From positions 186,001 to 250,000 of the forward strand of contig OZ025718.1 of NCBI GenBank assembly GCA_964019335.1: 64,000 nucleotides of DNA, written 5' to 3'. The stretch is from Diplonema japonicum. Its lineage: Eukaryota > Protista > Euglenozoa: Diplonemea. The notes below the pieces were generated by a model, which worked only from the letters and a program-made list of their open reading frames with translations, was not told the DNA's origin and made no database searches. Every line of letters starts with the position of its first letter. The first letter of the stretch is position 1. The translations under genes and the position numbers were made by a program. Of the stretch, positions 1 to 64,000 are shown piece after piece.

Positions 1-3000
1 ACACCGCCTGTCTCTGCCACGACGCCACTGTCACCATTCCGTTCTCTATCAGCATCGAATCTGGCGGATGGACTACCGTTCCGTTCAGAATCTGGAGGGA
101 TCTGATCGACGCCCACTTCCTTGGGTCGTCGGTACCCTTCTTAAGGTGTTCGAGAGTCCGGTCTTGCAACCTAAACCTCACAGTCGCACCACCGCAAGAA
201 GCGTAGAACCACGTGTCGCGTCCCGCCGTGCTAGGAACGGGGTTGAGATGCCCTCCATTACGGGAAACCTTTGTGACGGAATTGCCATGGTAGCACAAAG
301 AGGGGCGGGAGGTGGGGAGCTCGGATTCCTTGGGGGAGAACACGATGGTGTAAGCTGCGGCTCGTGAGGTGCACGTCGCAGCGTCGAGGGAGAGCCGGAA
401 GGTTATGGTCGAACCGAGACTGGCCACGCTGTCGTTGACAAGGGACGTAACGTTGGCATCAAGAATGCCGTGTGTAGGGACAGACACGTTCAGCACTGAC
501 GGGCTGATGGTGGATGCCCCACTGGCTGCCACAGAATGGGTCAGTGTGGTCTCGTCCCACCCCCACGAGGGGTCGACGACTTCGATCATCATTCGCACGC
601 ATTCCCCGTATGACTCCCCCCAGTTGCTGTTCACCACCACAAGCCTCAACCTGAACCTCTTCAGCGCTGCGATTGGAACGCTTGCAAACTTAATATACGC
701 ATCCTTTCCATCACTGCTGACTCCTAAATACCCTGTTCCGTAGTTGCTCCCTGTGTTGTCCGGGTCCACCATGGCGTCGTCAGTCGGCGTGATGCACGCA
801 TCGCGTCCTGCTTCGTAGAACTTGCCTATGGTCAAGTGCGCCCCTCTACTGTAGTAGAAGTTCTCAACCGTGTCGCCTGCAGTACCCGAGGAAGACATGA
901 CGAAGTCCCTGCCCTTGTAGTGTGCCAGCCGCCCGCTTCCCATTACAGTTCTCTGCACGGTCGCCTCTTGCGGGGAGACAATCCTTACGATGCACAGCAA
1001 AGATGGTTCAAACGGGTGAGTCACAGGGTCTGTGCAGAAATACATGACCTCAGCTTTTGAAAGCGTGTCTGAAAGGACTTCCAAGACGGGAGGGTCGGAG
1101 GTGGGTAGCGGGGCAGGGAAGAGAGCAGTACCGGACGCAGTGCCATCCGATATGAGAAAACCGTTGCGAACTGCCCACACCGCAAGACCGACGTTGTGGA
1201 GTGATAGAGCTGTAGGAAAGGAAGGTGCACGTGCGGCATGGAACAGCAGCTGGTGCTCCTCGGAGACAACTGTAGCGGTGCCTTCATAGTAGCGGTATAG
1301 GTTGTATACTTGCGTGTCACGGGAAGCAAGAAACAGTAGCTTGCCCCCCAGTCCGACCCCTGCTATCGGGTTACTGGAGTCCGGCCCTGGCACTATATCT
1401 GCCAAAAGTTTCACTCCACGTCCTGACCCCTCGCATCTTGCCCACATCTTGAAGTAGTCCAGCGCCGTGTACGAGAGAGTGTCGTATGTCTTTCTGAAAA
1501 CCACTCTCCAGTGCGTCTTGAACACTTCTTGCTCCCTTTGAATATCCCATCTTTGAACGTTCTCTGTGTTCTCTCCAATGTGTACACCCCACACGTGCCA
1601 CAGCTTTTTGTCATAATACTGTAGCTCTATCCTCTTCGGGCACCTCGGCGGGGTGCACGCCCACACGACATGCCCCACTTCCGCCCTTGTGTCTCCGTAG
1701 TCGTACGCTACCCACGCCTCCCCTAACAAGTCTTCCGACACACCGTCAAGCTTACTAAAGTACGTACTGTTAGTGTTATTGAAGCCGCTACTCTGGTACG
1801 ACACGGTGGGGACATCGCATCCATGGTCTGTGGCAGTTGGTTTATATTGTGGTAATGCATACGTTGCGCTTTCGTGGGATCAGGTAGTAGACAGGCACCG
1901 TTAACCTTCATCCCACGCACCCTACCAGTGTACCCTTCCGTCACCGTGCGGGACGGGAATGCTAGCGACCCCTGCGTTGCGTTATGCTGCAAACCTAAAA
2001 AGACATACCCCATAGTGCATCAGCGAGGTTGTTGTCCTTCTCACTGCTGTCACGTTGGTTGTCACGCTGATGAGGTTTCCGTCCTGATGCAAAGAGCACG
2101 CTGTGACGCCACATTTCCAGCTGAGCTTCGCCCATTTATAAGAGGAAAGTGAAGCCAGGCCTCCAGCGCACCCCGTGACCCAGCATTTCAAACTCAAAGG
2201 GAAGGACCATCCTGTGTAGGCATCCGCTCGAGTGACGTTCAGTGTCCCCGGCGTTGTCACGGAGGAAGAGAACTCAGCAGTACTTCCGTTCACGTTGATT
2301 GAATAAGGCGAGCAGCCGCCTATCCCCGTGTCCACGGACACCGTTGTGGACTGCAGGGAACTGGACCCCACATAGACATCCTGCATACACGGTGTGTCAT
2401 CCCCACCGAAGGTAAGCCCTAGACCAGTCACGTCGGAACGCAAGCTCCACACATCGAAAAGAGAGTCGCCCCCCCATCCTGTCTGCCCTGCGAGGACACC
2501 TGTCGAGGCTGTGTCTGCCTTGACTTCCACTTCTATTTCGAAGTCCGTCCCAAGTTCTCCTTTTGCAAAGTACACTGTCGCCCCGTCCAGATCTGTGTCC
2601 ATGCAATACTGCTCTGGGTCAGTATCGTCCTGCTTGCTGTGATCATATCCCCATAATTCCATTCCATGTGCTGCGTCGTACGACCTGAAGGCTACCATCC
2701 CGTCGACCAGCACGTAAAAGTCCTGCTTTGGATCATCGAGATGCCCCATGGGATCGATCAACACGGTGGCTTTACCCTCGCCAGACGTACCTGAACACGG
2801 TGACGGGGTCTGCCCTGCCTTAACATGCATCCCTAGTTTCGACCCCCACACGGTGCGTCCCTCAGACGATCCTACACAGTCGTCCCCAGACAGCGCGAAT
2901 GAGAAGTCAGATGCCAGTGAGCACACCCCATCTGTGAACACGTCCCACGTGGAGTTCTCGCTGCTGGCGGTGGGGGTGGCCGATAGAAGTGCATCAGCAG

Positions 3001-4099
3001 TCTCAACTTTCCCACTGGAATATGTGACATACAGCTGCCTTCTTCTGCTGTCTTCGCAGTTTAGTTTTAACACAGCTTGGCCTTCCAGCCTCGACCGCCC
3101 TCTGCTTATATCTCCCCAGTCTCCCAATTTTGAAACGGGAACACCTTCGATATCCCCATTGTCTGAGCGTGATGTGTGCACTCTGTCACCGCTCCAGTCC
3201 GTCCAACCATCGGGTAAGTGCTGCGTTGTCACACGCAGCCCCCGCCACTCGCCTCCATCATACACCACAAGAGGGGTGTGCCCTCTGAGGACGTTGATCT
3301 GACCCGTCCCACTTGGACGGATGAAGGTTGTGGTGCCCACAGTAGTCACGACGGGGTACCCCCCTGGACCACAGTAAGGATGGTGCCGCCCTGAGCATTC
3401 GTAGACCTTCGTGAAGGTGCCTTGCTGGGTCATGGTGAAGAGGGTGTGTTTGGAAGCTGTTGAAACGACAAGTCCCAAGTGACCACCGACATCATGCACA
3501 GTCATGGTGGGGTTGACGGAGGTGTAGCAGTTGGAGAAGAGGTCGAGGCGGAGACAGGGCCAGTTGACCCACGTGAGCGGGCGGAAGCGTATAACACGGA
3601 TCGGGCTGGAGATGGTAAGAGTGTTGGATGAGGGGGGCGAAATGCTGAGGGTGCCATGTGTGGACCACGAGTATCCTGTCCAGTAAGTGACTTCTACTGT
3701 TTTGGCCCAGCTGTGGCAACCCGCGTTGTTCTTCAGCGAGCATCTTGCGGCAAAGGTAACGTTGCTGACTTTCGTAGGGCTGTCGAAATGTACCTCTATA
3801 TAATCGCTGCCATCATCATGCTTCGCACACCAAGCATGGTCCACCCCCGTGTCCATGACTGAGCTCTTACTCACTGCAGAACCGTCTGCTGTGCTGGATG
3901 CCACACGATTGCCCTGCGCTCTACACCATCCTCCAATACGCGCCCCGTCAATTACCGCATCGCCCCCGACTCGGTGCACTCTGTGGTCTCCCGTGAGGGT
4001 GTAGTAGATATCTCCATTTAGTTTTGCGAATGATGAAACTGCTCCGTCCTGAAGAACCGTCACCAACCCGAATGCTGCATGCAACACGAGGCGTATCAT
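1..4099 (-). CDS. Large secreted mosaic protein (signal peptide, F5/8-type-C/discoidin-like, ELWxxDGT-like repeats, LamG-like, DNRLRE-like), 3'-partial
   Basis: ORF 1982..4099 continues through GT-AG introns at 1972-2008 (37 nt) and 1828-1862 (35 nt). The stretches I translated downstream stay open to base 1. Motifs: AWCAKHDDGSDYIEVHF...IRFRPLTWVNWPCLRLDLF; AFRSYDAAHGMELWGYD; KLLADIVPGPDSSNP; GYTGRVRGMKVNG; DDAMVDPDNTGSNYG...AYIKF...WDETTLT. Confidence 0.8.
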
Positions 4100-4167
4100 A
4101 GCATCCCTGAGATGGAGCGTTTAAAAATCAGTACGCGGCTTGTGAAATACAATACAAACAACGTTGT

Positions 4168-5256
4168 TTACCTCCCCAGTCGGTACGTCCGCCTTGGGGT
4201 AGACTCGTAGGGATCATCTTCGTTGTACGGCAGAGGCGGCACCGCCGTAACGGGCTGCTGCGGTACGCGATGCGGCGACACCCGTTGAAGAGACGCCCGC
4301 TGAGGTGACGGGGAGCTGGTGGGGGTGTACCCCGGGATGGGAATGGGGAAATTGTGACTGGCACATGCCTGATATATTGCCTCCAGAGATTTCTCAGCCG
4401 TCTCCAGCTTTTGACCCACTTTACGGTACTTTTCGCCCCCTGCAAGAAGCGCCTCCCTCGCTTCGCTAAGCTCCTTGTGCAACCTCACGTTCTCATTGCC
4501 GTCAGCGACCACTTCAGACGTCAACTGTGCTATCACCTCAGCAGACCCAATACAATTCTTACACTCACCTCTATCCAGTTGTGCTCGCAGCTCAGAAATT
4601 GTCGTATCCTTGGCTTCGAGCATTCCAGCTTGCTGTTCCACTGTCGCGCTGAGAGACACGGATAGGCTTTGCGTCTGATCTTGCTTCGCTGCCTCTGCAT
4701 GGGCTGCTTTGAGTTCTTGCACTTCCGAGGTTTTCTTTTCGCATTCAGCGTGCAGTTCGGTGATGCGATCCTGCAGCTGTTGGAAGGCTGCTAAAATAAT
4801 ATGGCCTTCGACGCTATTTGCGGGAGCAGGGGCAGGGACAGGTGCAACGCTGCTGGAGTGAGGAACGCCTGGCCGTGTACTTGCGGTGGATGCACGTTGG
4901 ATGAGGGAGGCGATGCTTGAGAGGGGGTGCGACAGTGGCGTGTTATGGGCTGTTGCCGTTTTCACGGAGCACGTAGCATTGCTACCGCTGCCATGGTATG
5001 AAGGTGTGGGAGACACAGCATTGTGATCTGACTGTAACACGGAAATCTTGTCAGTTCTCCGCGATCTCTCTGACATCCTGATAGACCTCTCCGACCTCTC
5101 CGACTTTTCTGACCTTTCGGATCTCACCGAAGCCGCCGCCGCATGTTCGCTCGTGATACTCCCTGCCACACTCCCCGACGGTGTTCTCGACGCCACGCTG
5201 TACTTGTTGTCGGTCCTTGCCGCACTTTCGCTTACCGACACTGCGCTGGTCGACAT
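4168..5256 (-). CDS. Hypothetical Ser-rich/coiled-coil protein
   Basis: Long ORF with a heptad-rich centre. The first ATG (MSTSAV) at 5256 follows a T-rich tract ending in AG. Confidence 0.7.
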   Translation of the reverse strand: MSTSAVSVSESAARTDNKYSVASRTPSGSVAGSITSEHAAAASVRSERSEKSERSERSIRMSERSRRTDKISVLQSDHNAVSPTPSYHGSGSNATCSVKTATAHNTPLSHPLSSIASLIQRASTASTRPGVPHSSSVAPVPAPAPANSVEGHIILAAFQQLQDRITELHAECEKKTSEVQELKAAHAEAAKQDQTQSLSVSLSATVEQQAGMLEAKDTTISELRAQLDRGECKNCIGSAEVIAQLTSEVVADGNENVRLHKELSEAREALLAGGEKYRKVGQKLETAEKSLEAIYQACASHNFPIPIPGYTPTSSPSPQRASLQRVSPHRVPQQPVTAVPPLPYNEDDPYESTPRRTYRLGR

Positions 5257-5388
5257 TCTTGAGCTGCCTTTATGGGGGACGTCTTGCAAGGATGCAAAAG
5301 AAAAAAATAAAATTGAATAGTGTGTTAAACCGTTTTAAACCAAAACACATAAGAAAGTAAAAGCGCAGGTTATACACCTGAAATCTTG

Positions 5389-5425
<37 letters not shown>

Positions 5426-5426
<1 letters not shown>

Positions 5427-6916
5427 CATCGCTGCCCCAGAACATTCTTTAGTTTCCTCTTTGAAGGGAGCCCCGTGGTGGGGTCCTCCATCCCGAGGAT
5501 CGAGGTTGTGGCGAGCAAACGCCGGACGGGTTCCTCAGGAAGGCCAGATTTTTCGGGGACGGCGTCGAGGAGCTTGGAACCCACAGCAGCGAAGGAAGGC
5601 GCAGAGGAGCCGGAGGGATCGCAAGGGAGACCCGTGGCGGGATCGACATGGATCCCGGACGACATTTTTTTCCCCTCACCACGGAGCCCTGTGGGGCCTG
5701 TGTAACCTACCTCACGCGGGCGTAGACACGACGCAGGGACTCCTGTAGTCCCGCTACCTGTTGACCACACAACGTTGTAAGCATCCTGCTCAGTATCGGA
5801 TAAACTGTGAATCTGACCAGGTTGCCAGGGTGAACCTGCTTCAAGCTTCCCCTCCACGAGGTCTCCAACCTCGTACTTATGGATGACAGCTCCCTTTTTA
5901 CGATGGATGATGTCGGAGACGTGAGCATGGTGGGCTTCTAAACCCTTCCTTGTGTCGGGGTTCATTGCGTACATGCACTGTACAGAGTGGGAAGGCCAAC
6001 CGGTGGATTTGTCTGTTTGGTACTCCTCACAACGTGCTAGGTAGTCTTCCACTGTGAGGTTTCGGTTTTCAAGGGTCTTTGTGGCTTTGGAAGCCTCGTT
6101 GTAGTCCCAGTACCCGTCGTTGTCCTCGTCGAAGTGGCGGAAAACGATCTTCGCCTTGTCTTGTACTTCGTTGGGTGTCGCTTCGAGTAGCATTCTTGTG
6201 GACTTCTCGGTTTCTTTTTCATCGTCAGAGAGGTCCTTTTCCAGTTTTTCGAACCTCGCGTAGTCGGTCTCGTGCGACTTCTTTTTAACAGGCTTCTTCT
6301 TTTTCTTCCGTTTCATAACGCCTCCTGGAAGGTATGATGTCGAAACCTGCATGCCGGGTGTGATGTATATCACCTCAGGGGAGCCGTCTGTTTGTTTTGA
6401 ATCGGGTTGTTGTTGTTGTTGTTGTTGTTGTTCCGGAGCATCGTCTTCCAATTTAGACAGGATTGAGTTTCGTATTTCGCTTTTTATGTCGTTTGTTTGC
6501 TGGGCCTCCAGTTTGGTTACGCATGTGTCCAACGCTTTTTGAATGAGCTTGTCGCCCGGTGCGAAGCTCTCTGCGGTTTCGTAGGCTTGCATGGCTTTGT
6601 GGTAGTCTTGCAGGTGTCTGCGTGCCTCGCCCAGTCTGAACCATGCTTTTGGGTTTTCGGGCATCAATGCTGATGCCCGTTCGCTGTCATTCCGTGCCCC
6701 TTCGTAGTTGCTCATTCGCAGCCTTGCTACCGCCCTGTTTAGATGGCCCAGTCCATACTGCTCCACGCTTGCTGCAGTGCTCAGTGCCATACCATAATGC
6801 ATCTCTGCTGCTTTGGGGTTGTCCGCTTTCAGGGCAGCATTCCCCGCCTCTCTGTGACGTTCGCTTTGTTCTGCGCTTCCGAGTGAAACCGGGTGGTCCG
6901 GTTGTGTGGCGGGCAT
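5426..6916 (-). CDS. TPR protein with EF-hand-like and Tudor/Agenet-like segments
   Basis: Three TPRs (REAGNAALKA...LNRAVARLRM...KAWFRLGEA), EF loop FDEDNDGYWDYNE, and YEVGDLVEG...WQPGQI...YNVVW. Confidence 0.8.
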
Positions 6917-7275
6917 TTTCTTTTTTTTTGTCTTTTGCTTTTTGTTTTGTTCTTTTTTTAAACAAAGGATGGGGGAGGGGAGAAAGAAAAGACACCTACT
7001 TCAGTAGGAGAACGGATTGTGGCCTTTGCACAAGAATTGCGTAACGATTTTCTTTTTTTTTTTGAAAAAAAGAGAGAGGGGGGGATAACAACTTCCTCCC
7101 TCCCCCTCCCTTTTGTCAAAAAGAATTTGACAAAAGGGGGGGAAAAAAGAGAGAAACAAGTCGGTGGTTTTTCATTTCCCCTCCCACCCACCCCACTTTT
7201 ACCCCCCCCTTTTTCTCAATCTCTGAGGCTTCTCACTTTCTCTCTGTCTCTGTCTCTGTCTCTGTCTCTCTCTGC

Positions 7276-8039
7276 TTACTGTTGCTTCTCCTTCTCAGCT
7301 TGCTTGGCATAGATCATAGAAGTGAAGGGGCTGTTGTTATTTTTTTATTTCTTATTTTCTTATTTTTTATTCCCCCACTTTCTTGGGTATTAAGTGAATT
7401 GTCTCCCCCCCCCTTTTTTTTGAAAAAAAAGAATTCCTTTCATACCCTTCATAAAACGTTGTAGAAACATAGTAGACAATCCAGACCCAAGCAGACAGAA
7501 GAGCTCCAGCAGGGGAACCGGCACTGATTTTGAAAAAAAAAAACTTTTTTTTGCAAGAAAAAAAAAAAATCATACAGAGAAGAAAGTCCTAAGAAGTTCA
7601 TGGTAGCACCCACGTACATTGGGTGAGAAAGCACGTTGAAGGGGAAACCAGTGACCATTTCCTTCATAAGAATACCGAAGTAGTCGCCGAGGAAGGTCCC
7701 CGTGATCCCAAGACGCATGAACGAGGAACCCACAAAGATGCTGCCCAAGGTAAGCAGGCTGTACCCCGTGACCTGAAGTGCCTTCTCGTTGCCCTCGTTC
7801 TTGATGCTGGGTTGTTCCTCAATAGCCTGCTTGAACACGATGTCCCTGTACGTGCTGAAGCCGAAGATCCATGCCGCCATTGCATACGCACCGGCTGTCC
7901 TGCTGCCCGCGAACACCTTGGACACCACCTGGTCCCTGTACTCAGCCCTCGCGACAATATTCCAAATGGTGGGGCACAGGGCGGTCACGAGGCAGGACTT
8001 CCAGAAAGTCTTATTAGAGAAATCGATAATTGATGTCAT
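7276..8039 (-). CDS. PEMT: Phosphatidyl-N-methylethanolamine N-methyltransferase (PEMT/OPI3)
   Basis: Motif LGITGTFLGDYFGILM...VTGFPFNVLSHPMYVG. Removing introns 7524-7575 and 7331-7445 restores the typical C-terminus SPAGALL...FYEGPFTSMIYAK. Confidence 0.93.
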
Positions 8040-8124
8040 TTTTTTTTTTTTTTTTATTGATCACTTTTTTTTTTCTTTCTTTTCCAAAAAAAAGTATTTA
8101 TAACTCTCAATAATAATAATAAAG

Positions 8125-8171
8125 AAAAAAACTGTTCTTTTAAGGTATGCGTTTTTACGCTCACCGGCCGA
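8125..8171 (-). mobile_element. 3' end of poly(T)-tailed retroposon, subfamily B (stem-loop + CCTTAA + T run)
   Basis: Near-identical to 39570-39617. Minus strand reads GGTGA-GCGT-AAAA-ACGC-ATACCTTAAAAGAACAG-T7. Confidence 0.55.
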
Positions 8172-8220
8172 GAAGAAAAAAGAAAAAGAAGAAAAAAAAG
8201 CAGCGTAACACTGTCACCCA

Positions 8221-8772
8221 TTACACGCCAAAGAGCCCGTAATCCTTAATGACAAGCGAGGAACAGATTGAAGAGAAAGGCGATGCGGAAGCCTTTGGCG
8301 CAGAAGCCTCTGTAGATGAAGGGTCTACGACAGTAGGTGTGTTTATGGATAGGAGGAGGTCGGTGTCGGCAGGGGGCGGGAGGCGGAGGACGAGGACCTC
8401 CACCGCCACAGTGTTTTTAACAGTTTCCTTGAACTTCGCGGCTTGCTGTTCTCCTCTGATGAGGACTCGTGTTGTGGCGTTGGCGAAGTTGGGCAGCTCT
8501 GCTGCCGACAGTTCGGTGATCTGCTCCACCCGCATCTCATTGGCAGCACAGCCGTTCGCCCTGCCTATTTCCTCAAAATGGAACTTCGCTAGCTCAGTCC
8601 CGTTCTTCCCTGCAATAACATCCAGCACTTCCAAAATCATGCTCTGGTTTGTATCCATGTCCGCCCACACTTCCTGGTGGTCAGGCACCTCGCGAAATTT
8701 GCTTGTATCGATGAAAGATTCTGGCAACACCACCTCCATTGCCCCGCCGTACATTTGCTGTGCCGTTGGCAT
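8221..8772 (-). CDS. MOG1: Ran guanine nucleotide release factor (Mog1/PsbP-like)
   Basis: MYGGAM...FIDTSKFREVPDHQEVW...QSMILEVL...FHFEEI...TDLLLSINTP are Mog1 signatures. Confidence 0.9.
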   Translation of the reverse strand: MPTAQQMYGGAMEVVLPESFIDTSKFREVPDHQEVWADMDTNQSMILEVLDVIAGKNGTELAKFHFEEIGRANGCAANEMRVEQITELSAAELPNFANATTRVLIRGEQQAAKFKETVKNTVAVEVLVLRLPPPADTDLLLSINTPTVVDPSSTEASAPKASASPFSSICSSLVIKDYGLFGV

Positions 8773-8954
8773 TTTTATCCCCTCCTTTTTTTTTTTTTTT
8801 AAATTTTAATTTTTTTTTTTCCACGGTAAAAGAGAGGGTCGAAATTTAACACTGGGGAAAAAAAAAAAAAAAAAAAAAAAAACTAAAAGAGGTCGAATAA
8901 ACCCTTTTTTTTTTTTTTTTTTTTTTTGTAACTTATCCCTATACAGGAGATGCA

Positions 8955-9404
8955 TTAAGCGGCTTTTTTATACCCATATTTTCTCCGTTCGTAATACAAA
9001 TCAGTTTTTGCCGCGCCAAGATTGATGATTTTAGGGCACCCGTCCCTCTGTGTTTGTTTTTTTAGTGAAAGCTTCCCAAAAAGAAATTGAACACATACAT
9101 CCTTTTCCAGTAGCACACACTCCTTACAATAGTAGGCATCGGACACGCCAGGCTGGCTGCAGACAACGCATCTCCCCTGCTGGCTGCCATAGTTGCATTC
9201 ATCACAAATTCTTACTAAGGTCGAGGGCCTTACGTGTGAATCGCAGATCACACATTTCCCGTCACATTTTTCGCATAGCCGGCCAAAGGCTGTGGGTGTG
9301 TTTTTTTTTTCCTTTTTTTTTTCCTCCTTTTTTTTTTCTTTCTCCATCATACCAATCCCATCCTGCTTTCTACACATAATTAAATCTTGGTGATGTCTCG
9401 CCAT
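8955..9404 (-). CDS. PHF5A: Splicing factor PHF5A/Rds3 (SF3b subunit)
   Basis: [14 protein letters not shown]...[16 protein letters not shown]...[11 protein letters not shown]. Two in-frame introns at 9290-9352 and 9048-9098. Confidence 0.97.
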
Positions 9405-9503
9405 TTAATCTCCCCCTTTAGATAACCCCCCCTCGCCTTTTTTTTTTTTTTTTAAAGTTGTATCCGGCAAGTTAAGCGGGGGTTGAAAACAAACTAAAAA
9501 AAG

Positions 9504-9549
9504 AAAAACTCAAAGTGCAGGACAAACCCCCTCATGGAGGGCCGCCCTT
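9504..9549 (-). mobile_element. 3' end of poly(T)-tailed retroposon, subfamily C
   Basis: Same ~43-nt core as 45981-46023 (aactcaaagtgcaggacaaaccccctcatggagggccgccctt). On the minus strand it forms a hairpin AGGGCGG-CCCTC-CAT-GAGGG-..-TTGTCCT followed by a T run. Confidence 0.55.
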
Positions 9550-9866
9550 CTTGAAAAAAAAAAAAAGAAAAAAAAAAGGGGGTGGGAAACATAAACGTTC
9601 GTGAAACGGTGCAAAAAAGGCAGCAAAGCTCATATTAGTGCAAAAGGTAGCCTTGCACTTTTTTAGGGAAGCCCATTTGCATCGCATCTGCTTTTTTTTT
9701 TTTTCAATTTCTTTTTAAAAAAAAAAAAAAGCAAATGCTCCGTTGACATAGATAGGTACTCCCCATCCCCCAACAAAAATGGCAAGCAAATCTTTCAAAA
9801 CAAAGAAGAAAATCTGCTTAATACAGTGGGGGGGGGGGGGGGGGGGGCGAGTCTTTCTTTCGCTTC

Positions 9867-10427
9867 TCACCCAGAAAAGGTTATAATCGTAGAGTTAGAT
9901 TTGAAAAAAGTGTGTATTTGAGAACGATCCAGACCGAACGGAGTGGGGCAGGTTCTCGGAGTGAGGGCAGGGTTCGCCTTGGCGGCAGCAAAGAGTGTTG
10001 TAATAGGTTCCCCCTCGGTGAGGTTATGATGCCCAGTGTCCAATCGCCTCCTCCAGCCCATGTTAAACTCCCCATTGCTATGGTAGTACTCCTGCTGGTC
10101 GATGAAAAAGGAGGTTGGGCTGTTGGGAGGGGGTCCTTCGTCACACCCTGACGGCCCTACACAGTCGTACCCATCAGGCATGGTGTAGCCTATCACATAA
10201 TCACCACCCACCATGCTCCCTACTGTGTTGTAAGCCATGGCTATCCACATTAAATCCTGTTTAGTAGTGCTGTCAACTGTCATGGTGGTGGTCACGTAAG
10301 GTGGGTCCCACACCCACACTAGCCTCACGAAGGCTTTCTCGCCGTTTTCGATAGGGATTGTGACGTTCTTTATGCCGTGGAACACAGACATGCTGCACAC
10401 TGCTATTGTTATTATCGCTACCGACAT
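9867..10427 (-). CDS. Secreted single DOMON-like domain protein (paralog 1)
   Basis: Signal peptide; WIAMAYN...SMVGGDYVIGY...RRLDTG. Paralogous to 10988-11545. Confidence 0.75.
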   Translation of the reverse strand: MSVAIITIAVCSMSVFHGIKNVTIPIENGEKAFVRLVWVWDPPYVTTTMTVDSTTKQDLMWIAMAYNTVGSMVGGDYVIGYTMPDGYDCVGPSGCDEGPPPNSPTSFFIDQQEYYHSNGEFNMGWRRRLDTGHHNLTEGEPITTLFAAAKANPALTPRTCPTPFGLDRSQIHTFFKSNSTIITFSG

Positions 10428-10800
10428 GTTTTTTTTTTTTTTTCTTTTTTTTTTTTCTCTGCCCTCCTCTTGTATAACGTACTTGTGTGCCACATTAAAA
10501 AATCTGGAAAACTATTCGTGCGATAGTACTATGCCGTGGGGGGAGGGTGGACACTTCGGCGAAGTGTTCCACCCCACTGAACAACATGTACATATCTGTA
10601 GGAGGAACAAGGAAAAAAAGAAAAAAAGAAAAACGTGGGTTGAAAAAGAAAAAAAAAAATGAAGAAAGAATAAGCTTTATAAATAACCGCCGCTCCTCAC
10701 ATATCAGGTCTTCTCGGTGCCACATAGAAGAGGAGGGCGCAAGTTAAGCTCAGAAGATTGGAGAAAAATAATTCACCGGAAATAAGAAAAAGGGGTATTG

Positions 10801-10863
<63 letters not shown>

Positions 10864-10942
10864 CTTTTTCTTTTTTTTTTTTCCAAGGAAAAGAGATCCC
10901 AACGAGGTGTCATCAGGAATGAAGATCTATTTCATATTCTCA

Positions 10943-10973
<31 letters not shown>

Positions 10974-10987
10974 AGCTACAACCTCAC

Positions 10988-11545
10988 TCACCCTGAGAAG
11001 GTAATGGAGGTAGAGTTGCTCTTGAAGAAGTTGTGGACCATCCCGAAGTCGAAGTCGGAGGTGCAGTTCTTGGGGGCGTTGGCGGGGTTTGCGGTGGCTG
11101 TGGCGTACAGCATGTGGACGGGCTGCCCAGCGACGAGGGGGTTGTAGCCGCTCGCGATGGGGCGGGTGAAGGAGAGCGTGTAAGCGGCGCCTGCTGCGGA
11201 GAAGTGTGTGTTGCTGATCTCGAGCTTCGGCGCGCTGTTCGGGGGCGGGCTCCCCACGCACGACAGGGGCCTCACACAGGTCTCCCCAGACGGGGTGATG
11301 TACCCCATCACGTAGTCCCCTCCCACCATCATCCCGTTCACCCCGTTGTACCCCAGCGAGAACCACATCAGCTCCTGGTTCGCTGTCGTGTTCACAGTCA
11401 CGTAGGTGTGCACCACAGGCGGCTCCCAGTTCCACTTCAGGTCCACCGTCGCAACCCCTGTCGCAGCAGGGAACGTCATCACCCTCTCACCGTCGTACCC
11501 CGACACAGCACACACTCCAGCAAGCAGGGCAAGCGCGGCCTTCAT
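10988..11545 (-). CDS. Secreted single DOMON-like domain protein (paralog 2)
   Basis: Signal peptide MKAALALLAG; WFSLGYN...MMVGGDYVMGY...LSFTRPI; shared end FFKSNST..ITFSG. Confidence 0.8.
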   Translation of the reverse strand: MKAALALLAGVCAVSGYDGERVMTFPAATGVATVDLKWNWEPPVVHTYVTVNTTANQELMWFSLGYNGVNGMMVGGDYVMGYITPSGETCVRPLSCVGSPPPNSAPKLEISNTHFSAAGAAYTLSFTRPIASGYNPLVAGQPVHMLYATATANPANAPKNCTSDFDFGMVHNFFKSNSTSITFSG

Positions 11546-11709
11546 TTTTTAAGTTAATTAAAGAAGTTGTTTTAAACCTACGTGCAAGGAATGATGGCCT
11601 ACCCTTAGATTTTTTTTCTTTCTTTTTTCTTCGCTTGTTAGAAATAAAAGAGAAAAGACAGAAAAAAAAAGAAAAAAAAAAAGGAGTCGGCTAGTAGGAC
11701 ATAAAAGAG

Positions 11710-12050
11710 AAAAAGAAGAAAAAAAAAAAAAAAGACAAATTAAGGGTACCTGCGGCATGTGGCAGGACACCAAAAGGGGGAAAAGTTGAAAGCACCTTGT
11801 TATTGTAGCTCCAAGGTTCTGCGTGAGGTCTGCGGGCTAACAACGAAGCCGTAGCCGCCCTTGAGGTGAAGACCTCAAGCCTTGCGGTTGATAAGCCTCT
11901 CTGCAGTACAGATGAAGCGGACAAAAGTGTAACACAAGGACTCGTGCGATTCCAAATGGATTTGAGCAATAGCAAGTCACACGAGAAGGGGATGCAGCAG
12001 CTACTAGTACCCCAGCGCTCTCTTGTCATATCAAACACACTCAAAAGATT
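11710..12050 (-). mobile_element. Degenerate 5'-truncated poly(T)-tailed retroposon, subfamily A
   Basis: The segment taagggtacctgcggcatgtggcaggac is shared with 13313-13340 and abuts an A run on the plus strand. The upstream relic frame (..TARLEVF..LLARRP) weakly resembles the C-terminal part of ORF 25975-26874. Confidence 0.6.
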
Positions 12051-12109
12051 CTCGAATTCTGCAGTTTATTTTTCGATTTCTTTCAAAAAGGGTTTGGCTA
12101 ACGTTGTTT

Positions 12110-13249
12110 TTAGAAACGAAGTTCAGCCCCATGTTCCTGTAACACTGGCAGCAAGTCGCGATGGCGGTATTGAAGAGCAAGGCTAGAGGGCGTGTCGCCA
12201 TCCTCACTCCTTGCATTCGGATCAGCCTTGTGCTCAAGCAGAATTGTACATCGGTTGAGGAAGCCCCATCTCGCCCCGTAGTGTAATGGGGTCCAGCCAT
12301 CGTTGTCACGCGCCTCAATGTTCGCCCCAAGCCCTAACAAAAACTGAATCGCTGACCTGGGCAAGCACCCGTCACAGATGGCATAGTGTAAAGGTGTCTT
12401 CCCGTTTTTGCATTTTAGATTGACATCGAGGTCTTCCCCCAAGAGGAGACGCCCCATTGCCTCGAGTTTTTGCCAGTTGATCGAGGTGTCCTTTAAAAAT
12501 AAGCACTGGAAGGGGGTCATCCCATTGGTGTCCTCCTCATGGATGTCTGAACCTAGCTTTATCATCTCTCGCATCAAACCTGTCGTGGTGGCGCCAGAGG
12601 TAGCGGCGACGTGAAGCGGTGAGCTGCCCTTGGGGTTCCTGTATTTCAGTATGGTTTTGCCATGATCGGAGCGCACCAAGAGCTCCGCTACATAGTGACC
12701 ATCTTTACAGCGGAATGCAAGGTGAAGCGGGGTGTCACCTGTTTGGGGTATTTTTTTTTGGGGGGGGGGGAAATTGAAAAAAAAAAAAAAAAAGAATAAC
12801 CCCTAAAACGCCCGCGCGGACGTTTTTGTCCTTATTTCAAAATTTGCTTTTTCGCTAAGTACTTTTTTTTGAACACGGCCCCTGGACTTCAAAATATGGC
12901 GCGGTTTATTTTGTCTTGGAACTACATTTTGCGTTAAAAGTTTTGTTTTAATTGAAACCGGCAGGGTTGGCTTAAAATGAAATCAGATGGTCAAAATAGC
13001 AGCGAAAACGTGAGTCTCCCCCGACTGGTCAGATAAAGAAGAAAAAGACGATGAGGCGGTCAAAGAGGGGCCGGAAACGATGCTTGGGTGGAGAAATACT
13101 CCCAAAGGCCCGAAACATATCATTTCCGTGAAAAGGTGGGCTCAGGACACCTCTAGGTGAAGCGGCCAATGAGGAGGGTGTTTTTAATCTTTTTTTTACA
13201 CACGCAGTACTTGAGCTCATAGTTTCTTCCACGAACGGTCGTTTCGATT

Positions 13250-13307
<58 letters not shown>

Positions 13308-15733
13308 ACATTTAAGGGTACCTGCGGTATGTGGCAGGACGCCTGAAGAGTCTCAATCTATCTCTTGATCGAACCTTTCTGCTGTGGTGTGGCCTTCGGC
13401 CCCTCGTTCACCAAAAACAGCGGAATCTGAATCTTTCCATCCCAGAGTACAAAATTTGGCTTGGGTTGGTCCTGTTAATGGGCTTACGCTCGGCACCGAA
13501 CATGAAGAGCTACTGGACAACAAATTCTATTTTAACCATCCCGGCTTTTGAGAAAATGAGCAAACCGATTCGTTGACATGCAGCGCTACCTCACCTTTGA
13601 CAACCTGGAAAACATCAATAAGGCCCGAAACTGCACCTCATGCGCAGGTTTCTTGACATCATTGTCAACCGGTGTAGGACTGTGCGGACCCCCTAGCAAG
13701 TGGTTGTCTGTTGACGACAGTGTTATCCCGACAACAATAAAAGTCATGGCACCACGAAAAAACAACTCGGTGGGCATCAAGGTGATCGCTACATGCGACT
13801 CATAAAGCGGTTACCTGGCGAAGTTCAACATTTTCAGCAAGAAGTCCACAACACAGGACCTAGTCATGCGTACTGTCGACTCCTAAGGGTTTGCTGTCGA
13901 CCCCTGACCGGCAAGACCAGCTCCAGGGGACTCGAGTTCGGCATATTGAAAACCCGGAAGTGGACCATGGTCGTTTTTTGCGTGTTTCCGTGTCCTTTGG
14001 GTCCCCACCAGGGTAAATTCTAATGTTAAGCGCGCACCCCGACGGAGTACACCTTAAAGCCGTAGCGCTTGCGTTTAGCTGGTTGAAAAACGCTGTGCTT
14101 AAGGCGGGAGAAGGAGCGAATCAATGCTCAGCCCTTGACCGGGGGTGGTATGCAGCTTTCCAGCTGGGGGAGTCCTGGAATGCAGCATCTCCACTTTTGA
14201 TAGTGTCCCGTTGCCCTGTGAGCCAAAGTGGACACAACAAGAAGATATGGAGAAATGTGTCGCGGCCCAGGACACGGCCTATGTAAGGCGTTGTAATCTC
14301 TTCCGTTGTAGACCAGTAGTCCTTGACGCCCACCCTGCAGACTTCGTCCATCAAGGCGGGCAGAACCCAGACGGCGATCCAGGTGTTCAGTTGTACCACG
14401 TCTGCGTCGAATGTGGTGCCCTTGGATGTGGTGCCCTTGGATGTGGCATACACCTTTGAACAGCTGATAATGGACCTCAGCAAGCTGTTTGCGATAAACA
14501 AACTGAAAAGTTGTAGCCTATCCATGTTGCTGTTCGATGTTGCTGGACTCCTGTACCCATGTCATTTCTTGGCCGGTATACGGTTGATATTTGTCCCCCA
14601 ACGCACACCACCCTCATCTGAGGTGGTGCTGGAGTTGGAAGAAGCTCTTCAGAAGGTCCTGAGAAGCTGCTCTCAAATAATAAGTACAAAAGGACACCAA
14701 GCAACCCCCTTGGGGACGGGTTTTTGTGTTTGTTCTTCGCGCAAAAGGGTATTTCAAATAAAAAAGAATTGCGGAGTGCATGGGGGTGCTCACTGTGGTG
14801 ACAAGAGTGGGGAGAAAAGATAATTTTTCTTAAGGACACATATGTCCTCATGGTCCTTTAGTGGTTAATAAAAAAAAGAACAGAGTACACCATACCATTG
14901 GAGTTCGTTGCTGTCACATCAGCACCGTGCTTCAACAGGAGGGAGACAAAGCATCCGGTGTGGTCAAAGTTGGCGGCAGTGTGGAGGGGAGTTTCTTTAC
15001 GGACGTTACGAACATTTACGTCTGCCCCGTGCTGTAGGAGAAGTGTGGCGGCGTTCAAATTGCTTTCCTTGCACGCGCGGTGCAGCGCCGTGCAGCCATC
15101 ACCGTTGGCTGCATTCACATCTCTTGCGTGTTGCAAAATCACAGCGAAGTACCTGGTGGCACACACAGCCTCATGAAGAAGCGTGGTTTCGTTACGGTAA
15201 ATCCACAAGCCCGTATGCACACTTGCTGAGGTGCGGGATAAAAGCAAGTCAACGCTTGTTAAGTAGGTGTATCTGATTTCTGATATTATTATCTCGTAAA
15301 TGAATCTTGCTGTTCTTTCCGGGTTGTCGCACAGCCCAGCGTCAATGAAAAGATCGAGTATGTCGCACAGCGACGCGTTCCCAATCTCATTATTGGTGAA
15401 GAATTTCCCGGCCTTAAACCTTGAGACCAACGTTGAAAAACTAGAGCACCCTATTTCGTCCAGTTTCATTTTAGCCCCGACAGCTTTGTCCAGTTCCACC
15501 TGCAGCTCGCTCTCATCTTCAAAAGGGAGATCGCCGACGTTTCTTCCATCATGCTTGTCTCCAACTTCATAACCGTCAAATGTTAAGGCAAATATTTCTA
15601 AAGATATCCCGGCTAACGTTGCGATTCTGTCCTTCACATCTCTCATCCCCTCGGTTGCTCCTGCTTCTATGCAGATGACTTCGCGGGATGGGAGAACAGC
15701 CTGTAGGCTCACAGACGGACCGTGTGTATCCAT
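12110..15733 (-). CDS. Ubiquitin-like N-terminal domain + ankyrin-repeat protein, 2 exons (15733-14896, 12738-12110)
   Basis: Donor AAT G|GTATGG at 14895 and acceptor CAAACAG|GT GAC at 12739 join to give the intact ankyrin motif ATNSNGDTPLHLA. The intron is 2157 nt. Confidence 0.85.
12800..13900 (+). mobile_element. piggyBac relic A (left end + disrupted transposase 5' half)
   Basis: End (A)TAA|CCCCTAAAACG. Relic peptides FNLFFTHAVLELIVSSTN, IWLGLVLLMGL..NMKSYWTT, LSVDDSVIP, PRKNNSVGIKVIATCDS..GY, with stops and frameshifts. Confidence 0.85.
13251..13412 (-). mobile_element. 5'-truncated retroposon with T54 3' tail inserted in piggyBac A transposase
   Basis: Minus strand encodes VNEGPKATPQQKGSIKR*, matching the C-terminus GTKARLQKGSIKR* of ORF 25975-26874. 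It is followed by hairpin CCTGC/GCAGG, CCCTTAA, and T54. Confidence 0.85.
13930..14864 (-). mobile_element. piggyBac relic B (left end + disrupted transposase 5' half)
   Basis: End TTAA|CCACTAAAGGACC at 14864-14868 (minus). Peptides LFSLFI, VKDYWST..TPYIGRVLGRDTFLHI, PGQGLSID, QPAKRKRYGFKVY. Confidence 0.85.
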
Positions 15734-15887
15734 TTTTTTTTTTTAATTTTATTTTTCTTTCTTGGTGGCATGTTGAGGAAAGAATGTAAAAAAGAAGAAA
15801 AAAAAAGGGAAAAATTAAATAAAACTTATGGGGGGGGGAGGAAAAAAAACAAAAGAGAGGGAAGAGAAAAATACAAAAAAAAAATTA

Positions 15888-16050
15888 TGAATATATGTCT
15901 TTGTTGTTCGCACGAGCAAAAAAAAAAAAGTTTTAAAAAACTGCGAAAGTTTTTTTTCTTTCTTTTTTTTTTTTTTTTTTTTTTTGCTCGGCACAAGTTG
16001 CATTTAGTTATAAAAATTATTTTTTTTTGAAAAGATAACTATTTGTAACA
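15888..16050 (+). repeat. Dispersed ~140-bp repeat family R1 with internal inverted repeat (CGAGCAAAA/TTTTGCTCG)
   Basis: Inverted copy at 34401-34540, partial inverted copy at 42495-42570, and an interrupted copy at 44078-44151 + 45687-45725. Confidence 0.8.
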
Positions 16051-16229
16051 AAAAAAAACCCCCCCCACTTTTTTTTTGTAAGAGGGGCGACGGGGGGGGG
16101 GGAAATTTTTTTTTTCACAACACAAAAAAAGAAAAATTATATTTTAAGAAAAAAAACAAACGTATTAAAAAAAAAAAAGCTTGTAAAAACTTTCCCCCCC
16201 CCCCCCCCCCTGTGTTCATTCCGTTCCTT

Positions 16230-17399
16230 TTAAAAGTGTTTGTCGCGGTAAGTCAAAGTGTTGTAAGAGTCCGCTGAAATAGCTTTTCCAACGAAATCGG
16301 TGGCCGCCTTTGTATCTTGAGGGAACGATCTAGTAGTGTAATTTGTGTCTGAGTAGTTTGTATAAGGCGTGGCACCACCACTGCTAGCCACAGGCTGCGG
16401 CGCCGTCTTCTTGCTGCGGAAGGACTGAAGCAGGTTCTCCTTGTAACTACGAGCAGCTTCTGTTCCAGAAACCGACCCCGATTCATCACACCCAGATGTA
16501 GTAGCATAACTGCTAGAGTCAGATCTTGACGATGGCCGTGAGTCAGAGGTTCGGTGGCGGTACTTCATGAGCTCTAAATCACGGAAAGATCTCCCTGCCG
16601 CTGCGATATCTTCAAAACTAGAGCGTGTGCTGTTGAGGTCTTCGCCAGAACTGTTCTCCTCCGCGTGGTGGACGTGGTGCTGCATTCTCGCAAACTGTTC
16701 CAGCTCGCTTGTACATTGTTCGATAGACTGTTTTAGATTTTCGTTGTTGGGGTCCAGTTGCAGCCCTTTACAGTACGCTTCCTTCGCCTTCTCGAACTTT
16801 CTCTGCTTGAACAACGCATCGCCCATCCTCGACCAACCTTTGAACCATGATGTTTTCAAATCAACACATTTCTCCGCGTCTTGCAAAGCAAGCAATGGCC
16901 CCGATATCATAGGGGATTGAAGGTACGCTGCCGATCTGTTGCTGTACAGAACAGGGTCGTTGTTCTTGACCTCCATGGCGCGGGTGTACAGGCGTATCGC
17001 GTTTGTGTAGTTCTTTGCTTGGAAGCATTTGTTTCCGATTTCTTTCAGTTGTGTGGGTGAGGTGTCGGGTCCTACTGTGTCGACTTCCCGTTGAAGATCT
17101 GGAGATAACGCTGTTTCAGACCTCCTCCCTGCTTTGGGTTTCCCGCCTCCCATATGTGCGGCGCCTGCTTCATAGACAGGTGGGTTCGGGGACCGCCTGC
17201 CGTAGCAAGGTGGGCTTTTCATCTCTTCCGACGTTTCGTCGAAAACTACCTTGTTGCAACTCCCCTTTTCAGAGGCTCTGATTTTGTCCCAACCGTCCGT
17301 TCCCCCGCTTGACTTGAGGCTGCTTTTTGCAGGAACAGCAACAATGTCGTCTTCAGTCATCCCGAGACTAGAGAGGAACCCGGCCCTTGGGTCATCCAT
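16230..17399 (-). CDS. STI1-like TPR domain protein
   Basis: LKEIGNKCF...YSNRSAAYL...DAEKCV...KGWSRMGDAL: a TPR carboxylate-clamp pattern. Confidence 0.85.
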   Translation of the reverse strand: MDDPRAGFLSSLGMTEDDIVAVPAKSSLKSSGGTDGWDKIRASEKGSCNKVVFDETSEEMKSPPCYGRRSPNPPVYEAGAAHMGGGKPKAGRRSETALSPDLQREVDTVGPDTSPTQLKEIGNKCFQAKNYTNAIRLYTRAMEVKNNDPVLYSNRSAAYLQSPMISGPLLALQDAEKCVDLKTSWFKGWSRMGDALFKQRKFEKAKEAYCKGLQLDPNNENLKQSIEQCTSELEQFARMQHHVHHAEENSSGEDLNSTRSSFEDIAAAGRSFRDLELMKYRHRTSDSRPSSRSDSSSYATTSGCDESGSVSGTEAARSYKENLLQSFRSKKTAPQPVASSGGATPYTNYSDTNYTTRSFPQDTKAATDFVGKAISADSYNTLTYRDKHF

Positions 17400-17545
17400 G
17401 ATTAAAAAAAAAAAAAAAAAAAAAATCTATATTGTAGAAAAAATTCGGTTGGGAAGGAAAAAAAAGAAGGGGGAAAAAAAAAAAAAAAAAAAAAAAGAGG
17501 GGTGAAAAATATACATGGTTTCTTTTAAAAAAAAAAAAAGGGTAT

Positions 17546-18964
17546 TTACTTCTTCTTCTTGCCTTTCTTCTTCCCAGAGGACAAGGACTGTCGGACTAGG
17601 TATGCTTTGAATGCGGCTTGTAAGCGGGTGCTGGCTTCTCGTTTAGCGGCTTCGAGGTCTTCCTCGCGCTGCTTTTGCTGACGTTCTTTTTCGTCGAGTT
17701 CGCGCCGCAGATCTCGTTTCTGCTTCTCAGCAGAGGACATCGTTGTGGCGTCGTGTAGGCGGGTTTCGAGCAGTTCCTTGGCCTTCCTTTCGTTCTGGTA
17801 GCTCTCCTCCATCTGCCGCTGGCGATCTGTTTGCTTCTCGGCCCACTCCTTTGTGTTCCCTGTCGTCTCTTCGATCTTCCCTTGCAGGTGCTTCCGCAGT
17901 TGGGTGTGTACCTTTATAAAATAGTTGTTTAAATAATCACACACCTGTTTCTCTATCGCAATTTGTTCTTTTAGCATCTCGATTTTCTCCTTCAGCTCCC
18001 GCTGGCGATTTCTTCCTTTTCGAGCCTTTTTTTTTTTTTGTTTTTTTTTTTTTGTTTTTGTTACCTGAGCCTCGGCGCGTGCTTCTGTTTCGCCTTTTTT
18101 CCGGTCGTAATTTTCAGCGCTCTCTTGTCGGAGTTTTCTCACCTTCACCTTCAGCTCGGAGAGCTGTTGTTGGCGTTCCTCGAGCTCCCGCTCCTTCATT
18201 CCACGCTCGAGCGCAACGTCGTTTTGCAGTGTCTTGACGTTCTGGTTGGTCTCCTTCTCACGCTTAACGATGTCGTCTGCCCAGATCTGTTCGTTTTGGT
18301 CATCGATGACCTTAACCGCAAATGATTCATACGTGGCAAGCCCGGCGTTCTGGTTTGCCATGTTAGGACGAATGCTTCGTTGTGATTCTGCCTGAGAGAG
18401 GTCATCGGGGTATGACATAGTTGTGTCGTGAGGCTTGCGAGCGGCAGTACAGGTTTGGCAGGATGTGGAGAGCTCTTTCGAGCATGATTGGAGGAGTTGG
18501 ATGAGTTCGTTTCTGCCTGTTACGACCTTGTTCCAGTTGTTGGAGTCGTTTGGGTTTTCTTTGAGCTGCCGGCAGAGGTCTCTTGAATACTCTTTGAGGT
18601 TTTTCGAAACTTTTTCGAGTTCTTCCTTGTGTCGGCGATGCTCTGAATCGTCTATTGAATCGAAGCATGTCAGGTCCAGAACGGGGTCCAAAGGGTTTGA
18701 CTGTACAGTAGCTGTGACCTTGAGAAGCTCGTCGTATCGCTGTTCCATTTTTCTTTGATTTTCTAAGATTGCGCCGACGCCTGAAGTACCGTCACCGACG
18801 GCGGCTTCTTCTACATCAACCTCCTCATGGCTCAGGATTGAGAGGAGTTGTAGTTTTTCGATGCATCTTAATAGAACGGCGTTCACCCTGTGTGCTTCTA
18901 AAGGAGAACACATTGCGTTCAGATCCTTCGCCTGTGCCCCGGTGGGGCTTTTTTGTACTTCCAT
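17546..18964 (-). CDS. DRC9: Dynein regulatory complex subunit 9 (IQCG-like)
   Basis: Coiled coil with ATYESF..DDIVKREKE, a C-terminal IQ motif (RLQAAFKAYLVRQ) and a basic tail. In-frame introns at 18026-18064 and 17912-17944. Confidence 0.75.
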   Translation of the reverse strand: MEVQKSPTGAQAKDLNAMCSPLEAHRVNAVLLRCIEKLQLLSILSHEEVDVEEAAVGDGTSGVGAILENQRKMEQRYDELLKVTATVQSNPLDPVLDLTCFDSIDDSEHRRHKEELEKVSKNLKEYSRDLCRQLKENPNDSNNWNKVVTGRNELIQLLQSCSKELSTSCQTCTAARKPHDTTMSYPDDLSQAESQRSIRPNMANQNAGLATYESFAVKVIDDQNEQIWADDIVKREKETNQNVKTLQNDVALERGMKERELEERQQQLSELKVKVRKLRQESAENYDRKKGETEARAEAQVTKTKKKKQKKKKARKGRNRQRELKEKIEMLKEQIAIEKQVCDYLNNYFIKVHTQLRKHLQGKIEETTGNTKEWAEKQTDRQRQMEESYQNERKAKELLETRLHDATTMSSAEKQKRDLRRELDEKERQQKQREEDLEAAKREASTRLQAAFKAYLVRQSLSSGKKKGKKKK

Positions 18965-19098
18965 TTTTTTTTTTTCTTTTTTTTTTTCCCCTTTCTCCCC
19001 GCGATTTTTTTCTTTTGGTTTTTCTTTTTTTGAAGTGGTGGTAGGGGGGGGGGTAGAAAAAAAATTCCCCTAAGAAAAAAAATGAAAAAGATAATAAT

Positions 19099-19133
<35 letters not shown>

Positions 19134-19460
19134 AATAAAGGCACAGTAATGCTACTTTATTCCCCTCTCCCCCTTTTTTTTTCCTCCCCTTGTCGAACAG
19201 CGAAAAAAGACACGGGAGGGGGGGGAAGGAAAAAAAAACCCAGGGGACAAACCCTTGTGGTGCTCCCTTTTTTTTCTTCCCCCCCCTTTTGTCTTTTTTT
19301 TTTAAAGGTAAAAATGTTTCCTTTTTTTAACTATTCCCGACGGGATGCCATTTTTTTTTTAAAAGATTCTTTTTTTAAAAAGAGGATAGTATAAAGAACA
19401 GTGGAGGCAAGATCAACAACTCCTTTTTTTTTTCTTCTTCTTTTTTTTTTTTTTTTTTTC

Positions 19461-20797
19461 TCACCCCTGCTGGGCTGTCTCCAGATTTTGCAAAACAAAC
19501 GAATATTCTGAACCCCCTTCACCACCCAATTCTTGCAATATCCTCAAGGCCTTTGTGTAGTCCTGGACGGCCGCATTCTGGCGATCCATCCTGTGGTATA
19601 TCGTGGCTCTTGTGTTGTAAGCAATCCATGACTCTTCAATTCTCAAAGCTGTTTCGATCTCCCTTATAGCCTGCATGTGAGCATCAAGGTTGGCAGCGTT
19701 CATAGAAATAATGTCAGCTCGTTCACAGTACGCCACCTTATATTTTGTTTTTTTAAAAAAAAAAAAAAAAGATAATAATAAAAAAGGACCCGTCACTATA
19801 CCATGCATTTTTCGTCTGTTCTTATTGCGTTTGACAAATCCCGTAATGCTGCTTCGGTCTGCCCGTTTGCTCTGTTGATGAACCCCCTGTTCAGGTATGC
19901 CTCGCTGTTGTCGACATCCAGTTGAATTGCTTTTGAAAAGGCGTCGAAAGCGCGTTTTAAATCGGTCTTCGCGTAGGCCCGGCCGAGAATACCGTAGAAT
20001 TCTGCACAATCAGGGGACATTTCAATGGCTTTATTGATTTCTTTCAAGCATTTTTCAGACCCGGGGCCGTGCGCGCGGAGGAGCGCGTCAGCTATCCCTG
20101 CGTGCGCTTCGGCAGTATCGTCTATCTCTAATGATGTTTCAAAATCCTTGACGGCTTCTTCATACGCGGCAAGCTTGATCAACACTGTACCTCGTTTAAT
20201 ATACAAATGGGATTTCTGTTCAGGTGTTGTGTCGATAGCGCCAGTCCACGCTGTGACAGATTCCTCCAGATTGTTGAGCATTTCCAGGGCAAGGGCTTTA
20301 TTTGACAGAGACTCTGTTTGGTGTTTTGGGTTCACCTCTATTTGTTGCGTGCAGTCTTCCACACACATTTGATACATTTCCAGGTAGAAATACGCCACTG
20401 CTCTGTTGTTGTAGGCATTTTCGTGTGCTGGATCTTCTTGTATAGCTGCGTCGAAACATTTTATTGCCTCTGTGTATTGCTCTGTTTCAATCAGTTTTTT
20501 CCCCTTCGCCACGTTTGGGTCTGTTTCAGCGCCTGTCCAGTCTATCTTGGGCAGGACCTTTGCCATTGTCACGACCGCGCCGGCGAGGACACCCGCAACG
20601 CTTAGTACCCTTCCTAGTGGGCTTGTCTCGGTTTGGGTTGCACCACCTTCCATTTGCATTACCGGTGATACTTGCGCGCTTTCCAGCATAGTCATTGCTT
20701 GACGTGTGGTCATTGCACCGGTGGCCACGCTTACAGCGGCCGGTCCCAGCTCCTTTAGCAGGCTTATCACCCCCTCCAGAGCTATGTCATTGTCCAT
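19461..20797 (-). CDS. Multi-TPR protein with a possible N-terminal membrane segment
   Basis: Repeated TPRs (AYNNRAVAY, AYLNRGFI, AYNTRATIY). Intron 19737-19801 joins the two ORFs. Confidence 0.85.
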
Positions 20798-20978
20798 TTC
20801 TTTTATTACTTTTTTTTTTTAAATACGAGAAAAACTTCCCCCCCCCCCCCCTGTGTGTTAATTTATAACGTGGAAGTGTGGGGGGAAGAGAAAAAAAAAG
20901 AAGGGTGGGACCAACGGCGAAAATATTTTTTTTTCTTTTTTCTTCTCACTATGACGGGAGAGGTGTTATCAAAACACC

Positions 20979-21009
<31 letters not shown>

Positions 21010-21098
21010 GAAGGGAGGGAATAAAAAAAACTGGGGGAAAACGAAAATAACAAGGGGGCCTTCCTTCTCACCAGAATGGAAACACTGGGATAGACAGG

Positions 21099-21156
<58 letters not shown>

Positions 21157-21173
21157 GCTAAAAAAGAAACAAA

Positions 21174-23441
21174 CTAAAGTGTAGTGACACTGTCAAGTTT
21201 CACCGACAACAGCCTGTCTAGTATAGCAGGATGGTGCCACCCCATGGCAGGCTGCCTTAAGTGTACATTGTCACGCAGCATGACGGCAACCCTCGTCAGG
21301 ACAGTGTCCCCGTTGGCCTTGAGCAGGATAAGAGAGTGGTTCTTTTCCTCGAACGCGGTTCTGTAGGCTTCGGACCACCCCCACACTTCGTCAGGACTCT
21401 GTGGTTCCAACCCATGAATACTCATCATATCGGGCCCAGTGCACTTCACTTCAAAAACTTGCATATCCACATCTGTCTCCATAGTCCAAGTATCGACAGG
21501 TCTGACTCTAAACCGCATGCTCGGAGCGTGCATAGCGCTGCATGAAGAACCCGGAACGGCTGCGTGAAGACTGTACGTTTCAAGTATCATTGCAGCTTCT
21601 GAGAGGTAACCAGATACGGTGACAGGGGAGCCGAAGATGGAGATGAAAGCATGGGCTGAACCGGTGAAATTTCCCACACAAACCTTCCCGCAGGCGATTC
21701 CGACACTTATTGCGGTGTTCTCGATGACACTGGATGTGATCAGAGCGACGAAGCGAAAAGCGTGTTCCAGGTGGGCGATGCACTTCCTGTTGGTGTTCCA
21801 CCCTGCTATGATCTGCATTCCTTGAAACGAAGCAACATATGCACCGCATCGTGCAAGTAGTTGCGTCACAACCTGCAAGCAACTGTTGATTACCGTTGCA
21901 TTGTTGAACGCTGCAGGAACGCACATTAGGATGTTTCCAATGGTAGCGGAGGGTACCTCGTTGAAGCTCGCCTCCTTCCCGACCCCTTTTAAAGGCTTGT
22001 TGTCAACCCTCCTCACATCCTTGTTGTCCTCCGCTTCGGTTTTCCCGGTATTTTTTTTACTTTCCAGATGGAATTTAACATCCTTTTCAGACAAGTTTCG
22101 CTCCTGCGGTGCTACGAGAGATATATGCATGTTTCCAACCCCCTTCAGCATAATGAACCCCATTGGGAGAATGGTCGCTTCTTTGATTAAAGACGCGGTT
22201 GCAACGTCAGATTGCAAATCGGGAATGAGGTCGGAGGGTACTGCAACGCAACCATCCATGCAACAAGCTTCGATTCGAGCTGCCTTGTTGACAGACCTGC
22301 CAATGTAGTCATAGCGGCCTGTGACGAAGGAATACTCGACTTCAACAGGGCCTTCGTAGATACCGATTCGCACGGTGAGGGGCGACAGCAAGTCCCCCGA
22401 CCATACAGCAAGGGAGAACATCTTTTGCACGTCGATTCCAAAGCCCATTGCACCATAGACACAGTCGTAGGCCACCATGAACGCATCGCCTATCGTCTTC
22501 ACCTCGTACCCGCCGTACTTAGCTTGCTGCAACCGTATGATCTCGTTGTGCTTCTTCAATGCTTTTTTCATGGCTTCTGGTGTCGATTCCCACATTTGCG
22601 TGCTGCCAACGATGTCGGTGAATACGATAGTTGCTTGGCCCTCTCTGCGTCCTGGAGGTGTTCTGTTCCTCGGCGATCTTGAATGCGGCGAGTTACCATT
22701 CTCCGCTGTGAACAGTGCCTCGGGGAGGTACGCCTCATACTCCTCCATATTCCCGAGGAGACCCAGCAAACAATTGTGCAAATCTTCCGGAAAAGTAGGC
22801 GACGACAGGACCAGGGCAGCCTGGTTGAGGTCGTACGACGACAATGCGGTTACAACGTCCCGCACGCTCTGCCGTCTCGAAGCCTCCTTTACCTTCACAG
22901 CGTGGACGGCACCTGTTGACGCGTAGCACACTGCAAGGTACCCACTGAGGTCAATACATGCCCGGATGATGCTTTCTAAAGGGCTTCTGACCCCACATGG
23001 CATGCCTCTGTAGAGACCAAAGTCGACTGTGTCTTGTATTGCGGTGATTACGATCCACAAGACGAGCTCCATGAGGAGGATGCGGGATGGCCGTTGGTCC
23101 ACCACCAAGTGCAACGCTATCAAAACCAAGAACAACGGAAGCGCACTGAACCCGTTCATGCCAGAGAACGTGGTGTCCAATGCGATAACCGACAACCCGT
23201 AGCAGCATGACATGAAACAGATACCTTGTTTTGTGATAGGGCGGTCCAGGGCCATCCACGTACAGGTCACCAACGTGCTTGTTAAGAATCCCGCACAGGT
23301 GAGCACCGCGTCTGTGTGGAAGCGGCCCACACTTACAGTCACTAGTAACCAGACTACGACGGAGCAGCATAGTAAGGAGCTCACAATGAGCACGGAACCC
23401 TTTGACCAAGGGTTGATGATGATGGTCGTTTGGTCTTGCAT
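21174..23441 (-). CDS. Multi-pass membrane class III adenylate cyclase with a second, degenerate cyclase domain
   Basis: TIVFTDIVGST, EVKTIGDAFM, RYDYIGRSVNKAARIE; about 5 N-terminal hydrophobic helices. Confidence 0.9.
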   Translation of the reverse strand: MQDQTTIIINPWSKGSVLIVSSLLCCSVVVWLLVTVSVGRFHTDAVLTCAGFLTSTLVTCTWMALDRPITKQGICFMSCCYGLSVIALDTTFSGMNGFSALPLFLVLIALHLVVDQRPSRILLMELVLWIVITAIQDTVDFGLYRGMPCGVRSPLESIIRACIDLSGYLAVCYASTGAVHAVKVKEASRRQSVRDVVTALSSYDLNQAALVLSSPTFPEDLHNCLLGLLGNMEEYEAYLPEALFTAENGNSPHSRSPRNRTPPGRREGQATIVFTDIVGSTQMWESTPEAMKKALKKHNEIIRLQQAKYGGYEVKTIGDAFMVAYDCVYGAMGFGIDVQKMFSLAVWSGDLLSPLTVRIGIYEGPVEVEYSFVTGRYDYIGRSVNKAARIEACCMDGCVAVPSDLIPDLQSDVATASLIKEATILPMGFIMLKGVGNMHISLVAPQERNLSEKDVKFHLESKKNTGKTEAEDNKDVRRVDNKPLKGVGKEASFNEVPSATIGNILMCVPAAFNNATVINSCLQVVTQLLARCGAYVASFQGMQIIAGWNTNRKCIAHLEHAFRFVALITSSVIENTAISVGIACGKVCVGNFTGSAHAFISIFGSPVTVSGYLSEAAMILETYSLHAAVPGSSCSAMHAPSMRFRVRPVDTWTMETDVDMQVFEVKCTGPDMMSIHGLEPQSPDEVWGWSEAYRTAFEEKNHSLILLKANGDTVLTRVAVMLRDNVHLRQPAMGWHHPAILDRLLSVKLDSVTTL

Positions 23442-23995
23442 TTTTTTTTTTTTTTTTTTGTCACAGTCTTTTTTTTTTATTCGGGAAAAAAAAAAAAAAG
23501 AAATTGAAGCGGGGGTAGGAATGAGGGGGGGGGAATAAAAAAAATATAAAAATGTCGCAACATTACTCCCGAGTACAATGCGTAACTCTGGCTAACGGAG
23601 GGGAAAACGAGGGGGTGTGTGGGGCTGGTTGAAAGTGTTTTTGGTTTGCCCCCCCTATTTTACCATTTTATAAAAGAAATATTTTTTTTCTCGCCCCCAT
23701 TATCCCCCCAGCCTTATTCGTTATGTATTTCACACTCTCTCATGTCACTCCTGCCCCCTTTTTTTTTTCCTTCTTTCTTTCCTTCGTTCATAGGGAAAAA
23801 AAGAAAAAGAGGGGGGGGGGAAAGAAAAAAAGGGGGGGGGGAAAGAAAAAAACAAACTCAAATTAAACCAATGGAAAGGGGGGGAACAAAAAGAAACTCA
23901 TATTTTATGGGAGTTTTTTTTTATAAAAAAAAAAAAAATTACGTTTTGTGTTTTCCTTATTCTTGTTGTGGTTTTTTTTCTTTTCCCCCGTTTTT

Positions 23996-25024
23996 TTAGA
24001 TGTTCACACCCGCACGGTAAGGCGAAAACCTCTGGAGCACCTCGGAGGAAATAGGGGGCTCGCACTTAACAATGTGCGCACCGTTGTGGGAAGGGTAGGT
24101 GATGAACGCACGCCCCTTGCACCCGATGAGCGCTGCGGCGTCGACCATGGCCTTTGCAATGCGCTCTTCAGGGCGCTGGGTTTTCTGTTGAAGCTGAACA
24201 CCACGACCCTCCACAAACGCCATGACAGCAGGGCCAGCACCGGAGAGGTAGGATCCGAGGGCGCCTGCATCGTTGGCGGCCTTCATCACCTGGAACACGT
24301 GGGGCATCACAACACCACGCTGCGGCTGGTGCAGCTTGTCGTCCATTGCGTACTTAAGGTTTCCAAGCTGGTTGGTTTCAAAGCAAGACACCAAAAACGC
24401 CAGCCTCTGAAGGTTGAACACCGCGTCAGTACGAGAGATCTCAGGCTTCAAAAGAGAACGGTTCTGCGCCGTTCCACCCTTCTTCGGTTCATCGGGAACA
24501 AACAGCACGCACTGAAGACGCTCGGGGACTTTAATACGGTGGGTGTACCATCTCTCGCCAGTGTGAAGCCCCATTTGAAGGCCACCGTAAATGGCTGGTG
24601 AGACGTTATCAGGGTGGCCTTCTATTTCAGCAGCGGCTTGAAGAAGTGCCTCTTCGCCTTCAACGGCGAGTTCGTGGCCGGTCAACGCAAGACCTGCGAG
24701 AAGACCTGCAACCAACCCGGCACTGCTGCTCCCCATACCCCGCATGAAGGGGATCTGTGAGACGACTGTGACCTTTAAAGGTGGGACGTCCTTCCCGGCC
24801 ATCAAGAAGGCCCTTTCAATGCCCTTGAGGATCAGGTTGGTCTTGTCGGTGGGGACCTGTCCTTCTCCCTCTCCGCTTGTGGTCATGCTGAACTCGTCGG
24901 CCCGTTCCACGGTGACCTCCTGCCAAATGTCGAGGGCCATTCCTAGAACATCGTATCCAGGCCCGAGGTTTGCTGTGGTTGCCGGAACCCTCACTGTCAC
25001 AGACTTCTTCTCGAAGGATGTCAT
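23996..25024 (-). CDS. thrB: Homoserine kinase (GHMP family)
   Basis: VRVPATTANLGPGYD, IPFMRGMGSSSA, EGHPDN, LHQPQR, LSGAGP. Confidence 0.95.
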   Translation of the reverse strand: MTSFEKKSVTVRVPATTANLGPGYDVLGMALDIWQEVTVERADEFSMTTSGEGEGQVPTDKTNLILKGIERAFLMAGKDVPPLKVTVVSQIPFMRGMGSSSAGLVAGLLAGLALTGHELAVEGEEALLQAAAEIEGHPDNVSPAIYGGLQMGLHTGERWYTHRIKVPERLQCVLFVPDEPKKGGTAQNRSLLKPEISRTDAVFNLQRLAFLVSCFETNQLGNLKYAMDDKLHQPQRGVVMPHVFQVMKAANDAGALGSYLSGAGPAVMAFVEGRGVQLQQKTQRPEERIAKAMVDAAALIGCKGRAFITYPSHNGAHIVKCEPPISSEVLQRFSPYRAGVNI

Positions 25025-25910
25025 TTTTTTTTTTTTTTTAAATTACTGTAAATTCTCTTGAAAACTGTCCCCGAGGAAAAAATTGAAGAAATGAAAAAAG
25101 AGAAAAAAAAATAAGTAAACGGGGGGAGGGGGGAAAGTTTTTTTTCCCGCCCCGTTTTCCCCACCTGCCCCCCCCCCCCCCCCCTTTTTTTTTATCGTAC
25201 TTTGTGTTTCTATTTAAAAAAAAAGGGGGTGTGAAAAAAAGAAAGGGAGAGGGAGAGAGGGGGAGGGGAGTAAATAAAGTGTGAGAGAGAGAGGATTACC
25301 AGACTACCCTTTTTTTAAAAAAAATCTTTTTGTCCTTTTTTTTTTGTTCGAAAGGCAGTGCCAAATTGACCTGATCTGAGGAAAGGGAGGGGTGAAGGAA
25401 TATTAGAAGGGGAAGGGGGAAGAACGATGTGGGCAAGGAATGAAATAAAAATAAAAATAAAGGGGTGGGGCAAGAACATGGTTTCTTTTTTTTTTCTCCT
25501 TTCGTTCAATGATGGGAAGGGGATGTTAGTATAAAGATCACAAAGAAACTGAGTCTCTTGTGTATCTTGACTAACAAGGGAATCCGTGTGTGAGTGTAGC
25601 TGAGAGGAACTGACAGTTGCAGTTGCACGGATACAGGCGGGATGCAAGTCCTAAAAAAAAAGGAGGGGGGAAAGGGAGCCCCCATTTTTCTTTTCGTCCT
25701 AGACACTTGATATCATCAACTGGGCCTCCTCCCAAGGTCCCTTGGTTTCCCTACCACCCATTTTCTTTCTTTTCTTTTTGAATCCCCCCCCTCCTCCCTT
25801 TGTACCCATGTTCGTTTTTTTTTTTTTTTTTTTGAACAAACTTTTTTTTTTTTGGGAGGGGCAAAAATGAAAAAAAAAAAAAAAAAAAAAAATACACTGA
25901 GCTGTATGTA

Positions 25911-26815
25911 AAAAAAAAAGGCGATGTTTAAGGGCAAATCCCACTCGAGGACCACCCTTAGGGGGGGTGGGGGTCTATCTCTTGATGCTTCCTTTTTGGA
26001 GCCTCGCTTTCGTTCCGATGGCGGATACCAGTGTCTTTCGCAGACGGTTGATGCGGTCCTTCTTCAGGTTGGTCTTCAGCTCTCTTAGCCTGTCCTGGGT
26101 TTCTCGTGAGGCGAAGATCGGTCTCCTTGCAAAGCCTATCGCCGCCTTCCCTCCTATTGCCATGAGGGACTTCACTCTCGTTTTGTTCTTCGCCGGGAAA
26201 GGCCTTTTCCTTCCTTGTAATGCGCACCTGTCGTTCACCTTTTGGATCAGTTTCTTGATCCTTCGCGCCTTTTCATCCTGCGTCATTCCCAGCGATCTTC
26301 GTGTCGTCGCTTCGAAGTCTAGGGCTAACTCCACCGCCGTCACCTCCGACGTCGTGTCTTCTTTAACCCATCTTAGCTCCGACATCCATTTCAACAGCGA
26401 CTCCGCGTACATCCGCAGTATCCCACTTGTCGTCCCGAGCTGTTCCAACGTCGGCGTCAAGTGCTTTACTCCTACCACTTTCCGTTCCCACGGCAGTTCT
26501 CCTCCAAAATCCTCCACTTGGATCAGTTCTTCATCACGTTTTGCTACTATCATCGCCAGGTACCTCTGCAACCTCTCCAGGTGTGCAAATCCGTGCCCCC
26601 TCGGCAAGATCCCGTGCAGTTCCAGGCAGAGAGGCCAGCCCGACCTGTCGCGTAGCGGTTCCAACCCGTCCCTCGCCAGCTCTTCCAGCGCAAGTGGGCA
26701 TTCGTACAGCTGGTGCCGTAGCAGCGTCACTGTGTTCTGGTGTACTGCTGTGCATATGTCGCATCTATAATTCTGAGGAAGCATTGTCTCTCCGGGTGGT
26801 CTCCCGTCCCCTCTT
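25911..26815 (-). mobile_element. 5'-truncated non-LTR retrotransposon: zinc-finger-like + C-terminal domain, 3' hairpin, T tail
   Basis: ORF with YRCDICTAVH..LLRHQLYECP and KWMSELRW..VTAVELALDFEATT..IGFARRP..QKGSIKR*. After the stop: hairpin TAAGGG..CCCTTA, AACATCGCC, T run. No RT domain is retained. Confidence 0.7.
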
Positions 26816-26844
26816 TTCAAAAAAAAAAAAAAAAAAAAAAAGAA

Positions 26845-27175
26845 GAAGAAGAAGAATGACTTTGGTTGCTTCATAAACCGCCTGGCGTACGAGCAACTTC
26901 TTAACGCTTGTAGCGGATGTTGCTACCCTTCTGTGCTGAAGGATGCATGGCTGCGTGGGTGGACTACGATAGGTTGCTGGCCTCGGCTGCGCCCATCATT
27001 TTTTCTCAGGACGTACACCCCACTTGTCAGCTCGAAGTCTATCACTAGTTCTAGCCTGGTTACAGATCCCTGCTTGTTCCATTCCAACTTCGGGAGCCAC
27101 TTGAATACTTCCGGCACAATCTGTGCTCTCATGAAGTTCATCATCAAGTGCTTACGGAACCTGACTAACCCCCTT
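26845..27175 (-). mobile_element. Second, divergent fragment of the same retroelement C-terminal domain
   Basis: VFKWLPKLEW..VTRLELVIDFELTSG aligns with LLKWMSELRW..VTAVELALDFEATT. Frameshifted, and ends next to a T/TTC run. Confidence 0.6.
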
Positions 27176-27679
27176 TAAAACAAAGGCGCCGGTACACTCA
27201 CACTGAGTTGACAGTCTTTTTTTTTTTTTTTTTTTTTTTTTTTCGGATTCTTCTTTTCATAGTTCGAAGGTTAAGAGTTAAGCAAGAAAGTGTGGAATTT
27301 GGGGGGGGGGGGGGGAGTGGGGTGGGAAAAAAAAAAGGTAAGCATAATGCAGGGAGGTAGGGGGGGAAAAAAAAAGAAAATGAGAAAACACAAAAAAAAA
27401 AAAAATATCGTGTGCGGTATGAGGGTTCAGAGTAACCACAATGGTACGAGGGGTTTGGCCAGATTTTCTTTTTTACGAGAAGGGGTATTTTTTTTTCTTT
27501 TTTTTTTCTTCCTCTTCTTCTCCCCCCCCCCCCCCCCCTTCCTTTTCTTCATTTTTCTACTTGAAAAAGCAGAGAGAAATAAAAAAGGGTGACAAAAGGA
27601 AGGGGGGGGGAATATTTATATATCGAAGAGATAATAAGAGGCCAGTGTTGGTGGCGCCCCCTGTGAAAAAAAAGAAAAA

Positions 27680-27800
27680 GAGGGAACTGGCTGCCGTTTG
27701 TTCAGTACTGAGGGTAGAAACCTGAAGAAGTTAATGACCCGTAAAGACTTTGCCAATGGGTCCCTTTTTTGTTTAGACGAGTCAAAAGACTCGTTTGTAA
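27680..27800 (+). repeat. Dispersed repeat family R2 with hairpin ACGAGTC-AAAA-GACTCGT
   Basis: Related copies at ~40005-40115 and ~50770-50930; the latter has its blocks in permuted order. Confidence 0.7.
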
Positions 27801-28323
27801 AAAATCAAAAAAAAAAGACTACATAAGCACATTCCGGGTCAGCGCAGCGCGGCGGCCGGCACGCAGGGCCCTTCGGCTCGTCCTGAATAGAAAGAAACGA
27901 AAAGAAAAAAAGAAGGGGTAGAAAATAAAATAAATCACTATGATGAAGAAATTGTTAGCAACGACCCCCCCCCAAAAAAAGAGAAGAAGAAGAAGAAGAA
28001 GAAGTGAAAAAATCGGTTTCTTTCTTTTTTCTTGTTTTTTTTTCTTTTTTTTTCTTCCCCCTTTTTATTCCCCATTTTCTTTTTTATTTTTTTTCTTTTT
28101 TGCCATACCCCCCCCCCCCCCCCTCTACCCAAAACCTACCAAAAAGAAATAATAATAATAATAATAATAATAATCTCATCAGAAAGTCGTTCTCGGACAT
28201 AAATAACCCAAACTCTCCCTTTTTTTCTTTCCTTCACCTCTCTCTCTCTCTCTTCCACCCTCCCATAAACAGCTAATGAGAAGAAAAAAAAAGTGGGGGG
28301 GGGATAATAATTTATTAATAATA

Positions 28324-28845
28324 GGAACTGTTTACTTGATTACAGGGGACGCACCGAGTTGTAGCTTTTTCTTCTGCGTTTCCGCGTCGTGTCCTTAATG
28401 CGTGGCGCTCATACAGTTTGCTGCCTGTTCGTCACCCTGAGCATCTGCGTTACGTTCTTCCAATTGGACACTACCGGTGATGTACTTCTGATCATGTTAT
28501 CCCACCGGCTACAGAAAAAAATATATGAGTTAAAGGAGGCCGGTGTTGGCGGCGCCCTGCACAAGAACTGTCCACTTGATTACAGGGGGCGCGCCGCGGC
28601 CGAGTTGTAGCTTCTTCTGCGTTCCGCGTCGTGTCCTTAATGCGTGCGGTGTACAGCTCAACCCCAGCCAGAGTGTCCCGGGTAACCAAGATTCGGCTCT
28701 CGTGCAGTTTGCTGCCTGTTCGTCACCCTGAGCATCTGCATTATGTTCTTCCACTCGGGCGCTACCGGTGATGACCGACGAGGAGGTCAACAGCGAACAA
28801 CACATCTGGTGTTTTTCTTATATTTTCATGTTATCCCCACCACCT
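28324..28845 (-). mobile_element. Two tandem copies of retroposon subfamily D (copy 28515-28845 keeps the 3' hairpin and T run)
   Basis: 28324-28510 and 28565-28845 are homologous. The end ggaggccggtgttggcggcgccct recurs at 27638, 36484 and 53258. Confidence 0.65.
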
Positions 28846-28910
28846 GAAAAAAAAAAAAAAAAAAAGAAAAAAAAAGCGCTTTCATCTCGTATGTGATCGC
28901 CTCCCCTGTT

Positions 28911-29966
28911 TCACTCAAAAACACAAACTGAAACAGCTTCCCTTGACTGTCCCAGCTCGCGGCAGGGCATCCATGCCCCGCATGGCGTGACACGCGGGGT
29001 CTTCGTTAACAAAGATGGGTAAGAGGGGTGGGACGAAGGGTAGAACCTCTCCACAGTACTCAACTGGGAAAGCTGTGAATGGTAACCCCCGATTACCAGG
29101 ATAGTGGAATCGATACACGTGGCACCCAAATTGACACAATTCTTCGAAAGATGTGCAGCGTGCGTCCACGAGTTCGCCCGTGGATCGTAGCACTCCACAG
29201 AATAATGAGCGGAAGATTCACTACTACCGCCCAAAACGTAGACAAGACCGTTCAAAGCGGTCGAGGCTGCAGAGAGTCTACAGGACCCCATGTTGGGGAG
29301 GGACTCGAACTCATCTCGGACAGCATTGTATCTGTACGCCTCAGAAGTTACAACCTCACCAGATGCTCTACAACCGCCAGCAAGATATACGTATTCATTA
29401 AGAACAGTTGACGCCATTTGGGAGCAGGGTTTTGGTAGCCTCTTGATGTTGCGCCATGTGGAAGTGGTGATGTCGAAAGACTCGTTTGAGTGCTGTTCCG
29501 TGGTGCCATCGTAGCCGCCTAGTGCGAATAGAGTATGGCCGACTGCTTGTAAAGCGAGGGATGAGCGTTTGCAGGACATTGGTGCGAGAGTTTCCCATTC
29601 TTGGACGACGGGATCGTAGGCCTCGCAGCTTGCCATTCGTCGGTCGCCGTCCCGGCCGCCCACTACGTATAGTTTTCTGTCTACAACCACGCACCCGACA
29701 TGCGACCTGGATTGTGTTAGTTTTGGTCCATCAACCCACTCGTCCTTCCCCGGGTGATACACTTCGCAGGATTTGAGTTCTGTTGAGCCGTCCCAGCCCC
29801 CCACTGCCAGGACCCCTTCCATGTTCAGGACCGTTGTTAGATACCTGCTCCTCTTGCATATCTTCCTCCATTTCTTGCACACTGTCATCACGTCTCTCAG
29901 CTCCTTCGCGCGGCAGTACCGCATAACCAGTTCGATGAGTTCAGGAGGTGCATTGTTGAACAACAT
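28911..29966 (-). CDS. F-box/Kelch-repeat protein
   Basis: PPELIELVMRY..VCKKWR F-box; several Kelch repeats (LYVVGG..YDP..W). Confidence 0.92.
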   Translation of the reverse strand: MLFNNAPPELIELVMRYCRAKELRDVMTVCKKWRKICKRSRYLTTVLNMEGVLAVGGWDGSTELKSCEVYHPGKDEWVDGPKLTQSRSHVGCVVVDRKLYVVGGRDGDRRMASCEAYDPVVQEWETLAPMSCKRSSLALQAVGHTLFALGGYDGTTEQHSNESFDITTSTWRNIKRLPKPCSQMASTVLNEYVYLAGGCRASGEVVTSEAYRYNAVRDEFESLPNMGSCRLSAASTALNGLVYVLGGSSESSAHYSVECYDPRANSWTHAAHLSKNCVNLGATCIDSTILVIGGYHSQLSQLSTVERFYPSSHPSYPSLLTKTPRVTPCGAWMPCRELGQSREAVSVCVFE

Positions 29967-30187
29967 CCTTTTTTTTGTTGTTGTTGTGAAAGAAAAAAAT
30001 AAAGTATAGAAAAAGAAAAGAGAGGGGGGGGGGGGGGGTAGGGAATCGCGTGGAAGAAAAAGGAAAAAAGAAAGTTTTTTTTAATTCTGATTCGAAAAAA
30101 AAAAAAAAAAAAAAAAAAAGGCTATGATATATAATAGGGGGGAAAAAAAATGATGGGGAAAAGAGGGGGGAAGACACTGTAATTGTT

Positions 30188-33100
30188 TTATTTAGCAACC
30201 TTTCGCTTCTTCTTCTTCCCACCGGCCGCGACTGCCGCGACTTTCTTCGGACTGCTTTCCTTGGCCTCCCCTTCGACCGCACGCTTCTTTGGAAGAGAAA
30301 TGACCGACTGTATCTTACCCGAATTGGTGGGGACGAGACCATCAGACTCGCCAGTGGTGGCGGCGGGTATCTCAGTAGAACGGAGCGCATCGAAATGCAC
30401 TTGAACCCGGTTAAGCGCTTTTTCAAAGAACGACACAAGCTGGTTGATACGGGTGGAGGAGAATTCCGTCTGAGCGATAATGTCATCAAAAGTAAGCCCC
30501 TGGAGACCAATCGCCATCAAAACAGCAGCTTGGGGGATAGGAAGGTTAACACCCGCCCCTCCATCAGGAAGGGCGTACATCGTGCCAGTGAAGTACATAG
30601 TAGCAATGATCGGAACGAGATCAAGGATGACGGATTTATCAACAAGTTGGCGTGTGAAGGCAGAGAGACGCTGCAGGTCGTACGGGGTAAAGTGTTGCAT
30701 GAGGTCGGATTCCGTTATCTGTTTCACGCCCTTTACGTAGCAGTCCCCGCCGTCCACCTTGACGTGCTTTAGTGCCTTCGGGTTGCATGCTACGCTCAGT
30801 GCAGTCACAACAGGCACCTTCCTGAAGGAAAGCGGCAACAACCTCACAAACCTCTTCCCGAAGTCGATGTTATACTTGTCGACCCACTCTTGTGCTACAC
30901 CGTCGCCAGCGTTCATCGACCGGAGCATGATCATGGAGTGCTCGCCTGTCAGGTCGTTTTTCCCCTGGCGCAGGTACACCGGTGCGAATGCGCCCTTTGT
31001 CCAGTAGTTGTACAGTTCCACCGAGAGCCCGTATGAGACCCCAATGTAATGGCATCTTTCCGGTTTCCTGTCTGTCAGTCTGTGCAGCAGGTGCGGTAGG
31101 TTGTCTCTTGGTCTGATCGTGAAGGAGCCGTCGTCTGCCTCGTTCGCGTCCTTCGCTTCTTCCTGCTTCCCCGGCTCCTCGATGGAGCAGATCTCACCGT
31201 TGTAGTACTTTGTTAGGAGCTCGAGCGCTTTGGACCCGTACTTCTGCCTCGTCATGTCGGGCAGGACGGCGATCCGAACTACACGCAGACCGGACAGCTC
31301 CGCGAAGGAGCTTTCCTGGAAATGCTGGCTAAGCGTGTACGGGATGATGTCCCCGTTGGGTCGCAGCCCCTTCCCGAGGTCTGTTTCCAGCTTGTTCGCC
31401 TGGATGCTCCCCTCCTCGCAGACCTGGATGACTGCGTACACGTCAGGCACACCGCCGTCTGTGGTTTTTTTTTTTTTTTCCCCCTTGTTTCATACTCCTC
31501 GCGCTCTTAGGATCAAGTAGAACAAACAGATGGTGGGCAGGGGCATCTGAGAGCAGCTGGATGTCGTTCGGGCTGTTCTTGTAGTGGGATGACACGTACA
31601 GTGCAACAATGCGCTGCAAGAGCTCCTCCGCCTGTGGGTGGTGATGGATGAAAGGGGGAGAATGAAATTCTATACCGCAGAGTGGTACGAAAAGAGCGTG
31701 TCCCTATTCACGTAGAACAGCTCCAGTTGGTCAGGGTGCACGGGCGCAGGGTTCTGCGCGCCGATCTCCGCGTCGAGACACAGGACGTGGTTCATCCAGT
31801 CCTCGACAGGATCGTTGCTGCCGTAACGGATGGGCTGCGTCATGTTGATCTCCTTCAGCGATCTGCCCCCAGTGCCTTTCGACTGTTTCTTCAGATCGGA
31901 GAACAGCTTCAAAGACAGCGACCTCCCTGTCCCCTCGTAACCAGTGATTGTGGACGACAAGAAGACAAGGTAAGGTCCCATCATGGACTTTACAAGAGGG
32001 AGGGGGATGGCAGCTGCTTCGTCGACGATGAGAAGCTCGGCTTGTGCGAACTTAGCGCCGTCGTTAGGGAGGATGTACTGCACAGTCTGGCGGTGGGACT
32101 TGAAGATGTTGATACGGATAACCGCTTGCGAGAGCTCAGCGGCCTCCGCCTGCACCACCTCGTAGTGCTCCCTCTCGACGTACCCCATCTCCTTCAACCC
32201 TCTCACAACGAACTCGAACAGTGTCTGCACGTTCTCAGGAGTTGGCGCAGTCACAAAAATGTTTGAGTACCCTTGCGTCACGGCACCCGCTGCAGCAAGG
32301 CCCAACGCAGCGGACCTGTTTGTTGTGTGTTGACATCTAAAAAAAGAAAATCATACTTCCCACGTCCTCTCCCGGCGGTCACGGTTGCGGTTGTGGTGAG
32401 CTTCTTCTCGGTAATGGCCTCCATCATGTCGAGGACGGAGGTGGCCTGCTGGAGGGTCACGCAAGCCTGGATAAGCGGGCCGACAATAGCGTTCGCTTTG
32501 AGCTCCTCCTGGAGAAGCTTGAGCTTCTTCTCTTCTTCGGTGAAAATGTCCTTTTGAAGGGGTTTTATCTTGGACCTGGTGGAGCTGGTGAAGGGGAGGA
32601 CTTCAAGCTTGTCGTTGACACAGAGGAAGGACTTGCAATCTGCGAGGGATAGGAGGAAACGCTCGTTGAAACGGGGGACGATGTCGGCATGCTGGGACGT
32701 ACGGTAACGGGAGTGAACGTCCATGGTGATGGTGTAAAGCTGTTTGAGAGACTTCATTGTTCTGATGAGCAGCACGACCAGACCGCCTCCCTCTACGGTT
32801 TCCATAGTGCGGGCAAGAAGGTTGGGGGTCAACGCCTCGAAATCCTGTAAAACGCACATCCCATATGTCTGGCCCAGGATTTTTTGTGTATCTTTGTAGT
32901 AGCAAAACCTGATTTTATTCTGGCTCAAAAAAACCTCGAACTCGTTGTTGGTGTCAGCGGAGGTGATGCCTCTCTCCACTTCCTTCTTGAACTCCACAGC
33001 CCTTCGTCTTTTCGACGCGCTCCCGAACGAGAGCGAGTCCTTGTAGCACCACAGCACGTTCACCTTGCTCTTGTGCATCGCCTTCGACACCATTGCATGG

Positions 33101-33231
33101 AGGTTCACAACCTGATCCCTTCCGTTGTCCCCCACCAACAGGAAGAACGACCTGTGCTTGCTTTGAACCGCATTCTCAAGAGCAACCTTCACACGGTCAT
33201 CCACACGGCGGGAGGTTTCCGATTTTGACAT
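30188..33231 (-). CDS. NAT10: RNA cytidine acetyltransferase NAT10/Kre33
   Basis: LQDFEALTPNLLARTMETVEGGG, TAGRGRGKS, IVDEAAAIP, GYEGTGRSLSLK, SSHYKNSPND, GDIIPYT. Introns at 32316-32356, 31632-31675 and 31459-31495. Confidence 0.97.
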
Positions 33232-33398
33232 TTTTTTTCTCTCTCTCTCCCCTCCTCCCTTTTTTTTTTTTTTTTTCGGGCGGGGGTGGAACAACGAAAA
33301 TTAGAAGAAAACAAGGGGAGCGGGAAAGACAGGGAAACTAAGGCAGGGGGGGAAAAAAATGGCGACTTTTTTTTTTTTTTTTTTTAAAGAATATTATT

Positions 33399-33995
33399 TC
33401 ACTGAAGCCGTTCTTCATTCTTTTGTGTCAAGATGCTTGCCAGCCAGTCCAGCGCTTCTTCTACGCCGTCTCCCGTCAGCGCTGAGCAAGGCCGCACGGT
33501 CCACACTCTGTCTGTTATGGAGGCTAGATCCCATTTCTCGACGATTTCAGGTACTGTCATGGCGCACTCGAGGTCGCTCTTGTTGGCTAGGACGAGGAGG
33601 GTCGCATTTCTGTTTTTGTTTAAAAAAAAAAAAAAAACACACACATACTTCAGCTCCTCTTCCTCAAGTAGTTGGTATAGCTCGCTGCGACTTAACCCAA
33701 GCCTTTCCTTGTCCACCGCGTCAAGTACCCAAATAATAGCATCGGTGTCGTCGTAAAAGCACCTCCACATAGGCCGCAAGGAAGTTTGCCCGCCCATATC
33801 CCAAATTTGAAAAGTCACGTTTTTGTGCTGTACCGTTTCCAGGTTGAACCCGAGGGTAGGCGCGGACTCCACTACTTTACCGAGCTTCAGCCTGTACACG
33901 AATGTTGTTTTCCCTGCAAAGTCAAGGCCCAGCACCAACACCCTACATTCCCTTCCTTGGTACCACGAGCTCAAACTGCTCCAGACTGTCCCCAT
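33399..33995 (-). CDS. ARL1: ADP-ribosylation factor-like GTPase (ARL1-like)
   Basis: MG myristoylation start, GLDFAGKTT, WDMGGQTSLRPMWRCFY, ANKSD, CSA. In-frame intron 33610-33648. Confidence 0.85.
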   Translation of the reverse strand: MGTVWSSLSSWYQGRECRVLVLGLDFAGKTTFVYRLKLGKVVESAPTLGFNLETVQHKNVTFQIWDMGGQTSLRPMWRCFYDDTDAIIWVLDAVDKERLGLSRSELYQLLEEEELKYVCVFFFFLNKNRNATLLVLANKSDLECAMTVPEIVEKWDLASITDRVWTVRPCSALTGDGVEEALDWLASILTQKNEERLQ

Positions 33996-34400
33996 TTTTG
34001 GGACCCTGCCACCGCCCACCACCAGCACCCTCTCACACCTTGGGGATGGAAGTGAGGTAATGGGTGCCAGAAAAAAAGAAGAAGAAAAAAAAAAGTCAAA
34101 AGGGGAAAAACAATGGGGGAAGGAAGGAGGTTTTTTTTTTATGATGGGGAAAAAAAATAAAATAAAGGGAGGGGGGAGAAATTAAGAAAAAGAAGAAGGA
34201 GGGAGGAGAAAAAAAAACCTTTTTTTTTTTGCATCGAAACGAAAGCAAAAAGGACAACAAAAACAAAACTAAATATGGGCATTCGAAAAAAAAAAAAAGT
34301 CCTTTCTCCCCCTCTCCCCTTTTTTTTTTCTCAACGTACACTTTTTTTTTCTCCTTCAATTAAAAAAAAAAAAAACACTCTACTTTTTTTTTTTCTTTTT

Positions 34401-34540
34401 TTTGTTACAAATATTTATCTTTCAAAAAATGATTTTATAACTACATGCAACTTGTGCCGAGCAAAAAAACTTTCGCAGCTTTTTAAAAAACCTTTTTTTT
34501 GCTCGTGCGAACAACAAAGACATATAGTCATAAAGAATTA
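34401..34540 (-). repeat. Repeat family R1, inverted copy
   Basis: Reverse complement of 15888-16050. Confidence 0.8.
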
Positions 34541-34609
34541 TTATTATTTTTTTTTTTTTTTTTTTTACTCACACTTTAAAAAAAAAAATCCCCAAGCTGA
34601 AAGAGCTCG

Positions 34610-34640
<31 letters not shown>

Positions 34641-34688
34641 GGGGGGGAGGCCTTCCTCTTCGTTTTTCTCTTTTTTTTTTTTTTTTGT

Positions 34689-35581
34689 CTAATCGTCCCA
34701 TTGTTGTTTTCCATGTTTGTGCTCGAATGCGCCCCTGAGCCTCTCCCTTCGTTCTTCGCTTGTTTCTCTGTCGGGTTTGCTGGGCCTACCCAGCCCGAGG
34801 ACTTCTTCGTTCGAGTCGTGATGGACAGCACGCTTGGCATTGGGTGAGTCGTCCCTCCCGCCTCGCGTGAGGTCCTTCTCTCTTCGTCGCTTCTCTCGCC
34901 TGCGCTCTTTGTACAATTTTTTTTGCTCAGAGAACAAGTCTCTGAGGAGAGACTTGGAGACACCCTTGAGGTGCATGAAGTTACACAAACCACCACGGCC
35001 GCACTCATTCTCCTCATATTGCCTACAGCTGGACTCTCTGAAATCGGTGACGGGGACGAACTCAGGCTTCAAGACTCGCCCTGCGTACAGCCTTCCAACC
35101 AAATTGTTGTGGGCGTGTTCCGCGTCGTCCTCGCTGGTAAATTTAACATAGACATTCCCCAAGAGATGTTCGCACACATTGTCCACTACGTTCAGCTCTT
35201 TGATCTCTCCGTGCTGGAGGGATTTTTTTTTTTTTTTTTTTTCCCCCCCTCGCATACCTTCATCAGCTCCTCAAAGGTGTCCTCATAAAAATCCTCAAAG
35301 TGATCGCGGAGATATTTCTTATCATATTCGACAGGCCTTTAAACAAAAAAATTTAAAAAAAAAAAAAATGTTGCATACTTCCCGTTCTTATCCACCATGG
35401 GGGCGGCAATTGGGTTCAGGTACATGTGCGGGATCATTACTGTTTGGGATATCACTGGCTTGTTGTGCAGTCTCGTGCATTTTTCCGCGTGGCGGCAAGC
35501 GCCCGTTTTGAAGTAGAACGGACAGTTTACCCGATCCTTCTCCGTTCCGTAGAGGTTGGCCAAACCTCCAGCACCCGCCAT
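34689..35581 (-). CDS. U2AF1: U2 snRNP auxiliary factor small subunit U2AF35
   Basis: GTEKDRVNCPFYFKTGACRH, HFEDFYED, HLLGNVYVKF, PVTDFRESSCRQYE..CNFMH. Introns at 35337-35378 and 35214-35257. Confidence 0.97.
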
Positions 35582-35767
35582 TTTTTTTTCTCTCTCTTTT
35601 TTTTTTGTTGTCCCTATTTTTTTTTTTTTTTTTTGGCCACAGGAAAAAAAAAAAAAAAAAAAGGAAAAAAAAAAAAAGGAACAAAATATTCTCATTCGGT
35701 AGAACGAGAAAAGCATATCTTACTTTTTTTTTTTTTTTTTTTTTTTTCTTTTTCCAAACATTAGCCA

Positions 35768-36160
35768 TCACTCCGCTGGCGTCGTACCTTGAGGTATGGG
35801 CTGGCAGAGCAGTCCGAGCATTCCTTTCAAGTGTGCTTCTGCCTCTTCTACTGTTCGTCCGCTATCTATGATATCGCGTTTCAGGATGTTCAGCGACTCC
35901 TCTTGCAACGTTCGCAGCTGTTTTCTGGCATCCGTGTCTAGCACCAGTTTTTTCGTCTCCAAGTCAGGTTCTGTGTCGTGCAAGAGCTCTTTCCTTCTGA
36001 GCTCTTCCTCCAGAAGTTTTTCTATTTGGTCCCCGTAATCGTTGTAAAGCCTCTTTTTAATCCTTGCTTTTTCCTCCATTAACTGTTCTCCGGTGTACTC
36101 GGGTAGAGAGCCTAAATCTTGCATGATGTGTGAAGATGCGGTTGTAAGGTCATGCGACAT
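35768..36160 (-). CDS. Hypothetical protein
   Basis: 130-aa ORF of normal composition, ATG preceded by an A run like neighbouring genes. Confidence 0.65.
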   Translation of the reverse strand: MSHDLTTASSHIMQDLGSLPEYTGEQLMEEKARIKKRLYNDYGDQIEKLLEEELRRKELLHDTEPDLETKKLVLDTDARKQLRTLQEESLNILKRDIIDSGRTVEEAEAHLKGMLGLLCQPIPQGTTPAE

Positions 36161-36541
36161 TTTTTTTTTTTTTATAAAATTTTTATTTCCCCCCCCTTTT
36201 CTTCATTTTTTTTATTCACAACCCAGCCGACTGAGGGGGGAACAAAAAAAAAAAAGGGAGGAATAACTTTTTTTTCCCCCCCCCAAACATGCTCCACACC
36301 ATCTGGCCACAATGACCAGTTAACCTCAGGGGCAGTCCTCCTGGTAAACCAGGTCGGTTATCGTGCTGATCCCTTGGCTCTGGTGGGTGGAAACCACATT
36401 TGGCCTCAAAAAAAAAAAAAAAAAACGACGAACTTTTTTTTGTTGGTGTGAAACCATATAAAAAAAAAAAAGAGTGGAGGATAAGGGGCCAGTGTTAATG
36501 GCGCCCTGCACAAGCGCTGTCTACTTGATTACAGGAATTGG

Positions 36542-36574
<33 letters not shown>

Positions 36575-36674
36575 GAAGGATGGTGGCGTTTGCCGACGCT
36601 CATCATTTTTTTTTTCTTCATCTTTTTTTTTTTCTTCATCTTTTTTTTTTTTTTTTTTTTTTTTTTTGTTTCCC

Positions 36675-36935
36675 CTATGCGAGAATGCCTTCCTTCACAA
36701 TGAGATCAATGTAGACAAGATAGCCAGTGCTCGCCAAAAAACACGCGAAGAAGGCCATCATAAAAACACCTGCGATTTGATCCAAGTGTTTTGTTGTGCT
36801 CTTGCCAAACACCCTGCTGTCATCAAGCCCCCATCCGTACGACGTCTTCTTACCCGAAAAGTACACAGCCTCCCTCTCCCCCTCCTCGTTCGCACGCCCA
36901 GTAGGGTTAACTTTCGTCCCTTCTGTTCTAAACAT
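36675..36935 (-). CDS. Small single-pass membrane protein
   Basis: MFRTEG... with C-terminal hydrophobic helix IAGVFMMAFFACFLASTGYLVYI; ATG follows an A run. Confidence 0.6.
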   Translation of the reverse strand: MFRTEGTKVNPTGRANEEGEREAVYFSGKKTSYGWGLDDSRVFGKSTTKHLDQIAGVFMMAFFACFLASTGYLVYIDLIVKEGILA

Positions 36936-37069
36936 TTTTTTTTCTTTTTTTTTTTTAAATTCCCTCCCTCTGTTTAAAAATTCTTCTTGTAAAGAAAAAA
37001 ATTTACAAAAAAAAAAGGGGAGGGGTGAAAATCCTCTCTTTTTTTTTTTTTTTTTATTTCTCCCTCCTT

Positions 37070-37157
37070 TCACTTCATCTTGTACACTTCCAGTGTTTTC
37101 CGGTATACGGAGATGTGAGATGTCAGCAAATTCAACTTTTTTTTTTTTTTTTTTTCC

Positions 37158-37190
<33 letters not shown>

Positions 37191-38408
37191 CAATTCAGGC
37201 CCGCTTGGCATGTTAGCAAGGTTGGCTGCACGGCAAGCACCGGTCTCGGGGACCGTCCACTCACGTAACATGTGAGTTGCATGGAATGTTAAAAATTTCG
37301 AGAGTGTTTTTTTCTTAAGCTCAGACGGCGCATCTGACGGGACCTTCCTGTAAAGCAAGAGGCAGACCTCCGTGTGGTTGGTGGCAGAACCGTCAGCATT
37401 GAGCAGCAGTGTCTCCTGTGAACATTGAGGTGACGCCTCTGAAAGATCCAAGTGAGACAAAACATGGGTAAAATCCGGATCCAGCACACCATAAAGCGTT
37501 ACAGCATCTGACGGCAGAAGAACAGGCAACGGCGACACAGAAAAATAATCACCTTTTTTAATCTCCTTTGAAGAGATCAACCGGACTCCACCGTTTGATC
37601 GAAGTTCAAGACGGGCGTTTACGGGAAGGGGTCTCCACACCCCTTTTCCGTAGTGTCGTGCCCGTTGGTCGGCAATGTCGAAAATCGGGTAAATAACTAG
37701 TTTGTCGTCGCGTCTCCACGACCTGGCTAGGACAGTGCTGAAGCCCCACACCACGTCTTGTACTGTTAGCTTCATGAAACCGAAAAATCTTGTCGCGAAT
37801 TTGTGTATTCTGTTGACCGAGACCCTTCGCTTCGTCCTGGCGCGTTTGATCGACTGTGGGACGCACGACACCTCATCTGTGCCCCAGTACAAATCGTTTT
37901 TGTACTTTTCGGGCAACGTTGCTATCCATTCCCGGAAAACGCTGGCCTTCCCGAGATACCTTTCGTGCAGAAGAGCGATTGTCAGCTCGGCCTGTCTTAT
38001 GAGGTATTGGTCATCGTTGAAGATTTCCTCTACCTCGTCGGTGTGTTTTGATATAGTTGCGGAGGAGGGCATGTCGGACAGGACCGCTTCTTTGGGAACG
38101 ATTAGAATTGTTTTGTTTGAATTGATGTTTTCCTGTGCTTGGATGGCCCAGCCCCAGGCTTCTCTGTGGACGAGGCCTGCGTTGCTGGGGGCTTCTACTT
38201 TCATCCGTGCCGCCCAGCCTTTGAACCTTTCGTCGTCGTTTTTCATCTCCCTCTCCCAACCCCGCACCCATTCCGGAACGATCCCACTTCCCGCCCACGC
38301 CACAAACACTGCCGCTGCTACACCCACGATGAACACCACCAAGAAGAACAACGGGGTTGTTCCCACTGGGTTTTCTTTTTTCTTTTCTTTTTTGTCTTTT
38401 TTCGCCAT
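37070..38408 (-). CDS. SET-domain (Rubisco LSMT-like) protein with N-terminal membrane anchor
   Basis: LLHERYLGKASVFREWIATLP, WGFSTVLARSW, IYPIFDIAD. Intron 37136-37190. The usual NH motif appears as DQ. Confidence 0.75.
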
Positions 38409-38506
38409 TTTTTTTTTTTTGCCCCGTTCCCCGCTCCCTTTTTTTTGTACCAGGGGGGGGGGGGGGGGGGGGGGAACAACAACAACAAAAAAAAGTGGGG
38501 GTATTA

Positions 38507-39346
38507 TCAGTCAAAAAGCGTAAGCTCAGTTTCCGGTTCCTCATCCCCCTCATCTGCCTCTGCATCCTCACAGATGGTGTCGATGTCAAGCGGGGGGGGC
38601 ACTTCGGGGGAAAGGAACACAACGTCCGCAACCGTCCTACCTGCTTCAAGTCCTTTTGCCTCGTACTGTGTTAAGGGACGCCAGGAGGGACGGGGTATAA
38701 CACCGTTATTGGACGAAGAAGAAGGTGTCCAACCGGTGGAAGTGAGGTAAGATATAGATGGGCAGACGTAGTCGGCAATGTCGGTCGCAAGGTGAAGAGG
38801 GGATCCTGGCAGGGTGCAGTGAGCAAGGAGCTGGGTGACCTCAGGGCGAACAAGTCGAAGATGCGCCTTTTGGGACTCAGTTTGGTGGTCCCACGGATCT
38901 GGAAAAAAAATGTTCACTCCCGAAAATACCCTGTTTTCGCAAATATTTTGCTTGAGAAATTCTACAGCGTCTTTGGACATTACCCGGATGTTGGTTAGCC
39001 CGCTGCTTTCTATTGCGATAAGGCATTTCCCCACCCCAGGTGTGTGCCAATCTACGCCTAGGAAGTCTTTGTTTCTTTCGTTCCCCGCCATTTCTATTAG
39101 AGCGTCTCCTGTTCCAAAGCCGATGTCCAGGATTACGTCGGCTTCCCGCTGAAATGTTCTGTTCAAGAAGTCCCTGTCGCATTTTTCTTTATAACCTAAC
39201 ACAACGCCCCACCTCGGATACAAGTCTCGTAATGCTTTTTTCTGGCTTTTGGTTGCGTTCTTTCTGCTTATTTTTCTGCGGTACCATCCAGGCCTTTTTC
39301 CCTTTGCATCGCCGTATTGCTTTCTTGCTTCCTCTGCTTCGGCCAT
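38507..39346 (-). CDS. trmB: tRNA (guanine-N7)-methyltransferase, bacterial TrmB-like
   Basis: LDIGFGTG, FLGVDWH.PGV, IFFPDPW, RLV, LHLATD, RPLTQYE.KG. Confidence 0.9.
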   Translation of the reverse strand: MAEAEEARKQYGDAKGKRPGWYRRKISRKNATKSQKKALRDLYPRWGVVLGYKEKCDRDFLNRTFQREADVILDIGFGTGDALIEMAGNERNKDFLGVDWHTPGVGKCLIAIESSGLTNIRVMSKDAVEFLKQNICENRVFSGVNIFFPDPWDHQTESQKAHLRLVRPEVTQLLAHCTLPGSPLHLATDIADYVCPSISYLTSTGWTPSSSSNNGVIPRPSWRPLTQYEAKGLEAGRTVADVVFLSPEVPPPLDIDTICEDAEADEGDEEPETELTLFD

Positions 39347-39569
39347 TTCTTTTTTTTTTTGATCCTTTCTTTTCTTGTGGAATGGGTTTTTTTTTTTTTT
39401 TTCAAATTTGGTTTTTTTTTTTTTTTTTTGTCTTGTTCAATAATAAAAAATAAAAAAATAGGGAGGAAAAAGAAAAAGTGGGGGGGGGGGAGAAATGGGG
39501 GGGGGGAATATTTTTAAAAAAAATATGAGCCATTAATAACCAGCAACAACAGCAAAAAAAAAAAAGAAG

Positions 39570-39617
39570 AAAAAAACTAATTCTTTTAAGGTATGCGCTT
39601 TTGCGCTCACCGACCGA
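39570..39617 (-). mobile_element. 3' end of poly(T)-tailed retroposon, subfamily B
   Basis: Copy of 8125-8171 with a compensatory stem change (GCGC-AAAA-GCGC). Confidence 0.55.
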
Positions 39618-40149
39618 ATCAGATTTTCTTTTTTTTTTTCTCTTCTGTTTCCGCGATGTACCTTGTTCATGTATGGCTCGCATTTTTTTCTCTCTCTTTT
39701 TCTTTTTTTGGCTAGTAAGTTTGTTCCCCCTCCCCTCCTTTTTTTTTTAAAAAAACCTTTTTATCATTTGAGTCACTCGCACGCACTGCTGCTCGTGTAG
39801 TTCGTACCATTTATGGTATTATCTTGGAAATCAAAAGGTGAGTGAAGAAAAAAAATGACGAAAACGGTAAAACAAAAAGGTAAGAAAAAGCTCAAAAAAA
39901 GAAATATGGCCAGCCTTCTAAATTCTCGGGAAAATAATAAAAAAAAAACAAAAATAAAAATGGGGCTTTGGTTGCAAAGCTGTGTTAAGTGTGCAAGCGT
40001 AAAGGAGGAACTGGTCGTTGTACGTGCCGGGTAAAACCTGGAGAAGTTTGTCAACCCGAAACACGTTGCCAACGTTCCCCTTTTGTTTAGACAAGTCAAA
40101 AGACTCGTTCCTGCAAAAAAGAAAAAAAAATGTGTTCATGAACCAGACA

Positions 40150-40960
40150 ATCTGATTTTCATTCAATAAAAAAAAAAAAATACTAGAAAAAAAAACCCAG
40201 AAACGACGATTTATGAAAAATAAAGTGGACTTTATTTCCCGCGGCTGATAATCTGTCCCGAGGGGGTGATTTTCCCTCGCTTCGCTCGTGAAAATCAGAT
40301 TCCGAGGAACAGAGTATCAGCCAAGGGAAAGAGTAAAGTCCACTTTAATTCATGAATACGTAATTTTATTTATTTTCCGGTTCCTGATGGCACTCCCAAA
40401 AAAAAAACCCCCCCCCAAAGCCAGGAAGTCCAAGATTTGACATAACATTAAGACAGGGGGGTCAACCTGGGCCAGTCTTGCAGTTTTGTGCTTATCCCTC
40501 CTTTGTACAGGGCAACAAACTACGTTATCATGTCAGCCTCCCTGGGCTGAACTCGATGAACTCCCTGAGGAACCTGGGTGCACCAGCGACGCATGGCCCC
40601 TGTTCTCGTCCACCCAAACAGCTCCTACTTAGAGGGGCTGCGAGCGATGTTCTTACTGCAGATGCCATCCATGACTTCATTAACATAAACTTGACGACTG
40701 AAAAGCAAGCCCCAACAGCCAACACCAGGATGCAACAGTAGAATGGTGGCAGGCACGTGTAGGATCTCTGTCCACGGTGGGCACCAACCATGGCACAAAT
40801 ACCGCAAAATTTTGTTGACTTTCCGGCCTCTTTTCTCTGAAGCCCCATTTTCACAAATCTGCTTAAAACATGAGGAAAAAAATAAAGTACTTTATTTTCC
40901 CTAGGGAAATAATGAAAACTTTATTTTCCCGGCTCTAGCCAAAATTCCTTTAGAGGGAAT
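40150..40960 (-). mobile_element. Crypton-like non-autonomous element with a long terminal palindrome
   Basis: Imperfect inverted repeat 40210-40356 around cctcgcttcgctcg. Segment 40861-40890 is the reverse complement of 46405-46435. Confidence 0.55.
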
Positions 40961-41083
40961 CCAGAAAATAAATAAAAAAAGGAAAAAAAAAAAATAAAAA
41001 AAAATACCCCTCCTTCTATAGAAAGGAAAAATCATCGACAGGAGAGCTTTCACCTCCTTTCCGAATAATTATTGCTTCTTATG

Positions 41084-41114
<31 letters not shown>

Positions 41115-41176
41115 GGAAGGCGAATAAAAAAAAAAAAAATCTTGTGCGTGTGGTGTATATGTGTGAAAACCTTGGA

Positions 41177-41217
<41 letters not shown>

Positions 41218-41233
41218 CACTGAGATATCCTTT

Positions 41234-42458
41234 TCAACCTACAAAGTCACTATCGTCATAGACTGCAAACGAAACCCTCGAGCTACCCCTTCGGTTCACG
41301 TTCATCATCGGAAGCGACACAAAAGGGATTTCCACCACAATGCAATCATTCGAGCTCTCAGAGTGAGTTAGATTGTCGGCGGGGAACTGGGAGCTCTTTG
41401 ACAAACTATTCGAACCTCTGTGCCTATGCTGCGAGCCCAGTGTCGTTCCAGTCGCGTATGAATATGAAATTGTAAGGTCGTAATCGGCTAGCCTGTTCAT
41501 AAACAGCTTGAGCAAGTGGGTTTTTTTGGTTTGCAAGATGAAATCAACTGTTTCTCCGGGGAAGCACCAAGTGTTGAAGGGTATTTCGATTTCTTCCGGC
41601 AAGTTTGCGATCTCAATTGTCATCCTTTCAATCGGCTTGCAGTGGAAAAAGGATCGCGGCATTCTAGCCTTATCAAACGACGGCATGCCGGCAATGAGCT
41701 TTTCACCATGCACTGCAACCTTCCCACCATCTAAACGAACTTGAAAAACAACACATGTGTCACTTCTAATCGATTCATGAAGGTGAAAAACCGGATCGTG
41801 TGTGAAGGCTACGGAGTCTCCGTAACTTCCGTTGAAATAAATGGAGATTGGTCGGGATTTTTCGGACCATGTGGCGACCAAAGCGTTAACCTCGGGGTAA
41901 GCGTTTCGCCGCTTGCTGAACTCTCCCCGTCGACTGAGAAAATGCCGCGAGGTGTCCCTGATCAAAAGCGACTCAACTTTGAATAAATTCAAAGATTCGA
42001 TCGCACCATCCATCCCATCGTCGCATTCTGTTTGCGTGTCGTCATATACCTCCATGTTGACCATTTCACTATAGTTATAACTAATTAGAATGACAGGGAA
42101 GGCCATTACGAAGACGCCGACGATGATGCAGACAGCGGCAACAAGTTTGCCCCAGCTGGATGTGGGGACGTCGTCGCCGTATCCCACCGTTGTCAGAGTG
42201 CACATGCACCACCAGAACGAATGCGGGATGGATTGAAACCTGGAGTCTACACCGTCCGCGCGTACCCACAGCCGTCGGGTTTCGTCGAAGTGTGAGTCGC
42301 TTTGTTCTGCAATCCACCTTTTTTTTTTTTTTTTTAAAAAAAGTTTTTTTTTTCCCTCCACCCTACACACATCAAACTGGAGAACAAAACAACGCTGATG
42401 AACAGCAGGAACAACAACAAGAAGAACGCGTCGACGCTTTGAACCAGCACGCTGATCA

Positions 42459-42495
<37 letters not shown>

Positions 42496-43339
42496 CATGC
42501 AACTTGTGCCGAGCAAAGACAAAAAAAAAAAAAAAAAAGAACTTTCGCAGCTTTTTTAAAAAAAACTTTTTTTGGTGGAGAGGGGGTGAATCCTAAACCT
42601 ACCTCCCCGCCTCCGCGTCAGGCCGGAGTGAGGCAACCCCAAAGAGATCCAGGGTCGACCGACTCGTCGAGCAGGCCGTTCAGAAGGCTATCTCCGAGTT
42701 GCTCCCCTCGATACAAAAACATATAGAAAAGTCATAAATAATTTCTTTTTTTTTTTTTTTTTTTTTCATGCACACCATATGTAACGATTTGCTGTACTGC
42801 CCCAGCTTCAGCACCCTGCATATCCTGGCGAGCCTGATCACCCGTAAAAAAAGCAGGTTTACATATCCACGATTACTCCCAGAAAGCGACACAATAATGT
42901 CGACGTAAAAAGGAGCCACGGACGCGATATCGACGAGGTTGTAAGGATTTCGGATGAAGCCGGCTTTCAAGGGCGACGTGATAAATTTTGCAGCGAGCTC
43001 AATCGTGAAAATCGCGACGCAGCCGCTTTCGATGATGAAGAAAGCGTTGCTACCAACGGGGTTGGGAGTGTAGAACTGGGGCAGGCTTTGAATGGTGTAA
43101 ACAATCACGCTGACGATGATCATGAAGAACATAAACAAGGTAAATAAAAACGAACGCGGCACATCCTTATCCCCCTCCAAGAAAAGCCAGATCTTCTCCT
43201 TAGTCGACGGTGCCTTCCCTGCTCCCAGCGGCCCAAACTCTGTTAAGTCGATGGCAATGCTGGCAACTTGCTCAAGCTGCCGATGGATTGGGTCCCTTGA
43301 CAGGGACCCGAGATCTCTGTTGATTACGCCGGGCTGCAT
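41234..43339 (-). CDS. Voltage-gated potassium channel (Kv-like, 6TM, no T1 domain)
   Basis: S4 LRVIRLARICRVLKL, pore FQSIPHSFWWCMCTLTTVGYGD, MAFPV. Introns at 42460-42775 and 42318-42370. Confidence 0.93.
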
Positions 43340-43475
43340 AGCTGAACACCTCCATTAATGATAGAAAAAAATACAAAAAAAAAAAAAAAAAAAAAAAAAG
43401 GTACAACCAAGGTTCCGAGCCCTGTTTGAAAAGGCGTTAGTGCATTTGAGGTTTTATTGTTTTGTTTTGTTTTGT

Positions 43476-43506
<31 letters not shown>

Positions 43507-43678
43507 CTTTTTTTTCCCCCCCCGTCCTGTGATGAACTTTCCTTTTTTTTTTTTTTTTTTAAATTCGCGGCAAACAATGTATGGGAGGTAAAGACAGCAT
43601 ACTAACGGGGGGGGGAACCCATCCCACATATTCTATTCTAATTCCGAGGGGTGGGGGGGGGAAATAAAAAAAAAGGTT

Positions 43679-44007
43679 TCATTTCTGTGGTGCGAAACTC
43701 AAGCCTGGCTGTGCCGCTGGAGCAGGTGTGTGGTAAGGCGCTTTTGCCAACAGGTATCTGCCAAGGAAATCTATGGGGTCGTCAGGCCTGTAAACAGTAT
43801 TTGCTTTTTTTTTCTTTTTTCTTTTTTCTTTGTTGTCACAAACCTCTCTCTTGCGAGTATTGCTAAACCCTCTAAAAGAACTGGTGCAATGTTGTGATCA
43901 AGGAATGCTCTCACAGGGAGCGCATGAACGTTAATCTTCGACTGCACTGCCATGGCTGCTCGTTCCGCGGCCTTGGCCTCACTTAGACTTTCGATCTTAT
44001 CACTCAT
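43679..44007 (-). CDS. DPY30: Dpy-30 domain protein
   Basis: [39 protein letters not shown] after removing intron 43788-43843. Confidence 0.9.
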
Positions 44008-44151
44008 TTTCTTTTTTTTTTTTTGCCCTCTTTTGAAATTTGCTTTTATAAGAAATATAAAAAAGGGGGGGGGGACAATTCTTTATGACTATATGTCCTT
44101 GTTGTTCGCACGAGCAAAAAAGGTTTTTTGCTCGGCAGCAAGTTGCATATA

Positions 44152-45686
44152 AAGGGGGGGGGGGGGGGGCCGAATAATTCCCTCCCAAATAATGTGTTTT
44201 TTCCCAAATAATTCTTTTTTTTTTTCCGGGGATTTTTCCGCTCCAAATTTCCCAAATAATTCCCGACCCCCTTTCTTTTTTTTTTTGGGGGGGACCGGGG
44301 GGTGGGGGGGTCACACGGTAGTCGTGCAACGGGCTTTTCTCGGTTACGCCTGTGCAGGGTACTAGCCTACCTAACCCATGTATACATTCCTTTTTTGACC
44401 AAAAAGTCGATTTCCGCCTGATTTTGGGCACTTACGAGCAATTCCTTTGCATTTTCAACAGGGACCACGGGGCTTGGCACCTGGGGGTTATTGTGGGGAC
44501 TATTTTTCTTAACGCAAGAAGCTAGATGGTTCGTGATGAACGGTTCAAAATTTCATGGAACCACTTAGTTCGAAGGCGCTTTGTGGGTGGCCCGGGTGCT
44601 TCTGCGTTGCCGGAAGGGCACGTGGATTCATGTGTTGACAACTTATCCAGTATTTGCTTTCATGGCCCGCAATGTCAATATTCCATTCCTGAGCAAGATC
44701 CCAAAGCTGTGCCGTAGCCCACTGGCGGTATTGTGAGGCTGCTTACGCAAGTAAGAGTGCTGGCCCGGCGAGCTAGAGGGCAAAAACCCCATTTTCTTCT
44801 AGAAGATGAGAAATATATTATAGTGCGACATGATCAGACTGGAACGGCCGCCCCGGGGCATCCTCTGCTCAACCCGGCGGACGTGGGAGGCCCTTCTTCG
44901 GAAGGTGCCAGTCGCTTGACCAGTGCCGTCGAATGCGCGCTATATTTTATTAGTACAAATATAACAATCGATTGAAAAGGAAAAGTACGTATTGTGAGGC
45001 TGCTTCTGCGTGGCACCGGCGATTCAGACCTCCCGCCATTTTGAGGGGTTAGGGGGGGCTGCGGCATGCCCCAAGCAGCCGAGGCGGGACGTTGGTTGAT
45101 GACAGCAGAGCGCCGAATCAACGTGGCACTGTGGGTAGGGCAAGGCACATGAGAAAGGTCATGCAACTGCTCGACCTTAGCTTTATGTTATCTCGCGGCT
45201 ACCTTCCAGGTAGTTCCGAGGAGACCATACAGCTAAGCACTTTGAAGGAGTCGGGCTTTAGACAGTGCAGCACAGAACGTTGTTGCGGGTGTTACAATGG
45301 ACACTGCACCGATGAGTCTCCAGCAGCCTCCCAAGCCCTTGCAGCTTCTCAAGCCCTGACAGTTTCTCCAGCCTCTGCAACCTCCCAGCAACCTGACGCC
45401 AAAACCAGGCGGTTTGTCTGCAACGTTTGTGGGTTCTCCACAGCCTGGGAGAAAAACTGTTAAAATTTCCCTTGGAAAAAAAAAGGGCATGAAAAAAATC
45501 TTGGCACGATTTGGCATGTTAAGATTTCCGAAGTGCTCTAAGCCCCGCTCCCTGCTTTCCATGTGGCAGGCTCCTTAGCCCAAATAAGTACAACCCAAAT
45601 AAGTGTATTCCAAATAATTCTTTTTTTTTGGAGCCCAAACACCCCCCTCCACTGCCCAAATAAAGGGATTATTCGGGGGGGCCCTT
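44152..45686. mobile_element. 1.5-kb TIR DNA transposon relic with TA target duplication
   Basis: Ends AAGGG..CCGAATAATTCCCT / AGGGATTATTCGG..CCCTT, flanked by TA at 44150-44151 and 45687-45688. Subterminal CCCAAATAA repeats. It splits an R1 repeat whose empty site is gcatN-TA-gttataa. Confidence 0.8.
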
Positions 45687-45804
45687 TAGTTATAAAATCA
45701 TTTTCTTGAAAGATTCTTGTAACAAAAAAAAAAAAAGAGACATGATAATGTCAAGTAATACGAGGCAGCAAGCATCTATTCGGAAAGAGGAAGAAAAAAA
45801 AGAA

Positions 45805-46045
45805 GGAAAAAAAAAGGCGATGTTTAGAGCGGCGGGGAGTCGATTTCTTGTATTGTTTCGCTTTTTTCGTCGAAAGAAGAAGAAAAAAAAATCGATCATT
45901 TAATGTTAAGGTACTCTGTTCAATCACCGCAGAGTACCATAAAGTACAGCGGGGGGGAAGTTGTAGTCAAAAAAAAAAAAAACTCAAAGTGCAGGACAAA
46001 CCCCCTCATGGAGGGCCGCCCTTAAAAAAAAAAGGAGTCGGTTGA
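45805..46045 (-). mobile_element. Stack of three or four T-tailed retroposon 3' ends
   Basis: aaaaggcgatgttta (as at 25916); perfect hairpin GGTACTCTG/CAGAGTACC + TTAA; a subfamily C end; aaaaggagtcgg (as at 11679). Confidence 0.6.
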
Positions 46046-46359
46046 TTGTTGTTTGTGCACAGCCGGGAATAACCTGTAGAAGGAAGCCCAGCAATGCTAC
46101 CACTGCTCTTAGCACTAACAATCCATTATCAAAATATTGTTTTTCTTGTGCGTTTTTCATGCAAATAAAAAAAAAAAAAAAAAAAAAAAACGACACATTT
46201 GGTGAACAGCCTAAAATGTTCCCCATTTCTTTTTTTTTTTTTTGAAAAGGCTCTGTCTGTCGGAATAACACGGCTCAAGTAGCGGCCTACTTGATAATCT
46301 TTTTTTTTTTTTTTTTTTTAATTTAATTCTGAGCAGCTCTCTTAAAGAAATTAGGCCGG

Positions 46360-46990
46360 AAGATATAAATCAGGTTTCACTTTATTTCACGGGCGTGAAA
46401 AAAAGTATCTGATTTTTTTCCTCATGGTTTTAAGCCAAACGTTGCTGGGTGTGAAAATCAGGTACTTTATTTCACGCCCACAGTCATTTCTAGCAAAATG
46501 GGAAGAAAACCGAAGGCGACCGGGAAGCGAGCCAAGGGCATCAACCTAAACTGTGATGGAAGACAGGCTTCCAACGGCAAGCAAAATGGCCTACAGGAAG
46601 GAGTGGGAGAGGTTTTGCACCTACCACTCGATCAAACCCAATAGAAAAGCACGGCCAACTGTTGAACAAACACAGCAGTCCCCTGCAACGCCCCCTTCAG
46701 CCCTGCCCCTTCGACACAGCCCACTACTTCAACAGTGCACAGAATCACGTTTGACATAAACGTCAACATCAATTCGCTGAATTGATAATACCAAACCCAG
46801 TACCGTGTTCAGTAAAGAGTCGCATTGTGCCGCTACAAGCAGGCAGCAGCGAAGCCACACTCAGCACCCAAATTCTTTGCGAGAGCAGCTCATCATTAAA
46901 TAAAATGCAGTATTGAATAAAATCAGAGCATGATTTCACTTGTGGGGTCCCCGCGTGAAATCAGGCCATTCTGATTTTTCATTTAATAAA
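46360..46990 (+). mobile_element. Crypton-like tyrosine-recombinase element relic
   Basis: LPTASKMAYRKEWERFCTY resembles an integrase N-terminal (SAM-like) domain, with a later KPSTVFSKE fragment. Terminal palindrome at 46911-46988. Shares sequence with 40861-40890. Confidence 0.55.
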
Positions 46991-47049
46991 TAGCTATTTT
47001 CTTTTCTTTTTTTTTTTTTTTTTTTTAAATTCTTGAAATGGTTTTTATC

Positions 47050-47478
47050 TCACGCAACACTCCTTCCTTGCACCCCATTAGGGTAGTAAAGTCTTCCGTT
47101 GTAGTCAGTATAAGGGAGGTTCAGAATTCCGTTCTTCAGGCACTTGATGGAGGCTGTGAGTGCACTCTGTGGCTCACGGGGGCTGTGGTCCATTAAAAAC
47201 GAGCTGAGGTATTTCTTTGCATAATGCCTGTCTAGGTGCGAGGCAGGTCGTTTTAGCTCCGGCCGCTCGTTCTTCAGGGGGGGCAACAGTACTACACCCC
47301 TCTTCAGCATTCCATCGATCTCGCCGAGCAAGCGCCTTTTAACCACGGGCGCTGTCCCCTCCTTAGCCTCGTCCACCATTGTCCCCCACTTCTGTACCAT
47401 CGCCAATATCTTTGCCCCGTCAATCTCTGTGGTTGCATTGCTTCTCTTTGTGATCAGTATTTGCCCGAGCTTCGGCAT
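47050..47478 (-). CDS. Hypothetical basic protein
   Basis: ORF MPKLGQILITKRS..., ATG after an A run, coding-like composition. Confidence 0.65.
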   Translation of the reverse strand: MPKLGQILITKRSNATTEIDGAKILAMVQKWGTMVDEAKEGTAPVVKRRLLGEIDGMLKRGVVLLPPLKNERPELKRPASHLDRHYAKKYLSSFLMDHSPREPQSALTASIKCLKNGILNLPYTDYNGRLYYPNGVQGRSVA

Positions 47479-47602
47479 TTTCTTTTTCTTTTTTATTTTA
47501 TTTTTTTTAACTGAAACAACAAACACGAAAAAAAAAAAAAGCAAAAAAAAAAAAAAGAAAAAAAAAATGTTAAGGGGAAAGGGGGAAATTTTTTTCGTGT
47601 GG

Positions 47603-47638
<36 letters not shown>

Positions 47639-47646
47639 TCTCTTCT

Positions 47647-48645
47647 TCAAGGCCTGTAATTTACCTTAACATCGATTTTCGCCTCTTCCTCGGGGATGCC
47701 AACGTGGGGGTGAGGTTCGGGGTCCTTTTGCTTCGGCAGCCTCTGCGCGTACTTTGCGTGGGAATAAAGCACCCCGCCCATGGTGTTAATGACGATCCCG
47801 CTGAAATTCAACGGCGTGACAGGCGCCCCACCCAACAAGAAAAACCCAAGGGACGTCATCGCAACCGCCTTCATCACCCCAATAATAGTTGTGGTCAAGG
47901 CAGTGTTGAGTGAGGTACAGAGAAAAAGCGCATAGTTCAAAATAGAACCCATGAACGAAGCACCAAAGACCAACATAGCAAGCGACACTGACATCGAAGA
48001 ATATAGAAGCGGGATAGACACGTCAGCCTCTGTCAGATACACAACAAAGATCAACACCGGAATTGACAGAAGACTGTTGTAATGAAGGAGCTCGGTTGAT
48101 GTAAAACCTTTTTCAGCACCGGACTCGGCAAGAAGCAGGTACCCTGCTTGTAAAACACAGGAGGTTAAAGCAAATCCGTACGCTTTTGGATCAAAGTTGA
48201 AATCTCCTATCCCAGCCACCAAGCTCCCTGTCGCGATCACCCCTACGCTAATAAGCACGCTTTTCGAAGCCCAGCCTTTTCCACCCAAGCCGTGGTACAC
48301 ACATATTAAACATGGTGTCAATCTCTTTAAGGTCTGGTACATGGGGATGTTCATACGCTGCAGGCCTGCCAGTGCAAATGCAACATTCGCGTTGTAAAAC
48401 AAGGCCAGCGGCAGCATTAATTGTGTTTTTCCCATTGAAAGAGGTTTTAGTTCGAACAGACCAGCCGTGTTGCCCACGCGGAGGATCGCGACTGTAAGGG
48501 TCATCTGTATCAACAACAAGGTGTTGCTGTGCGGAAATTCTCGCAACGCGGCTTTGTTTATAAAACCCATGGCGACGGCCACCGTGAAGTACAAGCCACC
48601 GGCGAACATCCTCATCGCCGGTGTAACTGGCTTATGGTCGTCCAT
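47647..48645 (-). CDS. Nucleotide-sugar transporter (SLC35D/TPT family)
   Basis: MGFINKA, LQRMNIPMYQTLKRLTP, YNSLLSIP, NYALFLCT..NTALTTTIIGVMK. Confidence 0.9.
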   Translation of the reverse strand: MDDHKPVTPAMRMFAGGLYFTVAVAMGFINKAALREFPHSNTLLLIQMTLTVAILRVGNTAGLFELKPLSMGKTQLMLPLALFYNANVAFALAGLQRMNIPMYQTLKRLTPCLICVYHGLGGKGWASKSVLISVGVIATGSLVAGIGDFNFDPKAYGFALTSCVLQAGYLLLAESGAEKGFTSTELLHYNSLLSIPVLIFVVYLTEADVSIPLLYSSMSVSLAMLVFGASFMGSILNYALFLCTSLNTALTTTIIGVMKAVAMTSLGFFLLGGAPVTPLNFSGIVINTMGGVLYSHAKYAQRLPKQKDPEPHPHVGIPEEEAKIDVKVNYRP

Positions 48646-49401
48646 TTAGTTTCGGGTTTTTTTTTTTTTTTTTTTTTTTTTTTCCCCTTAATGTGAGGTG
48701 GAGAAGGGGACTTGTGAGGAAAAAAAAAAAAAAAAATGGGGTCGACAATGATGGGGGTGGTTGTGCTCACTTGTTTTAGATGTGACCGACGTCCCGGAGC
48801 GTTACCTTGAAGGTTGCCATTCAGGGGTCAAAAAAAAATGCAGATGCAGAGGTGTAAGCACTCTTTTTCTTCTTCTTTTTTTTCTTTTTTTTTTTTTTGG
48901 CTGGGAGAGAGTCTTCCTCCCGGGAAACGGCACGAATAAAAAAAAGGGGGGGGGAAAGAAGTAAGAGGTCCTTGTGAGACGCCCCCGTCTGGTTTCATCT
49001 ACCATTGCTCGGACAAGTTTCCTTTTTTTTTTTTTTTTTTGAGAAAGGGGAAAACGAACGGGGTGGGAAACAAACAATACTTGAAAGAAAGATGGAAGAA
49101 GTGATCAAAAAAAAAAAAAGAAAAAGGGGGAGGGGAGGGGGAAAGGAAAAAAAAAAAAAAAAAAAGAAACCGGGGTTTTCTTATCACGTTTGAAACCCTC
49201 CAGCTGGAAAAGCGAGTTGTGTACCACAAATTTCCGTTTCACAACTCAAGCACCCCCTTTTTCTTTTTTTTTCCCCCCTACACCCACACACACGTTGGTC
49301 ACATGTCACTTTCCTCTTTGCTCTCCGTTCACATCACAACGACATTAAATAAGTTTGCGTTAGAAAAAAAAAAGACTTTTTTTTGTTGAATACATCATCA
49401 C

Positions 49402-50679
49402 CTAGTTCTGAGGGTGGGCCGTCACACCACGTGTGGGGTTCTTCACGAACATGACAGGATCAGAGATGGTGCTCTCAGGGGTGTCAATGGTGTGCCAAGA
49501 CCAGCGGGCATGGGTGCTGTTGTACACCTGGAACCTCCCGTGCCCGAATTTGTTCTGACGGAAGGCAGACCAGTCAGGCTGCGGCTGCCTCCAGTCAACA
49601 GGGTCTGCCTCAAGCACCTCCCTGTTCCCCCCGTCACCAATGTTGATCTCAGTCATGGCACCTGGGGTCAGTACGTAGTTGTACACAGGGTGCGACCTCT
49701 CGTAAGCGTGCACATGCCCACAGAACAGCACATCCACTGCGTACTGGTGCAGCAGGGGCTCCATTGACGTCCTCATGCCCCACTCCTCCGTTTCGTTGTG
49801 GTGGTGCTTGTTGCTGTTGTACCATGGGGCGTGCAGTCCAACCACCAGCCATGGTGTCTTGCTCCTGTCCACCTTCTTCAGGTCCTCCTCCAGCCACTGG
49901 TACTGAACAGAGCTGCTGTCGTACGCCATGTAGCTGTTCAGAGTGATCATGTGCACACCGCCCACCTCCATCGACCACCAGTAAGGGCCGTCAGCAGACC
50001 CACCGTCGGGGGCCTTCATGCGGGACTTGAAGGCGACGTAAGGAACACCGACCTTCGGCTGCGGGCTGTCTTCCTGCTCGTGGTTCCCGGGGCCCACCAT
50101 GAGGGGCATCTTTGCCGTCATCTTCTGCACCATGTTCCCCCATGAGTCCCAACGCTTGGGCTCGCAGCCACCGGGACGGCCGCAGTTGGGGCCATAAGCG
50201 GCATCGGCGTAGGAGAGGTCACCGACAAGCCATGCCATCTGGAGGGGGTCGGTGCCGGACATGCCTGTCACGATGTGGTCGACGGTGCTGGAGGAGTTCA
50301 CGGTCTGCCCGAGATCGCCGATGAGGGCGATGCTGACAGGGCTGTTGGGGCCCACACAGGGGAGGGTCGTGAAGTTGTAGTAAGGCGACCAATTGCTGTC
50401 GCTGCCCACCCTGTACGAGTGCTTTGTCCCGCAGGCCAACCCTGTCACCTCAGCGTGGTAGATGTTGGGGCTTTGGTAAGGGGACCCTGTCGATGACTGG
50501 TAATTGTAGAAAGTCGGGAGTGCGTAAAAGACAGTCTTCCCATCCAACTGCACATTTCCATTTCCAAAGTACTGCCTGTCAAGCCACGATACCCACATGG
50601 TGTTGGCGTTCTTGTGTGCAAGGTGCACCTGCTCAGGTGCTGCCAGCACCAGAGCCGACAGGAGGGCCGCTGTCATCAT
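49402..50679 (-). CDS. Secreted purple acid phosphatase (copy 1)
   Basis: Signal peptide, PEQVHL FN3-like domain, metal motifs GDLG, GDLSY, GNHE, VGLH, GHVH. Confidence 0.95.
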   Translation of the reverse strand: MMTAALLSALVLAAPEQVHLAHKNANTMWVSWLDRQYFGNGNVQLDGKTVFYALPTFYNYQSSTGSPYQSPNIYHAEVTGLACGTKHSYRVGSDSNWSPYYNFTTLPCVGPNSPVSIALIGDLGQTVNSSSTVDHIVTGMSGTDPLQMAWLVGDLSYADAAYGPNCGRPGGCEPKRWDSWGNMVQKMTAKMPLMVGPGNHEQEDSPQPKVGVPYVAFKSRMKAPDGGSADGPYWWSMEVGGVHMITLNSYMAYDSSSVQYQWLEEDLKKVDRSKTPWLVVGLHAPWYNSNKHHHNETEEWGMRTSMEPLLHQYAVDVLFCGHVHAYERSHPVYNYVLTPGAMTEINIGDGGNREVLEADPVDWRQPQPDWSAFRQNKFGHGRFQVYNSTHARWSWHTIDTPESTISDPVMFVKNPTRGVTAHPQN

Positions 50680-51095
50680 CTCTTTTCTTTTGTAAAACCC
50701 CTAAAAAGGCAAATTGCAGGAAAGAAAAAAGAAGAAGAAAGAAAGAAACTGATCACGTGGTAATGAGAAAGATCCCCTTTTGTTTACAAGTCAAATGGAC
50801 TCGTTCTTGGAAAAAGGAACTGGCTGTTTTGTTTGTACGTGCCGGAGAACGAGAGGAATGCTGGCGTCGGTTGTTGTTCAGATTAGAAGTTAATAATGAC
50901 CCTGAAAACACGCGGAAAAGATTCCCTCTAAGAAAATAAAAGCATTGAGGCTGGAAAGAAAACGTAGGATGAAAACAAAGAAGAAGAAAAAAACGGGGGT
51001 AAAAAAAAAAAAAGAAAAAAAAAACTTTTTTTTTTTTTTTACCTTCTCCCCTTTTTATTCTTCTCCTCATTCTTCTCGGGGGCACGGTCGGAAAG

Positions 51096-51126
<31 letters not shown>

Positions 51127-51412
51127 ATAGGAAAATGAGGAGAGAGAAAGAGAAGAGAGAGATGGAGAAGAGAATAAATCTAAAAAAAAAAAAAAGGGGG
51201 TAAAGGAATTGAGACGGAACAACACCTATTTTCACCTTTTTTTTTTTTTTTTTTTTTTTTTTTTCCCCTTTATCTGCATTTTCTTGTATCTCTGTTCTCT
51301 TTGTTTATTGTTATATTTGTTGCCTTACACGCTAAACCGAGTGAGACGGGAGATAAGAGGGGGGTATTCAATTCCATGATAGGAAACAAAGTTAGGTTAG
51401 CAACGGGCCCAC

Positions 51413-51458
<46 letters not shown>

Positions 51459-51489
51459 TCTTAAAAATTGGTTTTTCACAATACAACAA

Positions 51490-51524
<35 letters not shown>

Positions 51525-51695
51525 ATCTTGATTCACACACGGTAAAAGGTAATGCAGGCGCTTTTCTCGCGCCGAAGAAAAAGGCTTGTTTTTCATTTTC
51601 TTCTTTCTTTCTTTCACTAAAAAAAAAGTTTTTTTTTTTTTTTCCACGTTAAATAGTCTCACTGTATTCTCTCTGTTCTTTAGTTTCTCCCCCGT

Positions 51696-52976
51696 CTAGT
51701 TCTGAGGGTGGGCCGTCACACCACGTGTGGGGTTCTTCACGAACATGACAGGATCAGAGATGGTGCTCTCAGGGGTGTCAATGGTGTGCCAAGACCAGCG
51801 GGCATGGGTGCTGTTGTACACCTGGAACCTCCCGTGCCCGAATTTGTTCTGACGGAAGGCAGACCAGTCAGGCTGCGGCTGCCTCCAGTCAACAGGGTCT
51901 GCCTCAAGCACCTCCCTGTTCCCCCCGTCACCAATGTTGATCTCAGTCATGGCACCTGGGGTCAGTACGTAGTTGTACACAGGGTGCGACCTCTCGTAAG
52001 CGTGCACATGCCCACAGAACAGCACATCCACTGCGTACTGGTGCAGCAGGGGCTCCATTGACGTCCTCATGCCCCACTCCTCCGTTTCGTTGTGGTGGTG
52101 CTTGTTGCTGTTGTACCATGGGGCGTGCAGTCCAACCACCAGCCATGGTGTCTTGCTCCTGTCCACCTTCTTCAGGTCCTCCTCCAGCCACTGGTACTGA
52201 ACAGAGCTGCTGTCGTACGCCATGTAGCTGTTCAGAGTGATCATGTGCACACCGCCCACCTCCATCGACCACCAGTAAGGGCCGTCAGCAGACCCACCGT
52301 CGGGGGCCTTCATGCGGGACTTGAAGGCGACGTAAGGTTTGCCTTTCTTCGTAGGGGGGAGGTTCTCGGGCTCGTGGTTCCCGGGGCCCACCATGAGGGG
52401 CATCTTTGCCGTCATCTTCTGCACCATGTTCCCCCATGAGTCCCAACGTGCGGGGGAGCAGCCGCCTAGACGGCCGCAGTTGGGGCGGTCAGAGGCGTCG
52501 GCGTAGGAGAGGTCACCGACAAGCCATGCCATCTGGAGGGGGTCGGTGCCGGACATGCCTGTCACGATGTGGTCGACGGTGCTGGAGGAGTTCACGGTCT
52601 GCCCGAGATCGCCGATGAGGGCGATGCTGACAGGGCTGTTGGGGCCCACACAGGGGAGGGTCGTGAAGTTGTAGTAAGGCGACCAATTGCTGTCGCTGCC
52701 CACCCTGTACGAGTGCTTTGTCCCGCAGGCCAACCCTGTCACCTCAGCGTGGTAGATGTTGGGGCTTGTGTAGGTTTCAAACATATAAAGCCCCTCATAT
52801 TCGTACGTGGAAGGGGGTTGCGAAGTAAAGGGCTTCCCATCCAGTTGCACAGTGCCCTGGCCGGAGTACGCTTTATCAAGCCACGATACCCACATGGTGT
52901 TGGCGTTCTTGTGTGCAAGGTGCACCTGCTCAGGTGCTGCCAGCACCAGAGCCGACAGGAGGGCCGCTGTCATCAT
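51696..52976 (-). CDS. Secreted purple acid phosphatase (copy 2)
   Basis: Same motifs; appears identical to copy 1 at the nucleotide level except for three patches. Confidence 0.95.
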   Translation of the reverse strand: MMTAALLSALVLAAPEQVHLAHKNANTMWVSWLDKAYSGQGTVQLDGKPFTSQPPSTYEYEGLYMFETYTSPNIYHAEVTGLACGTKHSYRVGSDSNWSPYYNFTTLPCVGPNSPVSIALIGDLGQTVNSSSTVDHIVTGMSGTDPLQMAWLVGDLSYADASDRPNCGRLGGCSPARWDSWGNMVQKMTAKMPLMVGPGNHEPENLPPTKKGKPYVAFKSRMKAPDGGSADGPYWWSMEVGGVHMITLNSYMAYDSSSVQYQWLEEDLKKVDRSKTPWLVVGLHAPWYNSNKHHHNETEEWGMRTSMEPLLHQYAVDVLFCGHVHAYERSHPVYNYVLTPGAMTEINIGDGGNREVLEADPVDWRQPQPDWSAFRQNKFGHGRFQVYNSTHARWSWHTIDTPESTISDPVMFVKNPTRGVTAHPQN

Positions 52977-53473
52977 CTTTGTGAGGTTCCTTAGGTGTGC
53001 CGTGGGCGGGCAGCACTTCGTGTTTCCTTTTTATCAGGAAAACATTATTAAAAAATAAAAAAAAAAAAAAAAAAAAACTAGAAGAAAAAAGAAAGTAAAC
53101 GAAGCAAGATTTTTTTTTTTCCTTTTTCTTTTGGTTGTTCTCTTTATTATTTTTATGTTAACCCCTCTCCTTTCTCTATTTCTACATTTTCTTTTGTTCT
53201 TCCAACTTACAAGGGAATCCTTTACGTAAAAAAAATAAAAAAAATATATATGAGTTAAAGGAGGCCGGTGTTGGCGGCGCCCTAGAAAAATAAAAATAAA
53301 AAAGAAAATCTTTCATTAATTTATTCACTCCCCCCCCCCCCCCCCCCCTCCTTTTTTTCCACTTGTGTACTTCAAGGGAATAAAAAAAGAGAAATAAAAA
53401 GGGGAAGGAAAAAAAAAAAAACTAAAAACACACTTGAGAAATAATTATAAAAAAAAAAAAAAAAAAAAAGGCT

Positions 53474-54193
53474 TCACCCCCTTCTATTGAACCAATCGAC
53501 AACAAAGTTTTTCGGCATGTTGAGGATGGGCACCATGTTGAAGATAGGAGACGTTTGAAGGTTCAACTGCGCCCAGGCCTGGCGGTGGAGGACAGCAGGT
53601 TTGGTAGGTGCGTTTTGAGCAGGGGACTGATAACGCATTCTTAAGAACGACCAATGTAAGTAAGCACCGAGCGCGATCGAAATGTTCATGTTCAGCACCG
53701 CAAGAAAAACGATGTAGAATCCCAAAAAAATCTCAAGGAGGGTAGTTTGCGACAGAATTGTCAATTCTTTAGATTTGCAATACGACCAGAGAGGTGATAC
53801 AGGTTTCCACAACATGCTCCCTGAATGTTCTTTTGCGGCGTAGACGCAAATCGACCAAAACGACCTTCTCACCAGCACCGCCGTAGCAAGAAGGTTGGGG
53901 ACCAAGCCCAGCCACACCATCCCGAAAAACAAAAAATGTAGTTCAGACCCGGTTAGAACCTTCATCATCCACCCCTGAACTGACATGAGCCCCTGCCTCC
54001 AGTTGCTGAAAGAAATCTGGCTCAGATCGGGCATTCCGTAATTGGCCTTGATCGTGTACCCGCTGACCATCATCGATGTGAACATCCCCCACCAATAGAA
54101 ACTAAACATGCCGCTGACCCCAGGCACCATCCATAATATAAACATCACCACCACAACAAGGTGTCCGTAAAAGTTCGCTTGTTTCGGCTCCAT
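53474..54193 (-). CDS. TMEM33/Pom33 family membrane protein
   Basis: LEIFLGFYIV...YLHWSFLRMRY.S....HRQAW pattern; multi-pass hydrophobic. Confidence 0.7.
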   Translation of the reverse strand: MEPKQANFYGHLVVVVMFILWMVPGVSGMFSFYWWGMFTSMMVSGYTIKANYGMPDLSQISFSNWRQGLMSVQGWMMKVLTGSELHFLFFGMVWLGLVPNLLATAVLVRRSFWSICVYAAKEHSGSMLWKPVSPLWSYCKSKELTILSQTTLLEIFLGFYIVFLAVLNMNISIALGAYLHWSFLRMRYQSPAQNAPTKPAVLHRQAWAQLNLQTSPIFNMVPILNMPKNFVVDWFNRRG

Positions 54194-54312
54194 TTTTTTT
54201 TCTCCCCCCTCCCTTTTTTTTTTCCCCTCCCCCCCCAATAGGATTAATAATAATAATAATAAAAAAAAAAAGGAAAATGAGAGATTGTTTATAAGGGGGA
54301 AGTCTTTCCCCC

Positions 54313-54888
54313 TTAAAAAGACACCTTCACCTCGCACCCTGTCTCCTGATGTGAAACGACAATGCTCAGCTGCTCGTCATCTGAGAAAGCGTCTTGGATC
54401 ATGTTGAAGCCGGGCAGGGCATAACTTGCAGGTGCCGCTTTGCAGTAAGCTACCTTGAGCCCTACGGCTATGGACTGAGAGGTGGGTAAAGGTGTGAGCG
54501 TGGAAGCAGCAGATATGATGTCTGACTTCAATGCTTGAATGAGTGATGGGACTTTAGTTTTTTCAAGGGGCCCCGAGTGAGGAGCGAGTGCTACGTCATA
54601 GGACTCCGACAGGACTCCGTCGCAGTAGATGCAAACCTTCACCCCTGACACCTTTTCTTCCTTGACGGCAGGCATAACACCCACCTCAAGGAGGTCCACT
54701 ATGAAGCTCCCGGTTCTGTCGGCCCTGTTTAGCAACGGGACAGAAACCCCATTCACAGCACCAGGGTAGAAGGCCTCGATGGGCAGAGCTTTTCGGAAAT
54801 ACAACACGCACGACACGGCTATTCTTGCACAGGTCCGAGAGACACGGCCTGCCTCTGCTTCGGAGAGGAGCTGGCAGTTTGCCAACAT
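54313..54888 (-). CDS. Hop1/HORMAD-like HORMA-domain protein (HORMA only)
   Basis: AVSCVLYFR..LP..AF, LLEVGVMPAV, ESYDV, LTPLP, PASYALPGF match the meiotic HORMA consensus. Confidence 0.75.
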   Translation of the reverse strand: MLANCQLLSEAEAGRVSRTCARIAVSCVLYFRKALPIEAFYPGAVNGVSVPLLNRADRTGSFIVDLLEVGVMPAVKEEKVSGVKVCIYCDGVLSESYDVALAPHSGPLEKTKVPSLIQALKSDIISAASTLTPLPTSQSIAVGLKVAYCKAAPASYALPGFNMIQDAFSDDEQLSIVVSHQETGCEVKVSF

Positions 54889-55059
54889 TTCTTTTTTTTT
54901 TTTTTTATCCCTCCCTTTTTTTTTATTTCCTTTTTTTTTTTTTTTTTCCCCGAAAACGGGAAAAAAAGCATAATATTCTAAATAATAAAACTTTAAAAAA
55001 AAAAAAAAAAAAGAGGGCAGCTACAATAAAAAAAAAAAAAAAAAAAAAAAAATACAATA

Positions 55060-55839
55060 TTAAATTACAAATTCTTCCGCGAACGGCTGCGGCCGTCTCG
55101 GCGAGGGCGATGCTTTCCTCCGTGTGGACCGAGGCCGCGGCTGTCGCGGCTGTACCTCCAAATGCCGGGGTGCTATCTGCACCTTCTTGGGCGAAACCGA
55201 TCTACTTTTTCGTGAAGGCGAGATTCGTTTGACCTCTCGAATACCAGGGCTGGAGAGCCTCCACGGCAGAGCACCAGGGGTAGAGGCAGTGGGGGTATCT
55301 AATATCACTTTCCTAACATGGTTTATGTGGTGATGTCTCGGCAACGCAAAAAGCTGTATAGGATTTTGCTGCAAAGGTAATTGCGACCACCCTTGAGGCG
55401 GCTCCCAACTAAGTTCTGTAGCCCTCGAGAAATCAATGGGCTCGTAGTCACGGCCCTCATCAAAGGCAAGCCCGTGATTTGGCATGAAACATTCCCCGTG
55501 AGAATCTGATGAACGCGCCCAAGGGTCGAATTTTGCTTCCCATTTCTTAGGTGATGTTGGAGATACCCCACCCAGCCCAGAATATGCGTCTTTCTTGATT
55601 CGTTTCTTGCCCCCGCCAGCCCCGGCAGAGTCTCCCCACCCCTTTCTCCTGTTATTCCAATACCATTTTTCCAGCTTTTGGTGCAAACTCGGGTTCCACG
55701 TTAGCCGGACATGTTCACCTTCGCCTACAAACCCCATTATATCTGAGACTGATAGCAAGCCGTGCCTGATTACAATATCGGATTCTGCATCGGTAAGTTT
55801 CACTTGTGTCTTCAGCTGAAGGCGAAATGTCTCTGTCAT
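55060..55839 (-). CDS. Hypothetical protein with basic SP/RP-rich tail
   Basis: 259-aa ORF; no recognisable domain. Confidence 0.65.
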   Translation of the reverse strand: MTETFRLQLKTQVKLTDAESDIVIRHGLLSVSDIMGFVGEGEHVRLTWNPSLHQKLEKWYWNNRRKGWGDSAGAGGGKKRIKKDAYSGLGGVSPTSPKKWEAKFDPWARSSDSHGECFMPNHGLAFDEGRDYEPIDFSRATELSWEPPQGWSQLPLQQNPIQLFALPRHHHINHVRKVILDTPTASTPGALPWRLSSPGIREVKRISPSRKSRSVSPKKVQIAPRHLEVQPRQPRPRSTRRKASPSPRRPQPFAEEFVI

Positions 55840-56544
55840 GGAGGGGGGTCACCTTATCTAAAAAGATAGAAATAGAGTGTTTGTTACCGAAGATTTGTAG
55901 AAAAGAAGGAGGAAAATAAAAAAATAAAAATAAAAATAAAAATAAAAAAAGAAACATAAAAGATACATAGAACAAAATAAATAGAAAAAAAAAAAAGGGA
56001 ACTCTGTCCCCCCTCCCCCTTTTCCCTCGCCCCCCTCACCAATTTTTTTTTTTTTTTTTCCATTCCATACTTTTTTGTTGTTGTTGGGAACATTATTATA
56101 AAAAAAATGAAGGATAATAACACTAAACAATAATATGTATAATAGAGGGAATAAAAAGTGGGGAGGGGGGGGGGGTGGAAAATGGAGAATGTTTGTGCTA
56201 CCTGTTCTCTTCCCCCCCCCCCTCTTAAATTAAAAAAAGAATCTTTTTTTTTCCAATTCTGTTGGTGAGTAATAGTTTGTCTATTTCCAGGTTATTTAGT
56301 GTAAATTGACAGGGGGGGGGGGGGTGCAAATAGCTCCGAAAAGGTGAAGTATGGAATGGGTATAAGTTGGAGGGAGCGAGGCGGGAAGAAAAAAAAAAAA
56401 AGAAAAGAAAAGAATGGTGAAAAAGAAAAACTGATCATGAAAAGAGAGAAACCCAAGACCAAGGTTTTTTTTTTTTTTTTTTTTTGAAAAACTTTCTCGT
56501 TGTCAAAAAAAGAATAGGCGAGTTATTCTTTTATGTGGCGCAAC

Positions 56545-56581
<37 letters not shown>

Positions 56582-57290
56582 ATTTCTTTGTTCGTCCGGT
56601 ATTTGCAGCAGAAGCTATATTTTTTTTTCTTTCATTGTTTGTTTCCCTTCCATGTTAGTTAGGTGCCGTGACATGACAGGGAAGGATATTTTTTTCTTTT
56701 TTCTTTTTTTTTTTTTTTTAATATGATGACCTCAGAAGAGAAAAATCATGATCCACATATTCAGCTGCTTTACAGCTTTACTCAGGAGAGCTTGCTTGCC
56801 TTCGAATCTTGCTGTTATCACTAAAATTGTCCAGAGCCCTGGTTCGTGCTGTGGGTCATGTTCCCATTTCCAGCTTTTTTTCCTCTTCTTTTTGTTTTGT
56901 CCAAAATGCACGAAGAAGAGAAGGAAAAAAAAGAGGAGAAGAAACATCACAGGGGGTGTTTTGAAGACTCACTTTATATTTCTTTTGCAGCATATTTGTC
57001 CTTTGTCTTTCTTGCAAACCACACTCTCTATCTATCGAATGACCTACGTAACCAGAATTTTTCTTTTTTTTTTTTAGATTATTTTTTTAAAGGAGGGGTG
57101 TGTCCTACTTCGCAGTGTCCCAACTATACAGCACACACACACACACACACACACAATCACCTTTCGTTCTCCTTTCTTTTCTTTACCTTTCATAAACAAC
57201 ACAAAAGAAAAAAAAAATGACGGAATTTTTTTGGGGGGGGGGGGAAAGTAACAAACCAGAACCAGATGAGAAAAGAAAAATGGGACACAC

Positions 57291-57334
<44 letters not shown>

Positions 57335-57361
57335 TAGTGAAGACCAAGTTTCTCTTTTTTT

Positions 57362-57395
<34 letters not shown>

Positions 57396-57396
57396 A

Positions 57397-58676
57397 TTAT
57401 GAAAACCGCGAGCCGAACGTGGGGGTGGCAGGGGGAGGGGAGCTCCCGCTAGTCAACGATCGGGCTCGTTCATAACATGCGTTCTTCTGCTGTTGGCAAG
57501 CCTGTATGAAGTCCTCTTGGCTCATTTTGACCCTTGGGAGGTAGGAGAGAAGCTCGGTGACCACTTCAGTGATACGAATACCCTTGTGCTTAGAAAGAAG
57601 GCGCTCCTCCCATTTCACAACATCTGCTTCAATCAGAGACCCGTCCATCCGTCTCCAAGGGTCGGGGACCCATGAAACTCCGATTTTTATAATACCCACA
57701 GCTAGTTCTGTGGGGGTATATTTCACGCAGATCGGGTGCCGGCTCAGATTGAAGAAAAACCTGTAGAAGGAGAGCACCCATGGGAACCCCTCTGCCCGCT
57801 GTCCCAACAGCTCGATCGCGTTCAGTTTTGTCAAACTCTCCAGCTCGCTGATGAATTCTGTAGACGGAAGCCTCCTGTTGAACTCGAATCGCATAACTAC
57901 AATCAGGTACAGCTCCGCTTTGGCTATCTGTTCCCGCCGTTTCAAGGTCTCTTCCGAAAGAGGGTCAATGTTGAAAACGATGGCCTTTTTTTTTTTTAAA
58001 TTTTTTTTTTTTTAAATCTCATACAACAAGGTCGCTCAATCGTATTAGGGAGTCTCGGCTTTTTGCCGCCAAGAACAAACACGCGCACATCATGATCTTT
58101 CTGTAATATCTGTCCGGGCTATGCGGTTCGTTCTGAAGCGAGCCGTTAATGGGGTCGGTGTACCCGACAAAGAACCTCCAGAAGAAGTACATCCCGAGCT
58201 CTACAATTTGATGCTGCTTCTTGGTGTTGAGCCGGTGAACGATGGATTTCATTTGTTCGAAGCTGAACTCTCCTATTTCTAGTAGTTTCGCCATTACCTT
58301 GGGGTCGGTGACTGGGCCGTTACCCGTGAGTTGATGGTGAGAGGGTGTCGTGAATGTGCGATCGGATCGGTGCCGAGCTGTCTTTGACAGTGCTTTCCCC
58401 CAGTGTTCCACAGAGCTATTTTGCACGGGAGCCTGCTGTTTTCGCTTTTTTAATGGTGGGCTTTCTGACGCCTTTTGATTAATATTGTAGTTGTTTTTAA
58501 ATGATTGATACCTCCCTAGCTGCCTCTGCCGGGCTTGGTGTCTCTGTGTTTTCTGGTAGTGTTTCTGATGGTGTGCTGCTGATACCGCCGCTCTCAGTCG
58601 AAGTCTGCGCCTCTGAACTAATCTCGTACCTCCGCTTGACCCCTCCCACTTCTTTCATCCTCTCTATCAGGCTCAT
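57397..58676 (-). CDS. Cyclin-fold protein (transcriptional cyclin-like)
   Basis: GMYFFWRFF...MCACLFLAAK...AELYLIVVMRFEF...YTPTELAVG. Introns at 58472-58511 and 57985-58024 preserve frame. Confidence 0.8.
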
Positions 58677-59583
58677 TGTGTGGGGGGCCGCGCGGGCTTG
58701 TCCCTCGGAAGAGAAAAAAAAAAGTTTTTTTTTTATTTATATAATTCCTCACTCTCTTCTTGTGTCGTTGTTTTTTTTTTTTTTTTTGTGTGGTGGTTTT
58801 TTTTTTTGAAAAAAAAAAAAAAAAAACCACCCACTAGTTTGGTATGAAAAAATAAAAAATAAAAAATTAAAAATAAAAAGAAATAACAATGAATAAATAA
58901 AATAATAGACAGAGGATGGCGCGGGGGGGGGGGGGGGGCGGGGGGGAGAAAAAGTAGTGGGGGAGGGAAGAAATTTTTTGTTTCTCTAATTTATAGTATC
59001 TAAAACGCGCAAACATTCTTTTTTTTTTTTTTTTTTTTTTGCTCCCCGCGGGGAGAAGAATAAAGGGGAAAAGAGAAGAAGAAGAAAAGTGATTATTTGT
59101 TACTACATAACACCAACATTTTTTTTTCTTTTGTCTTCGATAATCACAAATGACAAGTGGTGTTTTCTTCATAAAAAATAGGGGGGGGAGGGGGGCAATC
59201 TAACAAAAGAAAGAAAGGGGTAGAGGGTGGCAGAGAAGAGAGAAAAAAAAAATCCATACATAAGTTGGCTTTTCCCTTAAGCTGTAACTTTTTTTTTTTT
59301 GGAAGGCAGTGTATGGCATTCACCAGTGTCTCGTTTGCAAAAAAATAAAAAATAGGGGGGGAGAGGGGTGAAGAGAGGGACTTTTTAAATAGAACCAAAT
59401 CATGTGAAGCATAAACGTTGTCCAACTGGCCAGGTTTGGCTCTTCTTGTGTGTGTGTTTTTTCTTTTTTTTCTTAACAAAGGGAGAAGAGGATATCATGG
59501 AGGGTGGAGAGGGACTACACAAAGAAAAGAAAAAAGAAAAGAGAGAATCTATTCTAAACAAAAAAGGAGGGGGGGAAAAAAAA

Positions 59584-59775
59584 TCAAGGATGCGAGACCC
59601 CCAGGCCCCTAGCAGACGAGACACCCACCGAGGCTGAGATCTGCTGCTGCTGCTGCTGCAGGGTCTTGTGAAGTGTCGATATCTGCTGAATATATTTCTC
59701 CTCGTACTTTGTCCAGTATTGGTGCTCCTGGGCCCGCTGCTGGAGGAGCTGTTCATGCACAGTTCGCACGCTCTG

Positions 59776-59806
<31 letters not shown>

Positions 59807-60053
59807 TTGCATTTCTTCCCCACACCTGCAGCTCTGAAGCCGTAGACTCGGCAGCCTTCACAACCCTGGTCATCTGCTGCTTCAATTCCTGGTTGGTCTG
59901 GTAGGTAGACTGGATGACCTGCTGAAGCCCCTCCAAGTTCAGCCTGAGGGCGCAATTTTGCGTCTCGAGAGGTGTGGAGGTGGAGAAATTCGCGTTTGCT
60001 GTAAGCGCGTCCCTTAGGTTCTCCTGTTTGAAAAAAAAATTTAAAAAGGGGAG

Positions 60054-60095
<42 letters not shown>

Positions 60096-61453
60096 ACCTC
60101 ATGTTGCACCTCCATGTCGCGGATAACCTCCTCCAACGCCACCACCTTTGCGGACCCTGCTTGGAGCTCTGTGAACAACTGGTCCCTCTGCTGCAAGAAC
60201 CTCTCAGCTTGCATTCTGACCTCAGCAACCTCTTCCCTTGAAGCCTGTTCCATGTTCATTCTGGTAACCAGCTCGTTGTGCAGCGGCAGGGTTGCCAATT
60301 TGGTGCTTGCGATCGATCTTTTCAGTTTTCTTACGCACCTCTTGGATTCCTCGAGACGTGATGCGATGGCGATGTCCTTTGCCTGCAGCTCTCTGTTCCT
60401 CTTCTGTTCCTTCTGCAGCTCCTTTACAGTCGATGCGTTGACCGATTTCTGGAAGTTGTACATCGACCGCAACGACTGGTTCTCCGCTAGCATCTGGCGC
60501 ACTGTGAGGTAGAGCTTCGAGGACAGCCTGCTCTTCTCCGCCTCGAGCTGCATCTGGATGACACCTGAAAGGTAAGCCGACATGTCATTATCGTTGGCGT
60601 ACTCCATCGGCTCGTCCTGCTCGACGACAGGAGTGGCGGCAGAAGGATGGCTCATGTATTGCAAGTGGTTTGTGACAATATCTTGGTTCCTGTTAATGGG
60701 AGACGCGCTGCGGATAGGGTTCTGCACCATTTGCCGCGGGGGCTCCTGTCTGGGCGGTGTTACGATTTCGTGCTTTGTCGATGTCTCGACGCTCTCGCTT
60801 GGCGGTGTGGCAAGTACAGGAGGCTCCGCAGTCCACTGCTTCTTCGGAGTGTTAACCGGAACACTAGGCTCGGAACCAGCTCGTTCCACCTTTACACGGT
60901 AAGGAGAAAGAACAGCAGTTGCAGTGGGTGATGATGACACCCTGCGGACTACAAAGTCCTCATCGTACTCTGCATCGACAAAGGTGGCACGCTCCTCTTC
61001 GAAAATTACCTGTCCTTCAGAGGTGCGGGATATGCCGTCGCGTTCTTCCTCTTCTTCTGCTTCTTCGTGTTTGGTGGTGGATGCTGGCTGTAAGATGCGG
61101 GTTCCCTTGCAGCTGACAGGAGAGGTCTTCACTCGGTCTTCACACATGTGTTTGATGGTTCCCATGGCTGCGGCATACTGTTGGTCCATCTGGGTGATGC
61201 GGACGCCTTGTGTCTTCAGGACGTCTAGGAGCTCGTTGGGCGATGCGCAGCCACGCTGGAGTGTGACGTACCACTCTCCCCAGTTGCTTAGGTTTGCGGG
61301 CTTGGCGACGACGCCGTGCCTCGTCATGCATAGTTCCTTCCACACAGCCTCGGATCTGCTTGTCACGGCCCAGTCCTTGTTCACCAATCCATACTCCCGG
61401 ATGGACTGCGCTTCACAAAAGGTAAAAATGAGTTCAAGCGTTCCACAGTCAAA

Positions 61454-61456
<3 letters not shown>
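59584..61456 (-). CDS. F-box + long coiled-coil protein
   Basis: LELIFTFC..GLVNKDW..SEAVWKELC F-box. Introns at 60024-60097 and 59773-59825 preserve frame. The true 3' end is uncertain. Confidence 0.75.
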
Positions 61457-61497
<41 letters not shown>

Positions 61498-61623
61498 TTT
61501 TCAGAAAAAAAAAATCTAAATTCTACACTTTTTTTTTTTTTTTTTTTTTTTTCCCCCGAGCAGTGCTTGTTAAATGTAATATAAAAAAAAAGAAAAAAAA
61601 AATGAACAACAACGCCAGCAAGC

Positions 61624-61664
<41 letters not shown>

Positions 61665-61682
61665 TTGCCTTCTTTGCTGTTT

Positions 61683-62069
61683 TCACCTAAACGCACGCAA
61701 TTCGAGGTTAGAATATTCATTGATAGGTGAGAGCACCTTAGCCCATGACACACCGGTAGAGAATATGGCGTGCGTCTCTTTAGGTGACCCCGCCCGCGGG
61801 TGCACAATTTCGGAAAAGATGGGTTCAGGCACCCATACGCCTGTGGACGATGCTGTTCTGTCCCAGGGTATCTCGTTGGCGTACTGCACCTCGTCGAGAG
61901 TGGACAGCGGCAGGTAGCTGTATCCAAAGATGCTTGCGACTCCTTTAGGCCCTTTACCTATCTTGTCGGTTGCAACAGTGCCTCGAAACATCACTGTGTC
62001 CCCAACCGGTAGGAACACAGCACCTCCGATCCCTACTGCAGATGCGACACATCCAAGGGCTTTTTTCAT
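61683..62069 (-). CDS. Hypothetical small protein with hydrophobic N-terminus
   Basis: MKKALGCVASAVGIGGAVFL...; coding-like composition. Confidence 0.6.
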   Translation of the reverse strand: MKKALGCVASAVGIGGAVFLPVGDTVMFRGTVATDKIGKGPKGVASIFGYSYLPLSTLDEVQYANEIPWDRTASSTGVWVPEPIFSEIVHPRAGSPKETHAIFSTGVSWAKVLSPINEYSNLELRAFR

Positions 62070-62366
62070 GAGATTGAGGGTTATTTTGGAGGATGTGGGA
62101 GTGAGGGGTGTCTTCCTTTCCTTTTTTTTTTTCTTCCCCCCTTTTTTTATTTCCTTCTTTTTTGTTTGGGAAAAAGTGGGGGGGAAGAAGAAAAAATGAT
62201 TGCTTTTTTTTCCTAGGAGAAAAAGAAAGGGGGGGGAGGGGGGGGGAAGTCGGTTGCGGTGATTGTGCAAAGCCGGCCTTAAAAAAAAGAGGGGGGAGGA
62301 GGAGGAGAAGTTTTTTTTTTTTTTTCCCTTCAAATTTTTTTTTTTTCGAAATTCTTTTTTTTTTCT

Positions 62367-62444
62367 TCACGCACGGCCTACCATAGCAGCCACCTTTGGT
62401 ACCGCGAGCATAAGGAACGGAGCTCTTGCATACCATGTGATCTG

Positions 62445-62477
<33 letters not shown>

Positions 62478-62868
62478 CCGTCTATACCTCATTCAGAAGG
62501 AGCGTCAAAACGAGGTCTGTGACAGTTTCGGGTTTCAAGGTACTGGCGTAGGGGCCTACGACCGGCCACGATACAATTGACTCACGCATGGAATCAACGT
62601 TTTCCTTGCCTACCCAAGTGATGGCTGTTGAGCTGATCCCAGTCACCCCCACACCGAGGAAAATAATGACTGTCGCCACCAAGTACTCTACACTGGTCAG
62701 AACCCCTGCCACTAACCCGTACTTCCTCACCATATCCATCATGCCCATCTTCTTCTCGGGCTTCTGTTTCTGTCGCGCACGTGCTTCACTTGCTGACCAA
62801 CACCATCTTCTCGCCACCAATCCTCTCCCAGCTCCTCTGCACGCCATAAAGCCTGAGTGTCGGAGCAT
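62367..62868 (-). CDS. DUF1279/FAM210-like mitochondrial membrane protein
   Basis: MLR.. targeting-like N-terminus, MVRKYGLVA; LLNEITWYARAPF..VPKVA after intron 62442-62487. Confidence 0.7.
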
Positions 62869-63178
62869 TGTTCCCTACCCCCCTTTTAATCACCGGCCTT
62901 TTCTTTTCTTTTTTTTTTTTTTTTTTTTTTGTCGAGGAAAATAATAAAAATAAAAAAATAGGGAGTGTAACAACTTAAAAAAAAAAAAAAAAAAAAAAAA
63001 AGGGAGAGATAAAAGAATGTCCCCCCTTGTCTTTCTACTTGTCTACCCCTCCTTACTTTTCTCCTTTCCGGCTGTGTTGCCTTTCTCAAAAGTATCTACT
63101 CTTTTCTTCTTACCAGTTTCTTGCCCCCAGTTTCTTAAGCTGTATCACGGAAAATAAAAAAAAAAAAAGAAAAAAACT

Positions 63179-64000
63179 TCACTTCGCCATCTTCGGGATT
63201 ATGCCCTGCATGATCCGGTCCTTCACATGGGAGGGCAAGTCTATCAATGTAGGAAGCACCTCTTTATAATTTGCCACGGTGAAGTTGATGCAAGGATCCA
63301 ACACATCCAGCATGTTGTACCGGTAGCTGTGCGCCGCGATGCGAGCCACGTTCACCACGGACATCTTGCGAAACACGACTCCCTTGCAAGCGGACGTAAG
63401 GTAGTCACATCGGTAATAATCGGTCAAAGGTAGAATCTCCATGCAGAGTATAGGACACGATGGGAGGGGCCCCCCGTATAGAAGCTTCAAAAACGCAGCA
63501 AACGTCTCGACAAGAGGCTGCTCGTCGTCGAGAAATGTTGGGGCAAAAATAACACGGTTTGTCGTTTCCGACATTTGAGATTCAAACATATCTTGAAAAT
63601 GCTGGCAAGTGGCGGCGAGTATGCATCGGTGAGCGGAGAGCCGTTCGCCTCGAACCTCAATAGTGACGTCGGAAAACACGCTTTCATTGAACAGTTTTTC
63701 GCTAAACGTCCGGCTGAGCATCGTTTCATGCTCGTGCTGTAGAAACCCGTTTAAATTCAGCTCGAACAAATCGTTGTAACATGTTTTCCTGTCCCAGCCT
63801 CCAAATACGTACATAGATGCTCCAATCGCCACCGCAACGTGCGTATTTCTAGGAGATGGTGGGATCCCTTGCAAAACAGGAGTTTTCCAAGACATGTCCT
63901 TTAAACGCAAAATGTGCGTGTCGTTCATAAGAAGAGTTTGCGAGTAAGGTGGTTCTTGTTGAATCCAACCCCCGAAGAAAATTAGCATTTCTGTGGATGC
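63179..64000 (-). CDS. Kelch-repeat + BTB/POZ protein (LZTR1-like architecture), 5'-partial
   Basis: PPSPRNTH..MYVFGGW..YNDLF; FSDVTIEV..AHRCILA..F..MF... Confidence 0.88.
   Translation of the reverse strand, partial: ASTEMLIFFGGWIQQEPPYSQTLLMNDTHILRLKDMSWKTPVLQGIPPSPRNTHVAVAIGASMYVFGGWDRKTCYNDLFELNLNGFLQHEHETMLSRTFSEKLFNESVFSDVTIEVRGERLSAHRCILAATCQHFQDMFESQMSETTNRVIFAPTFLDDEQPLVETFAAFLKLLYGGPLPSCPILCMEILPLTDYYRCDYLTSACKGVVFRKMSVVNVARIAAHSYRYNMLDVLDPCINFTVANYKEVLPTLIDLPSHVKDRIMQGIIPKMAK

Follow-up and report, generated by a model that had tools for sequence, protein, structure and literature searches.

A young LINE of Diplonema japonicum with a terminal T run and short T tracts as insertion sites

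RESULTS

A 108-bp LINE fragment followed by 54 T interrupts a piggyBac relic

To our knowledge, every well-studied LINE has a tail of poly(A) or of short repeats that contain A. In a 64,000-nt stretch of the Diplonema japonicum genome (contig OZ025718.1, positions 186,001 to 250,000; referred to here as the window), a short insert runs from the end of a reading frame into 54 T, which raises the question of whether a LINE can be copied from an RNA that ends in U. An earlier note on this DNA had described an insert of about 160 bp that breaks a piggyBac relic, and this was borne out: the plus strand reads A54 at 13251-13304, followed by 108 bp at 13305-13412. The note had also pointed to a minus-strand C terminus resembling that of the ORF at 25975-26874 and, after the stop codon, to a hairpin, a CCCTTAA-type end, and 54 T, all of which were recovered by sequence comparison and folding. 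Translation of minus-strand positions 13411-13358 gave VNEGPKATPQQKGSIKR and a stop, i.e., the final 17 codons and the stop codon of ORF2 of a LINE; the ORF at 25975-26874 (minus strand) ends in ..GTKARLQKGSIKR and a stop, which is the C terminus of a LINE ORF2. The 3′ UTR of the insert comprises 53 nt, terminates in CCCTTAAATGTCTC, and is followed directly by T54. It was predicted to fold into a single long hairpin with an inner CCUGC/GCAGG stem and an outer GAGAC/GUCUC stem (−21.1 kcal/mol; z = −4.8), and none of 200 shuffled sequences folded equally well. At least 37 further copies match the 108 bp with 100% identity, and the insert is therefore very young. The site is composed as follows.

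13192..13250, plus strand: piggyBac transposase relic, left part (paralogs match PF13843 across the site; 30-copy alignment)
13251..13304, minus strand: T54 tail (A54 on the plus strand), up to 7 T of which are duplicated target
13305..13357, minus strand: 53-nt 3′ UTR with one extended hairpin, ending in CCCTTAAATGTCTC (fold z = −4.8); the module recurs on the ends of other retroposon families
13358..13412, minus strand: last 17 codons and stop of ORF2, VNEGPKATPQQKGSIKR, with the 5′-truncation point; the C-terminal motif is common to the ORF2 of other subfamilies
13413..13417, minus strand: T5 at the 5′ junction, remainder or duplication of the T7 target (empty-site comparison)
13413..13856, plus strand: piggyBac transposase relic, right part (paralog matches)

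The sole stop-free piece of the interrupted relic (75 amino acids) gave no Pfam match, and its piggyBac identity comes from paralogs. These match positions 9-182 of DDE_Tnp_1_7 (PF13843) with stops and an E value of about 1e-16, in an alignment that spans the insertion point (e.g., C7:168151-168654 [L044] and C10:411935-412438 [L049]).

The insert belongs to a two-ORF APE-type LINE whose sense strand ends in T

The insert is a copy of a young and abundant APE-type LINE family of D. japonicum that is currently, or was very recently, active. The family carries two ORFs (ORF1 and ORF2), the second with an APE endonuclease, a reverse transcriptase (RT), and a CCHC domain. The endonuclease matched PF03372 (Exo_endo_phos) with E values of 6e-13 in L031 and 4e-9 in L033, and PF14529 weakly; the RT downstream of it matched PF00078 (RVT_1) with an E value of 4e-21. 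Among PDB entries, the RT matched R2 (5e-12) and L1 ORF2p (7e-9), E values that do not discriminate between clades. RNase H (PF00075) had no match in ORF2 or in its residues 880-1140. A 2A-like ..VEPNPGP motif is located immediately upstream of the APE domain. Residues C1147, C1150, H1163, and C1168 of the CCHC motif were invariant in 11 sequences, and CCHC and C-terminal columns of ORF2 were invariant across diplonemid relatives. The closest relatives outside D. japonicum are LINE proteins of Diplonema papillatum (e.g., DIPPA_05013 and DIPPA_32170). A metagenome scan with the ORF2 alignment returned 12 loci of 23-53% identity, none with an interpretable 3′ end.

A second, longer copy in the window belongs to another subfamily (subfamily 1).

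25975..26818, minus strand: 5′-truncated ORF2 C terminus (CCHC and conserved C-terminal domain) of a subfamily-1 copy, 99.4% identical to the full-length copy L031
25910..25974, minus strand: subfamily-1 3′ UTR, ending in CCCTTAAACATCGCC, then T10
26819..26841, minus strand: T23 directly upstream of the 5′ junction of this copy, its target T tract

The position of the RT in full-length copies had been named in the earlier note as a check on polarity, and the APE and RT of full-length relatives were found on the same strand as the C-terminal ORF. All 18 subfamily-1 copies aligned to the reference 3′ UTR, while their 5′ starts varied from 4207 to 6320. Seventeen of the 18 alignments extended to the terminal position 7016; that of L017 halted at 6981, where another element is inserted, with the terminal motif present beyond it. 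Still shorter copies were also present, with lengths of 108 bp and about 41 bp. A complete spliced leader was present at 25 of 41 LINE 5′ ends and tandem leader relics at 2 of 41. Since full-length copies begin with a spliced leader, the sense RNA is the template, and the insert is, as the note had proposed, a 5′-truncated copy of a protein-coding APE and RT LINE family whose sense strand is the T-ended one. If the opposite strand were the template, A54 would be an ordinary poly(A) tail and the ORF similarity coincidental or antisense. The run does read poly(A) on the plus strand; however, it falls there 5′ of the insert and not 3′, ORF1, ORF2, and the spliced leader are all on the T-ended strand, and truncation takes the end distant from the T run. 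We therefore rejected this reading, whose probability is negligible. An assembly artefact as the source of the observation was likewise rejected.

At least 45 T were gained at the insertion site

In the 30-copy alignment, the empty site reads gattc-A7(8,9)-cagcgg in 29 paralogous piggyBac relics without the insert, while the filled copy has A54 on one flank and A5 on the other. The target run, previously given as A5 (gattc-aaaaa-cag), is thus corrected to A7-9; a long A run, which could already have been present at the empty sites, was found in none of them. Because the 29 empty paralogs carry only A7-A9, the T gained in this event, a comparison with n = 1 clean empty site, amount to at least 45 (about 45-52).

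Growth of a short T run to T54 by microsatellite expansion after insertion would leave the same picture. The genome is extremely rich in long A/T runs (245 A/T runs of at least 9 in the 64 kb), and homopolymer lengths are error prone in long-read assemblies. Nevertheless, the 29 paralogous sites stayed at 7-9 A, many copies match the insert with 100% identity, which makes it very young, and its subfamily, unlike the others, typically has long runs. We regard expansion as very improbable.

T runs follow LINE 3′ ends throughout the genome

The 3′ motifs of the three subfamilies had 503, 145, and 242 matches genome-wide, compared to control counts of 0-3. Among the matches listed, a T run followed the 3′ end in about 97/100, 88/100, and 84/84 cases, in the same order, and none of about 280 listed ends of the three subfamilies was followed by an A run (runs were counted by hand from 35-nt pattern-search matches). 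A T run was also found after the 3′ end at all 34 sampled loci, which represent 31 independent copies. Young copies behaved alike: those with 100% identity terminate in T runs. TTTT stood directly after about 67/100 listed subfamily-1 ends and about 97/100 listed ends of the insert's subfamily, with a background of 0.037 at random positions. Run lengths differed between subfamilies. Those of the insert's subfamily are long, with about 56/100 listed ends reaching at least 13-15 T, whereas the other two have a mode of 8-10 T and only 8/100 listed subfamily-1 ends had at least 15 T. Run length is thus a property of the subfamily. After 100%-identical copies the runs ranged from 9 to >50 T and included tails of 30-54 T; copies of 99-100% identity are present in both the insert's subfamily and subfamily 1.

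The termini of the elements include ..CCCTTAAATGTCTC and ..ACATCGCC. In single-sequence folds, the hairpin of the insert's subfamily stood out (z = −4.8), while z values of −0.2 and +0.8 for subfamilies 1 and 2 were not significant. About 9/100 listed copies of the insert's subfamily showed signs of slippage, with ..GTCTC(TC)1-3 ahead of the T run, and about 8/100 listed ends were missing the final 1-3 bases. The LINE sense strand contains 15% T and no run of T5 or longer within its 6.6-6.9 kb in the three subfamilies, which is about what this T content predicts. The sequences preceding every T and A run were also clustered by k-mers, which gave results too noisy for use.

Further T-ended elements in the window are the following.

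11719..11746, minus strand: 3′ end of a further retroposon carrying the same hairpin/CCCTTAA module, then T15
28515..28875, minus strand: SINE-like copy of about 340 bp with a T run and CAG on its 5′ side and its own 3′ module and T run
45807..45824, minus strand: subfamily-1 3′ end and T9, in a head-to-tail stack
45969..45991, minus strand: subfamily-2-type 3′ end (..CACTTTGAG) and T14, in the same stack

The hairpin/CCCTTAA module and the T run of the LINE are also found at the ends of a SINE-like family (about 340 bp) and of other bodies. No Rfam family matched the insert or the SINE-like element. For the LINE, a Pol III terminator is an unlikely origin of the tail, since the element is 7 kb long and has a spliced leader at its head; this argument covers the LINE and not its short partners.

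Copies are inserted in T tracts

TTTT was found within 5 nt upstream of the 5′ junction in 13 of 16 cases (background, 0.046; P of about 2e-15). The 5′ junctions thus also adjoin T runs, and the target is therefore a T tract. In addition, older copies have newer ones inserted immediately after their T tails. At L002, L006, L009, and L010, we saw T-rich direct repeats of 6-9 bp, whose left boundary is indistinguishable from tail T; TTTTGTTTT in L002, TTTCCT in L006, and T8C in L010 flank the element on both sides. Target-site duplication probably makes up part of the T run that follows each copy, and in two subfamilies this may apply to most of it. Since target duplication could account for all or most of the run in subfamilies 1 and 2, a true tail is demonstrated only for the insert's subfamily.

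These repeats also bear on whether there is a tail at all. The element could end at the last base of its UTR and insert into existing T tracts, so that its 3′ T run would consist of duplicated target or of what is left of the tract. T runs at both junctions are in line with this, as are the subfamily-1 copies L002, L006, L010, and L014, in which the run after the element duplicates the run before it, and the modal 8-10 T, a normal duplication length. This does not fit with T7-9 at the empty site versus T5 plus T54 at the filled site, nor with runs of at least 13-15 T in over half of the listed ends of the insert's subfamily versus 8% in subfamily 1. A pure target effect should be independent of subfamily, and the difference in run length therefore speaks against this explanation, which we consider improbable.

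The RNA end probably carries a U tract copied from the donor

The combination of a terminal T run with short T runs as targets indicates that the element is reverse transcribed from a U-rich RNA end. That the T-ended LINE is copied into DNA in this manner, roughly as a mirror image of human L1, is largely supported by the sequence comparisons. In the L1 model, the tail pairs with the nicked target; here, copies insert where the primed strand has an A tract and the sense strand a T tract, which fits priming by A:U pairing. Of the earlier proposal of a mirror-image L1 primed from a U-tailed RNA at A-rich targets, the T-ended sense strand, the T-tract target, and the net gain of T stood, while a templated tract fits the data at least as well as its U-tailed RNA.

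We consider it likely that the insert is a 108-bp 5′-truncated copy that entered the T7 tract of the piggyBac relic by target-primed reverse transcription from a templated U tract adjusted by slippage. The endonuclease would nick the strand that bears the A tract, and the freed oligo(A) 3′ end would pair with the U tract of the RNA just 3′ of the UTR hairpin and prime cDNA synthesis. A second nick a few bases off within the same tract would produce the T-rich duplication. The U tract would be transcribed from the T run of the donor copy itself rather than made by a uridylyl transferase, and realignment of the primer together with slippage at initiation would then make it longer or shorter, as occurs in LINEs with microsatellite tails.

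Alternatively, a terminal uridylyl transferase could add the U tail to the LINE RNA after transcription, reverse transcription being primed on the untemplated tail as on the poly(A) of L1 RNA. Tails of 30-54 T on 100%-identical copies, and the spread from 9 to >50 T among identical copies, would fit a tail made anew in each cycle, and uridylyl transferases are numerous in Euglenozoa. The U-tailing known from this group is mostly mitochondrial, however; subfamilies that are similar in age have very different tail lengths, for which heritable templated tails are the simpler account; and the (TC)n stutter at the junction indicates slippage at initiation. Conversely, a tail that is purely templated should become shorter with each round of copying if slippage does not restore it, and de novo U addition is the simpler explanation for 30-54 T in 100%-identical copies. 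We judge a templated U tract with RT slippage to be at least as likely as a posttranscriptional U tail; it also accounts for the subfamily-specific run length. Uridylation appears a rather unlikely alternative. No poly(A) or U-ended loose ends were present in the sequencing runs compared with the elements, which comprised contigs alone, of unspecified library type and without molecule ends.

DISCUSSION

Neither a T-tailed LINE nor the termini of diplonemid LINEs turned up in our literature search, a weak negative since the word search for "poly(T)" was crippled by its parentheses. A protein-coding LINE in which tail and target are both inverted (T for A) constitutes a natural test of the base-pairing model of priming. 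It also poses the question of how a Pol II-type, trans-spliced RNA gains a 3′ U tract, with read-through and internal initiation, termination in the T tract, and uridylation as options. In Euglenozoa, T tracts signal trans-splicing and the coupled 3′ processing, and an element that inserts into such tracts and creates further ones may exploit the polycistronic gene processing of its host and also alter it. The family is young, has many 100%-identical copies, and is transcribed, which makes it accessible to experiments.

A bolder and doubtful version of the uridylation scenario is that a cellular uridylyl transferase adds untemplated oligo(U) or poly(U) to the LINE RNA and that this tail is the obligatory primer-binding site for integration. 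If true, retrotransposition would depend on RNA uridylation, a modification by which human cells restrict L1. As the elements and their partners spread, they would have seeded much of the extraordinary T/A homopolymer load of the genome, and the A tracts reported upstream of 3′ splice sites in D. japonicum could belong to the antisense part of this load.

Like mammalian L1, the Diplonema element is a LINE with APE and RT, a CCHC motif near the ORF2 C terminus, frequent 5′ truncation, a homopolymer 3′ tail complementary to the homopolymer released by the first nick, and head-to-tail stacking in tails. In contrast to L1, its tail is T and not A, its target is a sense-strand T tract rather than TT/AAAA, and it has a conserved 3′ UTR hairpin or motif before the tail, a trans-spliced leader at the 5′ end, and a T-poor sense strand. 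Its tail is also probably not made by a polymerase acting on RNA; in human cells, L1 is inhibited when its RNA is uridylated.

Stringent-type LINEs (eel UnaL2/L2, CR1, and the I factor with (TAA)n) have a 3′ stem-loop and short-repeat tails. Like the insert's subfamily, they have a conserved 3′ structure beside a non-A repeat tail and show stutter and variable repeat number in tails, consistent with slippage at initiation, and, like the Diplonema LINE, they have nonautonomous partners with the same 3′ module. The Diplonema repeat unit differs in being a single T, with a tail of up to at least 50 nt and a target made of the same homopolymer. T-tailed plant SINEs (e.g., Au SINE) are likewise retroposons with a terminal T run; these are short noncoding Pol III transcripts in which the T run is the Pol III terminator, whereas the Diplonema T run closes a 7-kb protein-coding element headed by a spliced leader.

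Among euglenozoan elements, trypanosomatid ingi/L1Tc resemble the Diplonema LINE in host phylum, APE endonuclease, and zinc-finger-bearing C terminus, and L1Tc also has a 2A-like motif, which in the Diplonema LINE precedes the APE domain. They have one ORF, RNase H, and a poly(A) tail, whereas the Diplonema LINE has two ORFs, no RNase H match, and a T tail. The D. papillatum proteins, automatically annotated as "R2/jockey-like Pol," are 38-46% identical over the RT region and show the same APE-RT-CCHC layout. An RNase H domain is present in some more distant relatives.

Structure of the insert and its empty site

Rereading of the site showed that the earlier note had described the insert accurately (codons, stop codon, hairpin, and 54 T). 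Two parts are seen on the plus strand:

Window 13251-13304, plus strand: A run, 54 A without interruption, read from the sequence
Up to window 13412, plus strand: complex sequence of 108 bp, directly after the A run

On the minus strand, 17 codons and a stop (VNEGPKATPQQKGSIKR* in translation) open the 108 bp. RNA folding of the 53-nt untranslated stretch after the stop yielded a single extended hairpin with an inner CCUGC/GCAGG stem and an outer GAGAC/GUCUC stem (z-score of -4.8; 0 of 200 shuffles folded equally well). The stretch closes with the terminal sequence CCCTTAAATGTCTC, and the 54 T follow directly.

On either side of the insert lies a dispersed repeat, present in at least 40 copies of 95-98% identity. 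In paralogs of the flanks, similarity to the piggyBac transposase domain (PF13843, positions 9-182) spans the insertion point and is broken by internal stops, which justifies the label of a piggyBac relic. We aligned 30 copies of this repeat, comparing one insertion site (n = 1). The insert was present in the window's copy alone, while the other 29 were uninterrupted and displayed an empty site of gattc, 7 to 9 A, and cagcgg; the filled copy carries 54 A on one side of the insert and 5 A on the other. Therefore, the target tract before insertion was about T7 on the sense strand of the element, and between 45 and 52 T were gained. The target is thus longer than the 5 A that had been proposed, and no long A run existed at the empty sites.

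The element is a LINE

The comparison open reading frame (ORF) in the window (25975-26874, minus strand), a relic of the ORF2 C terminus of a subfamily-1 LINE, had more than a thousand candidate matches when searched against the 62.5-Mb assembly that contains the window; of these, 142 were scored, with open frames of up to 1450 aa. Full-length copies (L031, L032, and L033) comprise an ORF1 of ~740 aa and an ORF2 of ~1400 aa. Their ORF2, which shares its strand with the C-terminal ORF, encodes an Exo_endo_phos endonuclease domain and an RVT_1 reverse transcriptase. In an alignment, the C-terminal region showed an invariant C-x2-C-x12-H-x4-C motif together with other conserved positions, common to relatives from D. 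papillatum and diplonemid transcriptomes. No RNase H domain was matched in ORF2 by domain search. The Diplonema japonicum transcriptome (EukProt EP01064) contains proteins that match a piece of ORF2 with 100% identity, showing that the element is transcribed. The insert, whose 108 bp recur without a mismatch in at least 37 other copies, belongs to a subfamily that has the C-terminal ..QKGSIKR* and the 3′ CCCTTAA(A) motif in common with the full-length LINEs, and these motifs would link it to them. By every feature tested, the element is a LINE. It does not have the poly(A) by which L1 and ingi are recognized, and the RNase H criterion likewise speaks against ingi; most closely related are other diplonemid LINEs, which are uncharacterised.

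A 2A-like "ribosome skipping" motif (..VEDGVEPNPGP / ..EQGIEPHPGP) was observed directly ahead of the endonuclease domain:

L031:2756-2791: 2A-like motif, ORF2 residues ~8-19
L033:2435-2470: 2A-like motif, ORF2 residues ~4-15

Trypanosome L1Tc/ingi elements are reported to carry such a motif at the same place, a hint that the element is related to the ingi clade or uses a common expression strategy. The N terminus of ORF1 (L031:398-2608) displayed sub-threshold matches to OTU and otubain cysteine proteases (E, 0.002-0.006). In P0015, a relative from D. japonicum transcripts, a precomputed OTU domain is joined to APE and RT. It would be unusual for a LINE ORF1 to encode an OTU protease.

T runs follow the 3′ ends of three subfamilies

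Of the 34 loci sampled, which represent 31 independent copies and at least three subfamilies, every one had T after the conserved 3′ terminus. Pattern searches of the whole assembly were then tallied by hand on the first 100 listed matches of each subfamily; reversed-pattern controls gave 0-3 matches.

Terminal motifs and their genome-wide matches
Insert's subfamily: motif CAGGTACCCTTAA, 503 matches
Subfamily 1: motif TTAAACATCGCC, 145 matches
Subfamily 2: motif CCTGTACTTTGAG, 242 matches

About 97 of the 100 ends of the insert's subfamily continued into a T run, and ~56 were T throughout the displayed stretch (at least 13-15 T). For subfamily 1, 88 began with T, 67 had at least 4 T, 35 at least 8, and 8 at least 15. 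Sixteen subfamily-2 matches lay in unrelated contexts; the other 84 were all followed by T, most commonly 8-10. T runs predominate, as the earlier note had expected, and A runs came after none of the listed ends of the three subfamilies. In the window, which is very homopolymer-rich, a random position is followed by TTTT with a probability of 0.037.

The sense RNA as template

Two independent markers, the truncation pattern and the spliced leader, agree on the strand. In all 18 alignable subfamily-1 copies, the T side retains the reference 3′ UTR, and the internal start positions differ. Seventeen alignments end at terminal position 7016; that of L017 ends at 6981, at the insertion of another element, with the terminal motif present beyond it. 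The shortest copies of the insert's subfamily measure ~41 bp. Genome-wide, 25 of 41 LINE 5′ ends carry the complete 39-nt diplonemid spliced leader, 14 are cut within the leader at its TTT, adjoining a T run, and 2 show a leader followed by a leader relic:

G000:C60:376464-376498: leader joined to a truncated older leader
C102:195395-195429: leader joined to a truncated older leader

The observation also covers L031:121-153. The double-leader junctions lie at internal AGs (..AAAG|CTACAG.. and ..ACAG|TTTCTG..). Such a structure is the trace that successive cycles of trans-splicing and reverse transcription/retroposition leave behind, and it resembles that described for dinoflagellate retrogenes. 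The common 3′ end, the varied starts, and the leaders identify the sense, trans-spliced RNA as the template, with reverse transcription beginning at the T-run end. The proposed sense strand and 5′ truncation were thereby upheld. The truncation side and leader position rule out an ordinary poly(A) of the opposite strand as the explanation for the A54.

Contributions of tail and target

At 13 of 16 5′ junctions, TTTT occurred at most 5 nt upstream (background, 0.046; P about 2e-15), and new copies were found directly behind T runs of older elements. Hence, the target is a T tract on the sense strand. In several subfamily-1 copies, a T-rich stretch 3′ of the element repeats the stretch 5′ of it:

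L002: TTTTGTTTT
L006: TTTCCT
L010: T8C

Part of each T run is thus probably a target-site duplication, which could make up most of the run in subfamilies 1 and 2; duplicated T are indistinguishable from tail T, and one copy cannot fix the boundary. For the insert's subfamily, the net gain of T and the subfamily-dependent run length indicate a real tail. Long runs were found at 56% of its ends versus 8% in subfamily 1 (first 100 listed each). Since both subfamilies include 99-100% identical copies, this difference contradicts a pure target effect as well as expansion after insertion.

Proposed mechanism and source of the U tract

In the simplest account, an endonuclease would nick the A-tract strand, the oligo(A) 3′ end would pair with a U tract at the RNA 3′ end, and cDNA synthesis would begin at this pairing. 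U-tract priming at an A tract, as the earlier note envisaged it, stands in outline; its view of the source of the U tract fared less well. About 9 of the 100 listed termini of the insert's subfamily have one to three extra TC units ahead of the T run, and about 8 miss their last one to three bases. This stutter marks primer realignment at initiation, by which LINEs with microsatellite tails presumably renew their tails. Together with a subfamily-specific, apparently heritable run length, it favors a U tract transcribed from the donor copy's own T run and adjusted through slippage over de novo uridylation of the LINE RNA. Uridylation would explain tails of 30-54 T on brand-new copies more simply, but given the stutter and run lengths we consider it unlikely.

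Beyond the T run, contigs from public runs contained flanks of other copies only. The last ~45 nt of the subfamily-1 3′ UTR (L031:6941-7074) were covered 10-600x deeper than the LINE body or unique flank in all four public runs, and loose ends at L031 showed T runs directly upstream of position ~6979. Therefore, very short 3′ fragments, or partners with the subfamily-1 3′ module, far outnumber long copies.

Comparison with known elements

The D. japonicum element works similarly to L1 with T in place of A, and similarly to "stringent" LINEs, which have a 3′ stem-loop, a repeat tail, and a SINE partner. No T-tailed LINE is known to us, and none was found in literature searches, in which the term "poly(T)" performs poorly. 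The D. papillatum genome paper lists diplonemid LINE genes without describing their termini (PMC10161547).

Composition, partners, and genomic context

The LINE sense strand (L031:138-7016, L032, and L033) consists of 29% A, 32% G, 24% C, and 15% T. Over 6.6-6.9 kb, the three subfamilies contain no run of five or more T, approximately as expected from composition, and only 2-4 runs of T4; this T poverty fits an RNA that needs to avoid internal U tracts. In the genome, A or T runs of at least 9 occur once per ~260 bp.

A SINE-like family of ~340 bp and other bodies carry the same 3′ modules followed by T runs, and start with a spliced leader or with a T run and (C)AG.

Window 28515-28875, minus strand: SINE-like ~340-bp retroposon; also at L065:1515-1870, L022, L025, and L027

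This nonautonomous retroposon begins GGTGGTGGGGATAACATGG. Its copies end in at least three distinct 3′ modules, and a T run comes after every one of them. It resembles a SINE-type partner family in which LINE 3′ ends are exchanged; no Rfam family was found in it. The T run and (C)AG starts suggest that the target T tract and the element's AG could form a trans-splicing acceptor for the new copy.

The minus strand of the window carries all seven of its distinct T-ended retroposon ends and 25 of its 28 open frames of 250 aa or more. T and A runs of at least 9 are similarly frequent on the two strands (133 and 112). The window (1-64000) is one unidirectional gene cluster with which all seven ends are co-oriented. 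Read antisense (window 13251-13320, plus strand), the insert presents A(n)GAGACATTTAAG|GG, in which AG dinucleotides come within 12 nt of a long A tract. In D. japonicum, atypical poly(A) tracts are reported to replace polypyrimidine tracts ahead of 3′ splice sites (PMC12621601); as pure speculation, some of these tracts might stem from T-tailed retroposons in antisense orientation.

The LINE copy L017 contains a further element:

L017 (G000:C68:313338-317042): MITE-type candidate of ~190 bp, within the LINE 3′ UTR

With terminal inverted repeats (CTATGCTGGCATGGAAACG ... CGTTTCCTGCCAGCATAG), internal GGAAAC repeats, and a flanking duplication of CCCTAAGG, it looks like a MITE-type DNA transposon.
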